Part shown: piece by piece, positions 1 through 64,000 of the stretch | Numbering within the stretch: position 1 is the stretch's first letter | Layout: every line of letters begins with the position of its first letter | Assembly: GCA_020059045.1 (NCBI GenBank) | Contig: JAGVCW010000029.1 | Span: 39,469 to 103,468, forward strand | Origin: Minisyncoccota bacterium | GTDB lineage: Bacteria; Patescibacteriota; Minisyncoccia; Phycocordibacterales; Zambryskibacteraceae | DNA: 64,000 nt | Reading direction: 5' to 3' | Translations under genes and position numbers: made by a program | Notes under the pieces: generated by a model | What the model saw: the letters and a program-made list of their open reading frames with translations, nothing else | What the model was told of the DNA's origin: nothing | Databases searched by the model: none

Positions 1-977
1 TGCTGTCGGGGTTTCTGATTACCTATCTATTGTTAAGAGAAAGAGAAAGGACTGGAGGTATATCCTTAAAAAACTTTTATATAAGAAGAATTTTGCGTAT
101 CTGGCCGGTGTACTTCACTACTCTTATTGTAGGTTTTTTTGTTCTGCCATATGTTATGTATCAACTGATAGGTAATGAAGTTCTTCCTTTTCTTGCTAAT
201 CCACCGCTTGAAGCTTTGCCAAAATATATTTTTTTTCTGGCTAATTTTTCACTAGCATTTAATGGAGGAGCTAGTGTGCCAACAGATATACTTTGGTCTA
301 TATCTGTAGAAGAACAGTTCTATCTTGTCTGGCCCTGGGTTCTATCAATTGTACCGGAAAAGTATCTGACAAAAGTTCTATACATAATTTTGATTATTGC
401 GGCAGTATACAGGTTTGTATACGCTTCAACTTATGAGATTGTAGCCTATTCTACTTTTTCCGTAATGTCTGACTTAGCAGTGGGCTGTTTGCTTGCAATA
501 TTTGTAATAAATAAAAGCCGATTCCTAGAGGGTCTTAAAAATAGAACAAAATGGCTAACGATCCCAGTTTATATTTTTACTGCCGCACTAATTATGGGAA
601 GACATGCGATCTTTAGTTCTTTTGTAGATAACACAATTATGTATTCATTATCTGCCGTATTTATTCCGCTAACACTTACTTTGTTATTTGCGTTTATAAT
701 TTTTGAGCAAAATGAGTCAGTGTTCTCACTTTTCAAGGCTGGCCGATCTCGCTTGCTAACAAATCTAGGTAAAATTTCTTATGGTCTATATTCATACCAT
801 ATGATAGCTATATCTATTGTTATGATATTTGCTATTAAACTTAATCTTCTGGTTTTTTATTCTTCCCTTGTAAGATGGATACTTTTTGGAGTTGCCTCAC
901 TTCTAGTTGCGGTCCTTCTCTCACTATTATCATATAACTTTGTCGAGAAGAAATTTCTTAATAAAAAACCGATCTAA
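1..977 (+). CDS. Acyltransferase family 3 (OafA/YrhL-like) integral-membrane O-acyltransferase, 5'-partial at window edge
   Basis: Frame stays open upstream of the TTG at 30 to the window edge (…LSGFLITYLLLRE…). Motif SGFLITY…RRILRIWPVYF is typical of Acyltransferase_3. Multiple predicted TM helices. Confidence 0.6.
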   Translation, partial: LSGFLITYLLLRERERTGGISLKNFYIRRILRIWPVYFTTLIVGFFVLPYVMYQLIGNEVLPFLANPPLEALPKYIFFLANFSLAFNGGASVPTDILWSISVEEQFYLVWPWVLSIVPEKYLTKVLYIILIIAAVYRFVYASTYEIVAYSTFSVMSDLAVGCLLAIFVINKSRFLEGLKNRTKWLTIPVYIFTAALIMGRHAIFSSFVDNTIMYSLSAVFIPLTLTLLFAFIIFEQNESVFSLFKAGRSRLLTNLGKISYGLYSYHMIAISIVMIFAIKLNLLVFYSSLVRWILFGVASLLVAVLLSLLSYNFVEKKFLNKKPI

Positions 978-984
978 ACTTGTA

Positions 985-1671
985 TTACTGTGCTGTAGTT
1001 GTAGCTTTTTCTTGTCTCTCGTTTTCAAGCCTCCATACTTTGAGTTGAGGAATAATTGTTTCCATTTCGTCTATATTTTTGTAGTTGTAATAAACGTCAT
1101 CACCAATTAGCAGGGCTGGGAAATTCTCTTCAATTTTATTGATAGATATAAGGGTTTGGAGGGCACCCAGATCAAGGTTGTAGTCAAAAGAGTACACTCT
1201 AAGCTCAGGGAAGTCTTCTCTAAGCTTCGTAAGAACTAGACTTTGTTTGCCGCAGTCCTCGCATTTTGCTCCGTAAAAGTAAATTATAAAAACATGCTTT
1301 GTCCCACATTTTTCTCGAATCCGGTTCATTAGTAGATAATCCTTAATTTCGAGCAGTGAGTAATTTCTCTTCAAGGCCATGACTTCAGGATCGTCACTTC
1401 CACGGCTAACTTCCGTATATGATAGTTTCTCGCCAAGAGATCCTAACTCCTGTGACAGAGCAGTGGTTCCTATTTCCTTACAAGAGAACTGCTCAAGAAG
1501 GGCAGTCTGCACCTCTGAAGAGAGAATATTCACAGAAATTTGGTCATGTATGGAGCGTATCTCCTCGACACGTTTGTCGCTAAAATATCTACTAAGTGTT
1601 ATAGCTGAAAAGAAAATAATTGCTGTAATAAGAAATGTAAAAACATATTTTTTCCAATCAACTTCATGCAT
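985..1671 (-). CDS. Membrane-anchored thioredoxin-fold protein with CxxC (CEDC) motif
   Basis: N-terminal TM helix. C-x-x-C in 'FYGAKCEDCGKQ' in a thioredoxin-like context. No closer family recognised. Confidence 0.45.
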   Translation of the reverse strand: MHEVDWKKYVFTFLITAIIFFSAITLSRYFSDKRVEEIRSIHDQISVNILSSEVQTALLEQFSCKEIGTTALSQELGSLGEKLSYTEVSRGSDDPEVMALKRNYSLLEIKDYLLMNRIREKCGTKHVFIIYFYGAKCEDCGKQSLVLTKLREDFPELRVYSFDYNLDLGALQTLISINKIEENFPALLIGDDVYYNYKNIDEMETIIPQLKVWRLENERQEKATTTAQ

Positions 1672-1675
1672 GCTG

Positions 1676-2911
1676 TTATTTCCACGCTACACTTCTAGAA
1701 AAAATGGTGTTAAAAAGTGCACTTAAAAGCCAGAATGGAACAATAAAGCTATAGAAAGCAAGAAAATATATGATGTCCATTGAAAAATAAAAATGTCCAT
1801 CAGTGAGACGTCTTGAAAGTACTAATATGCAAATAATTAGTGCAATTCCCACAACAGTTAGAAATATTGCAGCACTAGAGCTTACAAAAAACCAGTCAAA
1901 TGATAGGCTAAACTCGGGCCCAATGGTCATGAGTTTGGTGATGCTTTCCTGAGCTCGTACTGCGTTACTCCAAAAAAGAGAAAAAAGGAAGAATATTGAA
2001 GAAAAAATAGAAATGATTGCCATAGGCAAAATGTAAAGTCCTATGTTTCCATATTTCTTGTTTAGAAAAAGAAATTTGTAATCCAAGGAATTGTTCAGAA
2101 AGCCGTATGTCCAGCGTCTACGCTGCTTGTAAAGGGTTTTTAAGGTTTTTGGAGCAACAGTATAAACGATGGCGTCATGCGCGTTCACTATTTTAAGGTG
2201 GTTGGCCTGCATTCTAAGAGCAATTTCCAAGTCTTCTGTGTTATGGGCATGTCTGTAGTCTCCAATAAGACTAAATACTTCTCTTCTGTATATTGAAAAA
2301 GGTCCTGGAGTAACAAAAATAGCACCCAAATAATCAAGCATTTTGCGGTAAAATATTCCCCAGGCATACTCAACTTTCTGCATTAACTCAAGTACATTCT
2401 TAGGGTCGTGGACTCTCACGGCGGGAGTAACCGCCATCGTTTCGGCGTCATTGAAATGATTCATGATTCTTTTTAATGCAGATTTCTCTACAAACGAATC
2501 TGCATCAAGACAGCCTACAAATTCTCCAGATGTTTTCTGCAAACCAAAGTTTAGAGCCGTATACTTCCCACCATTTGGTTTAGAGTAAACTTTAATTTGA
2601 TTACTACTATTAAATTGATCAAGAATTTTTAAAGTATTGTCACTACTCCCGTCATCAATTACTAGGATTTCTAACTTATCTTTTGGGTAGTCAAGCATAA
2701 GTAGGGAAGAAAGAGTTTTTAGTATAGTCTCTTCCTCGTTGTAACAGGGCACCATTATTGAGACTGTGGGGAAATGGGCAGGTTCCTTATATTCACTCTG
2801 TACCTTAAGTGTGGAGCGTTTTTCAAAGTATGTTATAAGCAAAAATATCTCAAAAAAAAGTGAGAAAAATAAGGAAACATATACCAGTACCTCTGAAATG
2901 GCTCCAAACAT
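1676..2911 (-). CDS. Processive family-2 glycosyltransferase (NodC/PgaC/cellulose-synthase-like)
   Basis: DDGSSD, DADS (DxD) and QRRRW (QxxRW) motifs. N-terminal TM plus C-terminal TM bundle. Confidence 0.7.
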   Translation of the reverse strand: MFGAISEVLVYVSLFFSLFFEIFLLITYFEKRSTLKVQSEYKEPAHFPTVSIMVPCYNEEETILKTLSSLLMLDYPKDKLEILVIDDGSSDNTLKILDQFNSSNQIKVYSKPNGGKYTALNFGLQKTSGEFVGCLDADSFVEKSALKRIMNHFNDAETMAVTPAVRVHDPKNVLELMQKVEYAWGIFYRKMLDYLGAIFVTPGPFSIYRREVFSLIGDYRHAHNTEDLEIALRMQANHLKIVNAHDAIVYTVAPKTLKTLYKQRRRWTYGFLNNSLDYKFLFLNKKYGNIGLYILPMAIISIFSSIFFLFSLFWSNAVRAQESITKLMTIGPEFSLSFDWFFVSSSAAIFLTVVGIALIICILVLSRRLTDGHFYFSMDIIYFLAFYSFIVPFWLLSALFNTIFSRSVAWK

Positions 2912-2969
2912 AAGATAACAATTCTAACTTATTTAAGGCCATTTTTCAAGGGAATGCACTTCCTTCTCA

Positions 2970-3737
2970 TTGCGATCAAATCTATATATAATCAAGTATA
3001 TGGACTCTAAAAATGAGGAGGGGCACCTACATCCACTTACACATATAATCCAAAAAACGGGAAGTATTTTTCGTGAAATGGGTTTTTCTGTTGCTACGGG
3101 CCCAGAAATAGAGACTGAATATTACAATTTTGATGCTCTAAATATTCCCAGCTATCACCCTGCACGTGATATGTGGGATACGTTTTGGTTAAAATCTGAT
3201 GAGACAAAGAAGCTTCTTCGTACGCACACATCTCCAGTACAAGTTCGCTATGCAGAGACACACGAGCCGCCCATCCGGGTTATTGTTCCGGGAAAAACGT
3301 ATAGGCATGAAGCGACAGATGCAACGCATGAAGCACAGTTCTATCAACTAGAGGGGCTTATGATTGAGAAAGAAGTGTCACTTGCGAATCTCAAATGGGT
3401 ACTAGAAACATATTTTGAAAAACTTTTTGACTCTAAAACTTCAGTTCGATTTCGTCCGAGCTACTTTCCGTTTGTAGAACCAGGTGTGGAAATTGATATG
3501 TCGTGCTTTAAGTGTAATGGCAATGGCTGTACAACGTGTAAAAGTACTGGTTGGATTGAGATTATGGGGGCCGGGATGGTACACCCCAAGGTTTTGGCCG
3601 CTATGAAAATTGACTCAAGGAAGTATAAGGGCTTTGCTTTTGGTGGTGGGATAGATCGGCTTGCCATGCTTAAGTTTGGTATTCCAGATGTGCGCAGCCT
3701 GTATCATTCTGATTTACGCTTAATTAATCAGTTTTAG
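2970..3737 (+). CDS. pheS: Phenylalanine--tRNA ligase alpha subunit (short form, catalytic core only)
   Basis: FSVATGPEIE…YHPARDMWDTFW…GGGIDRLAML class-II motifs. Only 255 aa, so the usual N-terminal coiled-coil/tRNA-contact region is absent. Confidence 0.85.
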   Translation: MRSNLYIIKYMDSKNEEGHLHPLTHIIQKTGSIFREMGFSVATGPEIETEYYNFDALNIPSYHPARDMWDTFWLKSDETKKLLRTHTSPVQVRYAETHEPPIRVIVPGKTYRHEATDATHEAQFYQLEGLMIEKEVSLANLKWVLETYFEKLFDSKTSVRFRPSYFPFVEPGVEIDMSCFKCNGNGCTTCKSTGWIEIMGAGMVHPKVLAAMKIDSRKYKGFAFGGGIDRLAMLKFGIPDVRSLYHSDLRLINQF

Positions 3738-6080
3738 ATGAAAATTTCCTACAAATGGTTAGAAACATACTTTGATAGCCCCCTTCCCTCTTCAGAAAAG
3801 ATTTCGGAATTATTAACCATACATGCATTTGAGGTTGAAGGAATTGAGAGCCAAAATGGTGATTCAATTTTAAACATAAAAGTACTTCCCGATAGAGCAC
3901 ATGATGCTCTCTCGCATCTTGGCATGGCAAGGGAAGTGGCTCTACTTACTGGGCTACAAATTAAAAATGAGTTTATAAAGCAGAAGGTTGGTGTATTCCC
4001 AGAGTCAAATATCGCAAGAATAGAAGTTGAAAATGAAAAATTATTTCCAAGGCTTACACTGCTAGTAATTGAGAATGTTCGGGTCAACGAGAGTCCAGTA
4101 TGGTTGAGAGAGAGATTGGATTCCATAGGCCAAAAGTCAATAAACAATATTGTAGATGCCACCAATTTTGTAATGTTTGAAATTGGCCAGCCGCTGCATG
4201 CGTATGATGTTTCTAAGCTTGCCGGTGAGGGAGATATAAAAATAGGGGTACGCTACGCAAATGAGGGTGAAATACTTAAAACACTTGACGGTAAGGATCT
4301 TGTCCTAAATAAAGAAAATGTAGTCATATTTGATGGAAACACTGAAAATAAAAAGGCTTTGGGAGTCGCAGGGATAAAGGGTGGGGAGGCAAGCAAGATA
4401 AATTCAAAGACAAAAACTGTTGTCATAGAAGCGGCGAATTTTGACCCAGTGGCAATAAGGCTTTCATCCAAGTCTCTTGACCTACGTACTGATGCATCAG
4501 TCCGATTTGAAAATGGTATTACACCTGAATACACAGCGAGTGCTCTAAGTAGGGTTGCAAACATAATTCTTGATATTGCGAGCAATACAGACACTCGAGT
4601 GGAAGGGATAGCAGATTACTATCCTCGACGTGCAAATCCCTATAAAGTAGGAGTATCGCTTTCAGAAATACAAAGTGTAATTGGCACACAAGTCTCTCAA
4701 AATAAAGTTGAGGAAATTCTTCAGAGGAGAGGATATGAGTGGAAACTTGTAACACCTCGAGAGGAAATTGTGTCTCTTGCACAGAAACTAATTGGCATGC
4801 CCTATAAATTTGGCTCAAGTGTTACATATGACAGTCCAAGAACTTTTGATTGTTCTTCTTTTGTAAGTTATTTGTTTGTTCAGACGGGCATAGCGCTTCC
4901 TAGGATGACAGTTGATCAGTTTGTGTATACAGAGCAAGTTTTGGAAAGTGAATTACAGGATGGAGATTTAGTTTTTATAAATAGTAATGATGGAAAGATT
5001 CACCATGAATCAATAGAGTTTATGCAAGGTACTCCTGTACCGAAAGGTGTAGATCATAACGGAATATATGCAGGAGAGGGAAGTATTATTCATGGGTCAC
5101 CATTTCACAATAAAATCGTAAAGGAGAATATTAGTGAGGTGGTGAGTAGAGGCAGAACTCTTGTGGGCTATAGAAGAGTGTTGGGAATAAATGAGCCTCA
5201 CTTTGTGATTACAATACCCGCCGAGCGTCTAGACTTACGTATAAAAGAAGATTTAATTGAGGAAATAGTAAGAATTTATGGTTATGAAAACATAATTTCA
5301 AAAGAAATTAAAACAGAGGAAGCCGTAAATATTGATAAAAAATCTTATTATATAGAAAAAATAAAAAACTTCTTTGTTTCAGAGGGTTTTTCTGAGATCT
5401 ATTCATATTCATTCAAATCAAGAGGTGTAAGAGAAGTACTTAATCCCATTGCAACCAATAAGGCATTCCTCAGGGAAAATTTGGCTGACGAATTGAAAGA
5501 TGTTATGAAAAAAAACATTTTGAATACTGATCTACTTGGTTTGAGTAAAATTAAACTTTTTGAAATAGGTACAGTTTTCGGCGCAACAAGTGAGAATATA
5601 TCCCTGGCTTTTGCTATAAGTGGGAAGAAGGATGAAGCTTATATAGAGAAAATTAAATCTGCTCTTAATGATTTGCTTCAATCTGAGGTTGTTTATACCG
5701 AAAAGGGAGGGGTAATGGAGGCAAATATCGAGACTCCAATTGAGCGGGCAAATGGTCCACTTCATCCGTATGCATATAAAGGTAGTAAAAATGTAAAATT
5801 TAAGGAATATTCAGTATATCCATTTATTGTTCGAGATTTAGCTGTTTTCGTACCAAATGATTTGCCAAAAGATGCATTGCTCGATTTGATTCGGAAAGAA
5901 GCTGGGGAGCTATTGGTTAACTTGCGTTTGTTTGATGAATTTTCGAAAGATGGAAAAGTTTCTTATGCATATCGTCTTATATTCCAGTCAATAGATAGAA
6001 CTCTTACTGATGAGGAGGTGAATAGTGTTATGACAAAAATTGTGGGTGCGGTGACAGGAATGGGCTGGACTGTAAGATAA
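3738..6080 (+). CDS. pheT: Phenylalanine--tRNA ligase beta subunit with an inserted NlpC/P60 papain-like domain
   Basis: N-terminus MKISYKWLETYF… matches the B1 domain. B5 domain signature (…EEIVRIYGYENI) and a C-terminal FDX-ACB-like end. About 150 aa NlpC/P60-like insert (GMPYKFG…FDCSSFVSYLF…GDLVFINS…VDHNGIYAGEGSIIHGSP) sits inside B5. Confidence 0.9.
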   Translation: MKISYKWLETYFDSPLPSSEKISELLTIHAFEVEGIESQNGDSILNIKVLPDRAHDALSHLGMAREVALLTGLQIKNEFIKQKVGVFPESNIARIEVENEKLFPRLTLLVIENVRVNESPVWLRERLDSIGQKSINNIVDATNFVMFEIGQPLHAYDVSKLAGEGDIKIGVRYANEGEILKTLDGKDLVLNKENVVIFDGNTENKKALGVAGIKGGEASKINSKTKTVVIEAANFDPVAIRLSSKSLDLRTDASVRFENGITPEYTASALSRVANIILDIASNTDTRVEGIADYYPRRANPYKVGVSLSEIQSVIGTQVSQNKVEEILQRRGYEWKLVTPREEIVSLAQKLIGMPYKFGSSVTYDSPRTFDCSSFVSYLFVQTGIALPRMTVDQFVYTEQVLESELQDGDLVFINSNDGKIHHESIEFMQGTPVPKGVDHNGIYAGEGSIIHGSPFHNKIVKENISEVVSRGRTLVGYRRVLGINEPHFVITIPAERLDLRIKEDLIEEIVRIYGYENIISKEIKTEEAVNIDKKSYYIEKIKNFFVSEGFSEIYSYSFKSRGVREVLNPIATNKAFLRENLADELKDVMKKNILNTDLLGLSKIKLFEIGTVFGATSENISLAFAISGKKDEAYIEKIKSALNDLLQSEVVYTEKGGVMEANIETPIERANGPLHPYAYKGSKNVKFKEYSVYPFIVRDLAVFVPNDLPKDALLDLIRKEAGELLVNLRLFDEFSKDGKVSYAYRLIFQSIDRTLTDEEVNSVMTKIVGAVTGMGWTVR

Positions 6081-6136
6081 AAAAACGGCCCAAGTATTAA
6101 TTTGGGACGAATGGTTTTCTAACTCTTGGTAGAGGT

Positions 6137-6601
6137 TTACTTTCTCGAGGAAATTAGTCTCACCACTTCTGCTCGAAATGACTCAAGCGTTACTCCTGCG
6201 GCAAAGAGAATTTTTGCTGTGGAACTTGCACCTTCTCGAAGCAGACCAAGAAGTAAGTGCTCAGTGCCTACCCAATTGTGCTCAAGTTCTTCTGCTTCGC
6301 TACCTGCGAGGGCAAGGACTTTCTTTACTCGAGGGGTAAAGCGTAATTCTTCTTTTGGTATGTTTGACTTCACGTTAATATGTGGAAGTGAACCCTCAAC
6401 ATTTTCTCGAAGAATATCTAAGTCCACATTGAGATTCTCCAATACTAGAGTAGCTACTCCCATTCCTTCTTGAAGTAGCCCAAGAAGAAGATGTTCCACC
6501 CCGATGTGACCGTGGCCGGAGTGCTCCGCTTCCTCTCGCGACAGCTCGAGAACCATTAAAACTCGGTTGGTAAATAGGTGGTTGTTCAATTTTTCCTCCA
6601 A
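6137..6601 (-). CDS. Stand-alone Clp N-terminal (Clp_N/ClpR) double-repeat domain protein
   Basis: Two repeats carrying the 'GHxxIGxEHLLLGLL' Clp_N signature. No AAA+ module. Confidence 0.6.
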   Translation of the reverse strand: MEEKLNNHLFTNRVLMVLELSREEAEHSGHGHIGVEHLLLGLLQEGMGVATLVLENLNVDLDILRENVEGSLPHINVKSNIPKEELRFTPRVKKVLALAGSEAEELEHNWVGTEHLLLGLLREGASSTAKILFAAGVTLESFRAEVVRLISSRK

Positions 6602-6701
6602 GGAAAAGTGGAGAAGAACGTTCTATCTAAAAAATAATATAAAGAATTCAGTCTGTCAACAAAATTATTACAATTAAAAAACACCCTACAGTGAAGGTGG
6701 A

Positions 6702-7322
6702 TTAAGACTTAGCTTTGAGTTTGGAAACTTGTTTGCGGGTGGCTTCAAGAGTAACACCCGCATCCTCAAGAAGAGCCTTGGCAATGCACACATAGCACAT
6801 TAACGCTATTAGTAAATGGCCTGTCCCAGTACGCTTGTGCCCAAGAGCATTTGCTTCCAGTTGACTTGCTCTTAGAACTCTTTCAGCCATTGGGGTTAAA
6901 CCGATATTGTCACGAAGCTCAAAGTTTTCTGAATGAGTCTTCAATTTTGCCAGATTGTTGCGAATTTGAAGTTCCAGTTCGGGTTGGTCAATTGCAAGAT
7001 CATGAAGTGCGAGTGCACACGTTCCTTCGCCTTCCACTAACAGTGCAAGTAGAAGATGTTGTGTCGTAACAGCTCCCAATGTTGTTTTTGCTATTTCATC
7101 TTTTGCAAGATTGATGACAATTTCCAGACGCTTTGTAAATGGGGGATCGGGGATTGCGGTAGGTTTGATTGCAGTATTATCCCGATTGTCGTTCAATGCC
7201 AGCTTGACCATTTTCTCAGCTAAACTGTTATCCACGCTTTGCGTTATCGGTTCTGCCACCTCTCTAAGTCCAGCCCTTATAAGGCACTTAATTGACTCTT
7301 GTAGAACTGAATCTGTATCCAT
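6702..7322 (-). CDS. Stand-alone Clp N-terminal (Clp_N) double-repeat domain protein, paralog of the preceding gene
   Basis: TTQHLLLALLVEGEG… and GTGHLLIALM… Clp_N repeats. No ATPase domain. Confidence 0.6.
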   Translation of the reverse strand: MDTDSVLQESIKCLIRAGLREVAEPITQSVDNSLAEKMVKLALNDNRDNTAIKPTAIPDPPFTKRLEIVINLAKDEIAKTTLGAVTTQHLLLALLVEGEGTCALALHDLAIDQPELELQIRNNLAKLKTHSENFELRDNIGLTPMAERVLRASQLEANALGHKRTGTGHLLIALMCYVCIAKALLEDAGVTLEATRKQVSKLKAKS

Positions 7323-7584
7323 GGATCCTCAGTTTTGAGGCCACTTGGGGCCGCCAAGTACGGTGTAAAATGAGTAGAACTTCTTTTTATAAGACTATGT
7401 TTTCGGACCCATTTGTCAACATTTGTGGGCTTCCATTTTACTTTGTAATTTGCTATAATATCCTTATAAAATTGGTTATTTTAGAGTTTTTAGTGGCCAA
7501 AATTAAGGCCAATTTGTTTCCAAAAATAATAGCAGGACTTGGCAAATTTTTGCCGGACTGCATAAAACTAAAATTATTATAAAT

Positions 7585-9666
7585 ATGGCAAAAAATTTGG
7601 ACGGACAAGACGAAAAAAAGAAGAAAAATGCTTATAGTGCCGAAGATATAACAGTCCTTGAAGGTCTAGATCCCGTACGCCGGCGTCCTGGAATGTATAT
7701 AGGTACTACTGGTCCAGATGGATTCCACCATTTGATCTGGGAAATCTTTGACAATGCGCGTGACGAGGCCATGGGAGGATTCTCAAATCATATTGAAGTA
7801 GCACTCCTCTCAGGCAATCGTGTGCGTGTAGTAGACAACGGACGTGGAATACCTGTAGATACTCACAAGCAGACAAAAGTTTCTGCACTTGAAACTATAA
7901 TGACGACGCTTCATGCAGGAGGAAAGTTTGGCGGAGAAGGATATAAAGTTTCAGGAGGTCTACACGGGGTGGGAGCGTCAGTAGTAAATGCCTTATCGAC
8001 CTATATGAGAGTGGTGGTGCATCGTGATGGTGGTGAATATGTTCAGGAATATGCTCGAGGCAAACGTAAGGCTCTTGTGAAAAAAATTGGCTCGTCTAAA
8101 CAGAACGGTACGGTTGTTACATTTGAACCAGATTCTGAAATATTTCCTGACACAAATTTTGATTACACTCGAGTAATGACTCATCTTCGTCAGCAGGCAT
8201 ACCTTGTAAAAGGTTTGCGTATCAAAGTGATTGACGCAAGGAATTATGAAGGGAAGATTGATGCAGAAAAAGTAGTATATCTAGACGAACTTCTCATAGA
8301 TGTGCCGTCCACTACTTTCTATTTTGAAGGAGGGCTGCTCTCACTTGTGAAATTTTATAATCAGATACAGAAACCAATTCACAAAAATATTTTCTATATA
8401 GAAAAAAAGATAAACGAATATGAGTCTGTAGAAATGGCGCTTCAGTATGTTGACGATATATCTTCTAGAATTGTTCCATTTGCAAACAACATTCACAACC
8501 CTGAAGGCGGAACACATATAACCGGATTCAAGACTGCACTCACTCGAACTCTTAATACTTATGCTCGTAAAAATGGATATGTAAAAGAGAGTGAAGACAG
8601 CTTCACGGGAGATGATGTTCTCGAGGGTCTCACAGCAGTTATATCGGTTAAGCTTCGAGAAGTGCAGTTTGAAGGTCAGACTAAAGCAAAGCTTGGAACT
8701 GTGGAAGCTCGAGGTATGGTGGAAAGCGTCTTCAGTGAAGCATTTGACCGTTTCCTTGAAGAGAACCCAGATGATGCTAAAGCTATGGTTAACAAGGTTA
8801 TCCTTGCTCTCAAGGCCCGTAAGGCCGCAAAAGCTGCCAAGGATTCAGTTCTGCGTAAAGGTGCACTTGAAGGTATGACATTGCCGGGGAAGCTTGCAGA
8901 CTGTGAATCCAAGTCAGCGGAAGATTCTGAGCTCTTTATTGTAGAGGGAGACTCTGCCGGTGGAACGGCTAAACAAGGTAGAAACAGAAAGTTCCAAGCG
9001 ATACTGCCCCTTCGAGGGAAAATTCTTAATATTGAAAGAGCACGTCTTGATAAAATGCTTGGTTCTGAACAAATCAAGAATTTGGTGGTAGCGTTTGGTA
9101 CAGCAATTGGTGACACTTTTGATATTACTAAACTTAGGTACCACAAGATTGTGCTTGCAACCGATGCTGATGTAGACGGAGCCCATATTCGTACACTCAT
9201 ACTCACTCTTCTCTACAGATTTTTCAAACCGCTTATCGATACGGGGTATGTGTATATTGCACAACCACCACTTTATAAAATAAAGAAAGGTAAAGAAATA
9301 TTTTACGCTTATACTGACGAAGAGAAAAATAAAATTGTAGGGAACGCGGTAACAATCGAAGAAGAACCCTCAACTGATGAGGAGGGCGAGACAGAAGAAA
9401 ACTCTGAAGAATCAGAAGTTCAAAGCACAAAATCTGCAGTTAAAAATACGAAGATTTCAATACAGAGATATAAAGGTCTTGGAGAAATGAACGCTGAAGA
9501 GCTATGGGAAACAACGATGGATCCGGCTCGACGAATATTAAAGCAGGTGACTGTAGATGATGCACAGGAAGCTGACAAGGTGTTTGATATTCTGATGGGT
9601 ACAGATGTTCCTGCACGCAAGAGCTTCATACAATCTAACGCCAGAAGTGCAACGGTGGATATTTAA
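7585..9666 (+). CDS. gyrB: DNA gyrase subunit B
   Basis: GHKL ATPase N-terminus (LEGLDPVRRRPGMYIGTT…HHLIWEIFDNARDE), Toprim EGDSAGG, and a GyrB-type C-terminus. Confidence 0.9.
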   Translation: MAKNLDGQDEKKKKNAYSAEDITVLEGLDPVRRRPGMYIGTTGPDGFHHLIWEIFDNARDEAMGGFSNHIEVALLSGNRVRVVDNGRGIPVDTHKQTKVSALETIMTTLHAGGKFGGEGYKVSGGLHGVGASVVNALSTYMRVVVHRDGGEYVQEYARGKRKALVKKIGSSKQNGTVVTFEPDSEIFPDTNFDYTRVMTHLRQQAYLVKGLRIKVIDARNYEGKIDAEKVVYLDELLIDVPSTTFYFEGGLLSLVKFYNQIQKPIHKNIFYIEKKINEYESVEMALQYVDDISSRIVPFANNIHNPEGGTHITGFKTALTRTLNTYARKNGYVKESEDSFTGDDVLEGLTAVISVKLREVQFEGQTKAKLGTVEARGMVESVFSEAFDRFLEENPDDAKAMVNKVILALKARKAAKAAKDSVLRKGALEGMTLPGKLADCESKSAEDSELFIVEGDSAGGTAKQGRNRKFQAILPLRGKILNIERARLDKMLGSEQIKNLVVAFGTAIGDTFDITKLRYHKIVLATDADVDGAHIRTLILTLLYRFFKPLIDTGYVYIAQPPLYKIKKGKEIFYAYTDEEKNKIVGNAVTIEEEPSTDEEGETEENSEESEVQSTKSAVKNTKISIQRYKGLGEMNAEELWETTMDPARRILKQVTVDDAQEADKVFDILMGTDVPARKSFIQSNARSATVDI

Positions 9667-9721
9667 TGATTTGTTTATTTTAATTTAAAAAATAGTCTGG
9701 CTTATAAAAAGACAGACTGCT

Positions 9722-10096
9722 TTATTCTTTCTTCCTGAAGTCAGAAGCTTTCCAGAGTTCATAACTGCTGTGTCCATTGAAGACCAGTAACCAGCCAGCC
9801 CCGATGTCCCATGTTATTTCAACAATATGGAAACCCGAACCGGGTTCTTTTGGCCTTGTCTCGTAGTGGCAATGTACTGGGCGGGTTAAGTTTATACAAA
9901 CAACCGAGTCACCAATAGCAAAGGGACATGTAATTCCTTTCAGCCTGGCGAGCAAAATACCATGGACATACCGTGACTCCAAAGTTGCGAAACGACGCTC
10001 ATCCACATCAATGGAAGATCTTACTATCGAGCGTTCCAGATTGGCGTAATCCCTTAGTAGTATTGTGCTGTCTCTATTAAAGAAAGACTCTGGCAT
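9722..10096 (-). CDS. Hypothetical protein
   Basis: 124-aa ORF with no recognisable motif. Sits in a gap between convergent/divergent genes. Confidence 0.3.
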   Translation of the reverse strand: MPESFFNRDSTILLRDYANLERSIVRSSIDVDERRFATLESRYVHGILLARLKGITCPFAIGDSVVCINLTRPVHCHYETRPKEPGSGFHIVEITWDIGAGWLLVFNGHSSYELWKASDFRKKE

Positions 10097-10157
10097 ATGC
10101 CCCCGGTTAAGGATTCAATCTATGCCTATACTACCCAATTCATGTCAATTATCAATA

Positions 10158-10790
10158 TTAAAACTCCCTCGTTTCACCCTCGATGAAAGGTATGAATGCT
10201 ATTCCTTGAGGGGGGAGAAGCTCTGCTGGTATTCTGTGATCAAGACCGGAGCGCTTAAAGTCGTGTACTGGAAATGCAACTTTTGGTTGCAGCTCGAGAG
10301 CGTAATCTACTGAGTCAGAAATACGGAGCCAAGGTCCTGTTACTGGCAGGGCCAAAATTTCTATCGGTCTTTCCGGATTCGTAAATGAATCTCCGGGATA
10401 CCACAAACGCCCATCAATAAAAAAACCTGTATTTTCTGAAACAGGGATTGCGGTGTGAACCACTGCATGCTTCTCGCCAATTCCTACAAGACTAATTCCG
10501 CCAAGATCTGCCTTGTCCAAATGTTTAATTAAGACATGCTCTATTTTCTCGGCACTTAGAAGTTTGCTCACAGAAGTGTTTGCGTGTATTACCACATTCG
10601 GGTTGTTACTCACCACCTTCTTCAATGATACTAAGTGAAAATGATCTTGATGCTCGTGTGTGAAGAGAACATAATCCAAGTTTTTTATTTTAGAGTGAGT
10701 TTCTACACTATAACTTCCAGGGTCAGTAAGTATCCGCTTGCCCTTGGTCTCTATTAGCAAACAACATTGTCCTAGTTTGGTTATTCTCAT
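10158..10790 (-). CDS. MBL-fold metallo-hydrolase
   Basis: HxHxDH motif (THEHQDHFH) plus downstream His/Asp ligands. Confidence 0.7.
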   Translation of the reverse strand: MRITKLGQCCLLIETKGKRILTDPGSYSVETHSKIKNLDYVLFTHEHQDHFHLVSLKKVVSNNPNVVIHANTSVSKLLSAEKIEHVLIKHLDKADLGGISLVGIGEKHAVVHTAIPVSENTGFFIDGRLWYPGDSFTNPERPIEILALPVTGPWLRISDSVDYALELQPKVAFPVHDFKRSGLDHRIPAELLPPQGIAFIPFIEGETREF

Positions 10791-12016
10791 TATTTTTTTG
10801 AAGAAATTTCTTCAAGTAACTTTCTTGTGAAATCTCCTGTGCTTAATTGTCCAAGATTACCATTGTCACGTGACTCAACTTGTACTTTGTTTGCTTCAAT
10901 CTCCTTATCTCCGATGATAAGAATGTAAGGAACCTTTTCTGTTTTTACATTTCGGATTTTCTTGCCGAGAGTTTCATTGCTTTCATCAAGCTCAACACGG
11001 ATACCAGCTGTTTGTAAGTCACTAAAAATTTTCTTCGCATATTCGAGATGAGCTTCTGCAATTGGAAGTATTTTAGCCTGCACGGGTGAGAGCCAGAGCG
11101 GGAAAGCTCCCGAATATTTCTCTATTAGGAAAGCCATAATACGCTCGATTGCACCAATTGAAGAACGATGAACCACAAAAGCAGAATGTTCCTTACCATC
11201 TTCGCCCATATATTTGAGATCAAATCTATGTGGAGAAGAAAGATCGTATTGAACAGTGAAGGCAGTATCTTCCTTGCCATTGGCATTCCTCATGTTTATG
11301 TCAATCTTTGGGCCGTAAAAAGCTGCATCGTCTGAGGCTTCTTTGAAATCTACCTTGCGCTTCTTCATCGCTTCTCGAAGAAGGTTTTCCGCTTTTTCCC
11401 ATCCAGCATCGTCTTTATAGTATTTTTCTGTATTACTACGATCTCCTAGTGAAAGTACATACCAATAATCTTTGCCAAGTTCAAGATTAAATATGCTGTT
11501 GACATACTCAATAAGATCCAATGCTTTAGCAATTTCGTCCACGGCTTGTTCCTCGTCTTTACATATAATATGGGCATCAGACAGACAAAAAGCACGTACT
11601 CTAAGAAGCCCCATAAGTTCTCCAGACTGCTCGTAGCGATAAAGCTGAGCAAGTTCAGCTATTCGCACGGGAAGATCACGGTAAGAGCGAGGCTTCGATA
11701 GGTAGAGTTCGAAGTGATGAGGACAAGTCATTGGTCTTAGCATAAATTCTTCGTCATCAATCACAATGGGGGCGTACATCTTGTCTTTATACATTGGGTA
11801 ATGACCAGATTTTTTGTACAGATCAAGCTTAGCGATATCAGGTGTACGTACATGCAAATAACCTCGACGTATTTCCTCGTCGATAATAAAACGCTCAAGC
11901 TCTCGTCGAACTGTCGCACCCTTCGGAAGCCAAATAGGAAGTCCCTTTCCTATTGCGTCAGAAAAAGTGAAAAGTTCAAGCTCCCTTCCAATTTTTTTAT
12001 GATCCCTTTCCTCCAT
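10790..12016 (-). CDS. thrS: Threonine--tRNA ligase, catalytic plus anticodon-binding domains only (no N-terminal TGS/editing domains)
   Basis: Class-II core with zinc-site residues (MTCPHHFELY). C-terminal HGPT-like anticodon-binding domain. 408 aa, versus about 640 aa for canonical ThrRS. Confidence 0.85.
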   Translation of the reverse strand: MEERDHKKIGRELELFTFSDAIGKGLPIWLPKGATVRRELERFIIDEEIRRGYLHVRTPDIAKLDLYKKSGHYPMYKDKMYAPIVIDDEEFMLRPMTCPHHFELYLSKPRSYRDLPVRIAELAQLYRYEQSGELMGLLRVRAFCLSDAHIICKDEEQAVDEIAKALDLIEYVNSIFNLELGKDYWYVLSLGDRSNTEKYYKDDAGWEKAENLLREAMKKRKVDFKEASDDAAFYGPKIDINMRNANGKEDTAFTVQYDLSSPHRFDLKYMGEDGKEHSAFVVHRSSIGAIERIMAFLIEKYSGAFPLWLSPVQAKILPIAEAHLEYAKKIFSDLQTAGIRVELDESNETLGKKIRNVKTEKVPYILIIGDKEIEANKVQVESRDNGNLGQLSTGDFTRKLLEEISSKK

Positions 12017-12232
12017 TTTTGTTTAAATTAAAACGCCCTAGTAAATGCACAACAGCAGAGTTGTGAACTTACTAGGACGAATTATCGCGGTTCCACCTAG
12101 TTTCCTTTGCCTATTATTAGGTAAAAGCTCTCTTTTTAAAGAATTAGGCTTTCGCTCCATTTCAGGACTGTGGTTGGTAGCCACAACAATCTTCTTTGTT
12201 CCTTAATAATAAGAAAAAGATCTTTAGATGTC
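12017..12232 (-). promoter_or_regulatory. T-box riboswitch leader (Thr specifier, ACC) upstream of thrS
   Basis: Minus-strand GGUGGAACCGCG (T-box consensus GGUGGUACCGCG) at 12097-12108. Terminator hairpin CCUAGUAAGUUCAC…GUGCAUUUACUAGG plus U-run at 12021-12077 directly before the thrS ATG. Upstream stem GUGG/CCAC with loop CUACCAA displays ACC followed by a purine. Confidence 0.6.
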
Positions 12233-12234
12233 AA

Positions 12235-15200
12235 TCAAAGAACTTTTGCTTTCTCAATTATTATACTTGTCTCGTCGTTTCTCTTGGAGACCTTACCAAC
12301 TAAAGCAATAATTTTATCAGCAACGAAAATATCTTTATGGGTTTCTAGTGTTTTCGGGAACACGACAGCTTCGATGTTTCCAGTAAAGTCTGATATTTTT
12401 ATAAAAAGCATTCTCTGGTTTTGTTTGGTGAGAATTTCACGACAATTTTCTATAAGCCCGGCAATCATAACTTCTTGTCCTTCCTTCGACTCTGTTTTAA
12501 TTTTCGCTATGTTTATATCTCGTTTCTCAATCTTTTCTCTGTGTGCTTCCAGAGGATGGCCGGAAATGTATAGGCCCAAGAGCTCTTTTTCCCAGGCAAG
12601 GAGCTCTATCATTGTGGCGCTCTGCGCGGGTGGTAGTGAAATGCTTACATCAGATGTTCCAAACAAAGAATCCTGGTTGCCACCATCTACAATTCTTGAT
12701 TTGTGATACTCCAGCAGTAAATCAATATTTGAAAGCATTTGACCGCGCTCACCAAACTCGTCTAAGGCACCGCACTTTATAAGCGACTCAAGAGATTTCT
12801 TGTTTAGGTTTCTATCTTTGATTCGATCAAGAAAGTCAGCAAGTGATTTAAATTTTCCTGCAGATTTCCTCTCTTTCACTATTGTGTTTGCTATTCCTTC
12901 GCCAAAATTTTTGATAGTTGTGAGGCCAAATCGAATCGTATCTGGCGCATGTTCTTTACGAGCAACAGAAAATCCTTGGAAGCTTTCATTGACTGAGGGA
13001 GGAAGCACTGGGATGCCCAGACGCTTGCATTCGTTTATTAGGATACCAATCTTTTCAACTTCACCTGAGTCCGCAGTCAAAACTGCAGACATGTAAATTG
13101 CAGGCCAGTTCGCTTTGAGATAGGCGGTTTGGTATGCCACGCGCCCATAACTTGCGGCGTGTGCTTTGTTGAATCCATAAGATTGGAATGGTTCAAAAAG
13201 CTTCCACATCATTTCTGCAAATGCTTTAGTTTGTCCGTTCTTCTTTATCCCCTCAATAAACTTTTCCTTTTGGGCAGCCATTTCTGCTGGGATTTTCTTA
13301 CCGACGGCTTTTCTGAATTTGTCTACCTCAAGCCAGCTATATCCAGCAAGTTCGAGAGCCGAGAAAAGAAGATCATCTTGGTACACGAGAAGACCGTAGG
13401 ATTCCTTCAGGAATTTCTCCATTCGTGGGTCGGGGTACGAAACAAGCTTTGGGTTGTTCTTTCTTTTTATATAATCGGGTATTACCTCCATTGGTCCGGG
13501 ACGGTAAAGAGCAACCATAGCATTTATATCGTGGATAGAAGTCGGCTTGAGGTCGACAAGAAAGCGAGTCATACCCGCACCACTTAATTGGAAAAGACCT
13601 TCTGTGTCACCTCGAGCAAGAAGTTCAAATGTTTTCTTGTCATCGAGAGGTATTGTGTCAATGTCTATAACAAGCTTTTCTATTGTTTCAATTCTATGTA
13701 TTGCGTCAGCTATGATTGCAAGATTTTTGATACCCAGGAAGTCAAATTTGAGAAGGCCTGCATCTTCTATGGCATACATATCATATTGAGTAATGATTTT
13801 GCCTTCACCCTTTGGGTCAAATTGTAGAGGAACGAAGTTTGTGAGGGGCTCCGGTGAAATAACCACGCCTGCCGCGTGTACTGAGATGTGACGAGCACAA
13901 CCTTCAATCTTTTTACCCATGTCGATGATTGCTTTCACGTCCACATCCTTCTCGTAAAGTTCTTTCAACTCAGGCACAAGTGTAAAAGCTCGCTTAATAG
14001 TCATGGGGAAACCCTGTGAGCCAAGGGGAATAAGTTTGGCAACTTTGTCACCTGTAATATATGGATAGCCAAGTGCGCGTGCGACATCACGTACCACACC
14101 TCGAGCAAGCATTGTTCCAAATGTTCCAATTTGGGCTACCATTTCTCTACCATACTTTTGTCTTGCGTACTCGATCATCTCGTCACGGCGGTCGTCAGCA
14201 ATATCAAGGTCAATATCTGGAGCACTAGGTCGCTCAGGATTTAGAAATCTTTCAAACGGGAGTTTGTAGTCTAATGGGTCAACTGTTGTAATAAATGTTA
14301 AAAAGGAAACAATCGAGCCAGCAACGGAGCCTCGAGTGTTTGTCAAAATTTTGTTCTCACGGGCATAACGGATTAGGTCTGCCATTACGAGGAAGTATGG
14401 TGAAAACCCTTTGTTCTTTATCACCTCTAGTTCGTACTCGATTCTTTCTTTAATCTCTTGTGTTTCAATCAAGTTCCTCTTCTCCAAACCTTCGTAGACT
14501 AAACGCCTGAGCTCGCTATCGTACGTTCTACCTTCCGGAATTGTGTAGATGGGAAATACCCATGATCCAAGTTCAAGTTTAAGATTGCAGACATTTACTA
14601 TTTTTTCAACGTTATCAAGAGCCTCGGGCATACTCTTGAAATATTCTCTAGCCACTTTCTGTGATATGAAAGAAAAGTCCTCGTTACCGTCATTCCAATT
14701 GCGGTCTTTGTCACCAATGTTTTGAACAGCTACCAGAGTGTCGCGAGCCTTCTTATCTTCAGGGTCAATGTAGTAGACATCGTGAGCAGCAACTATTTGT
14801 GTACCCGTTTCTTTGGCAAGTGAAACAAGCTTTTCCATTTGTGCTGTGTGGTTATCTATCTCCGGGTGGTGGGTTATCTCAATGTAGAAATCGTCTCCAA
14901 AAACTTTTTTGTACCAACCTATGAGCTCTTTTGCTTTTGCAGTATCAGAGCCCTGCATGGCTTTCGCAATATCGCCAGAAAATGATGGAGAAATGCAGAT
15001 TAGTCCGGCAGAACTAGCTTCAAGTAAGTCTTTGTCTATACGAGGTTTGTAGTAGAAGCCTTCAATATGCGATTTTGTCACTAAATTAATAAGATTCCTA
15101 TAACCAGTAGCATCTTTAGCAAGAAGTACGAGTCTGTAGCGTGAACTATCAACGCCTGCTTGCTTGTCACTCATTTTGCGCAGGGCAAGATACGCATCAA

Positions 15201-15411
15201 TTCCGAGGATGGGCTTCAGACCTTCGTCTAGACACTCTTTATAGAATTCTATGGCTCCGTATAGATTGCCATTGTCAGTGAGAGCGAGAGCCTTCATGCC
15301 GTCCTCCTTGGCAGATTTCACTAGATCGGGGATCTTCGGTAGGGCACTCAGGAGACTGTAGTGGCTGTGGGTATGGAGATGGGTAAAATTCTTCATGGTA
15401 TTTGCGAACAT
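12235..15411 (-). CDS. dnaE: DNA polymerase III alpha subunit
   Basis: PHP domain HLHTHSHYSLL at the N-terminus. Pol III alpha core motifs. C-terminal OB domain. Confidence 0.9.
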   Translation of the reverse strand: MFANTMKNFTHLHTHSHYSLLSALPKIPDLVKSAKEDGMKALALTDNGNLYGAIEFYKECLDEGLKPILGIDAYLALRKMSDKQAGVDSSRYRLVLLAKDATGYRNLINLVTKSHIEGFYYKPRIDKDLLEASSAGLICISPSFSGDIAKAMQGSDTAKAKELIGWYKKVFGDDFYIEITHHPEIDNHTAQMEKLVSLAKETGTQIVAAHDVYYIDPEDKKARDTLVAVQNIGDKDRNWNDGNEDFSFISQKVAREYFKSMPEALDNVEKIVNVCNLKLELGSWVFPIYTIPEGRTYDSELRRLVYEGLEKRNLIETQEIKERIEYELEVIKNKGFSPYFLVMADLIRYARENKILTNTRGSVAGSIVSFLTFITTVDPLDYKLPFERFLNPERPSAPDIDLDIADDRRDEMIEYARQKYGREMVAQIGTFGTMLARGVVRDVARALGYPYITGDKVAKLIPLGSQGFPMTIKRAFTLVPELKELYEKDVDVKAIIDMGKKIEGCARHISVHAAGVVISPEPLTNFVPLQFDPKGEGKIITQYDMYAIEDAGLLKFDFLGIKNLAIIADAIHRIETIEKLVIDIDTIPLDDKKTFELLARGDTEGLFQLSGAGMTRFLVDLKPTSIHDINAMVALYRPGPMEVIPDYIKRKNNPKLVSYPDPRMEKFLKESYGLLVYQDDLLFSALELAGYSWLEVDKFRKAVGKKIPAEMAAQKEKFIEGIKKNGQTKAFAEMMWKLFEPFQSYGFNKAHAASYGRVAYQTAYLKANWPAIYMSAVLTADSGEVEKIGILINECKRLGIPVLPPSVNESFQGFSVARKEHAPDTIRFGLTTIKNFGEGIANTIVKERKSAGKFKSLADFLDRIKDRNLNKKSLESLIKCGALDEFGERGQMLSNIDLLLEYHKSRIVDGGNQDSLFGTSDVSISLPPAQSATMIELLAWEKELLGLYISGHPLEAHREKIEKRDINIAKIKTESKEGQEVMIAGLIENCREILTKQNQRMLFIKISDFTGNIEAVVFPKTLETHKDIFVADKIIALVGKVSKRNDETSIIIEKAKVL

Positions 15412-15487
15412 TATACTATATGAAAATTAGAGGAATTGTAGAAGGATTGTGGTTGGTAGAGTGAAGAATCGGATGTATTATAAGTGT

Positions 15488-16024
15488 ATGAAATATTTTA
15501 GAGTGCGTTTGAAAAGTGGTTTTACGCTCATGGAGCTTATGGTTGCTCTCGGTATAGTGGCGCTACTTGTTGCGATTGTTCTAACTAACTTAACGCAAGC
15601 CAAATCACGGGGAAGGGACTCCCAAGTCCGAGCAGATATTGGAAAGATTAGACTTGCACTTGTAAAAGTTAGAGAGAGTAACCCTCTTTATCACTATCCT
15701 GGAACTGCAGGAGCGTATCAATGCATTAAAACTACGGGAACTTGCTTTAAGGGGCAGTACAGTGCAAATACTACGCTCACTTCGGCCATTAGTTCGTACT
15801 TCCCAGGACAAGCTATACCTAAGCCGCCAGGGACAAATACAAGTGAAAATAGACATGACGCATATGTATTAAATCCCTATCTGCCGGCGGCCACTCCACT
15901 TCCAAATGGTCAATATGGACCGGTGCTTATCTGGTATCAAGAGAAGCCAATTCCAGATTGTAAGGGTTATGTAGCACAGCATGAAACAGGAATATATTAT
16001 TGTTACGAACAGCTTCCGTACTGA
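15488..16024 (+). CDS. Type IV pilin / pseudopilin-like protein (prepilin N-terminal motif)
   Basis: KSGFTLMELMVALGIVALLVAIV prepilin cleavage/methylation motif (G|FTLxE) followed by a hydrophobic helix. Start chosen at the Met nearest the signal; the ORF is open from 15449. Confidence 0.6.
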   Translation: MKYFRVRLKSGFTLMELMVALGIVALLVAIVLTNLTQAKSRGRDSQVRADIGKIRLALVKVRESNPLYHYPGTAGAYQCIKTTGTCFKGQYSANTTLTSAISSYFPGQAIPKPPGTNTSENRHDAYVLNPYLPAATPLPNGQYGPVLIWYQEKPIPDCKGYVAQHETGIYYCYEQLPY

Positions 16025-16626
16025 TGGGAAGAACTAGATTTAAGTTTGTTGTAGGAGTAGATGAAGTAGGAAGGGGGCCGCTTGCAGGTCCTGTGACCGT
16101 TGGGGTGTTGGTACTGCCAATACGCAATATTAAACAATTTATTTCCGTTAAGGATTCAAAAAAATTAAGTTCAGAAAAAAGAGAAGAGATGTATAAGCGT
16201 TTATTGAAGCTTCAAAAAAATGAGGAGCTTAGTTTTGCGGTTGTGTCGAGTAGTAACAATGTAATTGATAGGCGGGGGATAAGCGAGGCTCTCAGAATTG
16301 CTACAGAAAAAGCTCTAAGCAAACTGAAGATTTCTCCAGGGGATAGTCAAATACTTCTAGATGGCCTATTGTATGCACCTCAAAAATTTAGGAACCAAAA
16401 GACAATAATAAAAGGGGACGAAAAGATCCCTGTGATCGCACTTGCCTCTATTGTCGCTAAAGTCACTCGCGACAAGTATATGATTCGACTGGCAAGGAAA
16501 TATCCGAAGTATGGATTTGAAATACACAAAGGGTATGGAACAGCTAGACATCGGGCTGCAATAAGGAAATTTGGGGTAACTCCAATACACCGTAAATCAT
16601 TTTTGAAAAATCTTAGTGATAAATGA
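16024..16626 (+). CDS. rnhB: Ribonuclease HII
   Basis: VGVDEVGRGPLAGPV active-site motif. ATGA overlap with the pilin stop codon. Confidence 0.85.
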   Translation: MGRTRFKFVVGVDEVGRGPLAGPVTVGVLVLPIRNIKQFISVKDSKKLSSEKREEMYKRLLKLQKNEELSFAVVSSSNNVIDRRGISEALRIATEKALSKLKISPGDSQILLDGLLYAPQKFRNQKTIIKGDEKIPVIALASIVAKVTRDKYMIRLARKYPKYGFEIHKGYGTARHRAAIRKFGVTPIHRKSFLKNLSDK

Positions 16627-16747
16627 GGTATGTTGTGAGTTCGTGACAAAACATACTCAAGGGTTTCCTATTCTGTCAGTCGATGAAATAGGCAACATCA
16701 CTTTTTATTGCAATTGCCAAAATATAGAAATTGGCTATACTCTAGGC

Positions 16748-16978
16748 ATGGTTGTAAGAATGCGTCATACACGGTCACATACGGCTAATCGCCGTTCTCA
16801 CCATGCTTTAAAGCAGGGCAATTTTGCCATTTGTGATAATTGCGGTGAGAAGAAAATAAAGCACACGTTGTGTGCAAACTGCGGCAAGTATAAAGGCCGG
16901 GTTATAGTAGATGTGATTGGGTTAAACGCAAAGAAGGAGGCCAGGAAGAAAGAGAAAGCAAAGGAAGGGGCAAAGTAG
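16748..16978 (+). CDS. rpmF: 50S ribosomal protein L32
   Basis: RHTRSHTANRRSHHALK…C..CG…H..C..CG.YKGR zinc-ribbon L32 signature. Lys-rich C-terminal tail. The ORF is open from 16616; start chosen at internal ATG 16748. Confidence 0.75.
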   Translation: MVVRMRHTRSHTANRRSHHALKQGNFAICDNCGEKKIKHTLCANCGKYKGRVIVDVIGLNAKKEARKKEKAKEGAK

Positions 16979-17134
16979 TCACATTTAAAAGTTTGTGTTT
17001 CTAGCTCTTTAATATGGTCCTGTTAGAAGCCGCAATCGCGGGAGAAAACAAAAATAGTAGTAGAATAATGGGGTTGGCTTTTTATCATAATAATTATAAA
17101 AACATTTCGCAGTTCGCGATCTGTTTCTAACGGG

Positions 17135-18034
17135 ATGGCAAATCGTCACTTGGCAAGATCGGTTGTTCTACAGTCACTCTTTGAATGGGACTTTAGCAAA
17201 AAGTCCTCGGATGGTGCTATGGAAATACTTGCACGTGATGCAGAGGAGTTTGCTCCAGGCATGAAAGACACTTCTTTCATGAATGATCTTCTTAAGGGAA
17301 TTCTCGGTAAGCTCAAAGATATTGATGCGATTATTAAGAAGGCAGCACCCGACTGGCCAATTGAGAAAATATCGATAATTGATAGAAATATTCTAAGACT
17401 TGGGCTCTTTGAACTTCTTTTTTCAGATAGAGAGCAGGTCCCACCAAAAGTGGCTATAAATGAAGCAATTGAACTTGCCAAATCTTTTGGTGGAGAGACA
17501 TCTGGTAAGTTTGTAAATGGTGTTCTGGGTGCCGTGTACAAAGAGATGGGTGAACCCGGCAAAGACGCAGTATCTACGCGAAAAAAGAACAATAGAGATA
17601 TCCCAGATAGTGAATTACCGGTAGAAAATTACGGTGGGGCGATAGTATATGCAAGTGAGAAAAATAAAATATTTGTTGCTTTTGTTCATGATGTGTTTGG
17701 GCACTGGACAATATCGAAAGGTCACCTAGAGAGTGGTGAGGATGTAGAAGTGGGAGTAAGACGTGTGATCGAAGATGAACTCGGACTTGTGATAAATCTC
17801 AAAGAAAAGATTGGTGAAAATGCTTATGTGGCCTATGATCCAGATAAAGGGAAAATAAAGAAGCGTGTAACATATTATTTGGCGGATTGTAAGTTTGGTG
17901 AGCTCAAAGCGCCAAAAGGTGGTGGATTAGATGATATAAGATGGTTTGAAGTTGGGGATATTGGAGATCTAAACTTCTATGATGACATCTTGCCATTAGT
18001 GACAAAAGGGGTGACAATGCTGCCCAACAAATAG
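17135..18034 (+). CDS. nusB: NusB antitermination factor fused to a C-terminal NUDIX hydrolase domain
   Basis: N-terminal 140 aa is NusB (RHLARSVVLQSLFEWD…). C-terminal 150 aa carries a Nudix box (GHLESGEDVEVGVRRVIEDELGL, i.e. Gx5Ex7R[EV]xxEExGU). Confidence 0.8.
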   Translation: MANRHLARSVVLQSLFEWDFSKKSSDGAMEILARDAEEFAPGMKDTSFMNDLLKGILGKLKDIDAIIKKAAPDWPIEKISIIDRNILRLGLFELLFSDREQVPPKVAINEAIELAKSFGGETSGKFVNGVLGAVYKEMGEPGKDAVSTRKKNNRDIPDSELPVENYGGAIVYASEKNKIFVAFVHDVFGHWTISKGHLESGEDVEVGVRRVIEDELGLVINLKEKIGENAYVAYDPDKGKIKKRVTYYLADCKFGELKAPKGGGLDDIRWFEVGDIGDLNFYDDILPLVTKGVTMLPNK

Positions 18035-18152
18035 TAGATACGAATATACGAATAAATAAACGTCCTTGCCTGCCGGCAGGCAAGCAGGTACGAATGGATA
18101 AGAACAAGGCAATACAAATTAAGTAAATGCATATTGGTAGATAAAGTATTTT

Positions 18153-18851
18153 ATGAAAATGGATAATTTTGATGAATTCGAAAAAAAGGCAGGCACTAAC
18201 TTCCAGGATAAAAACCTTCTTAAACAGGCTTTTGCTCACCGCTCATATCTAAATGAGAATAAGGACTTTCCATTGGGCCACAATGAACGTCTAGAATTCC
18301 TGGGTGATGCTGTACTTGAACTTGTGATTACTGACTATTTGTATAAAAAGTATCCGGAGAAAACAGAAGGCGAATTAACAAGTCTGCGCTCGGCTCTTGT
18401 GAACTCAACCACCTTATATAACGTGGGTGTGAACTTGTCTGTAAATGATTTTCTACTTCTCTCTCGCGGAGAAGCCAAGGATACGGGAAGGGCAAGGCAA
18501 TACATACTAGCAAACACAATGGAATCGATAATTGGTGCGATATATCTGGATCAAGGTTATGAAAAATCAAAAGATTTCATTTATGCACACATCACTCCTC
18601 TAATAGATAAAGTTATTGAAGATGAAAGTTGGATTGACTCTAAAAGTCTTTTCCAGGAAAAGGCGCAAGGGCATGTAAGTGTGACACCCTCGTATAAAAC
18701 TATTAAAGAAAGTGGTCCAGACCATGATAAGAATTTCACTATTGGTGTTTATCTAAAGGATGAGTTGATAGCAACTGGCGAAGGGAACTCGAAACAAGAT
18801 GCTGAGCAAGAGGCGGCAAGGAGAGCTCTAGAGGAAAAAGGTTGGGAATAA
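18153..18851 (+). CDS. rnc: Ribonuclease III
   Basis: RNase III signature ERLEFLGDAVLELV. C-terminal dsRBD. Confidence 0.9.
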   Translation: MKMDNFDEFEKKAGTNFQDKNLLKQAFAHRSYLNENKDFPLGHNERLEFLGDAVLELVITDYLYKKYPEKTEGELTSLRSALVNSTTLYNVGVNLSVNDFLLLSRGEAKDTGRARQYILANTMESIIGAIYLDQGYEKSKDFIYAHITPLIDKVIEDESWIDSKSLFQEKAQGHVSVTPSYKTIKESGPDHDKNFTIGVYLKDELIATGEGNSKQDAEQEAARRALEEKGWE

Positions 18852-19351
18852 TTTAAGTAGGATAGTGTAAAAAGTAAATAGTAGACACTTCGTATAAATA
18901 CAAAGCGCGGACCCTTGTGGGTGCCGCGCTAGGAGAACCATTAACCAATCCCTGTTTTCTCACACTTCTCGTCGCAGCAACGCCCTAAAACAAACTACTT
19001 TTTCATTCTGTTGGCGAAAGCTTACTACGTCTTCGAAGTGCTAGATTACGGGGCTACGATCCCATGACACACAACTTGAGTGTATGAGAAAGACAGCGTT
19101 TGGAAAATGAGCATTCACCGACGACGGTGTTCAAGAGAAGAATCAAGTTCTCCTCAATGTCTTTTTTGTCGGTGACAGGCTTACGCCCTTTAACGAGATG
19201 CTAGCTCGGTGCGGGCAGACTTCGCCCGGTCAATGTAGTCTTTGTTAATAATACTCATTTTGAGTAATAATGTCAAATCTGATAATAGCTCTTGTTTGTT
19301 AAATGAAAAGCAAATTAAAAACCACACATATGTGTGGTAAGAAGGTTGAAA

Positions 19352-19726
19352 TTATCTTGTAACCACATGTGCGGAGCGACCTGCTCCAACAGATGGTACT
19401 GGTATGCGCAATTCGCTCGAACCCAGGTTTCCGTCCTTGGGTGTCAGGGTATTCCGAATGCTACTCACCAGACTCTCAACAATTGCTTGCCGAAAGGTTT
19501 TTTCTTCTTGAGTAGGCGGACCACTAACCTTGAATCCTACACCCCGACACGCAGAAATCATCATCTCACGAATCCGATCCTGCTCTGCCGGTGGAAACAT
19601 TTCTCTGGCCAAATTCTCGCCCATTTTCGTAGTAACGTTTGCAAGATCCTGATCGGTAATGGTTGTCCCGTTCGTTACATTCAGAGGCATATTCCGTTCC
19701 TGGTTAGAAGTAAAAGAGCGGTACAA
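19352..19726 (-). CDS. Hypothetical protein
   Basis: 124-aa ORF convergent with rnc. No recognisable motif. Confidence 0.3.
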   Translation of the reverse strand: MYRSFTSNQERNMPLNVTNGTTITDQDLANVTTKMGENLAREMFPPAEQDRIREMMISACRGVGFKVSGPPTQEEKTFRQAIVESLVSSIRNTLTPKDGNLGSSELRIPVPSVGAGRSAHVVTR

Positions 19727-19903
19727 GAAGGTATCCTACAAACTTAAATTCAAATGTCAATTTTAGTTTATGGACGGTATTGGGAGATAAATAAAGATGA
19801 ATGAGTATCAGGTAAGGATTACATTAAGGGATTAAGACCTTCTAGCTTTGGAGATTTCCGAGTGCTAAACTTATACAACTTAATAAACTTATTAACTATA
19901 TAA

Positions 19904-22180
19904 ATGCTCCTCAAAAGCATAGAACTCTCCGGATTTAAATCCTTTGCAAAGAAGGCTTCTTTCCAGTTCACATCTTCTATATCTGCTATTGTCGGGCCTA
20001 ATGGCTCTGGTAAATCGAATGTTGCAGAAGCATTCCGCTTTGTACTTGGAGAGCAGTCTATTAAGTCGATGCGTGGTAAGAAAGGTGAGGATCTGATCTG
20101 GAATGGGGGTAAGGATGAGCCAAGGTCAAACAGGGCAGCAGTTAAGGTGGTGTTTGATAACTCTAAGAAATTTCTAAACATTGATTACCCAGAAGTTGCT
20201 ATTGAGAGAGTGGTCCACAGAGATGGTGTAAATGAATACCTAATAAATGGGAGCCAGGTCCGCCTGCGTGACGTGGTGGAACTTCTTTCTAGTGCACATA
20301 TTGGATCATCAGGGCACCACATAATCTCTCAGGGTGAAGCAGACAGAATACTAAATACAAATCTCAAAGAAAGAAGAGAGATGATAGAGGATGCACTGGG
20401 ATTGAAGGTGTATCAGTACAAGCGTCTAGAAAGTGAAAGAAAGCTTGAAAAGACGGAAGAAAATATAAAGCAAATCGAGTCGCTAAGAAAAGAAATCGCG
20501 CCACACCTGAAGTTTCTTACAAAACAGGTAGAAAAAATTGAAAAGGCAAAAAATATGAAGGAGGAGCTTATGCAACTGGCTTTGTTCTACTTAAAAAAAG
20601 AAGATGAATATATAAAGGCAAGTGAAAAGGAAATTCTAGAAAAGAAGAAACCTCTTATACAGAAAAAGGAGAAATTAGAAAAAGAGCTCCGAGAGGCAAA
20701 AGCGGTTCTTGAAAAATCCAAATCCAGGGATGAGAAAACCGAGGAGGTCATAGACCTTGAACAGAAAATACAGAATACAAGAAAAGAGAAGGATCTTCTT
20801 CTTAAAGATATCGGTAGGCTTCAAGGAGAAATAGCGGCAGAAGAAAGAGTGATAGCGCGTGAAAAGATCGGCTCATCTATGGATGGTGTGGTTCTCTCGC
20901 AGAAGGAGATAGAGGATTTCAAGAGTGGAATTACAAAAGAGATAGAGGTTGCAAAAACGAGTGAGGATATAGTGTTTGTAAGAACAGCGCTTGAAAAAAT
21001 AAGTAGTCTTCTACTTGAGTTCCTTAAGGATAAAGGGAAGAACGCAAGTGATAGAAGCAAGGAGGCGGAAAATGGGGTTATAAAACTAAAATCTAATCTT
21101 TCTCTAAATGAAGATAAGCTTTCAAAGCTTGTGCACAGTGAGAGGACTCTCGAAGAAACATACGGGAAGATAAGGCAGGATATTGAAAAAGAAAAGGATA
21201 CAAACCGTGACGCAGAAAAAACACTGTTTAGGATAGTGTCTGAAGAAAACACTTTAATTGCAGAACTTTCTGTGCTTAAAAGTGAAGAAGAAAGAATACA
21301 CTTAGTCGTAACAGATTTTAAGCGAGAACTTGAAGAATGCTCACACCTTATTGGACGGCAAGTACTTTCATATGAAAAATATGAAATAGAGGGAGATGCT
21401 AACAAAGGTGAAGGGAGAGAGGTCCAAGAAGAAAGAAGACGGAATATGGAGAAAATAAAGATAAGGCTTGAAGATTCAGGTCTCGGGGGGGCAGAAGAGC
21501 TAATGAAAGAATTTTCTGAAACTAAAGAGAGGGACGAATTCCTAGAGCGTGAACTTGTTGATATGGACAAGTCGGCCATCTCACTAAAAGGGTTAATCGA
21601 AGAACTTGGCACTAAGCTTGATATTGAATTCAAAATAGGAATTGAAAGGATAAACAAGGAATTTCAGAAATATTTTGAAGTTATGTTTGGTGGGGGCGAA
21701 GCAAGTTTGAAAGTTAAAAATCAAATAGTAAAAAAGAAAAAAATAGATGAAGACTTTATCGGAGACGAACTGGAGTCAGTAGAAGATTTATCAGCCGAAA
21801 CTTCAGAGGAAGCTTTGGCGGACAAGGAAGGAATTGATATTGAAGTAAATTTGCCACGTAAAAAAATTAAAGGACTTATGATGCTTTCTGGAGGAGAAAG
21901 AGCGCTTACATCTATTGCACTTCTATTTGCAATGTCGCAGGTTAATCCACCACCCTTTATTATCCTCGATGAAACTGATGCGGCGCTAGATGAGGCAAAC
22001 TCAAAAAAGTATGGAGACATGATTGAAAGCTTGTCCAAACACTCTGAGCTCATTCTTATTACTCACAACAGGGAGACAATGTCACGAGCTGGAATTATAT
22101 ATGGAGTAACTATGGGTAGTGGAGGAGCGTCTAAAGTGCTGTCTATTCAATTTGAAGAAGCCGTGGTCGTAGCTAAGTAA
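19904..22180 (+). CDS. smc: SMC-like chromosome segregation ATPase (short, no obvious hinge)
   Basis: N-terminal Walker A (IELSGFKSFAKK…VGPNGSGKSNV). Long coiled-coil middle. C-terminal signature LSGGERALTSIALLFAM and Walker B ILDETDAALD. 758 aa, versus about 1100-1200 aa for canonical SMC. Confidence 0.75.
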   Translation: MLLKSIELSGFKSFAKKASFQFTSSISAIVGPNGSGKSNVAEAFRFVLGEQSIKSMRGKKGEDLIWNGGKDEPRSNRAAVKVVFDNSKKFLNIDYPEVAIERVVHRDGVNEYLINGSQVRLRDVVELLSSAHIGSSGHHIISQGEADRILNTNLKERREMIEDALGLKVYQYKRLESERKLEKTEENIKQIESLRKEIAPHLKFLTKQVEKIEKAKNMKEELMQLALFYLKKEDEYIKASEKEILEKKKPLIQKKEKLEKELREAKAVLEKSKSRDEKTEEVIDLEQKIQNTRKEKDLLLKDIGRLQGEIAAEERVIAREKIGSSMDGVVLSQKEIEDFKSGITKEIEVAKTSEDIVFVRTALEKISSLLLEFLKDKGKNASDRSKEAENGVIKLKSNLSLNEDKLSKLVHSERTLEETYGKIRQDIEKEKDTNRDAEKTLFRIVSEENTLIAELSVLKSEEERIHLVVTDFKRELEECSHLIGRQVLSYEKYEIEGDANKGEGREVQEERRRNMEKIKIRLEDSGLGGAEELMKEFSETKERDEFLERELVDMDKSAISLKGLIEELGTKLDIEFKIGIERINKEFQKYFEVMFGGGEASLKVKNQIVKKKKIDEDFIGDELESVEDLSAETSEEALADKEGIDIEVNLPRKKIKGLMMLSGGERALTSIALLFAMSQVNPPPFIILDETDAALDEANSKKYGDMIESLSKHSELILITHNRETMSRAGIIYGVTMGSGGASKVLSIQFEEAVVVAK

Positions 22181-22298
22181 GCTTAATGGTGGGGGTGTTG
22201 CGAAGGTCATGATACATTACGTTACCTTGACGATGATTCTTTTGTATGTAATATAATGAGCGGAACTTGTGAGTACCCAAACCCCTAGAGAGGTAATC

Positions 22299-22625
22299 AT
22301 GGCACGAAAACCTCAGAAAGAAGGAAAGTTGAAGCGAGGGTTTGCTGTGATGGATGTCGATAGGCAAAAAGAAATTGCAAGCAAGGGAGGTCGGACAGCG
22401 CATTCCAAAGGAACTGCGCACCAGTGGTCCAGGGAAGAAGCACGAGTTGCAGGGAGAAAGGGGGGTATGGCAGTAAGCCAGGATCGCGAGCACATGGCGG
22501 AAATCGGAAGGACCGGCGGAGAGATGCGAGGTCTCCCTCCTGGAGAGAGAGCAAAAAGGCGTTTGGAAAGAAGCTCAGATTACAAAATGCTTTCACCTGG
22601 CCGAGGGCCACACAAGGCTGACTAA
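22299..22625 (+). CDS. KGG-repeat general stress protein (YciG/con-10-like)
   Basis: Repeated …EIASKGG…/…AGRKGG…/…GRTGG… KGG motifs. The ORF is open from 22269. Strong terminator at 22640-22668. Confidence 0.6.
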   Translation: MARKPQKEGKLKRGFAVMDVDRQKEIASKGGRTAHSKGTAHQWSREEARVAGRKGGMAVSQDREHMAEIGRTGGEMRGLPPGERAKRRLERSSDYKMLSPGRGPHKAD

Positions 22626-22639
22626 CAAAGATGTTACAT

Positions 22640-22668
22640 GAGACAAGGGTTCTTGTCTCTTTTTTTTG
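22640..22668 (+). terminator. Rho-independent terminator
   Basis: GAGACAAG-GGTT-CTTGTCTC followed by T8. Confidence 0.8.
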
Positions 22669-22704
22669 TATTTGAATTTATATATGAAGTCTGGTTTCAC
22701 CGTA

Positions 22705-22733
22705 AATAAAAAAGCGCGTGTTATACGCGCGGG
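22705..22733 (-). terminator. Rho-independent terminator (minus strand)
   Basis: GCGCGT-GTTATA-ACGCGC hairpin preceded on the plus strand by an A-run, giving a U-run on the minus strand. Lies just 3' of the gene ending at 22752. Confidence 0.7.
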
Positions 22734-22751
22734 TGAATGACCTGGTTACTC

Positions 22752-23162
22752 CTATTCTGTTTTAAGCAACTGCTGTAATGCACTTTCTAATTTTCCTCGT
22801 CCTAGGGTATAGCCTCGTTTGGCGACATAATCTAGGATAGCCATCAAATCCCCTGGATTGTCCAAGTCGACAACTAAAAGAAAATAGAATGTTGGTTTTT
22901 CGTTACTGTCCAATTTATGAACAGTAGGAATGTCCAACCCAATGTCCACATTTATACCAATTGGGTACTTGGGTGTATCCAGGCCACCAGACATGGTATC
23001 TGCCAAGGCCCACCAACCCTCATTTTGGTCAACTACCAAGTGGTTACCGAAATTAATACCGCCCACATCCCCAACTTCTTTCAACACGACTCCATGTTGC
23101 CACTTGGGCTCTTCTTGCAAATCGAATGCATCAATAATGCATAAAGCCATGAGTTTACTCAT
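22752..23162 (-). CDS. Hypothetical protein
   Basis: 136-aa ORF with its own terminator. No recognisable motif. Confidence 0.45.
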   Translation of the reverse strand: MSKLMALCIIDAFDLQEEPKWQHGVVLKEVGDVGGINFGNHLVVDQNEGWWALADTMSGGLDTPKYPIGINVDIGLDIPTVHKLDSNEKPTFYFLLVVDLDNPGDLMAILDYVAKRGYTLGRGKLESALQQLLKTE

Positions 23163-23216
23163 GTAACCCTCACCGTTAAGGTTTCTGCTTTCAGGCTACT
23201 CTTTTAAGTTCCGCTG

Positions 23217-25148
23217 TCAAACAAATACAAAATCAAGAGTCCGACGGTCTAGATCGGCATTTGTTAGTTTAACTTTTACTTTGTCACCAAGGGCGTATCT
23301 CTTTTTACTTTTTGCGCCGACTATACAATAGTTCTTCTCATCAAGTGTATAAAAGTCATCAGTCATGTCTCGAAGTCGAACCATACCATCTGCCTTTGTA
23401 TTGACCTCCTCCACATAGACACCCCACTCGGACACTCCAGAAACTGTAGCATTAAAAGTTTCGCCTATATGAGTCATGAGGAATTCAACCTGTTTGTATT
23501 TAATCGAGGTGCGCTCTGCATCTGCTGCTGCGATCTCCTTTTCTGAAGCACTTGCCGTGAGCTTGTCGTATCTTGCTTGTTCATCCTTTCCAATTTTCCC
23601 CTTGATGAGATGTCTCTCAAGTAGGCGATGCACTAAAAGATCTGGATACCTGCGAATAGGAGAAGTGAAGTGAGTGTAAAACTCAAATCCAAGACCAAAG
23701 TGTCCAATGTTTCTCGTCGAGTATACTGCTTTTGACATGGATCTTATAGCAGCAGTCTTCACTAAAGACTCTTCTGGTTTGCCGCTTACTGCAGTAAGAA
23801 CTGCGTTTAACTCTTCTGCTGTAACTTCACCATCTTCTGCGTGCAGATCGTAACCTAAGGCTTTTAGAAAAATATTGAGATTTGCAATCTTGTCCTTGTC
23901 TGGCAGATCGTGAATGCGGTAAACGAAAGGTCCAGCAGAATTATTCTTGCTTGTAACACCGAACATGAACTTAGCAACTTCACGGTTTGCAAGTAGCATG
24001 AATTCCTCGATAAGCTTGTGTGTCTCAAGACGCTCTTTCTTGTAAACCTTGATCGGCTTACCAGTATCGTCAAGCACAAACCTAACTTCGTCATTCTCGA
24101 ACTCGATCGCGCCATTCGCTGCTTTTTCCGCTTGTAACTTCTTGGCAATGTTATTTAGCGTTGTAAGCTCGGAAACGTATTCGCCCTTGCCATAATCTAT
24201 GATCTGTTGAGCTTCTTCATATGTAAAGCGTCTGTCCGAGTGGATGACAGTCTTACCAAACCATCGGGATGATACCTTACCCTTGTCATCTAACTCAAAT
24301 ACAGCTGAAAATGTCATTCTGTCTACGTCTGGGTTTAAGCTACAGACATCGTTTGAGAGAATCTCTGGAAGCATGGGGATGGTGCGATCAACTAGGTAAA
24401 TGGATGTGCCACGTTTCTCTGCTTCTTTATCAAGAATTGTTCCTTCTCTTACATAGTGAGACACATCTGCAATGTGAATTCCGATCTCGTATTTACCATC
24501 ATCAAGATTCTTGAAAGACAATGCATCATCAAAGTCCTTGGCAGTGGCTGGGTCAATGGTAAATGTGAGAGTGCCACGGAAATCTCGACGAGTCTTGAGA
24601 TCTTCCTCTAAGTTCAATGCACTTTCTTTTACAATTCTTTCGGCATCACGATCAATCTCCTCGGGGAATTCTGATTCGAAACCCTTTTCAAGGACTATGG
24701 ATTGCATTTCTACGTTGTGAACACCTTTCCTCCCAAGAACCTTGAGCACTTTTCCCTCAGGGCTTTTCTCTGGATCCTGCCAGCTTGTGATCTCTGCATA
24801 CACCTTGTCGCCATCATGTGCTCCCATGGAGTTTGATGCACGTATAAATATGTCACGATAGAGCCTGCGATCATCGGCCGTTAGATAGAAAACATCTTTG
24901 CCGTCTTCTGAAAGAGTACCGACGAACTTGGTCTTCGACCTCGTTATAACATTCGTTACTTTGCCTTGAGGGCGGGGGAATGACCCCTGCTTCAGAATCT
25001 CGAGCTCTACCTCATCGCCGTGGAGAGCGGCGTTCATGTTCTCAGGCTGAACTTCGATATCATCTGCCACACCATCTTGACGAAAATAGCCCACACCTCG
25101 TGAGCTAACAATAATCTTGCCTATATGGGATTTATTAGTCATTTTCAT
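23217..25148 (-). CDS. rnr: Ribonuclease R (RNB family 3'-5' exoribonuclease)
   Basis: N-terminal cold-shock/OB domain, central RNB domain, and a C-terminal S1 domain (…VSGVSEWGVYVEEV…). Confidence 0.9.
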   Translation of the reverse strand: MKMTNKSHIGKIIVSSRGVGYFRQDGVADDIEVQPENMNAALHGDEVELEILKQGSFPRPQGKVTNVITRSKTKFVGTLSEDGKDVFYLTADDRRLYRDIFIRASNSMGAHDGDKVYAEITSWQDPEKSPEGKVLKVLGRKGVHNVEMQSIVLEKGFESEFPEEIDRDAERIVKESALNLEEDLKTRRDFRGTLTFTIDPATAKDFDDALSFKNLDDGKYEIGIHIADVSHYVREGTILDKEAEKRGTSIYLVDRTIPMLPEILSNDVCSLNPDVDRMTFSAVFELDDKGKVSSRWFGKTVIHSDRRFTYEEAQQIIDYGKGEYVSELTTLNNIAKKLQAEKAANGAIEFENDEVRFVLDDTGKPIKVYKKERLETHKLIEEFMLLANREVAKFMFGVTSKNNSAGPFVYRIHDLPDKDKIANLNIFLKALGYDLHAEDGEVTAEELNAVLTAVSGKPEESLVKTAAIRSMSKAVYSTRNIGHFGLGFEFYTHFTSPIRRYPDLLVHRLLERHLIKGKIGKDEQARYDKLTASASEKEIAAADAERTSIKYKQVEFLMTHIGETFNATVSGVSEWGVYVEEVNTKADGMVRLRDMTDDFYTLDEKNYCIVGAKSKKRYALGDKVKVKLTNADLDRRTLDFVFV

Positions 25149-25271
25149 ATCAGTTTACCAATTTTTATTATGTTGTATAGGCATGAAGTTACGAGCCGGC
25201 TGTACTTGCTATTTAGCTTGATTGATTTGTTATTTATAAGTAGAATCGTTATAGACTTACTTGGAGTTCAC

Positions 25272-25484
25272 ATGTCGGCAGAAAGCGTTTTCGCCTTTGA
25301 TGAGAAAGCCACGGCTTTGATTAACAGCAGAGCATATAGAAAAGGAATAAGTGAAGAAGAAGTTCTCCGGCACGCGCTCATGCTATACCATAGTCTAGAG
25401 GAGTGGCGTTCAGGAACAGATCCATCTTTGCCTATAACCTTTGACTTTGGTGGCAATAACAAAGTCCGATTAGTTGTTCCTTAA
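25272..25484 (+). CDS. Small hypothetical protein (possible ribbon-helix-helix-like)
   Basis: 71-aa reading from an internal Met of ORF 25125..25484. The upstream part of that ORF overlaps the rnr start. Confidence 0.3.
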   Translation: MSAESVFAFDEKATALINSRAYRKGISEEEVLRHALMLYHSLEEWRSGTDPSLPITFDFGGNNKVRLVVP

Positions 25485-25578
25485 ACAGCAGTTAGAATTC
25501 TTGTAGTAGCGCTCCATAATCCGGAGTTTTTTTATTGCAATTCTTGACCAAGCACTTTTCTTCTGCTACGATGTCCGG

Positions 25579-26082
25579 ATGCTAAAAATTCGGTTACAGA
25601 GAGTAGGACGCAAACACGAACCAACGTTTCGTGTAGTTCTCACTGACTCAAAAAATAGTACCAAGAGTGGAAGATTCCTAGAGGTTCTCGGCTCTTATGA
25701 CCCTCGTAAAACTACTGAGGTTTTCAAGGCTGATAGAATTAAACACTGGATCTCACAAGGTGCTAAGCCCACAGATACGCTCCATAACATTTTCATTGAT
25801 CAAAAAATCATAGAAGGTAAGAAGGTCAATGTATTACCAAAGAAAACTCCACAGAAGAAAGCAGTAGAGGAACCAACAACTAACAATGCACAACCTGCAA
25901 CAGAGGAAAAAGAAGCAGAAGAACCAGTAGTTGAGGAAAAGACAGAAGAAGTAGCTAGTGAAGTGGTACCTGAGACAGAGGTTAAAGATGCAACTGATGC
26001 GCTCGCGCAAGAAAGCCCTAACGAGACAAGTGAGGAAGTAAAATCCGAAGAGTCAAGAGCAGAGGAAAAACCGCTCGCATAA
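25579..26082 (+). CDS. rpsP: 30S ribosomal protein S16 with an acidic low-complexity C-terminal extension
   Basis: MLKIRLQRVGRKHEPTFRVV…GSYDP… S16 signature. E/T/A-rich tail of about 80 aa. Confidence 0.85.
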   Translation: MLKIRLQRVGRKHEPTFRVVLTDSKNSTKSGRFLEVLGSYDPRKTTEVFKADRIKHWISQGAKPTDTLHNIFIDQKIIEGKKVNVLPKKTPQKKAVEEPTTNNAQPATEEKEAEEPVVEEKTEEVASEVVPETEVKDATDALAQESPNETSEEVKSEESRAEEKPLA

Positions 26083-26185
26083 ATTCTCCACAAGCATCTT
26101 TCGTTTTTGTTTAGAGCATGTTATTTTTAATACACAGTACTTTATAATTCCGTACTGTCCGATTAGCAGTTAATGAAAGAAATAT

Positions 26186-26500
26186 ATGGAATCAGATGTA
26201 AAGTTTCTTGAATATGTTGTAAAAGCTCTAGTTGATAATCCTGATGATGTGAAGATTCATCGCACGGTAGATGAAATGGGAGTGCTTGTAACTCTTGATG
26301 TAAATCCAGCAGACATGGGCAAGATCATTGGCCGACAAGGCAATACTGCAAAGGCGATCAGAACGCTACTTCGAGTTGTGGGAATGAAGAATAATGCTCG
26401 AGTGAATTTGAAAATAAATGAACCTGAAGGTGGACGACCTATGGCAGGGAACTCACCAATGAAAGATTTCGATGAGGCGATTGAGGATTTGAAGGTCTAG
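26186..26500 (+). CDS. KH-domain RNA-binding protein (YlqC/UPF0109-like)
   Basis: GKIIGRQGNTAKAIRTLL KH GxxG loop. Sits in the conserved position after rpsP. Confidence 0.8.
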   Translation: MESDVKFLEYVVKALVDNPDDVKIHRTVDEMGVLVTLDVNPADMGKIIGRQGNTAKAIRTLLRVVGMKNNARVNLKINEPEGGRPMAGNSPMKDFDEAIEDLKV

Positions 26501-26575
26501 TTGATTAGCTTTTTAGCTGGGTTAGCTAATTAGCTAGTTAGGTTTTAGGAAAATGTGAGGCAAAAAAAGATCACC

Positions 26576-26758
26576 CTATTGGGTGATCCTGGCTTCTTGA
26601 ATTGCTTTCTTAATTTCGTGTGTCGCGGCGGCGATAGCCCCCACGATTGCAAATGTTGCAGAGCCAATTGCAACTATCATTGCATTACTCCACTCACCCC
26701 TGATGAAACAAATACCAATCGCCCATCCCATTAATGCAGGAAACCAACCAGACATTCC
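26576..26758 (-). CDS. Small membrane protein (paralog pair member)
   Basis: TM helix followed by AIGSATFAIVGAIAAATHEIKKAIQEAR. Start chosen at an internal Met of ORF 26576..26839 to avoid overlap. Confidence 0.4.
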   Translation of the reverse strand, partial: GMSGWFPALMGWAIGICFIRGEWSNAMIVAIGSATFAIVGAIAAATHEIKKAIQEARITQ

Positions 26759-26765
26759 TTTATCC

Positions 26766-27020
26766 TCATTTGACGGTGGTCTTGCTGTTTTCGATTGCCT
26801 GACGAATGGCGAGAGCGGCTCCGATAATTGCAAAAACAATGGCGGCCGTAGCCAGGGCTAGTTCCACTTGCAAAATACTTCCATTGAGTGCAATTGCATT
26901 TAACTCGTTATCTGAGCTCACCAGTTTGTCGGCGGCGGTTCCGCTCAGAAGTGACAGGGCAAGAATTGTACTAGTGAACACTAGTGCGTAAAAAATGAAA
27001 ACCAAGCCTTTCATTTTCAT
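26766..27020 (-). CDS. Small membrane protein (paralog pair member)
   Basis: Signal/TM region, then …AAIVFAIIGAALAIRQAIENSK, which is similar to the neighbouring gene's C-terminus. Confidence 0.45.
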   Translation of the reverse strand: MKMKGLVFIFYALVFTSTILALSLLSGTAADKLVSSDNELNAIALNGSILQVELALATAAIVFAIIGAALAIRQAIENSKTTVK

Positions 27021-27078
27021 TGCTTCTCCTGGAAGGGTCTTTGCTTAATATATCATATTATGGTAATATGTCAACATC

Positions 27079-27771
27079 ATGAATTTTCATATTATTTCTC
27101 TATTTCCAGGAACATTCAAGTCATACCTTGGAGAGTCGATTCTCAAAAGAGCTATCGAGGACAAAAAAATTAAGGTTAGATTTTATAACCCCCGTGACTT
27201 CGCCACTGTAGCAAAGCAAAGCTTGCTACGGGGCAAGCCCTCGCTTACACGGAGTGTGCGCATTGACAAGAAGCCGTATGGGGGAGGGCCGGGAATGGTG
27301 GTGCAGGCGCTACCTGTCATTAAAGCTGTAGAAACAGCTTTAAAAGTAAAAAGCAAAAATAAAAAAGGAAAATTAATTATTTGGCTCTCGCCGGGGGGGA
27401 AGCAATTTACAAATGAATATGCGAGAAAGGCTGTAAAGAAGTACACAGATATTATTATTGTATGTGGCAGGTACGAGGGAATTGATGCAAGAGTAAAAAA
27501 AGTTTATAAGGTTGATGAAATAACTGTTGGACCATTTGTGCTTACTGGAGGGGAACTGCCTGCAATGGTAATGATTGATGTTATGGCAAGACAGATAGAA
27601 GGAGTGCTTGGAACGTTTGATTCTCTTGAAGAAAGACGGATAAGTACAAGCGAAGTCTATACTCGGCCAGAGGTTATTAAATACAAAGGCAAAAATTATA
27701 AAGTGCCGAAGGTGCTCTTATCGGGGCATGCAAGAAAGATTGAGGAATGGAAAAAGAATAGTAAAAAGTAA
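27079..27771 (+). CDS. trmD: tRNA (guanine37-N1)-methyltransferase
   Basis: MNFHIISLFPG…YGGGPGMV SPOUT/TrmD motifs. Confidence 0.9.
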   Translation: MNFHIISLFPGTFKSYLGESILKRAIEDKKIKVRFYNPRDFATVAKQSLLRGKPSLTRSVRIDKKPYGGGPGMVVQALPVIKAVETALKVKSKNKKGKLIIWLSPGGKQFTNEYARKAVKKYTDIIIVCGRYEGIDARVKKVYKVDEITVGPFVLTGGELPAMVMIDVMARQIEGVLGTFDSLEERRISTSEVYTRPEVIKYKGKNYKVPKVLLSGHARKIEEWKKNSKK

Positions 27772-27877
27772 AAATTAAATAGAAAAAAGTAGACAGGAGG
27801 AATGGGGAATAATGAAGGGGAGGAGAATACAAAAGGAAAAGAAAAGCCGCACCGGGTGGTGCGGGGTTATGTAGACG

Positions 27878-28078
27878 CTAATCCCAATGGGTGATTGTCC
27901 TGGGGTTTACACGGCGACCTGCATACTTCATTTCCAGATGCGCGATGAGTGCGGCGATGAGTCCTGAGATTACCCCACCTGTGCGTCCGGCGCTTGTCAT
28001 CCCAACCCCGTATCCAACATAGAGGCCGGCTGCGATGCAGGCCAACAATCGAGCGAGTCTTGCTTTGACGGTGTACAT
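27878..28078 (-). CDS. Small glycine-zipper membrane protein
   Basis: 66-aa reading from an internal Met of ORF 27878..28204. GYGVGMTSAGRTGGVISGLIAALIA. Confidence 0.35.
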   Translation of the reverse strand: MYTVKARLARLLACIAAGLYVGYGVGMTSAGRTGGVISGLIAALIAHLEMKYAGRRVNPRTITHWD

Positions 28079-28314
28079 GAGGTTCTCCTTTGGTTTAGGT
28101 AGATTTGCTGTTCTGTGTATATTATAGCATAGTTCGTAGCAATTCGTCAAGCTATTATTTAAAGCTAGAAACAAGGGTATAAGAAGTCCAACTTCGGACT
28201 CCAAAGAAGTTGGACTTCAAATCGCGGCTTAATTAAGAAGCTCAGCTTCGGGTTCACAGAAGCCGAGCTTCTATTATCAAAAAGAATGCTATCCCCAGGG
28301 AGGGGAAATGGGTG

Positions 28315-28342
28315 TTGACAGTAAGTTTCAGGCGAGTATAAT
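28315..28342 (+). promoter_or_regulatory. Sigma-70-type promoter upstream of rpoB
   Basis: TTGACA, 16-nt spacer, TATAAT. Confidence 0.55.
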
Positions 28343-28494
28343 AACCCTCACTTCGGCAAGATTGAGTTGCGGCAAAAACGAAGGCGATAATTGTGCTTAA
28401 ATTCGTTTCAAGTCTTGCGTTCTAATTTTTCATAAAGGCATATTATTAATCGGCGCCCATTTAGAATTGGGTGTATTTATTCTTTGTTCCAAAT

Positions 28495-31400
28495 ATGAAA
28501 ACTCTATCTACGGGCAAAAGAGAGAAGAAGTATTTCAGTAAGTTTAAGAAGCCGCTAACAGAGATTCCTGATCTTGTGGTATCGCAAGTAGAGTCATTTG
28601 AATGGCTCGTAAAGACGGGACTCAAAGAGATATTCCAAGAGTTTTCGTCAATAAAGGATTTCTCAGAAAAGAAGTTTACACTCGACTTCGTTAACTTCGA
28701 GTTGGCACTTCCAAAACATGACGAGTATTATGCTAAGGAAAACAAACTTTCGTACGAGGCGCCGCTCAAGGTACGGGTACGATTGAAAAATCACATAATG
28801 AAGACAGAAAAGGAGCAGGAAATCTTCATGGCTGATTTCCCACTCATGACTACGCACGGAACATTCATCATATCTGGTATTGAGCGTGTGGTAGTGCCAC
28901 AGCTTGCAAGATCGTTTGGAGTCTTCTTCACAGATCAGCAGATTCGTGGACGACAAGTGTTTGGTGCAAAAGTGATCCCATCGAGAGGTGCTTGGATTGA
29001 AATTGAAACTGATCTTGAGGGAATCATGTATGTTCGTATTGATAAAAAAAGAAAGTTCCCCGTGTCAGTCCTCTTGCGTGCACTTGGTGCAAAGACAGAT
29101 GAGGATATGTATAAACTGTTTGAGAAGAACGCGTTTGCAAAAACTCACCTCGAGAAAACTCTTGCAAAAGATCATGCGAAAACTGAAGGGGCAGCATTTA
29201 TAGAAATACACAAGCGTTTGCGTGATGGGGACCTCGCTACTGAAGAGAACGCAAAGGAATTCTTCGGCTCAATATTTGGAACTGAAAGATATGATCTATC
29301 TAAAGTAGGGCGATTTAGATTTAATAATCGATTCGGCAAGTCAATGAGTGATAAGGAAATGGATCGCCGTACGATAACACTTGATGACATGGTAACTATT
29401 GTGGAGCATGTAATAAATCTCAACAATACTCCCGGATCTCTACCAGATGACATTGACCACTTGGGAAGTAGAAGAGTGCGATACGTGGGTGAAATGTTCC
29501 AATCAAAGATAAGAGTTGGAATGTCTCAAATAAAGAGAAATATTCAGAACCGAATGTCTACTGTAGACACGGATGTAACTTTGCCAGTGCAATTCATATC
29601 ACCAAAACCATTACAGGCAAGAATTAAGGAATTTTTCACAACAAACCAGCTGTCTCAGTTCATGCAACAGGAAAATGCTCTCTCTGAGATCGAGCATCTT
29701 CGTACGCTTTCTGCACTTGGTCCTGGAGGACTGTCACGAGCACGTGCAGGATTTGAAGTGCGTGACGTGCATCCATCTCACTACGGAAGACTTTGTCCGA
29801 TTCAGACACCAGAAGGCCCAAACATCGGTCTTATTTTGCGTCTTGCAACTTACGCTCGTATCAATGATTTCGGAATGATCGAAACTCCATATGCCAAGGT
29901 AAAAAATGGAAAATTAACTGGCGAAATAGAATATTTAAATGCGCTTGAAGAAGAGAAGTGGAATATTGCACACGCGGCAACTCCATATAATGAGGACGGA
30001 AGTATAACTGTAGCTCTTGCGGAAGTGCGAAGTCACGGAGAACCAATATCTGTACCCAAAGGAAAGGTGGATTATATGGACGTTGCAACGAACCAAGCAT
30101 TTTCTATTGTGACATCCATGATTCCATTCTTAAACCACGATGATGCCAACAGAGCACTGATGGGATCAAACATGCAAAAGCAAGCAACCCCATGCATTAT
30201 TCCCGAAGCTCCACTTGTGGCTACTGGTATTGAAGGAGTAGCTGTCAGAGATACTGGACGCCTAATAGTTGCCGAGGAAGCTGGAACGATCACACACCTA
30301 GATGGAAAGAAAATTGTTGTAAAGAATGAAAAGGGCAAGGAAAAGGAATATAGATTAATTAATTTCTCTCGAACGAACGGATTCACTGTATTTCATCAGA
30401 GACCAAGTGTAACTATCGATGACAAAGTGAAAAAGGGCCAGATTCTTGCAGATACTTCTACTTCTGAACATGGAGAAATGGCACTCGGACAAAATATTCG
30501 TGTGGCTTTCATGTCATGGTCTGGTGCAAACTACGAAGACGCGATCATTGTATCTGAGAGACTTGTAAAAGAAAGCAAGTTTACATCTATCCACATGGAG
30601 GAGTTCGTTGTGAACGTTCGTGATACAAAACTTGGACCGGAGGTTACAACTTGTGATATCCCTAATGTTGGCGAAACTAAACTCAGAAATCTTGCGGAAG
30701 ACGGTATTATCCGCGTAGGAGCAGAGGTAAGATCAGGAGATATATTGGTGGGCAAAATTACACCAAAAGGTGAGACACAGCTTACACCTGAGGAAAGACT
30801 TCTTCGATCGCTATTTGGTGAGAAAGCTCGTGACGTGAAAGATACTTCTAAGAGAATGGAGGGTGGAAAGCGTGGAAGAATTGTTTCTGTCCAAGTATTT
30901 TCTCGAGAAAAGGGAGACAAACTAGAAAGTGGAATTATAAAAAGAATTCATATAGAAGTTGCTCAGCTTCGAACAGTATCTGTCGGAGACAAGCTCGCCG
31001 GCCGCCATGGAAATAAAGGTGTTATATCCAGAATTCTTCCAGAAGAGGACATGCCTTATACAGCTGACGGTACTCCAATAGACATTATTCTTACACCACT
31101 TGGTGTTCCAAGTCGTATGAACCTTGGACAGATTCTTGAGATGCACCTCGGACTTGCTGCACACACACTTAATTACCAAGCAATCGTACCTCCGTTTATG
31201 GGAGCGACTGACACTGAGATCAAAGAAGAGCTTGTGAAAGCAGGTTTCCCATCTGACGGCAAAGTGGCACTCTTCGACGGACGCACAGGAGAATCATTCG
31301 ACCAAAAGATTGCTATTGGATATATGTACATATTGAAACTTCACCACATGGTAGAAGACAAGATCCATATGCGTTCTATTGGTCCATACTCTCTTATTAC

Positions 31401-31695
31401 CCAGCAGCCACTCGGAGGAAAGGCACAAGGAGGAGGACAGCGTTTCGGAGAAATGGAAGTCTGGGCACTGCTTGGTCATGGCGTGGCACACACACTTCGC
31501 GAAATGCTTACTATTAAATCAGATGACATACTTGGAAGATCTGCGGCGTTTGACGCAATTGTGAAGGGAGAAAAAATAACAGAACTAAACGCACCAGCAT
31601 CATTCGGAGTGCTTCTAAACAATCTACGGGGGCTAGCGCTTGATGTGGAACTTCAGGAAAACAAGGTTGAAGAGGATCAAAAAGAAGAAGCTTAA
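28495..31695 (+). CDS. rpoB: DNA-directed RNA polymerase beta subunit
   Basis: Full-length RpoB with conserved blocks. The ORF is open from 28471. Confidence 0.95.
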   Translation: MKTLSTGKREKKYFSKFKKPLTEIPDLVVSQVESFEWLVKTGLKEIFQEFSSIKDFSEKKFTLDFVNFELALPKHDEYYAKENKLSYEAPLKVRVRLKNHIMKTEKEQEIFMADFPLMTTHGTFIISGIERVVVPQLARSFGVFFTDQQIRGRQVFGAKVIPSRGAWIEIETDLEGIMYVRIDKKRKFPVSVLLRALGAKTDEDMYKLFEKNAFAKTHLEKTLAKDHAKTEGAAFIEIHKRLRDGDLATEENAKEFFGSIFGTERYDLSKVGRFRFNNRFGKSMSDKEMDRRTITLDDMVTIVEHVINLNNTPGSLPDDIDHLGSRRVRYVGEMFQSKIRVGMSQIKRNIQNRMSTVDTDVTLPVQFISPKPLQARIKEFFTTNQLSQFMQQENALSEIEHLRTLSALGPGGLSRARAGFEVRDVHPSHYGRLCPIQTPEGPNIGLILRLATYARINDFGMIETPYAKVKNGKLTGEIEYLNALEEEKWNIAHAATPYNEDGSITVALAEVRSHGEPISVPKGKVDYMDVATNQAFSIVTSMIPFLNHDDANRALMGSNMQKQATPCIIPEAPLVATGIEGVAVRDTGRLIVAEEAGTITHLDGKKIVVKNEKGKEKEYRLINFSRTNGFTVFHQRPSVTIDDKVKKGQILADTSTSEHGEMALGQNIRVAFMSWSGANYEDAIIVSERLVKESKFTSIHMEEFVVNVRDTKLGPEVTTCDIPNVGETKLRNLAEDGIIRVGAEVRSGDILVGKITPKGETQLTPEERLLRSLFGEKARDVKDTSKRMEGGKRGRIVSVQVFSREKGDKLESGIIKRIHIEVAQLRTVSVGDKLAGRHGNKGVISRILPEEDMPYTADGTPIDIILTPLGVPSRMNLGQILEMHLGLAAHTLNYQAIVPPFMGATDTEIKEELVKAGFPSDGKVALFDGRTGESFDQKIAIGYMYILKLHHMVEDKIHMRSIGPYSLITQQPLGGKAQGGGQRFGEMEVWALLGHGVAHTLREMLTIKSDDILGRSAAFDAIVKGEKITELNAPASFGVLLNNLRGLALDVELQENKVEEDQKEEA

Positions 31696-31712
31696 AAATT
31701 AATAATACTTCT

Positions 31713-34700
31713 ATGAACACAAAGAACCCAAGTCAAAATTTCGACAAAATTCTTCTTCGCATGGCCTCTCCTGAGAAAATTAAGGAATGGTCATTTGGTG
31801 AGGTAACAAAGCCAGAGACTATTAACTACAGAACACAGAGAAGTGAGAGAAATGGTTTGTTTGATGAAAAGATATTTGGCCCAGATCGAGATTATGAGTG
31901 TTACTGTGGAAAATATCGCGGTATTCGCTACAAGGGAATTGTCTGTGAGAAATGTGGTGTTGAAATAACACGCTCTATTGTTCGACGTGAAAGAATGGGC
32001 CATATTGAACTTGCGACACCTGTTTCACATATATGGTACTTGAAGAGTATGCCATCAAGACTTTCTCTTATTATGGGAATAACCGCGACTGAACTTGAGA
32101 AGGTGATCTATTTCGCAGGGTACATTGTGACCAAAGTATCTGAAAATGAGAAGCAAAGACTCTTGAAGGATCTAGATTCTGAATATAAGTCTAAAGTAAA
32201 AGTTCTAAAGGATGAGAAGTCGAAGGAGGCACTCAAGGAAATGCTTCTGAACACAAAGAAGGAGATTGAAGGAATTATAGAAGGAAAGGTACTTGATGAG
32301 GTGGAATATCACAACCACTCAATGAAGTACTCAACTTTGTTTGAGGCGGGGATTGGTGCTGAAGCAATTTACAATATTTTGAAAGGACTTGATCTTCAGA
32401 AACTACTTGTAAAGCTTGAAGAAAGTGCAGAGAAAGCAAGTGCAGTTGAAGCTCCAAAAGTAAACAAGAGACTCGGGCTTGTGAGACAGCTTATTGCTGG
32501 AGGATCAAGACCTGAGTGGATGTTTCTATCACGAATTCCTGTGATACCACCAGCACTTCGACCGATGGTGCCGCTTGATGGTGGAAGATATGCGACATCT
32601 GATGTGAATGACTTATATCGTCGAGTGATAAACAGAAATAACCGTTTGAAGAAATTGAAAGAGATTCATGCACCAGACGTTATCTTGCGAAACGAAAAAA
32701 GAATTCTACAAGAGGCAGTGGACGCGCTGATCGATAACTCGATTCGACATGGTAATGCGATTTCTGCTGGTGTAAATCAGGCACAGCGCAGACCACTTAA
32801 GTCACTCGCAGACAATCTAAAAGGAAAAAGAGGACTGTTTAGACAAAACCTTCTTGGAAAGCGTGTGGACTACTCTGGACGATCGGTTATTGTGGTTGGC
32901 CCTGAACTTAAGATGCATGAGTGTGGTCTACCAAAACATATGGTTCTTGAATTATTTAAACCTTTTGTAATTTCCGGGCTTCTCAGAAAGGAACTTGCAT
33001 ATAACATTCGTGGAGCGTCCCGACTTATTGAAGATAGTATCCCAGAGGTTTGGGCGATACTTGAAGAAGTGATCGCAGATAAATATGTGCTTCTAAACCG
33101 TGCGCCAACTCTGCACCGCCTAGGAATACAGGCTTTCAAACCTGTGCTTATTGAAGGTGATGCCATTCGAGTGCATCCACTAGTGTGTACCGCGTTCAAC
33201 GCTGACTTCGACGGTGACCAAATGGCAGTGCACGTCCCACTTTCTGATGAGGCGCAAATGGAAGCACGAGTGATAATGGCATCTGATAAAAATATTTTAA
33301 AGCCAGGAAATGGTGAACCCACAGTTGTTGCTAAAATGCTTGACATAGTGCTCGGCTGTTATTGGATGACCAAAACTGTTATTGGTGAAAAAGGTGAGGG
33401 CCAAATATTTGCAACCCCAAATAGAGCAATAACAGCATATGACTTCGGAGAAGTGGGATTCCGAGCGGCTATCAAAGTGCTCGGAACAGACAATTCAAAA
33501 TATGTAGGTTATGACAACCAGCTTTTCGAAACAACAATCGGAAGACTCCTCTTCAACAGTGTTCTTCCTTCGGACTACCCGTTTGTAAACCAGGAAGTAG
33601 ACAGAAAGAAGATGGCGGCGATTGTCGATGATCTTATTGAGAAATACGGCGTGGATAATGTTCCTCCGATTCTCGACAAAATAAAAGAATTCGGTTTCAA
33701 ATATACAACACACTCAGGTATCACGTGGGGTATTGATGACGTTAAGATCCCAGAAGGAAAAGCAGAAGTAATCAATAGGGCAAAGGTAAAGGCGGATGAA
33801 GTGTACGACCAATTTAACGCTGGGCTTCTTTCAGAAGAGGAGAGATTAAGAAAACATACCTCAATCTGGCACGAAGCTAAGGGTGAAGTGGAAAAACTTG
33901 TTCCGCAGTCTCTTGATAAAAATGGTCCTGTGTACGATATGCTTCACTCAGGTGCGAGAGGCTCAGTATCGCAGCTTACACAAATGGCGGGTATGAAAGG
34001 TCTTATTACAAATACTGCCGGTGAGACTATTGAGTTTCCTATTCTTTCTTGTTCTAAGGAAGGTCTTTCTCCTCTCGAATACTTCATCACTACCCACGGC
34101 TCACGTAAGGGTCTAACAGATACCGCTCTTAACACTGCAAAAGCAGGATATCTCACACGAAAACTATTCGATGTTGGTCAAGATGTGACTGTTAACGAAG
34201 AGGATTGTGGAACAAAGGAATTTATAAAAATCAGAGCAGTAAACGCTGCGGGTCTTGACTCATCTCTTGCAAAAGGAGTTCGTGGAAGATTCCTTGCTGA
34301 GGATATTGTAGACAAAAGTGGCACAGTACTATTTAAGAAGGGTCACTATGTGTCGAAGCGAGAGTCTCAAGCAATAGAGGCAGAGGGTATTGCAGAAGTT
34401 TCTGTGCGATCACCGCTTGTATGTAAGACACCTCATGGTGTATGTGTGAAGTGTTATGGAGCTGACTTAGGTAAACACAAGATTACTGACATTGGGGAAG
34501 CGGTGGGAACAATTGCAGCACAAGCAATCGGTGAACCTGGAACACAACTTACAATGAGAACATTCCATGCTGGAGGTACTGCATCAGTCGGTGGTGACAT
34601 CACACAAGGTCTTCCACGTGTGGAAGAAGTGTTTGAAAACAGAACCCCGAAAAATCCTGCAGTTGTATCACATGTAGACGGAACAGTAACAGCTGTTGAG

Positions 34701-35348
34701 AAAAATGGTGTTGATAGAGTGATTGTAATCTTGCCAGATGAGAGCTCAAAGACTAAGGATAAAATTGAGTATCCAGTAAATGCGGCAAGAATGGTACTTG
34801 TAAAACAAGGAGATAAGGTAAAAAAGGGTGAGCTACTGACTGATGGATCGGCTGATATTGATGAACTCTTCAAGTATGGAGGTCGCGAAGTCGCTCAGAA
34901 TTACATTATTACTGAAATATCAAAGCCTTATGAGCTGCAAGGTGAGACCGTGTCTAGAAAGCACATTGAGATCATTGTGAAACAAATGTTTTCCCGACGA
35001 AAGGTCAAAGATGCTGGCGGGACGAATCTTACTCGTGGAGAAGTGGCTGACGAGGTGTATCTTGCAGAAGTAAACGCTATAGCAAATGCACGTGGCCTAG
35101 GAGATGCAAAAACAGAGTCGGTACTCATGGGTATAACAGAAGTGTCACTCTCAAGAAAGAGCTTCCTTTCTGCGGCATCGTTCCAGCACACAACTCGTGT
35201 TCTCATAGCTGGGGCAATACGTGGCACTGAGGACAAGCTTGTGGGTCTCAAAGAAAATGTGATTATTGGAAGACTTATTCCTGCCGGTACTGGATTCCCT
35301 GGAAGTCCAAAGAACTTGATGATTGAAAGGATGAATGATCCAAAATAA
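31713..35348 (+). CDS. rpoC: DNA-directed RNA polymerase beta' subunit
   Basis: Zinc-binding CYCGKYRGIRYKGIVCEKCGVEI and NADFDGD catalytic motifs. Confidence 0.95.
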   Translation: MNTKNPSQNFDKILLRMASPEKIKEWSFGEVTKPETINYRTQRSERNGLFDEKIFGPDRDYECYCGKYRGIRYKGIVCEKCGVEITRSIVRRERMGHIELATPVSHIWYLKSMPSRLSLIMGITATELEKVIYFAGYIVTKVSENEKQRLLKDLDSEYKSKVKVLKDEKSKEALKEMLLNTKKEIEGIIEGKVLDEVEYHNHSMKYSTLFEAGIGAEAIYNILKGLDLQKLLVKLEESAEKASAVEAPKVNKRLGLVRQLIAGGSRPEWMFLSRIPVIPPALRPMVPLDGGRYATSDVNDLYRRVINRNNRLKKLKEIHAPDVILRNEKRILQEAVDALIDNSIRHGNAISAGVNQAQRRPLKSLADNLKGKRGLFRQNLLGKRVDYSGRSVIVVGPELKMHECGLPKHMVLELFKPFVISGLLRKELAYNIRGASRLIEDSIPEVWAILEEVIADKYVLLNRAPTLHRLGIQAFKPVLIEGDAIRVHPLVCTAFNADFDGDQMAVHVPLSDEAQMEARVIMASDKNILKPGNGEPTVVAKMLDIVLGCYWMTKTVIGEKGEGQIFATPNRAITAYDFGEVGFRAAIKVLGTDNSKYVGYDNQLFETTIGRLLFNSVLPSDYPFVNQEVDRKKMAAIVDDLIEKYGVDNVPPILDKIKEFGFKYTTHSGITWGIDDVKIPEGKAEVINRAKVKADEVYDQFNAGLLSEEERLRKHTSIWHEAKGEVEKLVPQSLDKNGPVYDMLHSGARGSVSQLTQMAGMKGLITNTAGETIEFPILSCSKEGLSPLEYFITTHGSRKGLTDTALNTAKAGYLTRKLFDVGQDVTVNEEDCGTKEFIKIRAVNAAGLDSSLAKGVRGRFLAEDIVDKSGTVLFKKGHYVSKRESQAIEAEGIAEVSVRSPLVCKTPHGVCVKCYGADLGKHKITDIGEAVGTIAAQAIGEPGTQLTMRTFHAGGTASVGGDITQGLPRVEEVFENRTPKNPAVVSHVDGTVTAVEKNGVDRVIVILPDESSKTKDKIEYPVNAARMVLVKQGDKVKKGELLTDGSADIDELFKYGGREVAQNYIITEISKPYELQGETVSRKHIEIIVKQMFSRRKVKDAGGTNLTRGEVADEVYLAEVNAIANARGLGDAKTESVLMGITEVSLSRKSFLSAASFQHTTRVLIAGAIRGTEDKLVGLKENVIIGRLIPAGTGFPGSPKNLMIERMNDPK

Positions 35349-35376
35349 TCCGGTCCTGACATTGTTTATCTCTAAA

Positions 35377-37107
35377 ATGATGTCGACATCAGTAGAAAAA
35401 ATAAAAGAAAAACTCGATGTGGTAGATGTAATAGGGTCGTATCTCAAACTTGAGAAAGCCGGCTCTAGCTTGAAAGCAAAGTGTCCGTTCCACAACGAGA
35501 AAACACCATCATTCTTTGTTTCACCGACAAGGGGAACATACTATTGCTTTGGGTGTGGGGCAAAAGGAGATATATTCACTTTCGTACAAGAGCTTGAGGG
35601 ACTTGATTTCGTCGGGGCTCTCAAAATGCTTGCAGAAAAAGCTGGGGTGGAGCTTGAAAAAGTAAATCCCAAAGAAAGAAGTGAAAAGGATCGCTTGCTT
35701 GAGGTGCTCGAGCTTTCGACAAGATTCTTCGAAAAGAATTTGGCAGAACATGATGCGGCTTCTAGGTATCTCCTAGGCAGAGGGCTAACACTTGAGACTA
35801 TAAAAAGCTGGAGGATTGGCTTTGCACTTCCAGAATGGAGGGAACTGCACAACTACCTGAAGAATCTGAAGGTAACAGACCAAGAGATGGAAAAAGCGGG
35901 TTTGATAAAGCAGAGTGATAAAACAAAAGGGGAGTACTATGATGTTTTCCGGGGTAGAATAATTTTCCCAATCTTTGATTCTGCGGGTCGTATCATTGCC
36001 TACAGTGGACGAATCCTCGTTGAAACAAATGAGGCTCCAAAATACTTGAATAGTCCGGAAACGACACTTTTCAGCAAATCAGAAACACTCTATGGGCTTG
36101 ATAGAGCAAAAGTTCCAATACGAAAAAAAGATTATTCAATCCTTGTCGAAGGTCAGGTGGACTTACTAATGTGTCATCAACACGGATTCGACATGGCTGT
36201 GGCGACATCTGGAACTGCGTTTACCGATGCACACCTTCTTAAACTTAAAAGACTTTCAAACAGACTGCTTGCTGTGTTTGATTCTGATAAAGCTGGATTT
36301 GTGGCGGCGACAAAGAGTGCAACACTTGCACTTCGTCTGGGTATGGAGGTGAAGCTTGCGGCTCTGCCTAAGGGAAGTGACCCAGCGGATATGATATATA
36401 AAGATATAAACGGATGGAAGGAGTCTCTAAAAAACTCAAAACACTTAATTGATTTCTATCTTGATGATTTGATGTCTATGAATCTGCCGGCACGAAAAAT
36501 GGGTAAGGAAGTGGAGAAAAAAATACTTCCATATATTGCAATGCTTGGAAGCTCTATTGAGCAATCACACTTTGTCTCACAAGTAGCAAAGAGAACTGGA
36601 ATCAGAGAAGAAGCTATATGGAAGGATCTAAGAAACGTGCCACGAGGAGCGATAGTAAGCGAGGCAGTAGAGGAAAGAAAAATGGTTGAAAAGGAAGTGA
36701 TGAAAAGGAGGAATTATATAGAGAAAAGACTTTTTGGAATTATCTTTTGGCAGGAAAAGGAAAAAACCCAGATCACAAAGCCAGGTGATATAAGAAAATC
36801 ACTCTTGGATCTATGCGGTAAGGAATATTTCGAAAAAACTCTTGCGGAGTATGAGGGGCAGAAGGATGAACTAATTTTTGAAGTGGAATCGTATTATGAA
36901 GGCGCCGATGAAATGGCGCTTGAAATTCCCGAAATGCTTGGGAATCTAGAAGAAGATATATTGCGGGAGAAGTTTGTAAACCAGATGGCCGCACTTGAGC
37001 AGGCCGAACGCAATAAGGATAGCAGTGAGTCGAGACGCCTTTTAGAAGAATGCCAGGAGATTACTAAGCGTCTTGCAGAGCTTTCAAAATTAAAAATTAG
37101 GAGTTAA
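35377..37107 (+). CDS. dnaG: DNA primase
   Basis: Zinc-ribbon [11 protein letters not shown]…CFGCG and a Toprim domain. The ORF is open from 35335, overlapping the rpoC end. Confidence 0.85.
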
Positions 37108-37124
37108 CCTTTAATAACATATAT

Positions 37125-38372
37125 ATGCCAAAAAAGAAACTAAAAAAAATTAATAAGAAAGCAAAAAAAGCGCCAAAACGCGCAAAAAAGGTTAATAAAA
37201 AGAAAGCTAAAAAAATCTTTAAAACAAAGAAGAGCAAGAAGCCTATAATATTTGATTCTGCTAAAAAGGAATCTGTGAAGCTCACTAAAAAAGCTCAAGC
37301 GGTGGAAGAGAAGGTGGGGCAACTTATGGCCAAGGGCAAGGATAAGGGATTTGTGACATACGATGAGATTCTTAGACAATTCCCAACTGTTGAAGATGAC
37401 ATCCTCTTTCTTGAGGACTTGTACCTACGGCTAAATACTGCGGGCGTGGATATTCTCGAGGGAGGAGGGTTGCTCGATGTACCACAAGAAGTGGATGAAA
37501 CGGGTAAGAAATACGAATATGGAAAAGGAGATGCTTCATATGACTCCATACAGATGTATCTGAAAGAAATTGGCCAGTACCCACTCATTACTGGAGCAAT
37601 GGAAAAGGATTTGGCAAAGAGAATTGAGGCGGGGGACGAGGAGGCAAAGAACTTGCTTGCTCGCGCTAACCTGCGACTTGTAGTATCTATTGCAAAAAAA
37701 TATGTTGGCAGAAGCCCGGATTTGACACTGCTTGACCTCATACAAGAAGGTAACCTGGGGCTATTCAAAGCCGTAGATAAGTTCGACTGGACAAAGGGAT
37801 ATAAATTCTCGACTTATGCTACTTGGTGGATCAGACAAGCTATTACTCGAGCACTTGCGGATCAGTCACGAACAATACGTGTTCCCGTCCACATGGTGGA
37901 GACTATTGCAAAGTACAAGCAGGTGGTGAGACGCCTTACGCAAGACTTGGGACGAGATCCACTGGCAGAAGAGATTGCAACTGAAATGAACCTTGATGTA
38001 GATAAAATTTATAATATTGAAAAGATTGATCAGTCCACAGTGTCACTTGAAGCACCCGTGGGGGCAGATGAGGCGGATGACGGAAAGAGTAAACTTGGTG
38101 ACTTTCTTGCAGACGACAAAATACTTTCACCAGACCAGGAAACTTCTAGAAGAATCATAGCTGATCAAGTGAAAGAGATTTTAAATGATTTGCCTCCTAA
38201 GGAAAGAAAGATTCTTGAAATGAGACATGGGCTTACGGACGGCTTCACCCATACACTCGAAGAAGTGGGCAAGGTATTCGGAGTTACTCGAGAGCGTATC
38301 AGACAGATTGAGGCAAAGGCACATGAAAAGATTCGTCAGCATGAAAGAATAAATAGGTTGAGGAATTACTAA
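37125..38372 (+). CDS. rpoD: RNA polymerase sigma factor (sigma-70 family, primary)
   Basis: Regions 1.2 to 4 are present, including the [13 protein letters not shown] 2.4 motif. Lys-rich N-terminus. Confidence 0.9.
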
Positions 38373-38442
38373 GTAGTAATTAGTAAAAAGTAGATAGTAG
38401 AGAGAGGAAAGAATTAAGAATAGCGATTCTGCGCAAATTATA

Positions 38443-38469
38443 ATAAAAAAACTCTGCGGTTAGGCAGAG
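38443..38469 (-). terminator. Rho-independent terminator (minus strand)
   Basis: CTCTGC-GGTTAG-GCAGAG hairpin preceded by an A-run on the plus strand. Lies just 3' of the gene at 38473. Confidence 0.6.
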
Positions 38470-38472
38470 CGG

Positions 38473-38940
38473 CTAATTTCGTGTAAGTAGTAGCTTTAGA
38501 GTTTTCCTATAGAATATGAGGATAAGTGTCGCAAAAGCGGCGGCACCCGAAATAGTTACAAGAAATAGAAAAATAGGACGTATTTGGGGGAGGCGTGGCG
38601 ACTGCATTAAGACAAAGAAGATAGCAGTGCGGCCAAGATGCCCGATGAAGATATGTACAAGTGAATTGAATTCTAAGGGCTTGGTACTAGAGCTTGCTTG
38701 CCGCGCATTACTACCATAGTGTTTCAACCTGTTTGCTAATTGCATTGTTAACCACGTAAAGAATACTATGGATATGCTTGCAATTAATACAACGGTAATA
38801 TCATGTAATGACTTCTCAATAGAGAATCCAGTCTCCTTGAGAATGAATACCGCACTAACTAGAGAATACGCAACCCCGATTGCAATAGAAATTTTCAACC
38901 CCTTTTTCATTTCAGCAAGGCCGGTATTCGATTTAAACAT
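38473..38940 (-). CDS. Hypothetical multi-pass membrane protein
   Basis: About 4 TM helices. Start chosen at an internal Met of ORF 38473..39111. Confidence 0.4.
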   Translation of the reverse strand: MFKSNTGLAEMKKGLKISIAIGVAYSLVSAVFILKETGFSIEKSLHDITVVLIASISIVFFTWLTMQLANRLKHYGSNARQASSSTKPLEFNSLVHIFIGHLGRTAIFFVLMQSPRLPQIRPIFLFLVTISGAAAFATLILIFYRKTLKLLLTRN

Positions 38941-39321
38941 ATGCCCTCGAAGTGAAGGTTTCAGTTCTAGTCCAATTCTAGCCTGAATAGATATTAATGA
39001 ATAGTAGTGATATAAGCTGAAGTTTGTGTAATATCTCCCGGGGTAAATAGTATGACGGTGGGTATTGTAATAAGAAGTACAAGACAGGTTTTCTTGAACA
39101 CTTTTTTCCAAACGCTATAAAAACTTTTATGCGATGGCATGTATGCCTCCAAGGTGTTAAAGGACAGTGTTCTTCATAAAGTATACTCTCATCTTGCAAA
39201 AGTCAAAGATACTGTAAGTTTGTGAATTTAAAAAATTTATAAAAAAACACCACCGTCGTTGTGACCAGTGGTTATAACTTCTGAAAACCTTGGGGTTACT
39301 GTGGTATGTTTTGTAGCATCT

Positions 39322-39558
39322 TTACCAGGAATGTATTGTTCCTAGTACCAAACCCACGAGAGACAACGCTAGAAAGGCGAGCGGTCGTACGGGTTGTACC
39401 AACGTAGCACCGACTGAATACCCAATGATGTAGGAAGCAAGCCCGGCATACATTCCCACGCTAGAAGGAAATGTGTAACTCCAAATGATTCCCGGTACCA
39501 GCCCGATAACAAGCGGCAAAACAATGTCGTGAGTCACTCGAATTTTCCGTGTAGTCAT
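39322..39558 (-). CDS. Small two-TM membrane protein, cassette copy A
   Basis: 78 aa, two hydrophobic helices. Has its own TTGACT/TATATT promoter and a near-identical hairpin terminator (39241-39272). Confidence 0.5.
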   Translation of the reverse strand: MTTRKIRVTHDIVLPLVIGLVPGIIWSYTFPSSVGMYAGLASYIIGYSVGATLVQPVRPLAFLALSLVGLVLGTIHSW

Positions 39559-39696
39559 TGGATCCTCGTGGTTGGATGTCGGTTGCTCTGTGTATAATAT
39601 ATCATAGCAAATTATATAAGTCAAATAAAAATTTAAACAAAAAAACACCACCGTCGTTGTGACCGGTGGTTGTGTGGATATCGAGTGCATTTCACT

Positions 39697-39963
39697 TCAT
39701 CCGACTGATGTTGCTTTCAAGGTTACTCCGAGAATCCAGCCCAAGATTGTTCCAACTGCAAGCATGAGGTAGAACAGGACGAGGGCGAGATTTACCGTCA
39801 GCTCCTTGATGACAATAATTGTGAGCATGATGAGAGGCACAAGGTAGACGAACATTATTGGGTCTTTCCAGGTAACGAAACTGAGCCCACCCCACAGTAT
39901 CCCAAGTAAGAGGGGAATCATGATGTTCTGAGTCCCAGCATGAAGTCTTTCGTCGTCAAGCAT
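39697..39963 (-). CDS. Small two-TM membrane protein, cassette copy B
   Basis: 88 aa. C-terminus …LGVTLKATSVG resembles copy C. The longer ORF 39697..40248 reads through the repeated terminator and is rejected. Confidence 0.5.
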   Translation of the reverse strand: MLDDERLHAGTQNIMIPLLLGILWGGLSFVTWKDPIMFVYLVPLIMLTIIVIKELTVNLALVLFYLMLAVGTILGWILGVTLKATSVG

Positions 39964-40108
39964 GGCAGTCCTCGGTGTGTGTAAGGGTATACAGTATAGA
40001 TCTACAAATATTATAGCAGAGTCAAATACATAAGTCAAATAAAAATTTATATAAAAAAACACCACCGTCGTTGTGACCGGTGGTGGAAATGTATCTGCGC
40101 CCCTCAGC

Positions 40109-40369
40109 TTATCCAACTGGTATGCCTTTGAGGGCAACTCCGAGAACCATCCCCCCAAACGACCCCAGGGCAAGCATGAGAAGGAACAGTTTGATTCGTG
40201 TCCTCCTGTTGAGGACAGGAAGGACCATTGCCATGAGGGTGAATGCAACTCCAGCGAAGAACCTCAGTGGGCTGTCCAGTGTCAGAACGAAGATCACCCC
40301 CGATACAATACCTCCTGCGAGAGGAACGGTGATGTTCTGCGTCATTGAAAGGAGTTTCTCGTTGCTCAT
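40109..40369 (-). CDS. Small two-TM membrane protein, cassette copy C
   Basis: 86 aa. C-terminus …LGVALKGIPVG. Own promoter (TTGACT, 17 nt, TATACT). Confidence 0.5.
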   Translation of the reverse strand: MSNEKLLSMTQNITVPLAGGIVSGVIFVLTLDSPLRFFAGVAFTLMAMVLPVLNRRTRIKLFLLMLALGSFGGMVLGVALKGIPVG

Positions 40370-40511
40370 GGTAGCCTCGGTGTATGTGGTTGTGTGTTCT
40401 GTGTATAGTATAGCATACCATACTCATAAAGTCAATATCTAAATAGTGCCTAAAAATATGGTTATTTTGACTTAAATTGTAAGACATAGGATTTATGACT
40501 TATGCTAAAAT

Positions 40512-41339
40512 TTGACTATGGCAAGAAAGAAATTTCCAATAGAACACTGGAGCTATTCTTCGTTAGTAACTTATCTTAGAAATCCACTGGCCTGGTATAA
40601 GCGATATGTGGAAGGTGTGTACGATATACCAGGCACATCATCATCAGTTCTGGGGCGCGCTGGTCACAAGGCACTCGAACATTTTTACAGTGGTGCGCCG
40701 CTCGAAGTTGCCATTCAACTTGGCTTGGAATATTTGCAGTCTGTGCCAGATTACGAAATAAACTTGGGTCAGTTTGCGACCGTTAAGGCTAAGAAAGTTA
40801 GAAGAAAGATGATGGAGGCAGAGTATAAGCAGGCAATCAACTTTTATCTTGAAAGGCCGCCTAGACACAAGGTCTTGGGTGTGGAAGTAAAGAAAACTAC
40901 ACGAATTCCTGGAATAGATATTCCAATAAAAGCCATATCAGATCTAGTGGTGGTTTCAAGTATAGATAAAAATGCTGTAGATATTGTCGACCACAAGTTT
41001 GTAGCGTCTTTTAGCGGAGAGGAGATCAACAACCCACTTTTTGTAATACAGGCACTCTTCAATTACTACACGGTGCTTTCTGAATTCAATAGGCCAGTAA
41101 AACGGTTTATAGTTTATGAATGCAAGAAAACGAAAAACAAAAACGGCAAACCCCAGCTAAGAAAGAATGTAATTGACTTTATGAAACACAAAGACGAATT
41201 TGAACTTTTTTACCGTCTCTTGCGCGATGCTACTAAGGATATTCGAACACGCAAGGTATTTCTACCGAACCCCTCAGACATTTTTGAGGGCAAGGACTCA
41301 CTAGATATTTATCGTTGGAATCTCGTGGATAGGGCTTAA
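40512..41339 (+). CDS. Stand-alone RecB-family PD-(D/E)XK nuclease (Cas4/AddB-nuclease-like fold without a Cys cluster)
   Basis: N-terminal SYSSLVTYLRNP…WY motif, GRAGHKALEHFY (G.a.H..lE), D…VDIVDHK ((D/E)xK) and QALFNYY (QhxxY) motifs. No C-terminal Cys-x-Cys. Confidence 0.55.
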   Translation: MTMARKKFPIEHWSYSSLVTYLRNPLAWYKRYVEGVYDIPGTSSSVLGRAGHKALEHFYSGAPLEVAIQLGLEYLQSVPDYEINLGQFATVKAKKVRRKMMEAEYKQAINFYLERPPRHKVLGVEVKKTTRIPGIDIPIKAISDLVVVSSIDKNAVDIVDHKFVASFSGEEINNPLFVIQALFNYYTVLSEFNRPVKRFIVYECKKTKNKNGKPQLRKNVIDFMKHKDEFELFYRLLRDATKDIRTRKVFLPNPSDIFEGKDSLDIYRWNLVDRA

Positions 41340-42058
41340 TTTGCAAGAGCCGCGTCTATTATAGATTTCAAAGTATCAAACGGCTGGTCACCCTCTAGAG
41401 TCACTTGCTCGCCACTTCTTGTCACTATGATCGATGATGGCGTGCCCTTGGATCCTGCTCTTATTGCGTCTTGTATACTTTCAAGCACTTTGTTTGCATG
41501 TCGGCCACTCTCGAAGCACTCTGTGAAATCATCTAGGTCTACGCCAACGGAAACTGCAAGAAGAGGGAGCTCCGCAGGGTCTAAACTGTCGTTTGAATTG
41601 GTCTTTTCAAATATTGCGTCAAGATACTCCCAGAATTTGTCGTTACCACCAAGCTCGGCAACACACTCTGTAGCTTCTGCTTCCTTGCGAGCTCTAGCGT
41701 GAAGCTGATCAATGGGGAACTGTCTGTATACCCAAGCGACGTTGCCATCTTTGCCATAACTTTCCATTATTCTGTGCATTGTCTTGTGGAAGGATTTGCA
41801 AAATGGGCATTCGGTATCTGAGTACTCAACTACAAATACCTCAGCATTTGGGTTGCCAAGTATGTGGTCCTCGGATGTCACAGGTTTCATCTTGCTATCG
41901 GATATGCCAGAAATTCCACTGTTTTGGGTTAGAGGCTTTGGAGGGTTCGTGCTTGAGAAATAAATTCCGGCACCTATGAGTAGACCTGAGATGATAATAG
42001 AAAAGGGAATGAGGAAAGGGCTTGGGCGTTCAAATGGTGGGTCTGGTTCACGATCCAT
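41336..42058 (-). CDS. DsbA-family thiol:disulfide oxidoreductase, membrane-anchored
   Basis: N-terminal TM helix. CPFC active site within a thioredoxin fold. Confidence 0.75.
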   Translation of the reverse strand: MDREPDPPFERPSPFLIPFSIIISGLLIGAGIYFSSTNPPKPLTQNSGISGISDSKMKPVTSEDHILGNPNAEVFVVEYSDTECPFCKSFHKTMHRIMESYGKDGNVAWVYRQFPIDQLHARARKEAEATECVAELGGNDKFWEYLDAIFEKTNSNDSLDPAELPLLAVSVGVDLDDFTECFESGRHANKVLESIQDAIRAGSKGTPSSIIVTRSGEQVTLEGDQPFDTLKSIIDAALAN

Positions 42059-42166
42059 AGTATTAGAGTTAAAAATATTGTAATGTTTTAAGCACCTTAT
42101 GCAATCTTCTATTTGTTAAGCAATGGTAGAATTATAACAACTAAAGTATTTATAACAACCAGTACA

Positions 42167-42958
42167 ATGAATTTCTTAGAAGCTATTATACTCGGGCTTA
42201 TCCAAGGTCTTACAGAATTCATACCAGTATCCTCGTCCGGCCACTTACTCTTAGTCCACGAGATACTGGGTAAGGGGTCACTTGACCTTGCAGTGGATGC
42301 TGTACTACAGCTCGCAACTGTACTTGCGGTTCTAATTTTTTTCCGCAATGAGATTGCAAGCCTTTCGAAATCTTTCGTTAAACTTATAACTAGGAAAGAG
42401 GTTGAGGCTACTGAAAAGACACTACTTTATGCAATGATACTTGGGACTCTGCCTGCAATACTACTCGGAATTATTTTGGAGGGCCAAATGGAAACACTCT
42501 TTCGGAACTCACACCTAGTGGCTTATGCACTTCTTGCGGGGAGTGCACTTATGTATCTTGCAGAAAAGATTGCTAAGCAAAATGGAAGTCTTACGGCAAG
42601 TAAAGGTTTGCTTATTGGGGTATTCCAAGCACTCGCACTTGTACCAGGTGTATCACGGTCTGGTGTTGTGATTTCAGGAGGACTGCTCGCAGGACTAAGT
42701 AGAGAGGCGGCAACTCGGTTTGGTTTTCTGCTATCGTTTCCAATCATTGCCATTTCTGGAATAAAGAAACTTATGGATCTATATGTCGGCGGAGAGATTA
42801 TTACGCTAGGCATGCCGCTTGTAGTATCTTTTTTAATCTCGTTTGTGGTAGGTCTCTGGGCAATAGGATTTCTAATCAAATATTTGAAAAACAATAGCCT
42901 GAACATATTTATCCTTTACAGGATTCTGCTTGCAGTTGGAATCTTCTTTTTTATTTAA
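42167..42958 (+). CDS. uppP: Undecaprenyl-diphosphatase
   Basis: MNFLEAIILGLIQGLTEFIPVSSSGH BacA/UppP signature. The ORF is open from 42113. Confidence 0.85.
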   Translation: MNFLEAIILGLIQGLTEFIPVSSSGHLLLVHEILGKGSLDLAVDAVLQLATVLAVLIFFRNEIASLSKSFVKLITRKEVEATEKTLLYAMILGTLPAILLGIILEGQMETLFRNSHLVAYALLAGSALMYLAEKIAKQNGSLTASKGLLIGVFQALALVPGVSRSGVVISGGLLAGLSREAATRFGFLLSFPIIAISGIKKLMDLYVGGEIITLGMPLVVSFLISFVVGLWAIGFLIKYLKNNSLNIFILYRILLAVGIFFFI

Positions 42959-42998
42959 AAAACTAGCCATATTGGCTAGTGATACTTGGGCTCAAGTG

Positions 42999-43418
42999 CT
43001 AAGGACGGCAGTCACCTACGAGGTCCACATCATCTCCTTGCCTTTCAACTTTCTTAATTCCAGGACAGGGAGGAGAGGGGAGATTATAAACCGCAATAAG
43101 TCTAAGCGCGTTGTTGTGTATGCCTAAAACGTAATAGCTATCTGACCCAGTCATCATGGGTTTCGCGTAGAATATTTCTAAGATGTCGTCTTGTTTCAGA
43201 ATGCCCTGATCAACCGCACGTCCAATTGCTTCGTTCCTACCTTCTATGTGGCCGTATATTCCAGAACAGAGACCAGTAAACATCAAAATAAACACTACCA
43301 TAAGGATCCGAACGCCAGCGATTTGATCTTTTGCTCCCAAATAAAGACCAATTGAAAGTAGAAATACTAGCACTATGGCAAGCGACATGGCCGTGTCCCC
43401 CTTATGATGAGTGAACAA
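42999..43418 (-). CDS. Membrane-anchored protein, PCPGIK-Cys family paralog 1
   Basis: Two N-terminal TM helices. C-terminal …YYVLGIHNN…LPSPPCPGIKKVE…LVGDC. Confidence 0.5.
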   Translation of the reverse strand: MFTHHKGDTAMSLAIVLVFLLSIGLYLGAKDQIAGVRILMVVFILMFTGLCSGIYGHIEGRNEAIGRAVDQGILKQDDILEIFYAKPMMTGSDSYYVLGIHNNALRLIAVYNLPSPPCPGIKKVERQGDDVDLVGDCRP

Positions 43419-43498
43419 CTTTCAGTATAATATCATATAAATTAGGTCTGTGCAATAGAATAAATAAAAAACCGGCTGGTCTGCCGGAAAGTGTACTG

Positions 43499-43963
43499 TT
43501 ATGTTTTACATGGACCTACGAGACGGACTATGCCTTTATCTTTTTCTACCGTTTTAATCCCAGGACATGGTTCTTCAAATGAGCCTGGTAAGTACAAGAG
43601 AAGTATTTTGTTCTTGTGGTAGCCAACAATATAGTATCCAGTAAAGTTTGGACCACTGGTAAAACTTTGCAGGAGTTCAAACTGGTCACCGTTCCCTAGA
43701 ATATCTACGGAGCCTACATAGCCAGCCTTCCTGAGACCGTCATTGAAGGCAAAGTGGAGTGATAGATATATCCCAATAAACATAACAACCATCGCAACCA
43801 CAAGCCTGAGAGCTAATTTATCTGCGACTTGTACAGCAACATGACATGTAAGTAAGAAACCCAGCATCACGATCGCAACGGCAATCCACGCTAAGTACAT
43901 GTGAACTCCATGAAAAGGAAGAACTGCTAAATGCAAAATATCACAAAATTTGAGAAGACGCAA
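43499..43963 (-). CDS. Membrane-anchored protein, PCPGIK-Cys family paralog 2
   Basis: …YYIVGYHKNKILLLYLPGSFEEPCPGIKTVE…LVGPC. Weak terminator hairpin at 43465-43489. Confidence 0.5.
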   Translation of the reverse strand: MRLLKFCDILHLAVLPFHGVHMYLAWIAVAIVMLGFLLTCHVAVQVADKLALRLVVAMVVMFIGIYLSLHFAFNDGLRKAGYVGSVDILGNGDQFELLQSFTSGPNFTGYYIVGYHKNKILLLYLPGSFEEPCPGIKTVEKDKGIVRLVGPCKT

Positions 43964-44635
43964 GTACTAAAATTCGGTACTTATCCCCTCATTGCAAGGA
44001 ACCAAAGATTTCGTGCTATATTTAAAAAGATGAAAGAAACTTACAGGATGTGGCAGATTGTCCGCCATTTTAAGAAGATAGAGCTTCTGATAGTAGGGTG
44101 GGATGAGATAAAGATTCAAAGAGAACCAAATGATAAGCTGGAATTACCTGACTATGTCCAGAAACTCACAAATGTTTTAATGCAAACTAGAGATCCTCGA
44201 ACTCATCGGTCTAGCTTAGCCCAACACTTTGGTATTGATAGATACACTAAGAAGTATCCCATGACTAAGGAATTTATGAAGAAATTTGGTGCAATGGAAC
44301 AGAAGGAAAAGGATAAATATAATAATTTAACAAGGAAATTTATTGAGGATGCACAGTTGAGGATAGGGAGTTGTATAGACGCTGGGTATATCAAGGAAGA
44401 CAGCGAAGATTCTAGAGATATTTATCTTCCTCTAAAGGGAAAAAAATTTGCCACTGTTTCTGGTCTTATAAATGCGTGGGGTGATGACATTAGTAGTATT
44501 CTAGGTTCATGGAGGGTTGCAATCATTGCCATTACAGGAACATCAGCAGTATTTAATTTAGATTGGATTATTAACAAGATCATTGTTATAACATGCAAAA
44601 TATACCCTGTGTTAAACTGGTGTAGTAATATATAA
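43931..44635 (+). CDS. Hypothetical protein
   Basis: 234-aa ORF. Its 5' end overlaps paralog 2, so the true start may be internal (for example 44030). Confidence 0.35.
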   Translation: MQNITKFEKTQVLKFGTYPLIARNQRFRAIFKKMKETYRMWQIVRHFKKIELLIVGWDEIKIQREPNDKLELPDYVQKLTNVLMQTRDPRTHRSSLAQHFGIDRYTKKYPMTKEFMKKFGAMEQKEKDKYNNLTRKFIEDAQLRIGSCIDAGYIKEDSEDSRDIYLPLKGKKFATVSGLINAWGDDISSILGSWRVAIIAITGTSAVFNLDWIINKIIVITCKIYPVLNWCSNI

Positions 44636-44640
44636 ATTAT

Positions 44641-44772
44641 ATGGACGACAACAATTATTTAAATTATATAAACCAGAATATTCAGCAAGTATCACGCAGA
44701 ATGGAGTATGTCTACATTCTTTTAGGTCTTATTTTGATATTGGGGATTATAGCTCTAGTGCATTTTTGGTGA
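44641..44772 (+). CDS. Small single-TM protein (43 aa)
   Basis: MDDNNYLNYINQNIQQVSRRMEYVYILLGLILILGIIALVHFW. Below the ORF-track length cutoff. Confidence 0.25.
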   Translation: MDDNNYLNYINQNIQQVSRRMEYVYILLGLILILGIIALVHFW

Positions 44773-44859
44773 ATTGTTCCCATGCAACAATTTGTTGCCT
44801 TTCGTATGTTGGTTGGAGTATAATATAAATACACAAAAGAAAACTCGCTGGCGGGCCCA

Positions 44860-45315
44860 CCAGACGAGTCTTCTCAACACTGGCCGATGTTTACTTCCTA
44901 GCTCTGGTGAAAACCAGAGCTTTGCGTTTTAGGAGTTAAGCAGGAACGCACATAGGCCAACCCCTTAGACCATATTGGTATGAGTCTAGAAGTCTCCCAT
45001 TTACTTTCCTGAACCTCCTAAAGATTAACTTGTACCCGAGGGGACAAGTATTCTTGTAAGTTGCCAAAGTAATTTTGGTTAAACCAGTAATTACTCGGAC
45101 GGCGCCGTACAAGTTTGCTTCTTTCTTACGAAAAAAGCTCCACTGACCGGTGCTTGAGGTCGAAAACGGTTACCCGCTAACGACCCTGCGCTATGCAGAG
45201 CCTTTCGACCCTGCAAGCACCCGTCACTGAAGCCTTTCGCTTTCGCTAGAACCCTTTGTCACGAGCACTGGCAACAACACCGGTCACCTTTCTTGCTATG
45301 CATTAACCAAAGGTA
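44860..45315 (-). ncRNA. Structured noncoding RNA with its own promoter and terminator; candidate RNase P RNA
   Basis: No ORF on either strand. Minus-strand promoter TTGCTT-17-TATAAT at 45321-45349. 3' hairpin plus U-run near 44840-44870. Internal GAAAGGCUCUGCAUAGCGCAGGGU…GCGGGUAACCG resembles the RNase P P4/P5-region consensus (GGAAAG…GCUCCAUAGGGCAGGGU…GGUAAC). Confidence 0.4.
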
Positions 45316-45320
45316 ACTCT

Positions 45321-45349
45321 ATTATAGCAAATTTTTTCCTGTAAAGCAA
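45321..45349 (-). promoter_or_regulatory. Sigma-70-type promoter driving the ncRNA
   Basis: Minus-strand TTGCTT, 17-nt spacer, TATAAT. Confidence 0.55.
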
Positions 45350-45359
45350 TCAAGATGTG

Positions 45360-46300
45360 GTAAGATTTCCACATGTCTGAAGAAAAATTCCGTAGATTAC
45401 TTGGAAAAGCTATCGGGAAGCCCGTTGAACTAAAGTCTGGAAAACGGGTATTGGGGAAAGTCTCTGATTATAGCGGAAAGCGAACTCGTCCACATAAGCT
45501 TGGAGGTGTTTCGCAGAAACGAAGTGGTAAGTCCCGCGGATAGAGCGTTTTAGCTGTCCCCAGAATCCCTCTATCGTGTTTGTGTGAATACCACCTCTAA
45601 CATACTCTCTCCTAGCGTGCTGGACGGACTGATTTTCATAGCCGATCTTGGGAAGCTTTGCATATACTAGAAACTCATCTGTCATAATGGTTGCATCCTT
45701 TGAGATATTGGCCTTAATCTTGCCGAGCATTATGTGAGTTTCCCTTGCACCGATTTTGTGCGCTCTAACTTTACCCTGTCTTTCTACCATTCCCATTAAA
45801 GCGGACTTGTTCTTAAACTTTGTAGCGTGAGTGCCCTTCTTTCCAAAGTAAGTCTCATCAACTTCAACTGTACCAGTTAAAAGGTTGCCGTCTTGCTCCA
45901 TGAGCTTTCTGATTTGAGTACCTATTCTCCAAGCACACTTATAGGTAACACCGAAGTGTCTTTGTAGCTCCTTAGCAGAGATGCCATTCTTGGCGATAGA
46001 GAAAAGGAAGATAGCCTCAAACCAAACTGTGAGAGGAGTAGAGGACTTCTTGAAGATAGTATCAGCCAGAGGGTGTATCTGGTGGCCAGCAGAATTAGTC
46101 CAGCACTTTCGGCCAGCGGTGCGGTAGTAGCCCTTTACGCTAGGGTACTTCTCTTTGAAAAGGTGGTTTAGGCACTTCTCCTCTGTCCCAAATTCCTTCC
46201 TAAAATCTTTAATGTTGTATTTCATTGCTAATTGGCTATCTACCTTGTAATACAGCCATTCTAGCAAACCCCTACTTGTTGTCAAGGGATAAGTACCTAA
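45360..46300 (-). mobile_element. IS1595-family insertion sequence (ends not defined)
   Basis: Single transposase gene with short flanks. Terminal inverted repeats could not be identified by eye. Confidence 0.4.
45410..46225 (-). CDS. IS1595-family (ISXO2-like) DDE transposase
   Basis: ISXO2-like transposase blocks …TDEFLVY…NTIEGFWGQLKR…YVDEFAFRYN. The ORF is open to 46285. Confidence 0.85.
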   Translation of the reverse strand: MKYNIKDFRKEFGTEEKCLNHLFKEKYPSVKGYYRTAGRKCWTNSAGHQIHPLADTIFKKSSTPLTVWFEAIFLFSIAKNGISAKELQRHFGVTYKCAWRIGTQIRKLMEQDGNLLTGTVEVDETYFGKKGTHATKFKNKSALMGMVERQGKVRAHKIGARETHIMLGKIKANISKDATIMTDEFLVYAKLPKIGYENQSVQHARREYVRGGIHTNTIEGFWGQLKRSIRGTYHFVSAKHLQAYVDEFAFRYNQRLSPIPVFQTLVQRASR

Positions 46301-46305
46301 AATTC

Positions 46306-46332
46306 AATAAAAAACCGATCTGTAGATCGGTG
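46306..46332 (-). terminator. Rho-independent terminator (minus strand)
   Basis: ACCGATC-TGTA-GATCGGT with an A6 run on the plus strand. Directly 3' of the gene at 46333. Confidence 0.7.
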
Positions 46333-46761
46333 TTACGGAATCGTGCCACAACTTGTTTCCCGACCGAGGTCAGGGATGAAAGTGGCAGTGCTTGTCGAGG
46401 GCTTCTTCACTGTATAGACTCCGCTACATAATGTGCTATCGAGAGGTATTAGTAGTAGCCTGCGCTCACCCCTTACAATTATGTGCAGGTAGTACATAAG
46501 AGAGTCGCGTTGTGAGATTTCACTAAATCTTACGTCAACACTCTCTCCATTCCTCAATGTTTCAGCACCCGCCGGTAAGCCGTAAGCTCGGGATTGGCCC
46601 CATTTGTAGGCAAGAAGTAGGGTGCCACAGAAGAACGCTAATACCCCAAAACAGGTTCTGAAGTTGACCACTCCTCCAAATTTCAATCCGGCCTTGTAGC
46701 CATATACAGTGAGAACTGAGCCAAGCACAATCATGGCTAGTGCTACGTAATACTCGAACAT
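46333..46761 (-). CDS. Membrane-anchored protein, PCPGIK-Cys family paralog 3 (divergent)
   Basis: Two TM helices. C-terminal …YYLHIIVRGERRLLLIPLDSTLCSGVYTVKK…FIPD…C aligns to paralogs 1 and 2. Confidence 0.5.
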   Translation of the reverse strand: MFEYYVALAMIVLGSVLTVYGYKAGLKFGGVVNFRTCFGVLAFFCGTLLLAYKWGQSRAYGLPAGAETLRNGESVDVRFSEISQRDSLMYYLHIIVRGERRLLLIPLDSTLCSGVYTVKKPSTSTATFIPDLGRETSCGTIP

Positions 46762-46838
46762 GTATCACCCAATGGTTAGGGGATTAGGGTTAGAACTATA
46801 CTTCTAAAACCATAACATTTTTATAAAAAAATGCAATA

Positions 46839-47414
46839 TTAAAAGGGCAGTGTGTGAGTGATGGCAGAATCGGAAGGTGTTTCCCACCGAGAGGTGTCGA
46901 GGGGGATTATGTTTATAATGCCACCTTCCTTGAACTTGAGGTGGTTGTGCAGGAGCGCGTACTCATAAATGGCTTTTGTAATCTTCACATCATCGGTGCA
47001 ATAAGAGACTACTTTGTCGTACTCACCGCGTTTCCACCACACTGTGGATTGTAAACCACCACCTGACTTGTTTATCCCGAGAGTTCCTTCGGCTATCTGA
47101 TCTAGCTTCATTCTCCGGCCGTATGACTTCTTGATTTCTTTCAAAATATCGAGACTTCTCACTTTCGTAAGGTCTCCAGAGTAGTACTTATTTAAAAGAG
47201 GAATATCAAAGTGCTCTGTATTGAAGCCAACTAAAAGATCGGCTTTCTCAAGTATTTGCCAAAGGCGTGGGAGATCGGCCTCAAAAAAATGCTCATACAC
47301 ATCACGCTCTGAATCATGTATTACTACTACTGCAAGCTCGAGAGCGGCGGGGTCGCTAGATCCCACCTCTGCAAAAAAGTTTGTGGTTTCAATATCAAAT
47401 ACGATTTTTCTCAT
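46839..47414 (-). CDS. DEDD-family 3'-5' exonuclease (DnaQ-like, DEDDy type)
   Basis: Exo I VFDIETT, Exo II NTEHFDIPLL, Exo III YCTDDV. Confidence 0.7.
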   Translation of the reverse strand: MRKIVFDIETTNFFAEVGSSDPAALELAVVVIHDSERDVYEHFFEADLPRLWQILEKADLLVGFNTEHFDIPLLNKYYSGDLTKVRSLDILKEIKKSYGRRMKLDQIAEGTLGINKSGGGLQSTVWWKRGEYDKVVSYCTDDVKITKAIYEYALLHNHLKFKEGGIINIIPLDTSRWETPSDSAITHTLPF

Positions 47415-47508
47415 AACATATGACCATTAAATAGGGTCTCATTATATAGGAAATATAATTATATATAGACATTGCATTTATTGGAAAACAAGGGTAGAGT
47501 GTTTCAAA

Positions 47509-49050
47509 ATGGCCAAGAAAATAATAGAAATCGGGCCAGACAAACATCTCTTATTTCAACAAGTGAATGATGTTTCGTACGGTCTTTATGATGTGAAGCT
47601 TTCAGCAAAGGCAAAAGAAAAAGTAAAAAAATCTAGAGCTACAATTGAAAAAATGATAGCTGATAAGAAGGTTGTGTACGGAGTTACAACAGGATTTGGA
47701 AATTTTAAGGATAAAATAATTTCAGCAGACGACGTTGAGGAACTTCAAAAAAATTTAATTAGAAGTCACTCTGCTGGAGTAGGTGAGCTACTTTCTAATG
47801 AACAAGTAAGGGCGGCAATACTTGTGAGACTAAATTCTCTTATCCAAGGATATTCGGGGGTAAGAATAGAATTGGTTGAGTTTTTGTGCAAATTAATAAA
47901 CCTGGGCATAACCCCAGTGGTTCCTTCTCAAGGGTCGGTGGGTTCGTCCGGTGATCTTGCCCCTCTTTCGCACATTGCCCTTGTCCTTATGGGCGAGGGG
48001 ATGGCCTTTTACAAAGATAAATTAATGACAGGGAAAGATGCCCTAGCAAAAGCCGGGTTAAAACCACTTACGTTTGCAGCAAAAGAGGGACTTGCGTTTA
48101 ACAACGGTACATCTGTTATGACGGGAATTGCCGCACCAATTCTTGTGCGATCAAAGAAAATAATTGAACTTGCAGATATAGCATGTGCCTTGACCCTCGA
48201 AGCAGTGTGCGGTGTATCCGCAGCATTTGATGAGAGGATCCACAAACTACGTCCGCACCCAGGACAAATTGTTGCTGCTAAAAATATATTATCTTTTGTA
48301 TCTAAATCTCGACTGGTGGGTTCCTTCCCCAATAGAATACAGGATTCATATTCACTGAGATGTTCTCCACAAGTCCACGGAGCAATAAGGGATGCATATA
48401 GTTATGTTGAAAGTGTTTTAGAAATAGAGATTAACTCAGCTACAGATAATCCACTAATTTTCCCTGATCAAAAAGAAGTTCTTTCGGGCGGAAATTTCCA
48501 TGGAGAGCCGATTGCAATCAGTTTTGACACACTGGGTATTGCACTTTCTGAATTAGCAAATATATCGGAAAGAAGAATTGCAAAACTGGTAGACTCATCT
48601 ACAAGTAACGGCTTGCCAGCATTTTTGGTACCAATAAAGAATGCTGGGCTACATAGTGGATTTATGATTCCACAATATACTGCGGCATCGCTAGTATCTG
48701 AAAACAAAGTATTGGCGCATCCTGCTTCAGTAGACTCTATCCCAACATCAGCAAACCAGGAAGACCACGTCAGTATGGGAACAATAGCTGTGAGAAAATC
48801 ATTGAAAATTTTGGAAAATACTGAATATGTTATTGCAATTGAAATTCTCGCGGCATGCCAAGCGATTGATTTTAGAAACCAAGATCACTTAGGTGTTTAT
48901 ACTAAAAAGATTTATAAAATCGTTCGAGAGCAAATACCGTTTATGGCAAAGGACAGACAAATTTCTTTGGATATTGAAAAAACTAAATCGTTACTACCAA
49001 GAATTTTCAGCGAAATTGAAAAAATAAAGGCAAATAGAAATCGAAAGTAG
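47509..49050 (+). CDS. hutH: Histidine ammonia-lyase family (aromatic amino acid lyase; MIO triad Ser-Ser-Gly)
   Basis: GSVGSSGDLAPLSHIA; canonical HAL has ASG at this position. Full-length HAL/PAL fold. Confidence 0.8.
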   Translation: MAKKIIEIGPDKHLLFQQVNDVSYGLYDVKLSAKAKEKVKKSRATIEKMIADKKVVYGVTTGFGNFKDKIISADDVEELQKNLIRSHSAGVGELLSNEQVRAAILVRLNSLIQGYSGVRIELVEFLCKLINLGITPVVPSQGSVGSSGDLAPLSHIALVLMGEGMAFYKDKLMTGKDALAKAGLKPLTFAAKEGLAFNNGTSVMTGIAAPILVRSKKIIELADIACALTLEAVCGVSAAFDERIHKLRPHPGQIVAAKNILSFVSKSRLVGSFPNRIQDSYSLRCSPQVHGAIRDAYSYVESVLEIEINSATDNPLIFPDQKEVLSGGNFHGEPIAISFDTLGIALSELANISERRIAKLVDSSTSNGLPAFLVPIKNAGLHSGFMIPQYTAASLVSENKVLAHPASVDSIPTSANQEDHVSMGTIAVRKSLKILENTEYVIAIEILAACQAIDFRNQDHLGVYTKKIYKIVREQIPFMAKDRQISLDIEKTKSLLPRIFSEIEKIKANRNRK

Positions 49051-49218
49051 TATTAAAACTCTGAATATAAAGTATTGCCAATATACTTGCATAGTTTGGA
49101 TTTCCGAGCCACTTAGAACCACTTATTGACATTAGAGAGTCTTCATTATAGTTTTAAATTAGAAAGTTGCTTTGGCACAGAACGCTAATCTGCACGCTCA
49201 CAACGCTAGGAGGGAACA

Positions 49219-49890
49219 GTGGAAAATGGCAAAGTAGTCTACTTTAAGTTTGAGTACCATCAATTCCGACATCTACTCCCTCAGATAGTCAGCTGTTATC
49301 GTGATGTCTTCGCCTCCCCACCGTGGAATGAGTGGAAGAAATGCGAAGAATGTGGTCAGAAATGGGGAATCCTGTCCCGGGATGAGCTCAACGCGGCAAA
49401 CCATGAGCATTGTGGCAAACAGGTTGTCGATTATTGGCCATCTGACGTAGTTATGGCAGAAATTAGCCGTGACCTTCAGGACAAGGAAACTTCTTGTTGG
49501 CTTGCAATGACAGGGTTTGGACAAGTTGTGGGTTTCATTTGGGGTTACCCCATTACACCTGAGGATCTTGCGCAAAAGCTTGGAAGACCAGACCTTGCAA
49601 GTAATTTGATCGAGAGGTTTGGTGATCATGAAAGGGTAGCATACCAGGATGAAATGGGAGTCCTCGAGGCATATAGAAGCAGGAAAATTGGTAAGGAACT
49701 TGCAAGGATGCGCTTAAAGGATTTCAAGCAGCAGGGATTAAAGGTAGGAGTTGTCCGTACTAAAACAATTCCTCCCACAGTAACCTATAACTGGTACACA
49801 AGAGATGGTTTCGAGACAGTATCTAGTTATGATGATCGCGACGGGAGAGTAGTTCTTGCTCGAAGTTACGAGGGTTACTATATTATTTAG
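49219..49890 (+). CDS. Hypothetical protein with N-terminal Cys/His cluster and a GNAT-like C-terminal region
   Basis: CEECGQKW…HEHCGKQ cluster. Loose acetyltransferase motif-A-like YRSRKIGKELARM. Higher GC than surroundings. Confidence 0.4.
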   Translation: MENGKVVYFKFEYHQFRHLLPQIVSCYRDVFASPPWNEWKKCEECGQKWGILSRDELNAANHEHCGKQVVDYWPSDVVMAEISRDLQDKETSCWLAMTGFGQVVGFIWGYPITPEDLAQKLGRPDLASNLIERFGDHERVAYQDEMGVLEAYRSRKIGKELARMRLKDFKQQGLKVGVVRTKTIPPTVTYNWYTRDGFETVSSYDDRDGRVVLARSYEGYYII

Positions 49891-49945
49891 TTATACTTTC
49901 GCAGTATTTGTCACATCTTCTGATGTGGCATTTTTTTAATATTGA

Positions 49946-50803
49946 TCACTTTGCCAAAACAAATACTTCACCGCCAATAGGTTTGTTCTCTCTGGGGAAA
50001 ATTATGTATTCGTTACTACCCGCAACATACTTTTTGTTTCCATCAGTTGCAAATATTTCTCCTTCCTTAAGCATTTCAAAATCATCATAGTGTTTTGAAA
50101 ATTTAAATTCATTTGTTTCCTTTATCCCAACTTTGAAAATATTTAAACGCACTTGTGGTTCCGAATTGTACTCAACACTCCGATCAATTAGGTCAAAATA
50201 TTGCAAAAATTGCTTAATAGATTGAATAGCAAGTGGCACGTTTTTCTCTGATTCAAATACCGAGCCACACTCAAGGCATAATGCACATTTACCTAGCGTT
50301 TCCATGTATTCATCTGATGATCCTTGGTGAAAATTGGACCATCCACCGGAGATGATTTCAAAGTTCATTAGTCGAGAGATATCTTCACTGAATTTGTTAA
50401 ATATAATGAATGGTTTTGTGTTCTTACTATTACTTGCATGTAAATCTAAGAGCGCATCACATTGGTCAAGTATACTCATTAAGTTTCTTGCAATAACATC
50501 CTCAGGTTCTGCCCCTGTGTTTCCTTTAAGAAAAAGCCTATTTAGGTTTATATTTACCTCTCGAACATTTGCTTTGATTGCTTCAGGGTTTGCAAGTACG
50601 AGATATAATTTTCCTCGTTTAATGTCTAACTTATCTGCCAATTGCTCTAAGGCATGTACCCCTGCTTTTTCGTTGCCATGTACTCCAGCAAAAATTGCAA
50701 CTGTTTTACCAGGTATGCCGCTGTCCTTCAGTAATATTGGATTATCTAAAGTTAGTTTCATACAAACATGATAGGCTGAATTGATTTTTTTGCAAAAACT
50801 CAT
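49946..50803 (-). CDS. Succinylglutamate desuccinylase/aspartoacylase (AstE/AspA) family zinc hydrolase
   Basis: AIFAGVHGNEKAG zinc-binding motif and downstream His/Glu ligands. Confidence 0.7.
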   Translation of the reverse strand: MSFCKKINSAYHVCMKLTLDNPILLKDSGIPGKTVAIFAGVHGNEKAGVHALEQLADKLDIKRGKLYLVLANPEAIKANVREVNINLNRLFLKGNTGAEPEDVIARNLMSILDQCDALLDLHASNSKNTKPFIIFNKFSEDISRLMNFEIISGGWSNFHQGSSDEYMETLGKCALCLECGSVFESEKNVPLAIQSIKQFLQYFDLIDRSVEYNSEPQVRLNIFKVGIKETNEFKFSKHYDDFEMLKEGEIFATDGNKKYVAGSNEYIIFPRENKPIGGEVFVLAK

Positions 50804-50914
50804 ATAATCCGGCTATAAATAATAAGATTGACCTAGCTATAAATAAATGCTAAAAATGGATCAGATTTCGATGGATTGGCTTACTAACATTTCACAAAAG
50901 GAGTACTCGAAAAA

Positions 50915-52243
50915 ATGTCTATAGAACCGAGGTTAGCATCAGGAATGAGAGACTATCTGCCTGAGGATATGATTCCTCGACAGAGAATGCTTGATAGGAT
51001 TCGAATTGTGTTCGAGTCGTTTGGTTTTGCTCCGCTCGACACACCGGGTCTTGAGCTCGAGGAAATCATCACAGGTGGTGATCCCAACTTTCGAATGCAG
51101 ATCTTTCGTGCAGGCTTGCGTGGTGGGGATGAAGAGAAACTTGCTCTTCGTTTCGATCTGACAATTCCACTTGCAAGAGTGGTTGCTCAATACGGCAGTC
51201 AATTGGAGCGCCCGTTCAAGCGCTACCAGATGGGTAAAGTATGGAGAGGTGAGAAACCTCAGGCTGGAAGGTTTAGGGAGTTTGTGCAATTGGATGCTGA
51301 TACCATTGGCTCAAGTATGATGACTGCCGATGCGGAGATCATTGCACTTATGTATGAAACAATGTGTGCGCTTGGCTTCAGCAACTTCCTAATGAGAGTA
51401 AACAATCGCAAGATTCTGAACGGCTTGTCTGAGTTCGTCGGGTTTGATAGTAAAATAATTCCCGATGTTTTGAGGATTATCGACAAGTTGGATAAGGACG
51501 GATGGGATGCAATTTCGGAAGAATTGGTGAAGGACCAAGCTTTCTCTCCTGAACAACTCTCCTTGTTAAAGCAGTTTCTCGATTTTCGTGCTATTAGCCA
51601 ACGAGCAACTATTGATGGTGTGAGGAAGCTAATGGCTAACTCACAAATGGCACAGGAGGGAATTGGGGAGCTAGAGGAGATTGTCTCATCTCTTGAAGCA
51701 ATGGGAATTCCCGACGACAAGTGGACCATTGATCTATCTGTTGCGCGTGGACTGGGTTACTACACTGGTCCTGTTTATGAAACAGTACTAACGGATGCTC
51801 CTGAGATCGGTAGTGTTTTCGGGGGAGGAAGGTATGATAACCTTGTCGCTCGATTTAGCTCTACGAGCGTGCCCGCAGTAGGGGTCTCAGCAGGTGTGGA
51901 TCGGATGTTTGCGGCAATGACCAAGCTTGGCATGATCAAGAAGGAACAGACCGTTGCCAAAGTTATGGTTCTCAACTTCGATAGCACATGCCGAAGTGAG
52001 TGTGAGAAAGTGGCTTCCTTGGTAAGACGCAGCGGAATCTCGACTGAGATTTATCTCGGGAAGGAGACCACTATCAAAGGACAACTTTCTGTTGCAGTAA
52101 GGAAGGATTACCCAATCGTTGTGATCATCGGCACACGTGAGAAAGAAAAAGGTGTTGCCCAAATAAAACAGCTACAATCGAGAAAGCAAGAGGATGTTCT
52201 ATTGGAAGATGTACCAGATGCGATTAAGAAAATGCTTGAGTGA
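50915..52243 (+). CDS. hisS: Histidine--tRNA ligase
   Basis: Class-II motifs (GMRDYLPE…, FGGGRYDNL). C-terminal anticodon-binding domain is present, so this is not HisZ. Confidence 0.85.
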   Translation: MSIEPRLASGMRDYLPEDMIPRQRMLDRIRIVFESFGFAPLDTPGLELEEIITGGDPNFRMQIFRAGLRGGDEEKLALRFDLTIPLARVVAQYGSQLERPFKRYQMGKVWRGEKPQAGRFREFVQLDADTIGSSMMTADAEIIALMYETMCALGFSNFLMRVNNRKILNGLSEFVGFDSKIIPDVLRIIDKLDKDGWDAISEELVKDQAFSPEQLSLLKQFLDFRAISQRATIDGVRKLMANSQMAQEGIGELEEIVSSLEAMGIPDDKWTIDLSVARGLGYYTGPVYETVLTDAPEIGSVFGGGRYDNLVARFSSTSVPAVGVSAGVDRMFAAMTKLGMIKKEQTVAKVMVLNFDSTCRSECEKVASLVRRSGISTEIYLGKETTIKGQLSVAVRKDYPIVVIIGTREKEKGVAQIKQLQSRKQEDVLLEDVPDAIKKMLE

Positions 52244-52299
52244 TATGGGGCGCACTATCGCCTAGTAATCACAATCGATCACATAAGTTGGTCGATTTT

Positions 52300-52346
52300 T
52301 TTTATAAAACAAAATCCCCGATCTGGCGCGAGCCAGACCGGGGGAT
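52300..52346 (-). terminator. Rho-independent terminator (minus strand; hairpin may also stop hisS read-through)
   Basis: TCCCCGATCTGGC-GCGA-GCCAGACCGGGGGA hairpin. A-rich on the plus strand upstream, giving a U-run for the minus strand. Confidence 0.6.
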
Positions 52347-52347
52347 A

Positions 52348-52797
52348 TCAAACTGTTTCTTTCTTCTTCTGATTGATCGCGGTAATGCCGATCACTACGA
52401 GGAGAATTGCTAGCCAGTGGTTCCAAACAAATTTGAAAAGCTCCACTGCGCCGATTAAAACCCCAAACACCACCATGGTCGCGATCAGGAACACAAAACT
52501 TACAAAGAATCCTAGAGCAACACCCAGAAATGCTCCTCCCGCTACCAGAAGCCACGATGGGGTTACTCTTTTGGGAAACCTGCTTGCCCAGCATACTGCC
52601 ACGATGCTTGCGAGTGCTGCGAGACCTGTGACGAGGATAATCTCCCACCACACGATGTTTGCCTCATAGTACAATCCCTTGGGATGATTCTGTGTTACAT
52701 CATGAAACAAAAGGGATACTCCCACGAATGCTCCAGGGATTGAAAGCAGCGATCCAAAAAACACAGCAGTGTACCTACCGACCTTTCCGGTTGTCAT
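52348..52797 (-). CDS. Hypothetical four-TM membrane protein
   Basis: Four hydrophobic helices, no recognisable motif. Terminator immediately 3'. Confidence 0.5.
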   Translation of the reverse strand: MTTGKVGRYTAVFFGSLLSIPGAFVGVSLLFHDVTQNHPKGLYYEANIVWWEIILVTGLAALASIVAVCWASRFPKRVTPSWLLVAGGAFLGVALGFFVSFVFLIATMVVFGVLIGAVELFKFVWNHWLAILLVVIGITAINQKKKETV

Positions 52798-52922
52798 GGT
52801 TTCTCCGTGGGTAGTCGTTTGTGGTTTCTATATATATTATAGCACAGTTAATGCACAAAAGTCAATACACAAAATATGGCCAAAAACAATGGTAAAATTG
52901 GAAATCAGAACCAGATAAAAAT

Positions 52923-53693
52923 GTGAAGACAAACCAAGAAATTTTGAACTTGTATAAACTGGAAGGAGAGACACCTCTTGAGTGCATTTTACGCTTCAAG
53001 AAAAATCATCCTGAATACGAAAAGGTTAATATGACATATGCTGGGCGACTTGATCCTATGGCTCGAGGAGTCCTCCTAGTTCTTGCTGGCAAGATAAATG
53101 AGCAGAGTAAAAAAGAGGTGATGGAGCTTGGTAAGGAGTATGAGTTTGAAATCCTATGGGGCTTTACCACAGATTCGTACGACGTACTTGGGTTGGTACT
53201 TGAAGTTAATAATATGCCACTCAAAAACTTTGATAGAAAAATATTGCCCCTTCTAAAAAATATTCAAAAAAAGAAAACTCAAGCTTATCCGCCATTCTCG
53301 TCTCGCACGGTGCTAGGCAAAGCACTTCATGCTTGGGCGAGAGAAGGGAAGATTGATGAAGTTGAGATACCAACTAGACATGTAAGTATTTTCACCCTCG
53401 AACATGTTCATACAAGATTGGTATCACAAAAAGATATTCTCGAGGATATCATAAGTCGAATTTCAAAAGTTAAAGGTGATTTCCGCCAAGAGGAAATAAT
53501 GAAACGCTGGAAGGAGGTAATTGAACCAAATGAACAAGCACTCATTTCACTCTGTAGGGCAGAAGTTTCGAGTGGCACATATATTAGATCACTTGCTCAG
53601 GAGATGGGAGAGATACTTGGCTGTGGTGCGGTAGCGTATTCGATAAAGAGAACTAGAGTGGGAGAGTACAATCAAATGAAAAGTCAAAAATAA
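52923..53693 (+). CDS. truB: tRNA pseudouridine(55) synthase TruB-family
   Basis: YAGRLDPMARGVLLVL catalytic-Asp motif. PUA-less short form. Confidence 0.75.
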   Translation: MKTNQEILNLYKLEGETPLECILRFKKNHPEYEKVNMTYAGRLDPMARGVLLVLAGKINEQSKKEVMELGKEYEFEILWGFTTDSYDVLGLVLEVNNMPLKNFDRKILPLLKNIQKKKTQAYPPFSSRTVLGKALHAWAREGKIDEVEIPTRHVSIFTLEHVHTRLVSQKDILEDIISRISKVKGDFRQEEIMKRWKEVIEPNEQALISLCRAEVSSGTYIRSLAQEMGEILGCGAVAYSIKRTRVGEYNQMKSQK

Positions 53694-53856
53694 AAGTGGA
53701 AAATCAAAATTAAGAATCATCATAAATTCTACGCTATCGCGGGAATTTATGATGGAAGTAAGAGGGGGGTATAGTCTTAAAGATTTCCCTACTTGGACGT
53801 TGGACGTCCAAGTAGGGAAGAGCGGTGCCAAGGTGGTGGAGGGTAGACGTCGAATT

Positions 53857-53885
53857 TGACAGCCAAGTACTCTTGTAGTATCATG
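53857..53885 (+). promoter_or_regulatory. Sigma-70-type promoter
   Basis: TTGACA, 17-nt spacer, TATCAT, upstream of the ORF at 53929. Confidence 0.4.
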
Positions 53886-53928
53886 TATAAAGGTACAGCA
53901 CAACAAAACCCCAACCAGGGAGGGAAAG

Positions 53929-54285
53929 TTGTTTACAAATCAGAACCAAGTTTACGAGGCTTACCAAGTATTCTGTTGGTGTCTACTCGGATTTACTCAA
54001 GTGGGTCTCTACCTTGGCACAAAAACAAGAAGCCCGAGAGTACTTATCGCCACAATTTGCTTGGTTCCAGGCAGTCTCGCTGTAGTTGGAATTTACGCGG
54101 CCATTTCCTATCGAAGTTTTCAAGAACAGACAAGTGGTTTCACAGTGGCAACTGGCGTGATTGCTGAAGCGACGGCGCTTACTGTCATCGCACTTTGTAT
54201 TATGTCAATGTGTTGGTGGACTAATACAACACGGGTTCTCTCGGGGATGGAACCAGATGAAAGTAGGGTGGTGGACAGAATGTAG
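53929..54285 (+). CDS. Hypothetical membrane protein
   Basis: Three hydrophobic helices, in a GC-richer segment. Confidence 0.35.
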   Translation: MFTNQNQVYEAYQVFCWCLLGFTQVGLYLGTKTRSPRVLIATICLVPGSLAVVGIYAAISYRSFQEQTSGFTVATGVIAEATALTVIALCIMSMCWWTNTTRVLSGMEPDESRVVDRM

Positions 54286-54430
54286 TTCCCCAGATGGTAG
54301 ATGACGTACTTCTTTAGTAGTCGTCTTTTTTTGTGCAAAGTTCTTTATTGTCACAAGTAGTTGACAAGTGGGTGAGAGATGGTATTGTGGGAGGTAGAAA
54401 TAAGCCCTTAAACAATCAAGCGAGGAGTGC

Positions 54431-55075
54431 GTGATGAAAACAATCATCAAGATTGACTACGAAAGTCTGATTTTCCAAGGGATCGGAGAGGCACAGGGCA
54501 GAGCTGAAGACATCGAGCATGTGAGAGCGGAGTGGCTGGTGGAAATCGGAAGACGAGCGGTGAAAAGGAGTAAGGATCCTACGATGGGACGCGACCAGTT
54601 CCCGTCATGGGTGGTCAGCCCCATTTCTTATTTCCACGGTGTACAATTTCATGTTGATTCTTCGATTGCTTTTATTTTGTCACTGGTTACAAGCGGAGAA
54701 ATTGTTCTTGCGAAATTGGCTCGTGGCAAAAAGGTTTATGTTGTTAGTGCCAAACGGATTCTGACAGGAGAAGAGTATGTAGATTACCTTGCAGAATTTG
54801 GCTTAAAGCCATGCGAGCACGCTCCCAATTATCTCCTTGGGCTCATGGCTAAAGTGCATCCATCAGACATGCCTGATGATCTAGAAAGAGTGCATATAAT
54901 TGCAGCTGATCCTTGCCAGCAAAGCTCCGCCTTCCACGTAAGAGGTTTCGATCATTTCTTGAGTGTGTGCCATAGGTCTAAAAGAGACGAAGGGCCAAAT
55001 AGATCTCTAAGTCTACACAGAAAGATAAATCCAGAATGGCCCCGTCGCAGTGCGTTCCTCGCTGAGGAAGCATAA
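54431..55075 (+). CDS. Hypothetical protein
   Basis: 214-aa ORF in a GC-richer segment. No recognisable motif. Confidence 0.4.
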   Translation: MMKTIIKIDYESLIFQGIGEAQGRAEDIEHVRAEWLVEIGRRAVKRSKDPTMGRDQFPSWVVSPISYFHGVQFHVDSSIAFILSLVTSGEIVLAKLARGKKVYVVSAKRILTGEEYVDYLAEFGLKPCEHAPNYLLGLMAKVHPSDMPDDLERVHIIAADPCQQSSAFHVRGFDHFLSVCHRSKRDEGPNRSLSLHRKINPEWPRRSAFLAEEA

Positions 55076-55123
55076 TGAAGGGCTTTTGAGCCCCTCAACC
55101 AGGGGCTCTTTTTTATACAAAAA

Positions 55124-56935
55124 TTATTTCTTCTCCCTAAGAGCTTTGGTCCGGGCCGACTCGGTGAGGTACTTCTTCCTTAGGCGAACGTCTTTCGGAG
55201 TGATCTCTATGTAATCATCTTCGGCCATTACTTCCATTGCTCTTTCTATCGAGAGCGACCAGGCTGGAGCAAGATAAATCCCTTCGTCTGACCCGGAGGC
55301 GCGCATGTTTGTAAGCTGTTTGCCTTTTGTAGGATTAACATAAAGATCATCTCCCTTGGTGACATTACCGACAACTTGGCCTTCGTAGATCTCATCACTT
55401 GGGGAAATATATAAAGTGCCTCTCTGTTGAAGATTGTCGAGAGAGAATGCTAAAACTTTTCCGTTTTCCATGGAAACCATGGATCCGTAGCTCTGCTTGC
55501 GAATGTCACCGACGTAATCTCTAAATTCGATAAATCTACTTGAAAGAATCCCAAGACCCTTGGTATCTATAATAAACTGCCCGCGGTAGCCAAGGAGTGA
55601 TCGTGTGGGAACTTCAAAAATTAGTCGTGACTGGTTGTCGTGCTCCTTCTTCAAACTCATGAGTGTACCACGCCTCTCTGTGAGCTTGCCGATGATCGCG
55701 CCCTCAAACTCTGCGGGAACATCGATGACCGTTTCCTCGAAGGGTTCTAACTTTTTGTTGCCCTCTTCTTTAATGATGACTTGAGGCTGTGAGACCTGGA
55801 GCTCGTAACCTTCGCGGCGCATGTTCTCAAGTAGAATTGCAATGTGAAGTTCGCCGCGGCCGTACACTGTGATGAACTCGTTTGATGAAAAATCAACTTT
55901 GAGACCTACGTTAACTTCTAGCTCACGCTCGAGCCGCTCCCGGATCTGACGACCAGTAACATACTTGCCGACGCGTCCTGCAAAAGGAGAATCGTTCACA
56001 AGGAAATTCAGAGAAATGGTCGGCTCATCTATGTTAATCGCAGGAAGAGGAGTGGTGTTCTCGTCACTTGAAATAGTTTCTCCGATGAAAATATTTGGGA
56101 GGCCTGCGATCATCACGATGTCGCCTGTGTTTGCCATTGGTGCTTCCTGGCGAGTGACTCCCTCGAATGTAAATAGTTTTGTGATCTTTCCAGAGTAGGA
56201 TTCGCCGTTTGGCTTCTTCACAAAAACGGTTTCGCCGGTCTTTACCTCGCCATCATATATGCGACATACCGCCATTCGTCCAAGGAAATTATCGTAGGCA
56301 AGATTGAATGATTGAAGTTTTGCAGGCATCTCGGGAGTGCTTATTGCCGGAGGAACTTCTTCGAGTATCAGATCAAGTAAGGGGAACAGATTGTCTGAAC
56401 TGTCTGTAAGGTTCTTTTTTGCAATGCCGTCGCGACCTATCGCGTAAACACAAGAGAAGTTCAACTGGTCGTCCGTCGCACCAAGCTCAAGGAAAAGTTC
56501 AAGCACAAGCTCGTGAACAACTTCGGGACGTGCGGCCGGCTTGTCGATCTTGTTTATAACTACTATTGGTTTCAAACCGAGCTCAAGAGATTTCTTAAGT
56601 ACAAACCTGGTCTGGGGCATAGGTCCTTCTTGAGCATCTACTACAAGAAGTACAGTGTCGATGGAGCGGAGTACACGCTCGACTTCGCTACCAAAGTCGG
56701 AGTGCCCTGGAGTGTCTACAATATTAATCTTTGTAACTGGTCGGCCAGAGCTTGCGGAAGGGTAGAAGACCGAAGTGTTTTTGGCATAAATTGTAATACC
56801 ACGCTCTTGTTCTAGAGCGTTTGAGTCCATAGTTACACCCTCTTCCACCATGCCGGTTTGGCGCATGAGGGCGTCTGTAAGAGTGGTCTTACCGTGGTCA
56901 ACGTGGGCAATTATTGCTATATTTCTGATTTCCAT
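55124..56935 (-). CDS. typA: Translational GTPase TypA/BipA
   Basis: IAIIAHVDHGKTTL G1 motif, DTPGH, NKIDK. EF-G-like domains plus a BipA C-terminal domain. Confidence 0.9.
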   Translation of the reverse strand: MEIRNIAIIAHVDHGKTTLTDALMRQTGMVEEGVTMDSNALEQERGITIYAKNTSVFYPSASSGRPVTKINIVDTPGHSDFGSEVERVLRSIDTVLLVVDAQEGPMPQTRFVLKKSLELGLKPIVVINKIDKPAARPEVVHELVLELFLELGATDDQLNFSCVYAIGRDGIAKKNLTDSSDNLFPLLDLILEEVPPAISTPEMPAKLQSFNLAYDNFLGRMAVCRIYDGEVKTGETVFVKKPNGESYSGKITKLFTFEGVTRQEAPMANTGDIVMIAGLPNIFIGETISSDENTTPLPAINIDEPTISLNFLVNDSPFAGRVGKYVTGRQIRERLERELEVNVGLKVDFSSNEFITVYGRGELHIAILLENMRREGYELQVSQPQVIIKEEGNKKLEPFEETVIDVPAEFEGAIIGKLTERRGTLMSLKKEHDNQSRLIFEVPTRSLLGYRGQFIIDTKGLGILSSRFIEFRDYVGDIRKQSYGSMVSMENGKVLAFSLDNLQQRGTLYISPSDEIYEGQVVGNVTKGDDLYVNPTKGKQLTNMRASGSDEGIYLAPAWSLSIERAMEVMAEDDYIEITPKDVRLRKKYLTESARTKALREKK

Positions 56936-57149
56936 ACTATTGAAATGCTTTGTTTATTCTCCCGCAACTTGCCCCGTGTGAGCTGTAAGCTATCGCTTTG
57001 GGGTGGTCAACGCGGGCAATTATCGCAATGTTTCTCGTTTCCATTATTCAAATATGAATGTGTACCTTAACATATAAATGACAATTAAAACATAGAATTC
57101 CTATCTGGAGAAGTAATCTGAATATGGGTATAATAAGAATTACAACAAA

Positions 57150-57386
57150 ATGATTGAAAACCCATTCATGGCGCTTGCGATAAGTGCAGTAAAGATAAAC
57201 AAGAATTTCTTGTGGGCGGCGCTCATTCTCGCACTTCTTTTCTACGTAATAATATCTGGGGTGCTCCTCTTCCATTGGCAGAGATACGGGATGGGGAGTA
57301 GGAAGATAAAGTTTGCACGCAATCTATATTTCCTAGTATCTGTAGCAATACTTTTCGGGGCTGTGACTATACTTACTTCTATATAA
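57150..57386 (+). CDS. Small two-TM membrane protein
   Basis: 78-aa ORF with two hydrophobic helices. Confidence 0.4.
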   Translation: MIENPFMALAISAVKINKNFLWAALILALLFYVIISGVLLFHWQRYGMGSRKIKFARNLYFLVSVAILFGAVTILTSI

Positions 57387-57394
57387 TTTCAATC

Positions 57395-57964
57395 ATGCTT
57401 CATCTTGACCCTGGCGAAACAATAGTGCTTGAAGTGCGGAAACACTGGTTCGTATTCTTCGCGTACGGATTCTCACTTGTACTTGCCGCAATCCTGCCAC
57501 TTGTATTTTTCGGGGCGACACTTCTTGTTGACCCAATTCAGAGTGCTGTTAACGATTTACATATCGGATCACTTGCATCATTTGCCTACATGGTCTGGCT
57601 CTTGGTGCTCTGGATGGCGTTCTTCGTCCAGTGGACCAACTACTATCTCGATGTTTGGTACATAACTGAGAAAAGAATTATTGATGTAGATCAGAAGGGA
57701 ATATTTCATCGTGAGATCACGAGCTTAAGATTTGATAAAATTCAGGATATTACTGTAGAGGTCAGAGGGCTACTTGCAACGTTTCTAAACTTTGGGGACA
57801 TCCGCGTACAAACTGCATCGGAAAGTAGTAAGGACTTCTACTTGAGACTTGCGGCGCATCCTGAGCGCATACGACAAATAATATTCTCCCATCACAACCG
57901 TGAAGCAGAAAAAGTTCAGTCTGTGAAAGTTCTGCCTCATGAACTAAATGAAACCAAAGAGTAA
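57395..57964 (+). CDS. Membrane protein with bacterial PH-like (YdbS/YdbT, DUF304-type) domain
   Basis: Two TM helices (…WFVFFAYGFSLVLAAILPL…, …MVWLLVLWMAFFV…) followed by a soluble domain with bPH topology. Confidence 0.5.
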   Translation: MLHLDPGETIVLEVRKHWFVFFAYGFSLVLAAILPLVFFGATLLVDPIQSAVNDLHIGSLASFAYMVWLLVLWMAFFVQWTNYYLDVWYITEKRIIDVDQKGIFHREITSLRFDKIQDITVEVRGLLATFLNFGDIRVQTASESSKDFYLRLAAHPERIRQIIFSHHNREAEKVQSVKVLPHELNETKE

Positions 57965-58823
57965 TAACACAATTCGCATTCTGCTTTGCGTGGTCTTTGT
58001 GATTGCGATTATTTGGGCTGTAAAGGGGTCGCCGAAAGTTGAGCTTGTTGTAAGAGACTTCCTAGATGGGGCAAGGATTGAAAATTTAATTGAGAATTTC
58101 CAGAAAGAGATTCGAAACCCGGGTGCTCTAATTGGCAAGATTGATGCACCGGAAACGGTACTGACAAAGGCAGGTGTAATGGCATTTACAAATAGGGAGC
58201 GTAGAAATGCGGGACTCACAGTGTTTCTAGCAGATGCCGAGCTTGATAGAGTGGCCCTAGAACGGGCACGTGATATGTTTGCCAAAGGATACTTCGAGCA
58301 TGTCTCACCAAGTGGGGAATCTGCTTCGACGGTGGCTGAAGATATAGAGTACGAGTACATAACTATTGGAGAAAATATTGCTCTGGGCAATTTTGCCGAT
58401 GATGAAACACTTGTGCAAGCATGGATGGATAGCCCGGGGCACAAAGCAAACATACTTCATAACAAATTTACGCATCTTGGAGTGGCGGCAGAGAAGGGGC
58501 TCTACAACGGAAAGCAAACATGGATTTCTGTTCAGATATTTTCGCGACCAATGTCAGAATGTCCAGCTGTGAGTGCAAGTCTTCGAGCGACAATTCAGAC
58601 GAATACAGACGAGCTTGATCAATTGCGAGTAAGGATTGATGTTTTGAAAAGTGAACTTGAAGAAATGAAAGGGGATAGAGGAAGTCGAGATGAATACAAC
58701 GCAAAGGTAGAAGAGCATAATGCACTTGCTAAAGAGATAAACGAGAAAGTCTCTGCACTTAAAAGCCAAATAGCAACATATAACCAGGAAGTAAAAACAT
58801 ATAACTCGTGTGTGGGAGAGTAA
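57948..58823 (+). CDS. CAP/SCP/PR-1-like secreted protein (YkwD-like) with C-terminal coiled coil
   Basis: N-terminal signal/TM. CAP motifs …GYFEHVSP…GENIA…HKANILHNKFTHLGVA. Confidence 0.7.
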   Translation: MKPKSNNTIRILLCVVFVIAIIWAVKGSPKVELVVRDFLDGARIENLIENFQKEIRNPGALIGKIDAPETVLTKAGVMAFTNRERRNAGLTVFLADAELDRVALERARDMFAKGYFEHVSPSGESASTVAEDIEYEYITIGENIALGNFADDETLVQAWMDSPGHKANILHNKFTHLGVAAEKGLYNGKQTWISVQIFSRPMSECPAVSASLRATIQTNTDELDQLRVRIDVLKSELEEMKGDRGSRDEYNAKVEEHNALAKEINEKVSALKSQIATYNQEVKTYNSCVGE

Positions 58824-58831
58824 GTAGAAAA

Positions 58832-59242
58832 CTAGTCTAGGTTTACAATGGTGATCTCACTTTCTATTACATTTACATTTGGTTTAGAGAGTCTCGTAGC
58901 GGCTGCATTGCGGATTGTGTAGTTGCCTGGGTTTAGGAAAACCATGAAGGAGCCTCGTGGGTTTGCAACAGTCTCTGTAACGACATTACCTCTAGAGTCT
59001 TCTATTACAAAATGATTTTTTGCTTTCGAGTTCTCCTCTCCTCTAACAGCTTTAATACCTGAGTGCTTGGTGGAGGTGCCAATAGTTAAGGAGTATGAGC
59101 CAGAGTCTGTCATCTCCAAATAGTTTATAGTGGCCTGGTATTGTCTACCAATATAAAAAGTCCAGATAGGCAGTATAAGAATGAAAAATATTACTGCCGC
59201 GAATTTGGAATACCATGTAACCCTGTCCCACTCAATGTTCAT
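58832..59242 (-). CDS. Hypothetical membrane-anchored protein
   Basis: N-terminal TM helix. No recognisable motif. Confidence 0.45.
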   Translation of the reverse strand: MNIEWDRVTWYSKFAAVIFFILILPIWTFYIGRQYQATINYLEMTDSGSYSLTIGTSTKHSGIKAVRGEENSKAKNHFVIEDSRGNVVTETVANPRGSFMVFLNPGNYTIRNAAATRLSKPNVNVIESEITIVNLD

Positions 59243-59375
59243 ATAGAAAATTATACTACATTAAATAAAAAAAGTAATACACTTAAGTCCACCATGTTTA
59301 TAAATATTTTAAGCCATTGAAAAAATGGTGAAAAAATAATAGCATAGTGAATTGTTAAGGTGTTTATGGCCCTAC

Positions 59376-59535
59376 TCATCTCGAGAGTACTCGAGATGAC
59401 GGGCAAGTAGCCCTATTCGCTTTGAGTACACTCGAAGCGACGGGCAAAGGCCCAATTCGCCTCGAGAGTACTCGCGACAATGGGCAAGCCCTATCGCCCT
59501 TCGGGGATACTCAGGACGATAGGTCTCTGGTTTTA
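59376..59535. repeat. Four degenerate tandem repeats of about 40 bp, each hairpin-forming and each starting with a copy of the tRNA-Glu 5' end (GCCCTAT…)
   Basis: Units at about 59376, 59418, 59458 and 59497. Internal palindromes around AGTACT (e.g. TCATCTCGAG-AGTACT-CGAGATGA). Directly abuts the tRNA at 59540. Confidence 0.7.
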
Positions 59536-59539
59536 AGTA

Positions 59540-59611
59540 GGCCCTATCGTCTATCGGTTAGGACACATCCTTCTCAAGGATGGAAGCGCGGTTCGATTCC
59601 GCGTAGGGTCA
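59540..59611 (+). tRNA. tRNA-Glu (anticodon CUC)
   Basis: Hand-folded cloverleaf: acceptor GGCCCTA/TAGGGTC, D-stem GTCT/GGAC, anticodon stem CATCC/GGATG with loop TTCTCAA, T-arm CGCGG-TTCGATT-CCGCG, discriminator A. CCA is not encoded. Confidence 0.8.
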
Positions 59612-59618
59612 CAAAGGC

Positions 59619-59647
59619 AAAAAATCTGCACTGCTGCAGATTTTTGT
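59619..59647 (+). terminator. Rho-independent terminator after the tRNA
   Basis: AAATCTGCA-CTGC-TGCAGATTT followed by a T-run. Confidence 0.65.
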
Positions 59648-59855
59648 GCACTTTGTGAAGTCGGAGGCATATCTCGCAAGCTTGCGAGAAGCCGAGACCG
59701 GGTCTGGAAAATTAGCTTTTGACGAAAAGCTAATTATTGTGGACCACACATGCTTAGTACGCGAAGTGTTCAACGTTGCCTAACTGCGGGCTTTATGGTA
59801 AAAGAATAGTAGAAGGTTCTTACAACTGAGTTTCTAACCTGAGACAGGAGAAATC

Positions 59856-60308
59856 ATGAATTCAGACAATGACCCGCTCGTTATGCCTTGGCAAAAAATG
59901 CTTGCTCTGTGTTGCTGCTTGGTGGTTGGACTCGGCCTGGTCGCAATTGGACAGATGGTGGCCTTACCGTTTCTGATCACAGTTGGTTTAGTCTTAAATG
60001 CATCAGCTACTGGTGCTCTGTTGATCAATGCTCTGGAACAACTGCGCGAGCGACAAAGCACCGTAGTGACCCATCGCTGTCGTCTCTATCGCACAGGCGA
60101 TGGTCTGACAGAAAGCTCACATGCGGGCAGCTTCGTTGAACTATGGGATACTAAAGGGCATCCCAGAGTCCAAAACTTGCCCAGGGGTAAGCTCTGGAAG
60201 ACGTTCACCGGAGCAAGTGGGCAAGAAGTGCGAGGGAAGATTGACTATTACCGATTAAAGCATGACATCATGCATGCCGGTGACTATGATAGTCAAGGCA
60301 TGATCTGA
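59856..60308 (+). CDS. Hypothetical membrane protein (GC-rich segment)
   Basis: Two N-terminal TM helices. About 50 percent GC against a lower-GC background. Confidence 0.45.
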   Translation: MNSDNDPLVMPWQKMLALCCCLVVGLGLVAIGQMVALPFLITVGLVLNASATGALLINALEQLRERQSTVVTHRCRLYRTGDGLTESSHAGSFVELWDTKGHPRVQNLPRGKLWKTFTGASGQEVRGKIDYYRLKHDIMHAGDYDSQGMI

Positions 60309-60463
60309 ACGTGAAGAATGAAAGTGAGCCGGCACCGTGATGGGTGTCCGGCTCTTTTATATTTTGTGACGACCGCGGTGATGCCGAAAACTTGCGAAGT
60401 CCAAGTAATGCTTTTGATTTTATACACGGACCCATCGAGTCCGTCTTGTGCTAAAATCAAAAT

Positions 60464-60901
60464 ATGAAAGAAATGCAATTCTCAATCGAGATACATGCTA
60501 CGAAAGCTAAGGTTTGGGATACTCTGTGGCAAGATGAAACACTTCGCGAGTGGGCAAGTATCATTGATCCAGGAACATACATGGTTGGAGAAATGAAAGA
60601 AGGAAATGAAATTCAGTTTATCTCATCTGAAAACGGGTACGGTGTAACAAGTAAGGTTATAAAGCTGACGCTAGGTGAATTTGTGCTCCTTAGACATCGT
60701 GCAGATACGAAGGCAAGTGGGGAGGAGGAGCGTGAAAAGGAGTGGACTGGCGGCGAGGAAAGTTACTCATTAATGGAGAAGGACGGCGCTACAACGTTAG
60801 TCGTTATCTTTGATGTTCCGCCAGAACTGGAAGAATATTTTAAGATCAACTATCCCAAAGCTTTGGAGCGAGTTAAAGTATTGGCCGAAAGACAGAAGTG
60901 A
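60464..60901 (+). CDS. SRPBCC-superfamily protein (AHSA1/polyketide-cyclase-like)
   Basis: …HATKAKVWDTLWQDETLREW… start is typical of AHSA1-like SRPBCC proteins. About 145 aa. Confidence 0.6.
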   Translation: MKEMQFSIEIHATKAKVWDTLWQDETLREWASIIDPGTYMVGEMKEGNEIQFISSENGYGVTSKVIKLTLGEFVLLRHRADTKASGEEEREKEWTGGEESYSLMEKDGATTLVVIFDVPPELEEYFKINYPKALERVKVLAERQK

Positions 60902-61002
60902 GTGTCCAAAATATTTACTTCTTGTTTTTAATGAAATGTGGTAGAAAAGGAGAGGAACGCTCTTACTACACGAATTTCAGGCCTGCAACCGGGAGAATCA
61001 AA

Positions 61003-61236
61003 ATGCTCAATAGTACTGATCGTATATGTTTTTTGGAAACGCAGCTGACTAAAATCATTATTTGCATAGGAGTAGGACAAATGTTGGTGGTAGCGGGAAT
61101 TGTCACTGCACTGCCAGCGTTGTTATACTCAAACGGAGTAGTAGTCACAATGGTAGCAACTGGAGCGCTTGTCTTAGGTGGTCTAAGACTAAGGAGCCAA
61201 GGAGAACAACGCAGTGCCGATATTCCCGCCGATTGA
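61003..61236 (+). CDS. Small two-TM membrane protein
   Basis: Reading from an internal Met of ORF 60898..61236. Confidence 0.3.
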   Translation: MLNSTDRICFLETQLTKIIICIGVGQMLVVAGIVTALPALLYSNGVVVTMVATGALVLGGLRLRSQGEQRSADIPAD

Positions 61237-61268
61237 CACGAACTTTAGACCTCCACGAGGAGACGAGA

Positions 61269-61481
61269 ATGAAATCGGAACAAGTAGTGCTCGTATTGTG
61301 GCGAACTGGATGGATGGCAGTGGCGGTAGGAGTGGCCATAATGATTGGATATCTGATTGTGGAGGAAGGTCCGGCACTAATTAGGATTCTTCTAGGGTTG
61401 GCTGCCGCTTTCGTCATAGTTACTTGTATTCTCATGGCGTTTGGTTTTCATGTAAGGCCCAAATCTAAGTACCACTTCTAA
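61269..61481 (+). CDS. Small two-TM membrane protein
   Basis: MKSEQVVLVLWRTGWMAVAVGVAIMIGYLIV… read from an internal Met of ORF 61062..61481. U-run terminator at about 61530-61545. Confidence 0.35.
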   Translation: MKSEQVVLVLWRTGWMAVAVGVAIMIGYLIVEEGPALIRILLGLAAAFVIVTCILMAFGFHVRPKSKYHF

Positions 61482-61569
61482 CGGAGTTAGATGTCCACAG
61501 TTCAAAGCCGTCCCTTAATGGGTGCCGGTTTTTTTTTGCTCTGTTGAAGTAGAAACTTTCGAGCGCTGC

Positions 61570-61604
61570 ACAAACAGTGCGAGGGGAGCCCTCGCACTGT
61601 TTGT
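61570..61604 (+). repeat. Conserved 35-nt hairpin element, copy 1 (ACAAACAGTGCGAG-GGGAGCC-CTCGCACTGTTTGT)
   Basis: 14-bp stem with 7-nt loop. The same element recurs at 62791-62824 and 63662..63696 with wobble-compatible changes. Confidence 0.7.
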
Positions 61605-61628
61605 TCGTTTGAAACTAGTATTGGTATA

Positions 61629-62765
61629 ATGACAAGAATGTTGCACACTCTAGCAAGATTTATTTTTATAGCTATCTTTGCAATTACTGCTTTTATTCCT
61701 TTTGGTACACATGCTCAGGAATTGCACGATGATTACCATGGCACGCTCCGAGGTAAAGTACTTGAAGTTATTAGCCAGGAACAAAAACAGATTCCTGGAA
61801 CAGATACTGAGCATCTTTTCCAGTCAATAAAAGCCGAGGTTATAGAGGGAGATAAAAAGGGAGAAATAATAGTTATTGATAATGATTATTTAGAACTAGA
61901 TGTTGGAGACAAGTTTTACTTTAATTATCTTGTGGATATAAATGGATTTGAAAGTTACGCAGTTATCAATATTGACAGGCGCGACTCACTAGCGTTTCTC
62001 GGTTTAGCGTTTATCTTTGCAGTTATCTTGTTTGGTGGAAAGCAGGGCATACGATCTCTCATTGCACTACTTGGTAGTTTTCTTGCTATCTTTTACGTTC
62101 TACTACCTGGGCTTCTCAATGGTTGGAACCCTATAGTGGCCAGTTCTCTCGTGGCAAGTGGCATTCTGTTTTTGGCAATATTTTTTACTCATGGTTTTAA
62201 CAGAGAATCATTGGTGGCATATGGAGGCACAATGATCGCAGTTTTACTAACTGGTTTGTTTGCGGTCGTGGCTGTAAACGGAACAGACTTATCTGGGTTC
62301 TCTTCTGATGAATCTGTCTATCTTAATTTTAACACTAGAGGAGCCTTGGATTTCACCTCACTTCTTTTGGGAGCAATTATTATCGGGGTTCTCGGAGTCC
62401 TTGATGATATAGCAGTTACCCAGGCTGCAGTTGTGAGCGAACTTTACAATAGCAATCCGGACGCTAGCAGAAAGGAAATTTACAATAGGGCTATTAGAGT
62501 TGGCCGAGAGCATGTTAGTGCTTTGGTAAATACTCTTGTCTTGGCATATACAGGGGCTTCCTTACCACTTTTACTATACTTCCACATGGCACCATCAAGT
62601 TTTGGGTCAATAATAAATATGGAAATTATTGCCACAGAGATTGTTCGAGCTATAGTCGGAAGCGTTGGTCTGATACTTACAGTTCCTATAGTTACCGTTC
62701 TCGCCGTTTTTTATCTTAAAGGATATAAGTTAGAGTACCACCACCAGCATACTCATACACATTAA
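61629..62765 (+). CDS. YibE/F-like multi-pass membrane protein with His-rich C-terminal tail
   Basis: Signal peptide, N-terminal extracytoplasmic domain, and about 8 TM helices. C-terminal HHQHTHTH. The YibE/F call is an architecture-level guess. Confidence 0.5.
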   Translation: MTRMLHTLARFIFIAIFAITAFIPFGTHAQELHDDYHGTLRGKVLEVISQEQKQIPGTDTEHLFQSIKAEVIEGDKKGEIIVIDNDYLELDVGDKFYFNYLVDINGFESYAVINIDRRDSLAFLGLAFIFAVILFGGKQGIRSLIALLGSFLAIFYVLLPGLLNGWNPIVASSLVASGILFLAIFFTHGFNRESLVAYGGTMIAVLLTGLFAVVAVNGTDLSGFSSDESVYLNFNTRGALDFTSLLLGAIIIGVLGVLDDIAVTQAAVVSELYNSNPDASRKEIYNRAIRVGREHVSALVNTLVLAYTGASLPLLLYFHMAPSSFGSIINMEIIATEIVRAIVGSVGLILTVPIVTVLAVFYLKGYKLEYHHQHTHTH

Positions 62766-62790
62766 TTAGTTTATTGGTGGTTCTAATCCC

Positions 62791-62824
62791 ACAAACAGTG
62801 TGAGGGGAGTCTCGCACTGTTGTT
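62791..62824 (+). repeat. Conserved hairpin element, copy 2; acts as the terminator of the preceding gene (U-run follows)
   Basis: ACAAACAGTGTGAG-GGGAGT-CTCGCACTGTTGT then TTTTTATT. Confidence 0.7.
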
Positions 62825-62951
62825 TTTATTATGGATCGTATCGAAAGTATAAAGATTAATATATGGATGAATTAAAGAAAAAGGTTTCTGAATCTTTAGA
62901 AAAGAATAAATAAAAAAGACCCGCTTCGCTTTCGCTAGGCGGGCCTCTGCT

Positions 62952-63464
62952 CTACTCGCCAGTTAGAAACGGAAGAGAAGTTACCTCTTCAATCTCTATG
63001 AGCCAATAGTTGTTCTCCAGTTCAGCACAGGCTACAGCTGATTCTGGTGGCCGCACGATACTGACGATGTTCGCTCGAAGCTTGTAGGCTGCGTGCCCGA
63101 GTGATTCGGCACTCAATATGCCGATTTGGTCGAAACAACCTTCCCGCTCAAGCTTCTTCTCCAGAATGTAGAACCTTCTGGAGTGAGTCTCTTGGTACTG
63201 TTCCCAGCACCACGATCCAACCGTCAGATGCTCACGCGGGTTCTCGGTTGCCCACTTACACGATGGACACTCGTGGTAACCGAACTCTTTGATGAGCCTG
63301 TCTTGCACTTCCCATGTTGCATCCATGATCCCGAGACTCACCGAATCCGATCCGGTGTTCCAAGGACCTTGAAGTGTAGAGAAGCTGTGAAGGTTCTTCC
63401 TGCCCAACTGTCTGCTAAGGTACGCAAGTGTAATCTTCCAAACGATCCAGCGCAACGGTCTCAT
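62952..63464 (-). CDS. Hypothetical protein (GC-rich segment)
   Basis: 170-aa ORF, Trp/Cys-containing. No recognisable motif. Confidence 0.4.
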   Translation of the reverse strand: MRPLRWIVWKITLAYLSRQLGRKNLHSFSTLQGPWNTGSDSVSLGIMDATWEVQDRLIKEFGYHECPSCKWATENPREHLTVGSWCWEQYQETHSRRFYILEKKLEREGCFDQIGILSAESLGHAAYKLRANIVSIVRPPESAVACAELENNYWLIEIEEVTSLPFLTGE

Positions 63465-63661
63465 TGTCTTCTCCTTAAAGTGGGTTTAGGCCAAATTAAG
63501 GATCTTATCCGCTTTCTACCTTAGAGTAGGGGCAAAGGATAAGCGACCACTGTACAGTCCTGATAGCCCAAACAGACTGTAACACTCTATCTACTATTAT
63601 ACTCTATTTCGTCTATTTTGTCAAGAATAAAATGACATACAAAAGTGGCTTAAAATAATAC

Positions 63662-63696
63662 CAAAACAGTGTGAGGGAAGTCTCGCACTGTTTTGG
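63662..63696 (+). repeat. Conserved hairpin element, copy 3
   Basis: CAAAACAGTGTGAG-GGAAGT-CTCGCACTGTTTTGG. Confidence 0.65.
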
Positions 63697-64000
63697 CGTA
63701 TTTTATGGTCAATATCTTTGCCAAATTGTCCTTGATAATACAACTCAAGTATGCTATAATTAAGATGTAGTTCTTTGTTACACCACGAGTAGGAATACTC
63801 ATCACTAAGCCAGGAATGGCTATCCCAGGAATGGGAAAGGAGAACCACATGTCTTTGAACATCGCGGAGCAGCTCGTGAGTGGCATTGAAAATATCGAGA
63901 GAATGAGAAAGGAGATCAAGATCGTTCTCACAACTCTCTGCAACATGCTCACCTATCACCTCAACAGATGGGCTGATAACCCGGGAGCCGAGGTTTTCCC

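Follow-up and report, generated by a model that had tools for sequence, protein, structure and literature searches.

A probable structured RNA of about 475 nt was identified among the passenger DNA of an IS1595-family transporter IS, which entered the genome of a Minisyncoccota bacterium as a single unit. The DNA analyzed is a stretch of 64,000 nucleotides (contig JAGVCW010000029.1), here called the window, and all positions refer to it. The RNA belongs to no Rfam family and is without the defining features of RNase P RNA. It is probably a genuine but orphan structured non-coding RNA carried as transporter-IS cargo. The best explanation, which we hold with reasonable rather than high confidence, is that a non-coding RNA of ~475 nt, transcribed on its own and compactly folded, travels as a passenger of this IS1595 element and falls outside all described families.

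The transposable unit occupies 43976-46297 (2,322 bp). Its parts are arranged in the order left repeat, transposase gene, RNA gene, convergent ORF43 and ORF201, and right repeat. The features outside the RNA gene are as follows.

43968-43975: target-site duplication TAAAATTC, low-coordinate copy, directly abutting the terminus
43976-44001, plus strand: right inverted repeat GGTACTTATCCCCTCATTGCAAGGAA, its last 26 nt 100 % identical to the right end of sister element L011
44030-44635, plus strand: cargo gene ORF201, the true extent of a 234-codon ORF at 43931-44635, set by the start site of its relatives
44641-44772, plus strand: ORF43, encoding a small hydrophobic peptide (43 aa), directly after ORF201 and followed by a hairpin at 44784-44798
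45410-46225, minus strand: IS1595-family (ISXO2-like DDE) transposase gene (Pfam PF12762, E = 1.5e-36)
46272-46297, minus strand: left inverted repeat GGTACTTATCCCTTGACAACAAGTAG, containing the transposase promoter TTGACA-16-TAGAAT
46298-46305: target-site duplication TAAAATTC, high-coordinate copy, directly abutting the terminus

A search for further copies of the IS terminus recovered the inverted copy GGTACTTATCCCCTCATTGCAA at 43976. The GGTACTTATCCC termini at 43976 (+) and 46297 (-) were identical at 12 of 12 positions and at 20 of 40 when 40 nt were compared, and the terminal 12-mer is found at no other place in the window (0.008 occurrences expected). The inverted termini and the identical 8-mers flanking them indicate that 43976-46297 is one transposable unit. 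The transposase scored 126 bits against PF12762 (cut-off 27 bits) and its protein was 79-86 % identical to copies in genomes of Zambryskibacteria, Parcubacteria and Vogelbacteria. The RNA gene has the same orientation as the transposase gene and lies ~95 nt downstream of it. The initial annotation had placed the RNA immediately beside the IS, but it lies inside the IS-bounded unit; the alternative given there, an unrelated structured RNA possibly associated with the IS, was borne out in the form of an unclassified, copy-specific cargo of an IS1595-family unit. Homology with the closest transposase copies stops at ~45373, ~25 nt before the -35 box of the RNA. A position of the RNA outside the IS, as this end of homology had suggested, was overturned by the distal inverted terminus together with the target-site duplication. 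The RNA was not found in any of the 80 fetched loci that encode relatives of the transposase.

The extra DNA holding the unit sits in a conserved exonuclease-bacA-dsbA cluster. The order exonuclease, (bacA), dsbA was kept in most of the loci from 89 relatives; of 83 tabulated loci, 67 have dsbA downstream of the exonuclease gene. Here 3.9 kb separate the exonuclease gene from bacA, compared with 3-2,010 nt in relatives with bacA downstream of the exonuclease and 12-688 nt in the closest relatives. The unit fits exactly from the terminator of ORF142 to the start of ORF154. The whole unit including the RNA thus moved as one piece into the exonuclease-bacA gap, making the 8-bp duplication TAAAATTC. 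Neither nhmmer --max nor blastn found the RNA in the 89 exonuclease-anchored loci, and two single-sequence covariance models likewise gave no match to it in 86 of these (all but L171-L173). A weak match in L175 (E = 0.8) was regarded as noise.

Several other observations were made in these loci. In the same gap of L151, a TTGACA-17-TATACT promoter (within 1915-2365, minus strand) stands ahead of a GC-rich stretch of ~440 nt with few ORFs, which folds with z = -3.9 and ends in a hairpin and CGCCCCCACCA. This stretch had no Rfam or ARAGORN match and no copy in the other loci; it was rejected as a relative of the RNA, to which it is unrelated by alignment (z = 0.5-1.6). In L175, which belongs to a relative with the closest architecture, a perfect TTGACA-17-TATAAT promoter and a ~130-nt leader (4385-4612, plus strand) lie ahead of a small ORF in the exonuclease-bacA gap, and this leader may be cis-regulatory. 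The exonuclease gene is preceded by the HisRS gene in relatives and by a histidine ammonia-lyase gene here, while the class-II synthetase with a T-box lies 35 kb from the exonuclease (47509-49050 (+), 10790-12016 (-)). The replacement of HisRS by histidine ammonia-lyase and the distance of the synthetase point to a rearrangement at this boundary.

Five sister elements with the same transposase and the same termini were detected in CPR genomes.

L011: 5930-8451
L013: 5931-7381
L014: 5931-8062
L015: 604-2326
L050: 5945-8357

Each sister element has a distal inverted terminus, and their lengths range from 1,451 to 2,522 bp. Target-site duplications of 8 bp were present in all six copies of the family, each sister having its own perfect 8-mer. 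Conservation between copies is confined to the transposase module (unit positions 1-925) and the final ~26 nt at the right end. The cargo comprises 1,434 bp here (RNA, ORF43 and ORF201) and 559-1,641 bp in the sisters, where it is unrelated in sequence. Every copy has an inward-facing ORF of its own, with a start 36-56 nt inside the right end, and these ORFs are mutually unrelated; the one in L050 encodes an HNH homing endonuclease and is accompanied by an aspartyl-protease-like ORF. When a sliding fold scan was applied to the six elements (~200 window-strand tests), z values of -4 or below occurred in our copy only, at unit positions 961-1560 on the transposase strand (z -4.8 to -8.2). The other five elements showed no fold z below -3.3 and no structured segment. 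Since the structured segment is present in one copy only, the RNA appears to be cargo of that copy and not a transposition cofactor. Sister elements have moved without it, which suggests that the RNA is dispensable for transposition. Its role would be accessory rather than housekeeping.

PMC3129680, citing Siguier et al. (2009), traces the concept of the transporter IS to the IS1595 family. The unit has a DDE transposase, inverted repeats, an 8-bp duplication and passenger DNA. It resembles the IS1595 transporter ISs of Siguier, Gagnevin and Chandler (2009) in its DDE_Tnp_IS1595 transposase, its terminal inverted repeats, its 8-bp target-site duplication and the passenger DNA that separates the transposase gene from the right end. 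It differs from them in that a gene for a large structured non-coding RNA is among its passengers, that its host belongs to the CPR, and that the cargo is wholly different in six related copies with conserved termini and transposase.

The RNA gene itself consists of the following parts.

45321-45349, minus strand: promoter of the RNA, read from the sequence (TTGCTT, 17-nt spacer, extended -10 TGcTATAAT)
44838-45314, minus strand: structured RNA, ~475 nt, predicted start site through terminator U-tract
45141-45229, minus strand: domain A, a predicted three-way junction with a GUAA tetraloop (nt 86-174)
44928-45022, minus strand: domain B, a predicted long irregular hairpin that holds a GGAAAGU heptamer (nt 293-387)
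44845-44867, minus strand: intrinsic terminator hairpin UCGUCUGGUGGGCCCGCCAGCGA, G+C-rich, followed by UUUUCUUUU

On the minus strand, the -35 box TTGCTT is located at 45349-45344 and is separated by a spacer of 17 nt from TGcTATAAT at 45329-45321. The -35 box is weak, with three of six consensus positions, and the promoter scanner instead lists a weaker overlapping match (TTTACA-18-TAGAGT). From these sequence signals, transcription of the RNA would start at a dedicated extended -10 promoter and stop at a terminator of its own. Both signals have the correct orientation and ~475 nt lie between them, in agreement with the promoter-to-terminator noncoding transcript that had been proposed for the minus strand. 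The GC content had been described as above the local background, and this also held: it is 0.487 for the RNA, 0.417 for the 64-kb window and 0.317 for both flanks, and only 1.8 % of 470-nt windows have a GC content as high. The statement that no ORF longer than 20 codons occurs was correct for ATG starts (longest 18 codons) but not for TTG starts, which give ORFs of 58 and 41 codons on the minus strand and of 52 codons on the plus strand. The six frames of the region were compared with a collection of 5.8 billion proteins and no resembling protein was found. Reading UGA as a sense codon produced ORFs of 70-82 codons; this code was rejected because the neighboring genes read normally in code 11.

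A candidate antisense transcript of ~100 nt, based on consensus matches only, was noted on the plus strand against the 3' end of the RNA (44795-44930). Its parts are TTGCCT-18-TATAAT at 44795-44824 and a terminator-like hairpin at 44900-44921 followed by TTGCGTTTT.

Folding analysis indicated a transcript-like unit with an exceptional, strand-specific fold. The minimum free energy of the minus strand was -201.9 kcal/mol, compared with -143.7 +/- 6.2 kcal/mol for dinucleotide shuffles (z = -9.4), and the opposite strand gave z = -4.7. As a control from the same genome, all 470-nt windows of the 64-kb sequence were folded on both strands (1,080 folds) and corrected for GC content. The RNA was one of two outlier regions, with a GC-corrected z of ~-4.5 on the minus strand only. 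The second outlier was a region of palindromic repeats and tRNA-Glu near 59.3 kb. There, three to four tandem palindromic units of ~40 nt (59368-59530, plus strand) precede tRNA-Glu(CTC) at 59540-59612, and each unit opens with GGCCC(T/A)A, which resembles the 5'-terminal bases of the neighboring tRNA.

The predicted fold would be closed by a long-range helix between nt 32-39 and nt 424-431 (pair probability 0.98), which encloses the three-way junction, the long irregular hairpin and several GNRA-capped hairpins. Domain A had z = -7.9, compared with -4.9 on the other strand, and pair probabilities of 0.85-1.0; its covariance model R1 scored 114 bits on the transcribed strand but 29 bits on the complement. 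For domain B, z was -4.9 compared with -2.2 on the other strand, the pair probabilities were 0.87-0.99, and its covariance model R2 scored 115 bits on the transcribed strand but 24 bits on the complement. Four hairpins besides the two domains had z values of -3.3 to -4.8, and a local structure signal was absent from the 5' 85 nt. Of the 163 predicted pairs, 18 were G.U, and GUAA tetraloops were present in two loops. One loop contains the palindrome AUGCAU and the motif UGCAUAGC is present in two loops, which hints, speculatively, at self-assembly of the RNA. With DNA energy parameters, z was -7.4 on this strand and -4.2 on the other; the strand bias is the same, so energetics alone do not separate an RNA from a structure in single-stranded DNA. 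A fold predicted from one sequence alone is not proof of a functional structure, as a passage in PMC8250186 points out. Since no homologue was found, the fold described here is such a single-sequence prediction, without covariation support. Taken with the expression signals, it suggests a genuine non-coding RNA that works through its own structure.

Homologues of the RNA were searched for in several collections. BLAST against plasmids and phages gave no match, and three degenerate patterns gave none in a viral collection. No homologue was detected by nhmmer --max or blastn in 176 fetched loci (~1.7 Mb, about half of them from Parcubacteria), and the two single-sequence covariance models, R1 and R2, matched the window itself only.

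Homologues of the neighboring genes, and related loci, have source names that mark the organism as a CPR bacterium of Parcubacteria/Paceibacteria type. RNase P RNAs of CPR bacteria are often diverged and score below Rfam cut-offs (Lui et al., 2021; PMC8172020), and Rfam was therefore searched down to E <= 10. One search used the gathering score; a threshold of E <= 10 was applied in two more, first to 901 nt and afterwards to just the RNA. RF00010 and RF00011 gave no match at the gathering score or at E <= 10, including on the RNA alone. At E <= 10 there were only noise matches of 11-18 bits. The RNA and the 901 nt had no match at this threshold to models of tmRNA, SRP, 6S, HEARO or group I/II introns, nor to OLE, ROOL, GOLLD or raiA, and no rRNA or ribozyme fragment was found by Rfam in the RNA region. 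ARAGORN detected only tRNA-Glu in the window and no tmRNA. The model searches proposed in the initial annotation (RNase P, tmRNA, SRP, 6S and omega RNA) thus returned none of these families on the RNA. The best Rfam match was skipping-rope (RF02924) at UUGAGGUCGAAA in the three-way-junction domain, on the plus strand. It reached 17.6 bits against a cut-off of 36.7 bits (E = 0.2-0.4), on the opposite strand only, and was judged a chance match.

The P4 pseudoknot signature was tested as CR-I GAGGAAAGUCC near the 5' end together with CR-V (ACAGAA..GGCUUA). The best CR-I-like match was CAGGAAAGUAA at nt 306, with three mismatches. No complementary P4 3' strand was found at up to two mismatches and no CR-V at up to three mismatches in the RNA. 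The RNase P-like core motifs of the initial annotation were thereby reduced to a single GGAAAGU (nt 308 of ~470), and its suggestion of a divergent rnpB did not stand: the RNA matches neither RNase P model, has no P4, CR-I or CR-V, is not in the loci of the 89 relatives and lies inside a mobile element. Vertical inheritance, as for a housekeeping gene, was likewise not seen; the RNA belongs to a transposable unit with a target-site duplication and was not found in the 89 exonuclease-anchored loci. Compared with RNase P RNA, it is alike in its similar size, its closing long-range helix, its single GGAAAGU and its origin from a lineage with diverged RNase P RNAs, and it differs in the missing P4 pseudoknot, CR-I position and CR-V, in its location on a mobile element and in not being found in relatives.

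A diverged RNA of another kind was observed elsewhere in the window. A T-box leader match at 12070-12266 (minus strand) scored 43 bits against a cut-off of 93 bits (E = 3.4e-6). It adjoins, on the upstream side, the class-II aminoacyl-tRNA synthetase ORF at 10790-12016 (minus strand) and is probably a genuine but diverged T-box. Its score relative to the cut-off indicates that RNAs of this CPR genome are under-called at the Rfam thresholds.

Other large RNAs can be compared with the RNA as well. ROOL and GOLLD are frequently located on accessory or mobile DNA. The RNA is similar to ROOL, GOLLD, OLE and raiA in having several hundred nucleotides, multiple domains and GNRA-capped helices, and in being a stand-alone promoter-to-terminator gene on accessory or mobile DNA. 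It differs from them in fitting none of their covariance models and in lacking both a family and support from covariation. The bridge RNA of IS110 and the omega/HEARO RNAs of IS200/IS605 and IscB elements are also structured RNAs within an IS beside the transposase gene. In those elements the RNA is a conserved component and its partner is a non-DDE enzyme, whereas our RNA occurs in one of six copies and neighbors a DDE transposase gene.

The protein-coding cargo of the unit consists of ORF201 and ORF43. The start of ORF201 was set at 44030 because its relatives P0122 and P0123 begin at the same MKET.RMW. The N-terminal region of the protein is conserved and its C-terminal tail is hydrophobic. 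It gave no Pfam, PADLOC or PHROG match, and its AlphaFold model, with a pLDDT of 38.6, is too poor to use. The gene of P0122, the closest relative, lies in L010 and also has an IS terminus ahead of it. L010 contains a small hydrophobic ORF (969-1040, plus strand), dissimilar to ORF43, in the same position. An ORF201-type gene followed by a small hydrophobic ORF may be a recurrent two-gene cargo module. No such RNA was found with the ORF201 relatives in L004-L009, and the contig of L010 (SRR27977663_2943832), the only locus likely to hold a homologue of the RNA, ends 103 nt past the ORF201 homologue. A linkage of the RNA to ORF201 (ORF234) was rejected on the basis of L004-L009, whose relatives are without the RNA; L010 can be read only for 103 nt past the gene.

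The main rival to a functional cargo RNA is captured DNA without function, either a decaying fragment of a structured element (an intron or a foreign RNA gene) or a fortuitous fold. We consider this unlikely, though less so than any other alternative. The RNA is a complete orphan by sequence, structure-model and translated searches, it lies in fast-changing cargo, and an unrelated ORF-poor folding stretch is present in the same gap of L151. A fragment or a chance fold agrees poorly with an intact promoter and terminator that exactly bracket the folded region, with an extreme z that is spread over at least six separate helical elements, with Rfam searches that revealed no rRNA, intron or ribozyme fragment, and with a GC content enriched over the remaining cargo. 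The structure could also act as single-stranded DNA, for example as a single-strand origin or a recombination site, and the z values obtained with DNA parameters on the two strands (-7.4 and -4.2) are compatible with this. The chance of it is very slight, as the unit encodes no Rep, relaxase or recombinase except the DDE transposase, the promoter and terminator signals suit an RNA product, and G.U-rich helices stabilize more in RNA. An rnpB of the CPR bacterium, diverged too far for Rfam, is equally hard to maintain. In its favor, Lui et al. (2021; PMC8172020) found RNase P RNAs scoring under the Rfam cut-offs in 10 circular CPR genomes out of 35, the T-box in the same window scored 43 bits against a 93-bit cut-off, the ~475 nt are roughly of fitting size with one GGAAAGU heptamer, and no other rnpB is present within the 64-kb window. 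But Lui et al. obtained all of their RNase P RNAs with RF00010, whereas neither this model nor RF00011 gave a match here at E <= 10, even on the RNA alone. The heptamer at nt 308 is not near the 5' end and is accompanied by neither a P4 partner nor CR-V, and the RNA lies within a transposable unit with a target-site duplication and was not found in the syntenic loci of the 89 relatives.

Two further alternatives grant that the RNA is functional and assign it a specific partner. It might serve the IS itself, either in guiding or targeting, in the manner of the IS110 bridge RNA or the TnpB/IscB omega RNA, or by regulating transposition, which would suit its location inside the element, co-oriented with the transposase gene and ~95 nt downstream of it. 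This is improbable given that five sisters with intact termini and duplications of their own lack the RNA and carry unrelated cargo, that the transposase is an IS1595-family DDE enzyme and not TnpB, IscB or IS110, and that no HEARO or other Rfam match was obtained. Somewhat less remote, but still doubtful, is an antitoxin-like or regulatory partner of an ORF201-ORF43 membrane-protein operon, forming an IS-borne addiction or defence module. ORF43 is small and hydrophobic, ORF201 has a C-terminal hydrophobic tail, the RNA converges on both genes within a single cargo block, the sister cargo includes genes of selfish or defence type such as the HNH homing endonuclease, and the possible antisense transcript of ~100 nt would cross the 3' end of the RNA. 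On the other side, the terminators are ~50 nt apart, leaving no designed overlap, the ORF201 relatives in L004-L009 are without the RNA, PADLOC gave no matches, and 475 nt is far above the size of known antitoxin RNAs.

The favored explanation remains that the 2,322-bp transporter IS carries the RNA as a passenger. Most likely, the RNA acts through its fold as a piece of the accessory load of the element. More speculatively, it may work jointly with the adjacent membrane-protein genes ORF201 and ORF43. A broader proposal is that the RNA is the first member seen of a new class of large self-folding IS-cargo RNAs in CPR bacteria, possibly self-associating through AUGCAU, and that it would form, jointly with the ORF201 and ORF43 membrane proteins, an accessory RNA-protein module for defence, addiction or host interaction; we offer this as a conjecture with a small chance of being correct.

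The genomes of CPR bacteria are very small, and few of their non-coding RNAs have been characterised. The analysis does away with an annotation as rnpB that was tempting but mistaken, and provides a concrete candidate for RNA-seq, structure probing or cryo-EM. It also defines an IS1595 element family in Parcubacteria with conserved ends and freely exchanged cargo. An RNA gene of 475 nt with a promoter, a terminator and an exceptional fold would be an unusual passenger of an IS and, if real, would mean that transporter ISs can spread large structured RNAs besides protein genes.

Follow-up and report, generated by a model that had tools for sequence, protein, structure and literature searches.

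A tandem array of four hairpin-forming units (U1 to U4) lies immediately upstream of tRNA-Glu(CUC) in the 64-kb stretch of DNA analysed here, which is called the window, and every unit opens with a copy of the 5' end of that tRNA. The array is real and more than chance would produce. We put at roughly 0.55 the probability that it is a lineage-specific relic, located in the tRNA leader, of fold-back and tandem duplication of the tRNA-Glu 5' end. Tandem repeats that contain partial tRNA copies are already known; the form seen here, with the 5' end folded back into a hairpin in the leader, is new.

The tRNA Gene and the Tandem Array

The gene for tRNA-Glu(CUC), placed by ARAGORN on the + strand at 59540-59612, is the sole tRNA gene in the 64 kb. 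It has 72 nt including the discriminator A (59540-59611, or to 59612), is identified by both ARAGORN and Rfam (53.6 bits with the Rfam tRNA model; no other Rfam match in the window), and its 5' sequence is GGCCCTATCG. CCA is not encoded, which is consistent with the RNase P RNA of CPR bacteria; this RNA is present and often lacks the CCA-binding motif (PMC8172020).

A tandem periodicity of about 40 nt is found immediately 5' of this gene (TRF period 40, score 106). A repeat search places three in-register copies at 59368-59407, 59409-59448 and 59449-59488, and their pairwise identity of 68-80% is above the 60% below which the earlier note would have given up the repeats. U4 (59487-59528) can be aligned to U1-U3 along its entire length (alignment A3); the mean column identity of that alignment, with the fold-back model described below included, is 69%. 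It is nevertheless a divergent member of the array and resembles the tRNA more than the others do. The ~40-bp tandem units that had been reported directly upstream of the tRNA are thus present, and on its 5' side, with the start of the array at 59368 rather than at 59376.

The units begin GGCCCTAc (U1), aGCCCTAT (U2), GGCCCaAT (U3) and aGCCCTATCG (U4). These are copies of 7-9 nt of the tRNA 5' end, as had been noticed for every unit, and the description of the array as reiterated partial copies of the tRNA 5' segment joined to a hairpin is right. Among 51 tRNAs (that of the window and those of 80 CPR loci) the window tRNA-Glu ranks first for upstream copies of its own 5' 7-mer, with four copies at one mismatch or less, and also for upstream folding energy. 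The 8-mers common to the upstream region and the tRNA have p=0.02. GGCCCTA borders a 172-nt block on both sides (59368-59374 and 59540-59546). The sequence AAGTA occurs at the U1/U2 junction and again as the final 5 nt before the tRNA, where it ends an 11-nt linker, GGTTTTAAGTA (59529-59539, + strand, read from the sequence).

Two statements about what the region is not can be kept. It is not a CRISPR array, since the 40-nt units follow one another directly, at spacings of 41 and 40, with 68-80% identity, and the open reading frame at 59422-59658 exists and is spurious because it runs through the tRNA. The GC-richer block said to begin at the tRNA is not seen: GC per 1 kb is 0.43, 0.46, 0.42, 0.41 and 0.46 past the tRNA (0.41-0.46) and 0.41-0.48 across the preceding 8 kb.

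Structure of the Units

U1 (59368-59408, + strand) consists of GGCCCTA (tRNA nt 1-7), a 4-bp closing stem, a 3/1 internal loop, a perfect 10-bp stem, the loop AGUA and the tail GGGCAAGT. U2 (59409-59448, + strand) has the same architecture. Both fold as GCCC, a 3-nt bulge, the perfect 10-bp stem, a 4-nt loop, 1 nt, GGGC and then AA, and their 3/1 internal loop goes back to a common 3-nt deletion in the 3' arm. The hairpin of U1 has a folding energy of -23.3 kcal/mol (z -5.8) and that of U2 -22.4 kcal/mol (z -7.1), and in each case 0/200 shuffles were as good. U3 (59449-59487, + strand) is a decaying hairpin (-14.5 kcal/mol, z -2.4) in which 7/10 inner pairs remain, and the hairpin of U4 is weak (z -1.6). 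It had been claimed that every unit is a palindrome centred on AGTACT with stems of 8-10 bp. The centre holds for U1 and U3 only, U2 having GAGTACAC and U4 GATACTC; the stems of U1 and U2 are better described as 4 bp, an internal loop and 10 bp, and U3 and U4 form only the weak hairpins just given.

U1 and U2 are 32% diverged, and each retains 14/14 pairs; three compensated double changes and one wobble (a U.G pair in U2) separate their stems. Compared with the inferred ancestral stem, TCGCCTCGAG/CTCGAGGCGA, U1 shows four transitions that make up two compensated pairs, U2 three changes that make up one compensated pair and one U.G, and U3 three changes of which none is compensated. The chance that all ten pairs survive random substitution is ~0.03 for U1 and ~0.06 for U2, and therefore some structure-preserving process acted on these two units. 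That process could be selection or the template-switch correction of quasipalindromes.

Selection would fit a different account of the array, in which it is a functional structured leader whose four hairpins are selected and co-transcribed with tRNA-Glu. The hairpins might act as 5' protective stem-loops, as acceptor-mimicking minihelix RNAs freed by RNase P, or as a folding switch in which the 3' arm of U4 is antisense to the true 5' end and its 5' arm a decoy, so that maturation of tRNA-Glu(CUC) is controlled. We consider this account unlikely, while giving it some weight. Compensatory changes that preserve perfect stems in U1 and U2, and the extreme energies of their hairpins, speak for it, as does the likeness of the closing stem GCCC/GGGC followed by A to an acceptor stem with its discriminator. 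Several features of the units speak against it. U3 and U4 are decaying, and the acceptor-like stem has just 4 bp as opposed to the 7 bp of an acceptor stem, with no T-loop. Neither ARAGORN nor the Rfam tRNA model (RF00005) recognises the units, both reporting the real tRNA only, and against Rfam 15 the units have no match, either at the gathering threshold or at E<=10, where the tRNA alone matches. A wobble signal specific to the + strand is also lacking. Summed over the units, the MFE amounts to -76.1 kcal/mol for the + strand and -79.4 kcal/mol for the - strand, U3 and U4 folding better on the latter; the absence of a strand-specific signal is as expected for a DNA palindrome, and not for a selected RNA.

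The units end GGGCAA(G) and have no T-runs, and a scan for terminator-like sites returned 0 in 58700-60000. XhoI and ScaI sites in the units were also considered; they show neither avoidance nor enrichment, and CTCGAG is 3-fold over expectation throughout the window.

Probable Origin from the tRNA 5' End

The unit nearest the gene carries most of the evidence for the relic. U4 (+ strand) comprises tRNA nt 1-25, i.e., the acceptor 5' strand and the D-arm with a D-loop 6 nt longer, and then nt 4-12 copied exactly in inverted orientation. Over its first 17 nt it agrees with tRNA nt 2-18 at 14/17 positions (p=0.008). The inverted copy is GACGATAGG, which lies directly 3' of AGGAC, the 3' strand of the D-stem, and is reverse-complementary to tRNA nt 4-12 throughout (9/9, p=0.014). 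Thus, in U4 an inverted copy of adjacent sequence is joined at the D-arm hairpin. Two models of this structure were compared: a fold-back of tRNA nt 1-25 followed by inverted nt 1-9, and an internal deletion that joins nt 1-25 to the 3' acceptor strand. The fold-back model scores 15.5 on U4 (shuffle mean 3.6; 0/2000 shuffles reach 15.5) and the internal-deletion model 11.5, and judged by these alignments the fold-back is the better fit.

Sequence comparison supports the first two steps of a possible history. A fold-back template switch at the D-arm hairpin would have copied tRNA nt 1-25 and then the first ~9-12 nt in inverted form. The product would be a long hairpin in which the acceptor 5' strand and the D-stem together make up one side of the stem and their complement the other, a form that U4 would retain. 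The hairpin unit would then have been duplicated in tandem three further times, with U1-U3 as descendants of a U4-type unit. After these events a mutational bias known as "quasipalindrome correction", or else weak selection for local folding, may have kept the stems of U1 and U2, while U3 and U4 decayed. That template switching homogenises the arms of inverted repeats is documented (PMC7202029, PMC8604942). Against the relic it can be said that selection on structure, and not mutational bias, could have kept the stems of U1 and U2 perfect. Moreover, the predicted folds below would make a neutral relic a danger to an essential tRNA, which is hard to reconcile with a streamlined genome unless the tRNA is rescued by folding during transcription.

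As a relic, the array offers a stepwise view of a tRNA 5' end that is folded back and reiterated, with the intermediate, U4, still beside the gene. It also holds a caution for those who search for RNA motifs: what appears to be compensatory evolution can arise in palindromic DNA that has no RNA function.

Relatives and Synteny

The array is lineage-specific in every comparison made. The window belongs to the genome of an uncultured CPR (Patescibacteria) bacterium of the class Paceibacteria, close to Candidatus Zambryskibacteria. The TypA protein of the window is at most 76% identical to those of the 80 GTDB species representatives returned and 82-83% identical to its closest entries in a set of 5.8 billion proteins. 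In the closest genomes (those with TypA at 82-83%) the order typA, a 78-aa ORF, bPH, CAP and a homologue of the 136-aa gene is retained; synteny then ends exactly at the array, and there is no tRNA-Glu there. A tRNA-Glu at the position syntenic with TypA is found in none of the 80 GTDB genomes. On the other side, with the YibE/F gene 2 kb downstream as anchor (relatives 73-81%), neither synteny nor a nearby tRNA-Glu was found. The proteins that flank the array, of 136 and 150 aa, are not on record as encoded genes. For the 136-aa protein the sole match in the 5.8-billion-protein set is itself, and tblastn finds homologues in relatives at 33-43% identity.

Relatives of the tRNA locus itself are more informative about the array. 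Their homology to the window begins at 59539/59540, and in two loci 6-8 nt earlier; with the relative L096 it extends ~170 nt downstream. A metagenome scan with the full tRNA sequence as query, N being allowed at loop positions only, found 22 contigs that carry the same tRNA-Glu, with 0-3 differences at those positions. The array is in none of them. A covariance model of the unit (R1) found no other convincing copy in 1.5 Mb and a further 0.2 Mb of CPR DNA, no convincing further copy exists within the 64-kb window, and searches of a viral contig collection with the unit pattern and the tRNA-Glu gave 0 matches. A selected leader faces the further difficulty that all 22 contigs bearing this tRNA, and 1.7 Mb of CPR DNA, lack the array.

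On these comparisons the array appears as a singleton at a rearrangement breakpoint. The duplication event may have accompanied a genome rearrangement whose breakpoint falls exactly at the array site. In a wider sense the tRNA borders in reduced CPR genomes would be hot spots of local duplication and rearrangement.

Two sets of candidates from other loci did not survive. A gap free of genes upstream of a tRNA-Gln (L087) is actually dnaX with masked bases. Relics of tRNA seen by eye upstream in L096/L105, L097 and L108 failed shuffle tests, in which only the window and the anticodon-stem copy of L112 stand out.

Predicted Transcription and Folding of the Precursor

In eight relatives a terminator and the conserved sequence TTTTTTTTGTTATAAAACAxAxAC directly abut nt 1 of the tRNA (GGCCC). 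The element next to the tRNA in these loci is promoter-like, TGTTATAAA plus 8 nt, with an extended -10-like TGtTATAAA. Because this element abuts nt 1, the tRNA is nearly leaderless in those genomes.

In the window, promoter-like sequences lie before the array. TTGAAA-17 nt-TAGCAT (59317-59345, + strand) matches the consensus at 9/12 positions and has a predicted start ~15 nt before U1; the consensus scan found 2 such sites, with 2.6 expected in shuffles. An alternative is the extended -10-like TGtTAAGGT (59353-59361, + strand), 6 nt before U1, which was aligned with the eight relatives (alignment A2). It may be what is left of the TGtTATAAA promoter found next to the tRNA in those relatives; the similarity is modest, and the flanks before U1 and before the tRNA are each only modestly similar to the relatives' promoter. 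The window sites that keep the key -10 positions are upstream of U1 only, and TTTTAA, 3 nt from G1 of the tRNA, fails. Since plausible promoters occur only upstream of U1 and none beside the tRNA, the array is inferred to be transcribed, the weak consensus matches suggesting a ~172-nt 5' leader in which the four hairpins would precede the tRNA and be removed by RNase P. The same promoter positions can be cited in favour of a selected leader. If it is transcribed, a tRNA that is nearly leaderless in relatives has gained a 172-nt leader predicted to compete with tRNA folding.

This competition is strong in the predicted folds. The mean acceptor-pairing probability is 0.88 for the tRNA alone, which folds as a cloverleaf, and 1e-5 for the full precursor. 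With the hairpin 3' arms scrambled it is 0.04, and with the whole leader shuffled 0.32. In the full precursor the tRNA 3' acceptor strand pairs with the pseudo-5' end of U1 (P=0.97), and the 3' arm of U4 is predicted to capture the true tRNA 5' end. The all-local fold, with four hairpins, cloverleaf and terminator, has -118.9 kcal/mol versus -133.4 kcal/mol for the MFE structure.

For a selected leader these calculations cut both ways. Over 9 nt the 3' arm of U4 is perfectly antisense to tRNA nt 4-12, which it captures in the predicted folds, as the folding-switch variant would have it. Scrambling the hairpin 3' arms did not worsen the predicted folding of the tRNA, and the hairpins therefore give no equilibrium protection. 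The related idea that the hairpins shield tRNA folding by sequestering the pseudo-5' ends finds no support at equilibrium (1e-5 intact versus 0.04 scrambled). Transcription of the array is predicted to put tRNA folding at risk, and maturation of the tRNA would then need co-transcriptional folding. Such a predicted hazard would fit a slightly deleterious relic fixed by drift, and it equally permits a kinetic switch made of decoy, antisense and true end. An array that is transcribed would be a natural test case for co-transcriptional folding and for the choice of substrate by RNase P in CPR bacteria.

Downstream of the tRNA there is a terminator-like hairpin, AAAAATCTGCA/TGCAGATTTTT (59620-59645, + strand). 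It is an 11-nt inverted repeat with 100% complementarity whose 3' arm ends in a T-run, and the trailers of L102, L109, L112 and L096 share this conserved region.

Integration, Mobile Elements and Operators as Unlikely Readings

The position of the array next to a tRNA gene had suggested repeated site-specific integration and excision at a tRNA attachment site, with the units as the scars. Such scars are highly improbable here. Integrases that target tRNA genes duplicate the tRNA from the crossover to its 3' end, and the copy is found at the far end of the element. The copies in the array are of the tRNA 5' end (nt 1-9/17), in head-to-tail tandem with no DNA between them, and the inverted copy inside each unit is not something that a recombinase crossover leaves. 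Neither the 5' 20-mer nor the 3' 22-mer of the tRNA has a further copy in the 64 kb at up to 3 mismatches. A Pfam scan of 40 window ORFs (19 other candidate ORFs lay outside it) found no integrase. Its hits are to housekeeping genes and include PheRS, GyrB, RNase HII, NusB, RNase III, TrmD, RNase R and SMC, and RNA polymerase, DnaG and sigma-70 genes were placed in the window by synteny with annotated loci of relatives. The GC content does not shift at the tRNA border. What can be said for integration is that the tRNA-Glu sits at a synteny breakpoint relative to the nearest relatives, and that two relatives (L096 and L105) are alike upstream of the tRNA and diverge right past its 3' end, so such tRNA genes border variable DNA; by inspection, no recombinase-like ORF accompanies the tRNA of L105. 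The array may instead be the scar of a rearrangement junction and not the footprint of an integrase. The other half of the earlier proposal, slippage in a leader element, is nearer the mark: the evidence favours something close to local slippage or duplication within the leader.

A mobile element of another kind would explain some of the same features. In this case the array would be a small non-autonomous or REP-like palindrome inserted at tRNA position 7/8, with GGCCCTA as the target-site duplication. GGCCCTA is indeed found on both flanks of the 172-nt block, the units are imperfect palindromes like REPs, and an IS1595-family DDE transposase is encoded at 45410-46285, 13 kb away, as the sole mobile-element gene among the ORFs scanned. 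The insertion is very unlikely all the same. Terminal inverted repeats are lacking, the block holds three more copies of the "target", and among the ORFs scanned no Y1/RAYT transposase was detected. No other copy occurs either within the window or across 1.7 Mb of related DNA, whereas REP and MITE families are dispersed and multi-copy. Diversity-generating retroelements, retrons and group I introns were considered as well and rejected, with no reverse transcriptase and no Rfam match.

Palindromic units with a regular phasing of 40-41 bp, ~four helical turns, could also be operators, bound by a regulator that acts on the divergent 136-aa gene or on the promoter of the tRNA, and the array does lie between divergent promoter-like sites. 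Binding sites conserve their sequence, yet the arms of the units covary and diverge by 20-32%, and no half-site is conserved across the units beyond GAG...CTC. With no regulator gene nearby, and with an origin from the tRNA that accounts for the sequence without any binding protein, operators are given next to no credence.

Comparison with Known Systems

The closest parallel is the tyrT-tyrV-rttR (tpr) region of E. coli. Like the array, its repeats are tandem, co-oriented and contiguous with a tRNA, and they carry a terminal tRNA segment. The K-12 tyrT/tyrV repeats were checked: start-to-start distances are 178 and 178, the copies are 95% identical, the copy proximal to the tRNA overlaps the last 19 nt of tyrV, and a small RNA, RttR, is annotated. 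In E. coli the repeats are downstream, contain the tRNA 3' end and are 178 bp long; those of the array are upstream, contain the 5' end and are 40 bp long. Nor do the E. coli units include a fold-back (inverted) copy or form simple hairpins. What the array has in common with this type is four contiguous units that start with tRNA nt 1/2-7/9 (17 nt in U4).

Quasipalindrome or template-switch mutations share with the array the inverted adjacent copy that arises at a pre-existing small hairpin, here the D-arm. The arms of quasipalindromes are later "corrected" to perfect complementarity, and this mimics compensatory evolution (PMC7202029, PMC8604942, PMC7954356). That literature concerns mutational events, mostly in genes and reporter constructs, and contains no four-unit array fixed in a tRNA leader. 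Judging from sequence alone, such a mechanism is inferred to have operated at the array.

The remaining systems resemble the array in part. Remnants of tRNA att sites are also partial tRNA copies near a tRNA gene that borders variable gene content, but they are 3'-end copies separated by the integrated element, with an integrase present, and none of this applies to the array. REP and BIME sequences are likewise imperfect palindromes of ~40 nt that cluster in intergenic DNA and keep their hairpins via paired changes. They occur as tens to hundreds of dispersed copies, usually in alternating orientation, with a RAYT transposase; the units of the array were found at one locus, are all in direct orientation and have their origin in the tRNA beside them. 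Minihelix substrates of RNase P have, like a unit, an acceptor-like helix (GCCC/GGGC) and an unpaired A in a precursor that RNase P cuts. The unit differs in having only 4 acceptor-like pairs and no T-loop and in being invisible to tRNA models, and its cleavage by RNase P is putative.

Copies at Other CPR tRNAs and a Trailer Motif

Several other CPR tRNA genes carry copies of their own segments. For example, a tRNA-Val (L061) has 2.6 tandem 35-nt copies of the leader plus tRNA nt 1-23, a tRNA-Ser (L034) has an exact 13-nt copy of its 5' end 154 nt upstream, and in the leader of L112 the anticodon stem is repeated exactly, with a loop of unchanged length. These related events speak for the relic. 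At least five CPR tRNAs are followed by copies of their 3' end, inverted at +37 to +74 and direct at +130 to +153. This mirror-image layout of true end, inverted copy and direct copy can be added to the points in favour of a selected leader. It also invites a more general proposal, namely that CPR tRNA genes widely carry decoy and antisense copies of their own ends, the array being one case. We regard this generalisation as doubtful, and take the same doubtful view of its functional part, in which the copies, upstream here and downstream elsewhere, would gate maturation by RNase P or RNase Z through a folding switch or through hairpin RNAs that mimic the ends.

Between the downstream copies there is a conserved structured motif that consists of GGAG, a hairpin, GAGGYGGGGUCG, an A/U hairpin and GUGAC. 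In five sequences RNAalifold finds compensatory double changes at 11/21 pairs, and an invariant G.U pair works on the tRNA strand only. No Rfam family matches this trailer motif, which may hold more general interest than the array itself. A covariance model (R2) built without the window sequence finds a diverged copy in the window at 59658-59744 on the + strand (19.9 bits; E 0.014 in 1.6 Mb and 1.3e-5 locally), a neighbour of the array and not a part of it. The match in L096 has 29.8 bits, and three matches (L008, L047 and L010) are located away from tRNAs.

Synteny at the tRNA-Glu Locus

The array of four ~40-nt hairpin units (59368-59528, + strand) and the adjoining tRNA-Glu(CUC) (59540-59611) form the exact end of synteny between the window and the closest genomes, as seen when 59243-59367 and the sequence from 59612 onward are set against comparison loci L081-L090. 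The syntenic block before the break consists of typA, a 78-aa ORF, bPH, CAP, and a homologue of the 136-aa gene that flanks the array upstream. Window sequence from 59.3 to 64 kb had no match in the 10-kb flanks of L081-L090.

Repeats and tRNA-like Copies in Leaders

A second CPR instance of reiterated tRNA 5' ends, this one lacking the hairpins of the window array, occurs in L061. There a 35-nt unit is repeated 2.6 times in tandem (1061-1152, 92% matches) at tRNA-Val(TAC) (1010-1083, - strand), and each unit is made up of a 12-nt leader plus nt 1-23 of the tRNA. A different tandem repeat, of 54 nt, lies ~60-75 nt upstream of tRNA-Glu(CUC) in two other loci, with ~3 copies in L105 (984-1152) and 2 in L096 (~1787-1895). 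Both come from one groundwater site; therefore, the copy number differs among close strains. Each 54-nt unit contains the tRNA 8-mer CGCGTAGG, whose presence is by itself not significant. In the leader of L112 (~610-663), CATCC-N7-GGATG is found between promoter and tRNA; it copies the tRNA anticodon stem exactly, with equal loop length. L108 has a perfect 50-nt palindrome (~830-880, read on the - strand) ~60-110 nt 5' of the tRNA, with no significant similarity to it.

The region directly preceding nt 1 of tRNA-Glu is conserved in eight CPR loci (L093, L095, L099, L102, L103, L106, L109 and L110). The element, TTTTTTTTGTTATAAAACAxAxAC, occupies the 25 nt before the tRNA and includes an extended -10-like TGtTATAAA plus 8 nt. 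A -10-like element abutting the tRNA in this way implies that the primary tRNA-Glu transcript would be nearly leaderless in these lineages.

Repeats and a Structured Motif in Trailers

Copies of a tRNA's own 3' part recur downstream of CPR tRNAs, first inverted and then direct. The inverted copy (10-18 nt, at +37 to +74) derives from the T-arm/acceptor 3' strand, and the direct copy (10-19 nt) is found at +130 to +153. This layout occurs in L087 at tRNA-Gln (~5655-5785, - strand) and tRNA-Leu (709-860), and 3' of tRNA-Phe in L066 (19261-19334, - strand), tRNA-Arg in L034 (20353-20425) and tRNA-Glu in L097 (1835-1906). The window unit nearest the tRNA, with its direct copy, inverted copy and then the true end, is the mirror image. 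In L066, the sequence past the direct copy is similar to the tRNA-Phe trailer itself, and this resemblance suggests a tandem repeat of the kind known at E. coli tyrT.

Some CPR tRNAs also have a conserved structured RNA motif 3' of the terminator hairpin. In order, it comprises GGAG, a hairpin, GAGGYGGGGUCG, an A/U-rich hairpin and GUGAC. Compensatory double changes are seen in 11 of its 21 pairs across five sequences; one invariant G.U pair can form on the tRNA strand only. No Rfam family matches the motif. Copies are found in the window (59658-59744, +), L087 (5655-5717, -, and 779-841, +), L091 (559-621, -), L012 (19-84, -) and L096 (2093-2156, +). Some of the covariance-model matches (L008 3168-3224, L047 5611-5662 and L010 4204-4258) have no neighboring tRNA.

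Other Genes in the Window

An IS1595-family (ISXO2-like DDE) transposase (45410-46285, - strand, E 1.5e-36) is the sole mobile-element gene found among the 40 window ORFs scanned. In the phenylalanyl-tRNA synthetase beta chain (3738-6080, +), B3_4 and B5 are separated by an unusual insertion: residues 353-472 form an NlpC/P60 peptidase domain (E 5.5e-17). NusB (residues 7-136) and a NUDIX hydrolase domain (residues 186-276) are fused in a single ORF (17135-18034, +). The HisRS-like gene (50915-52243, +) shares 74% identity with its L082 counterpart and only ~26% with the HisRS that occupies the syntenic position in L081, L086 and L087; on these identities, close relatives alternate between two very different HisRS types.
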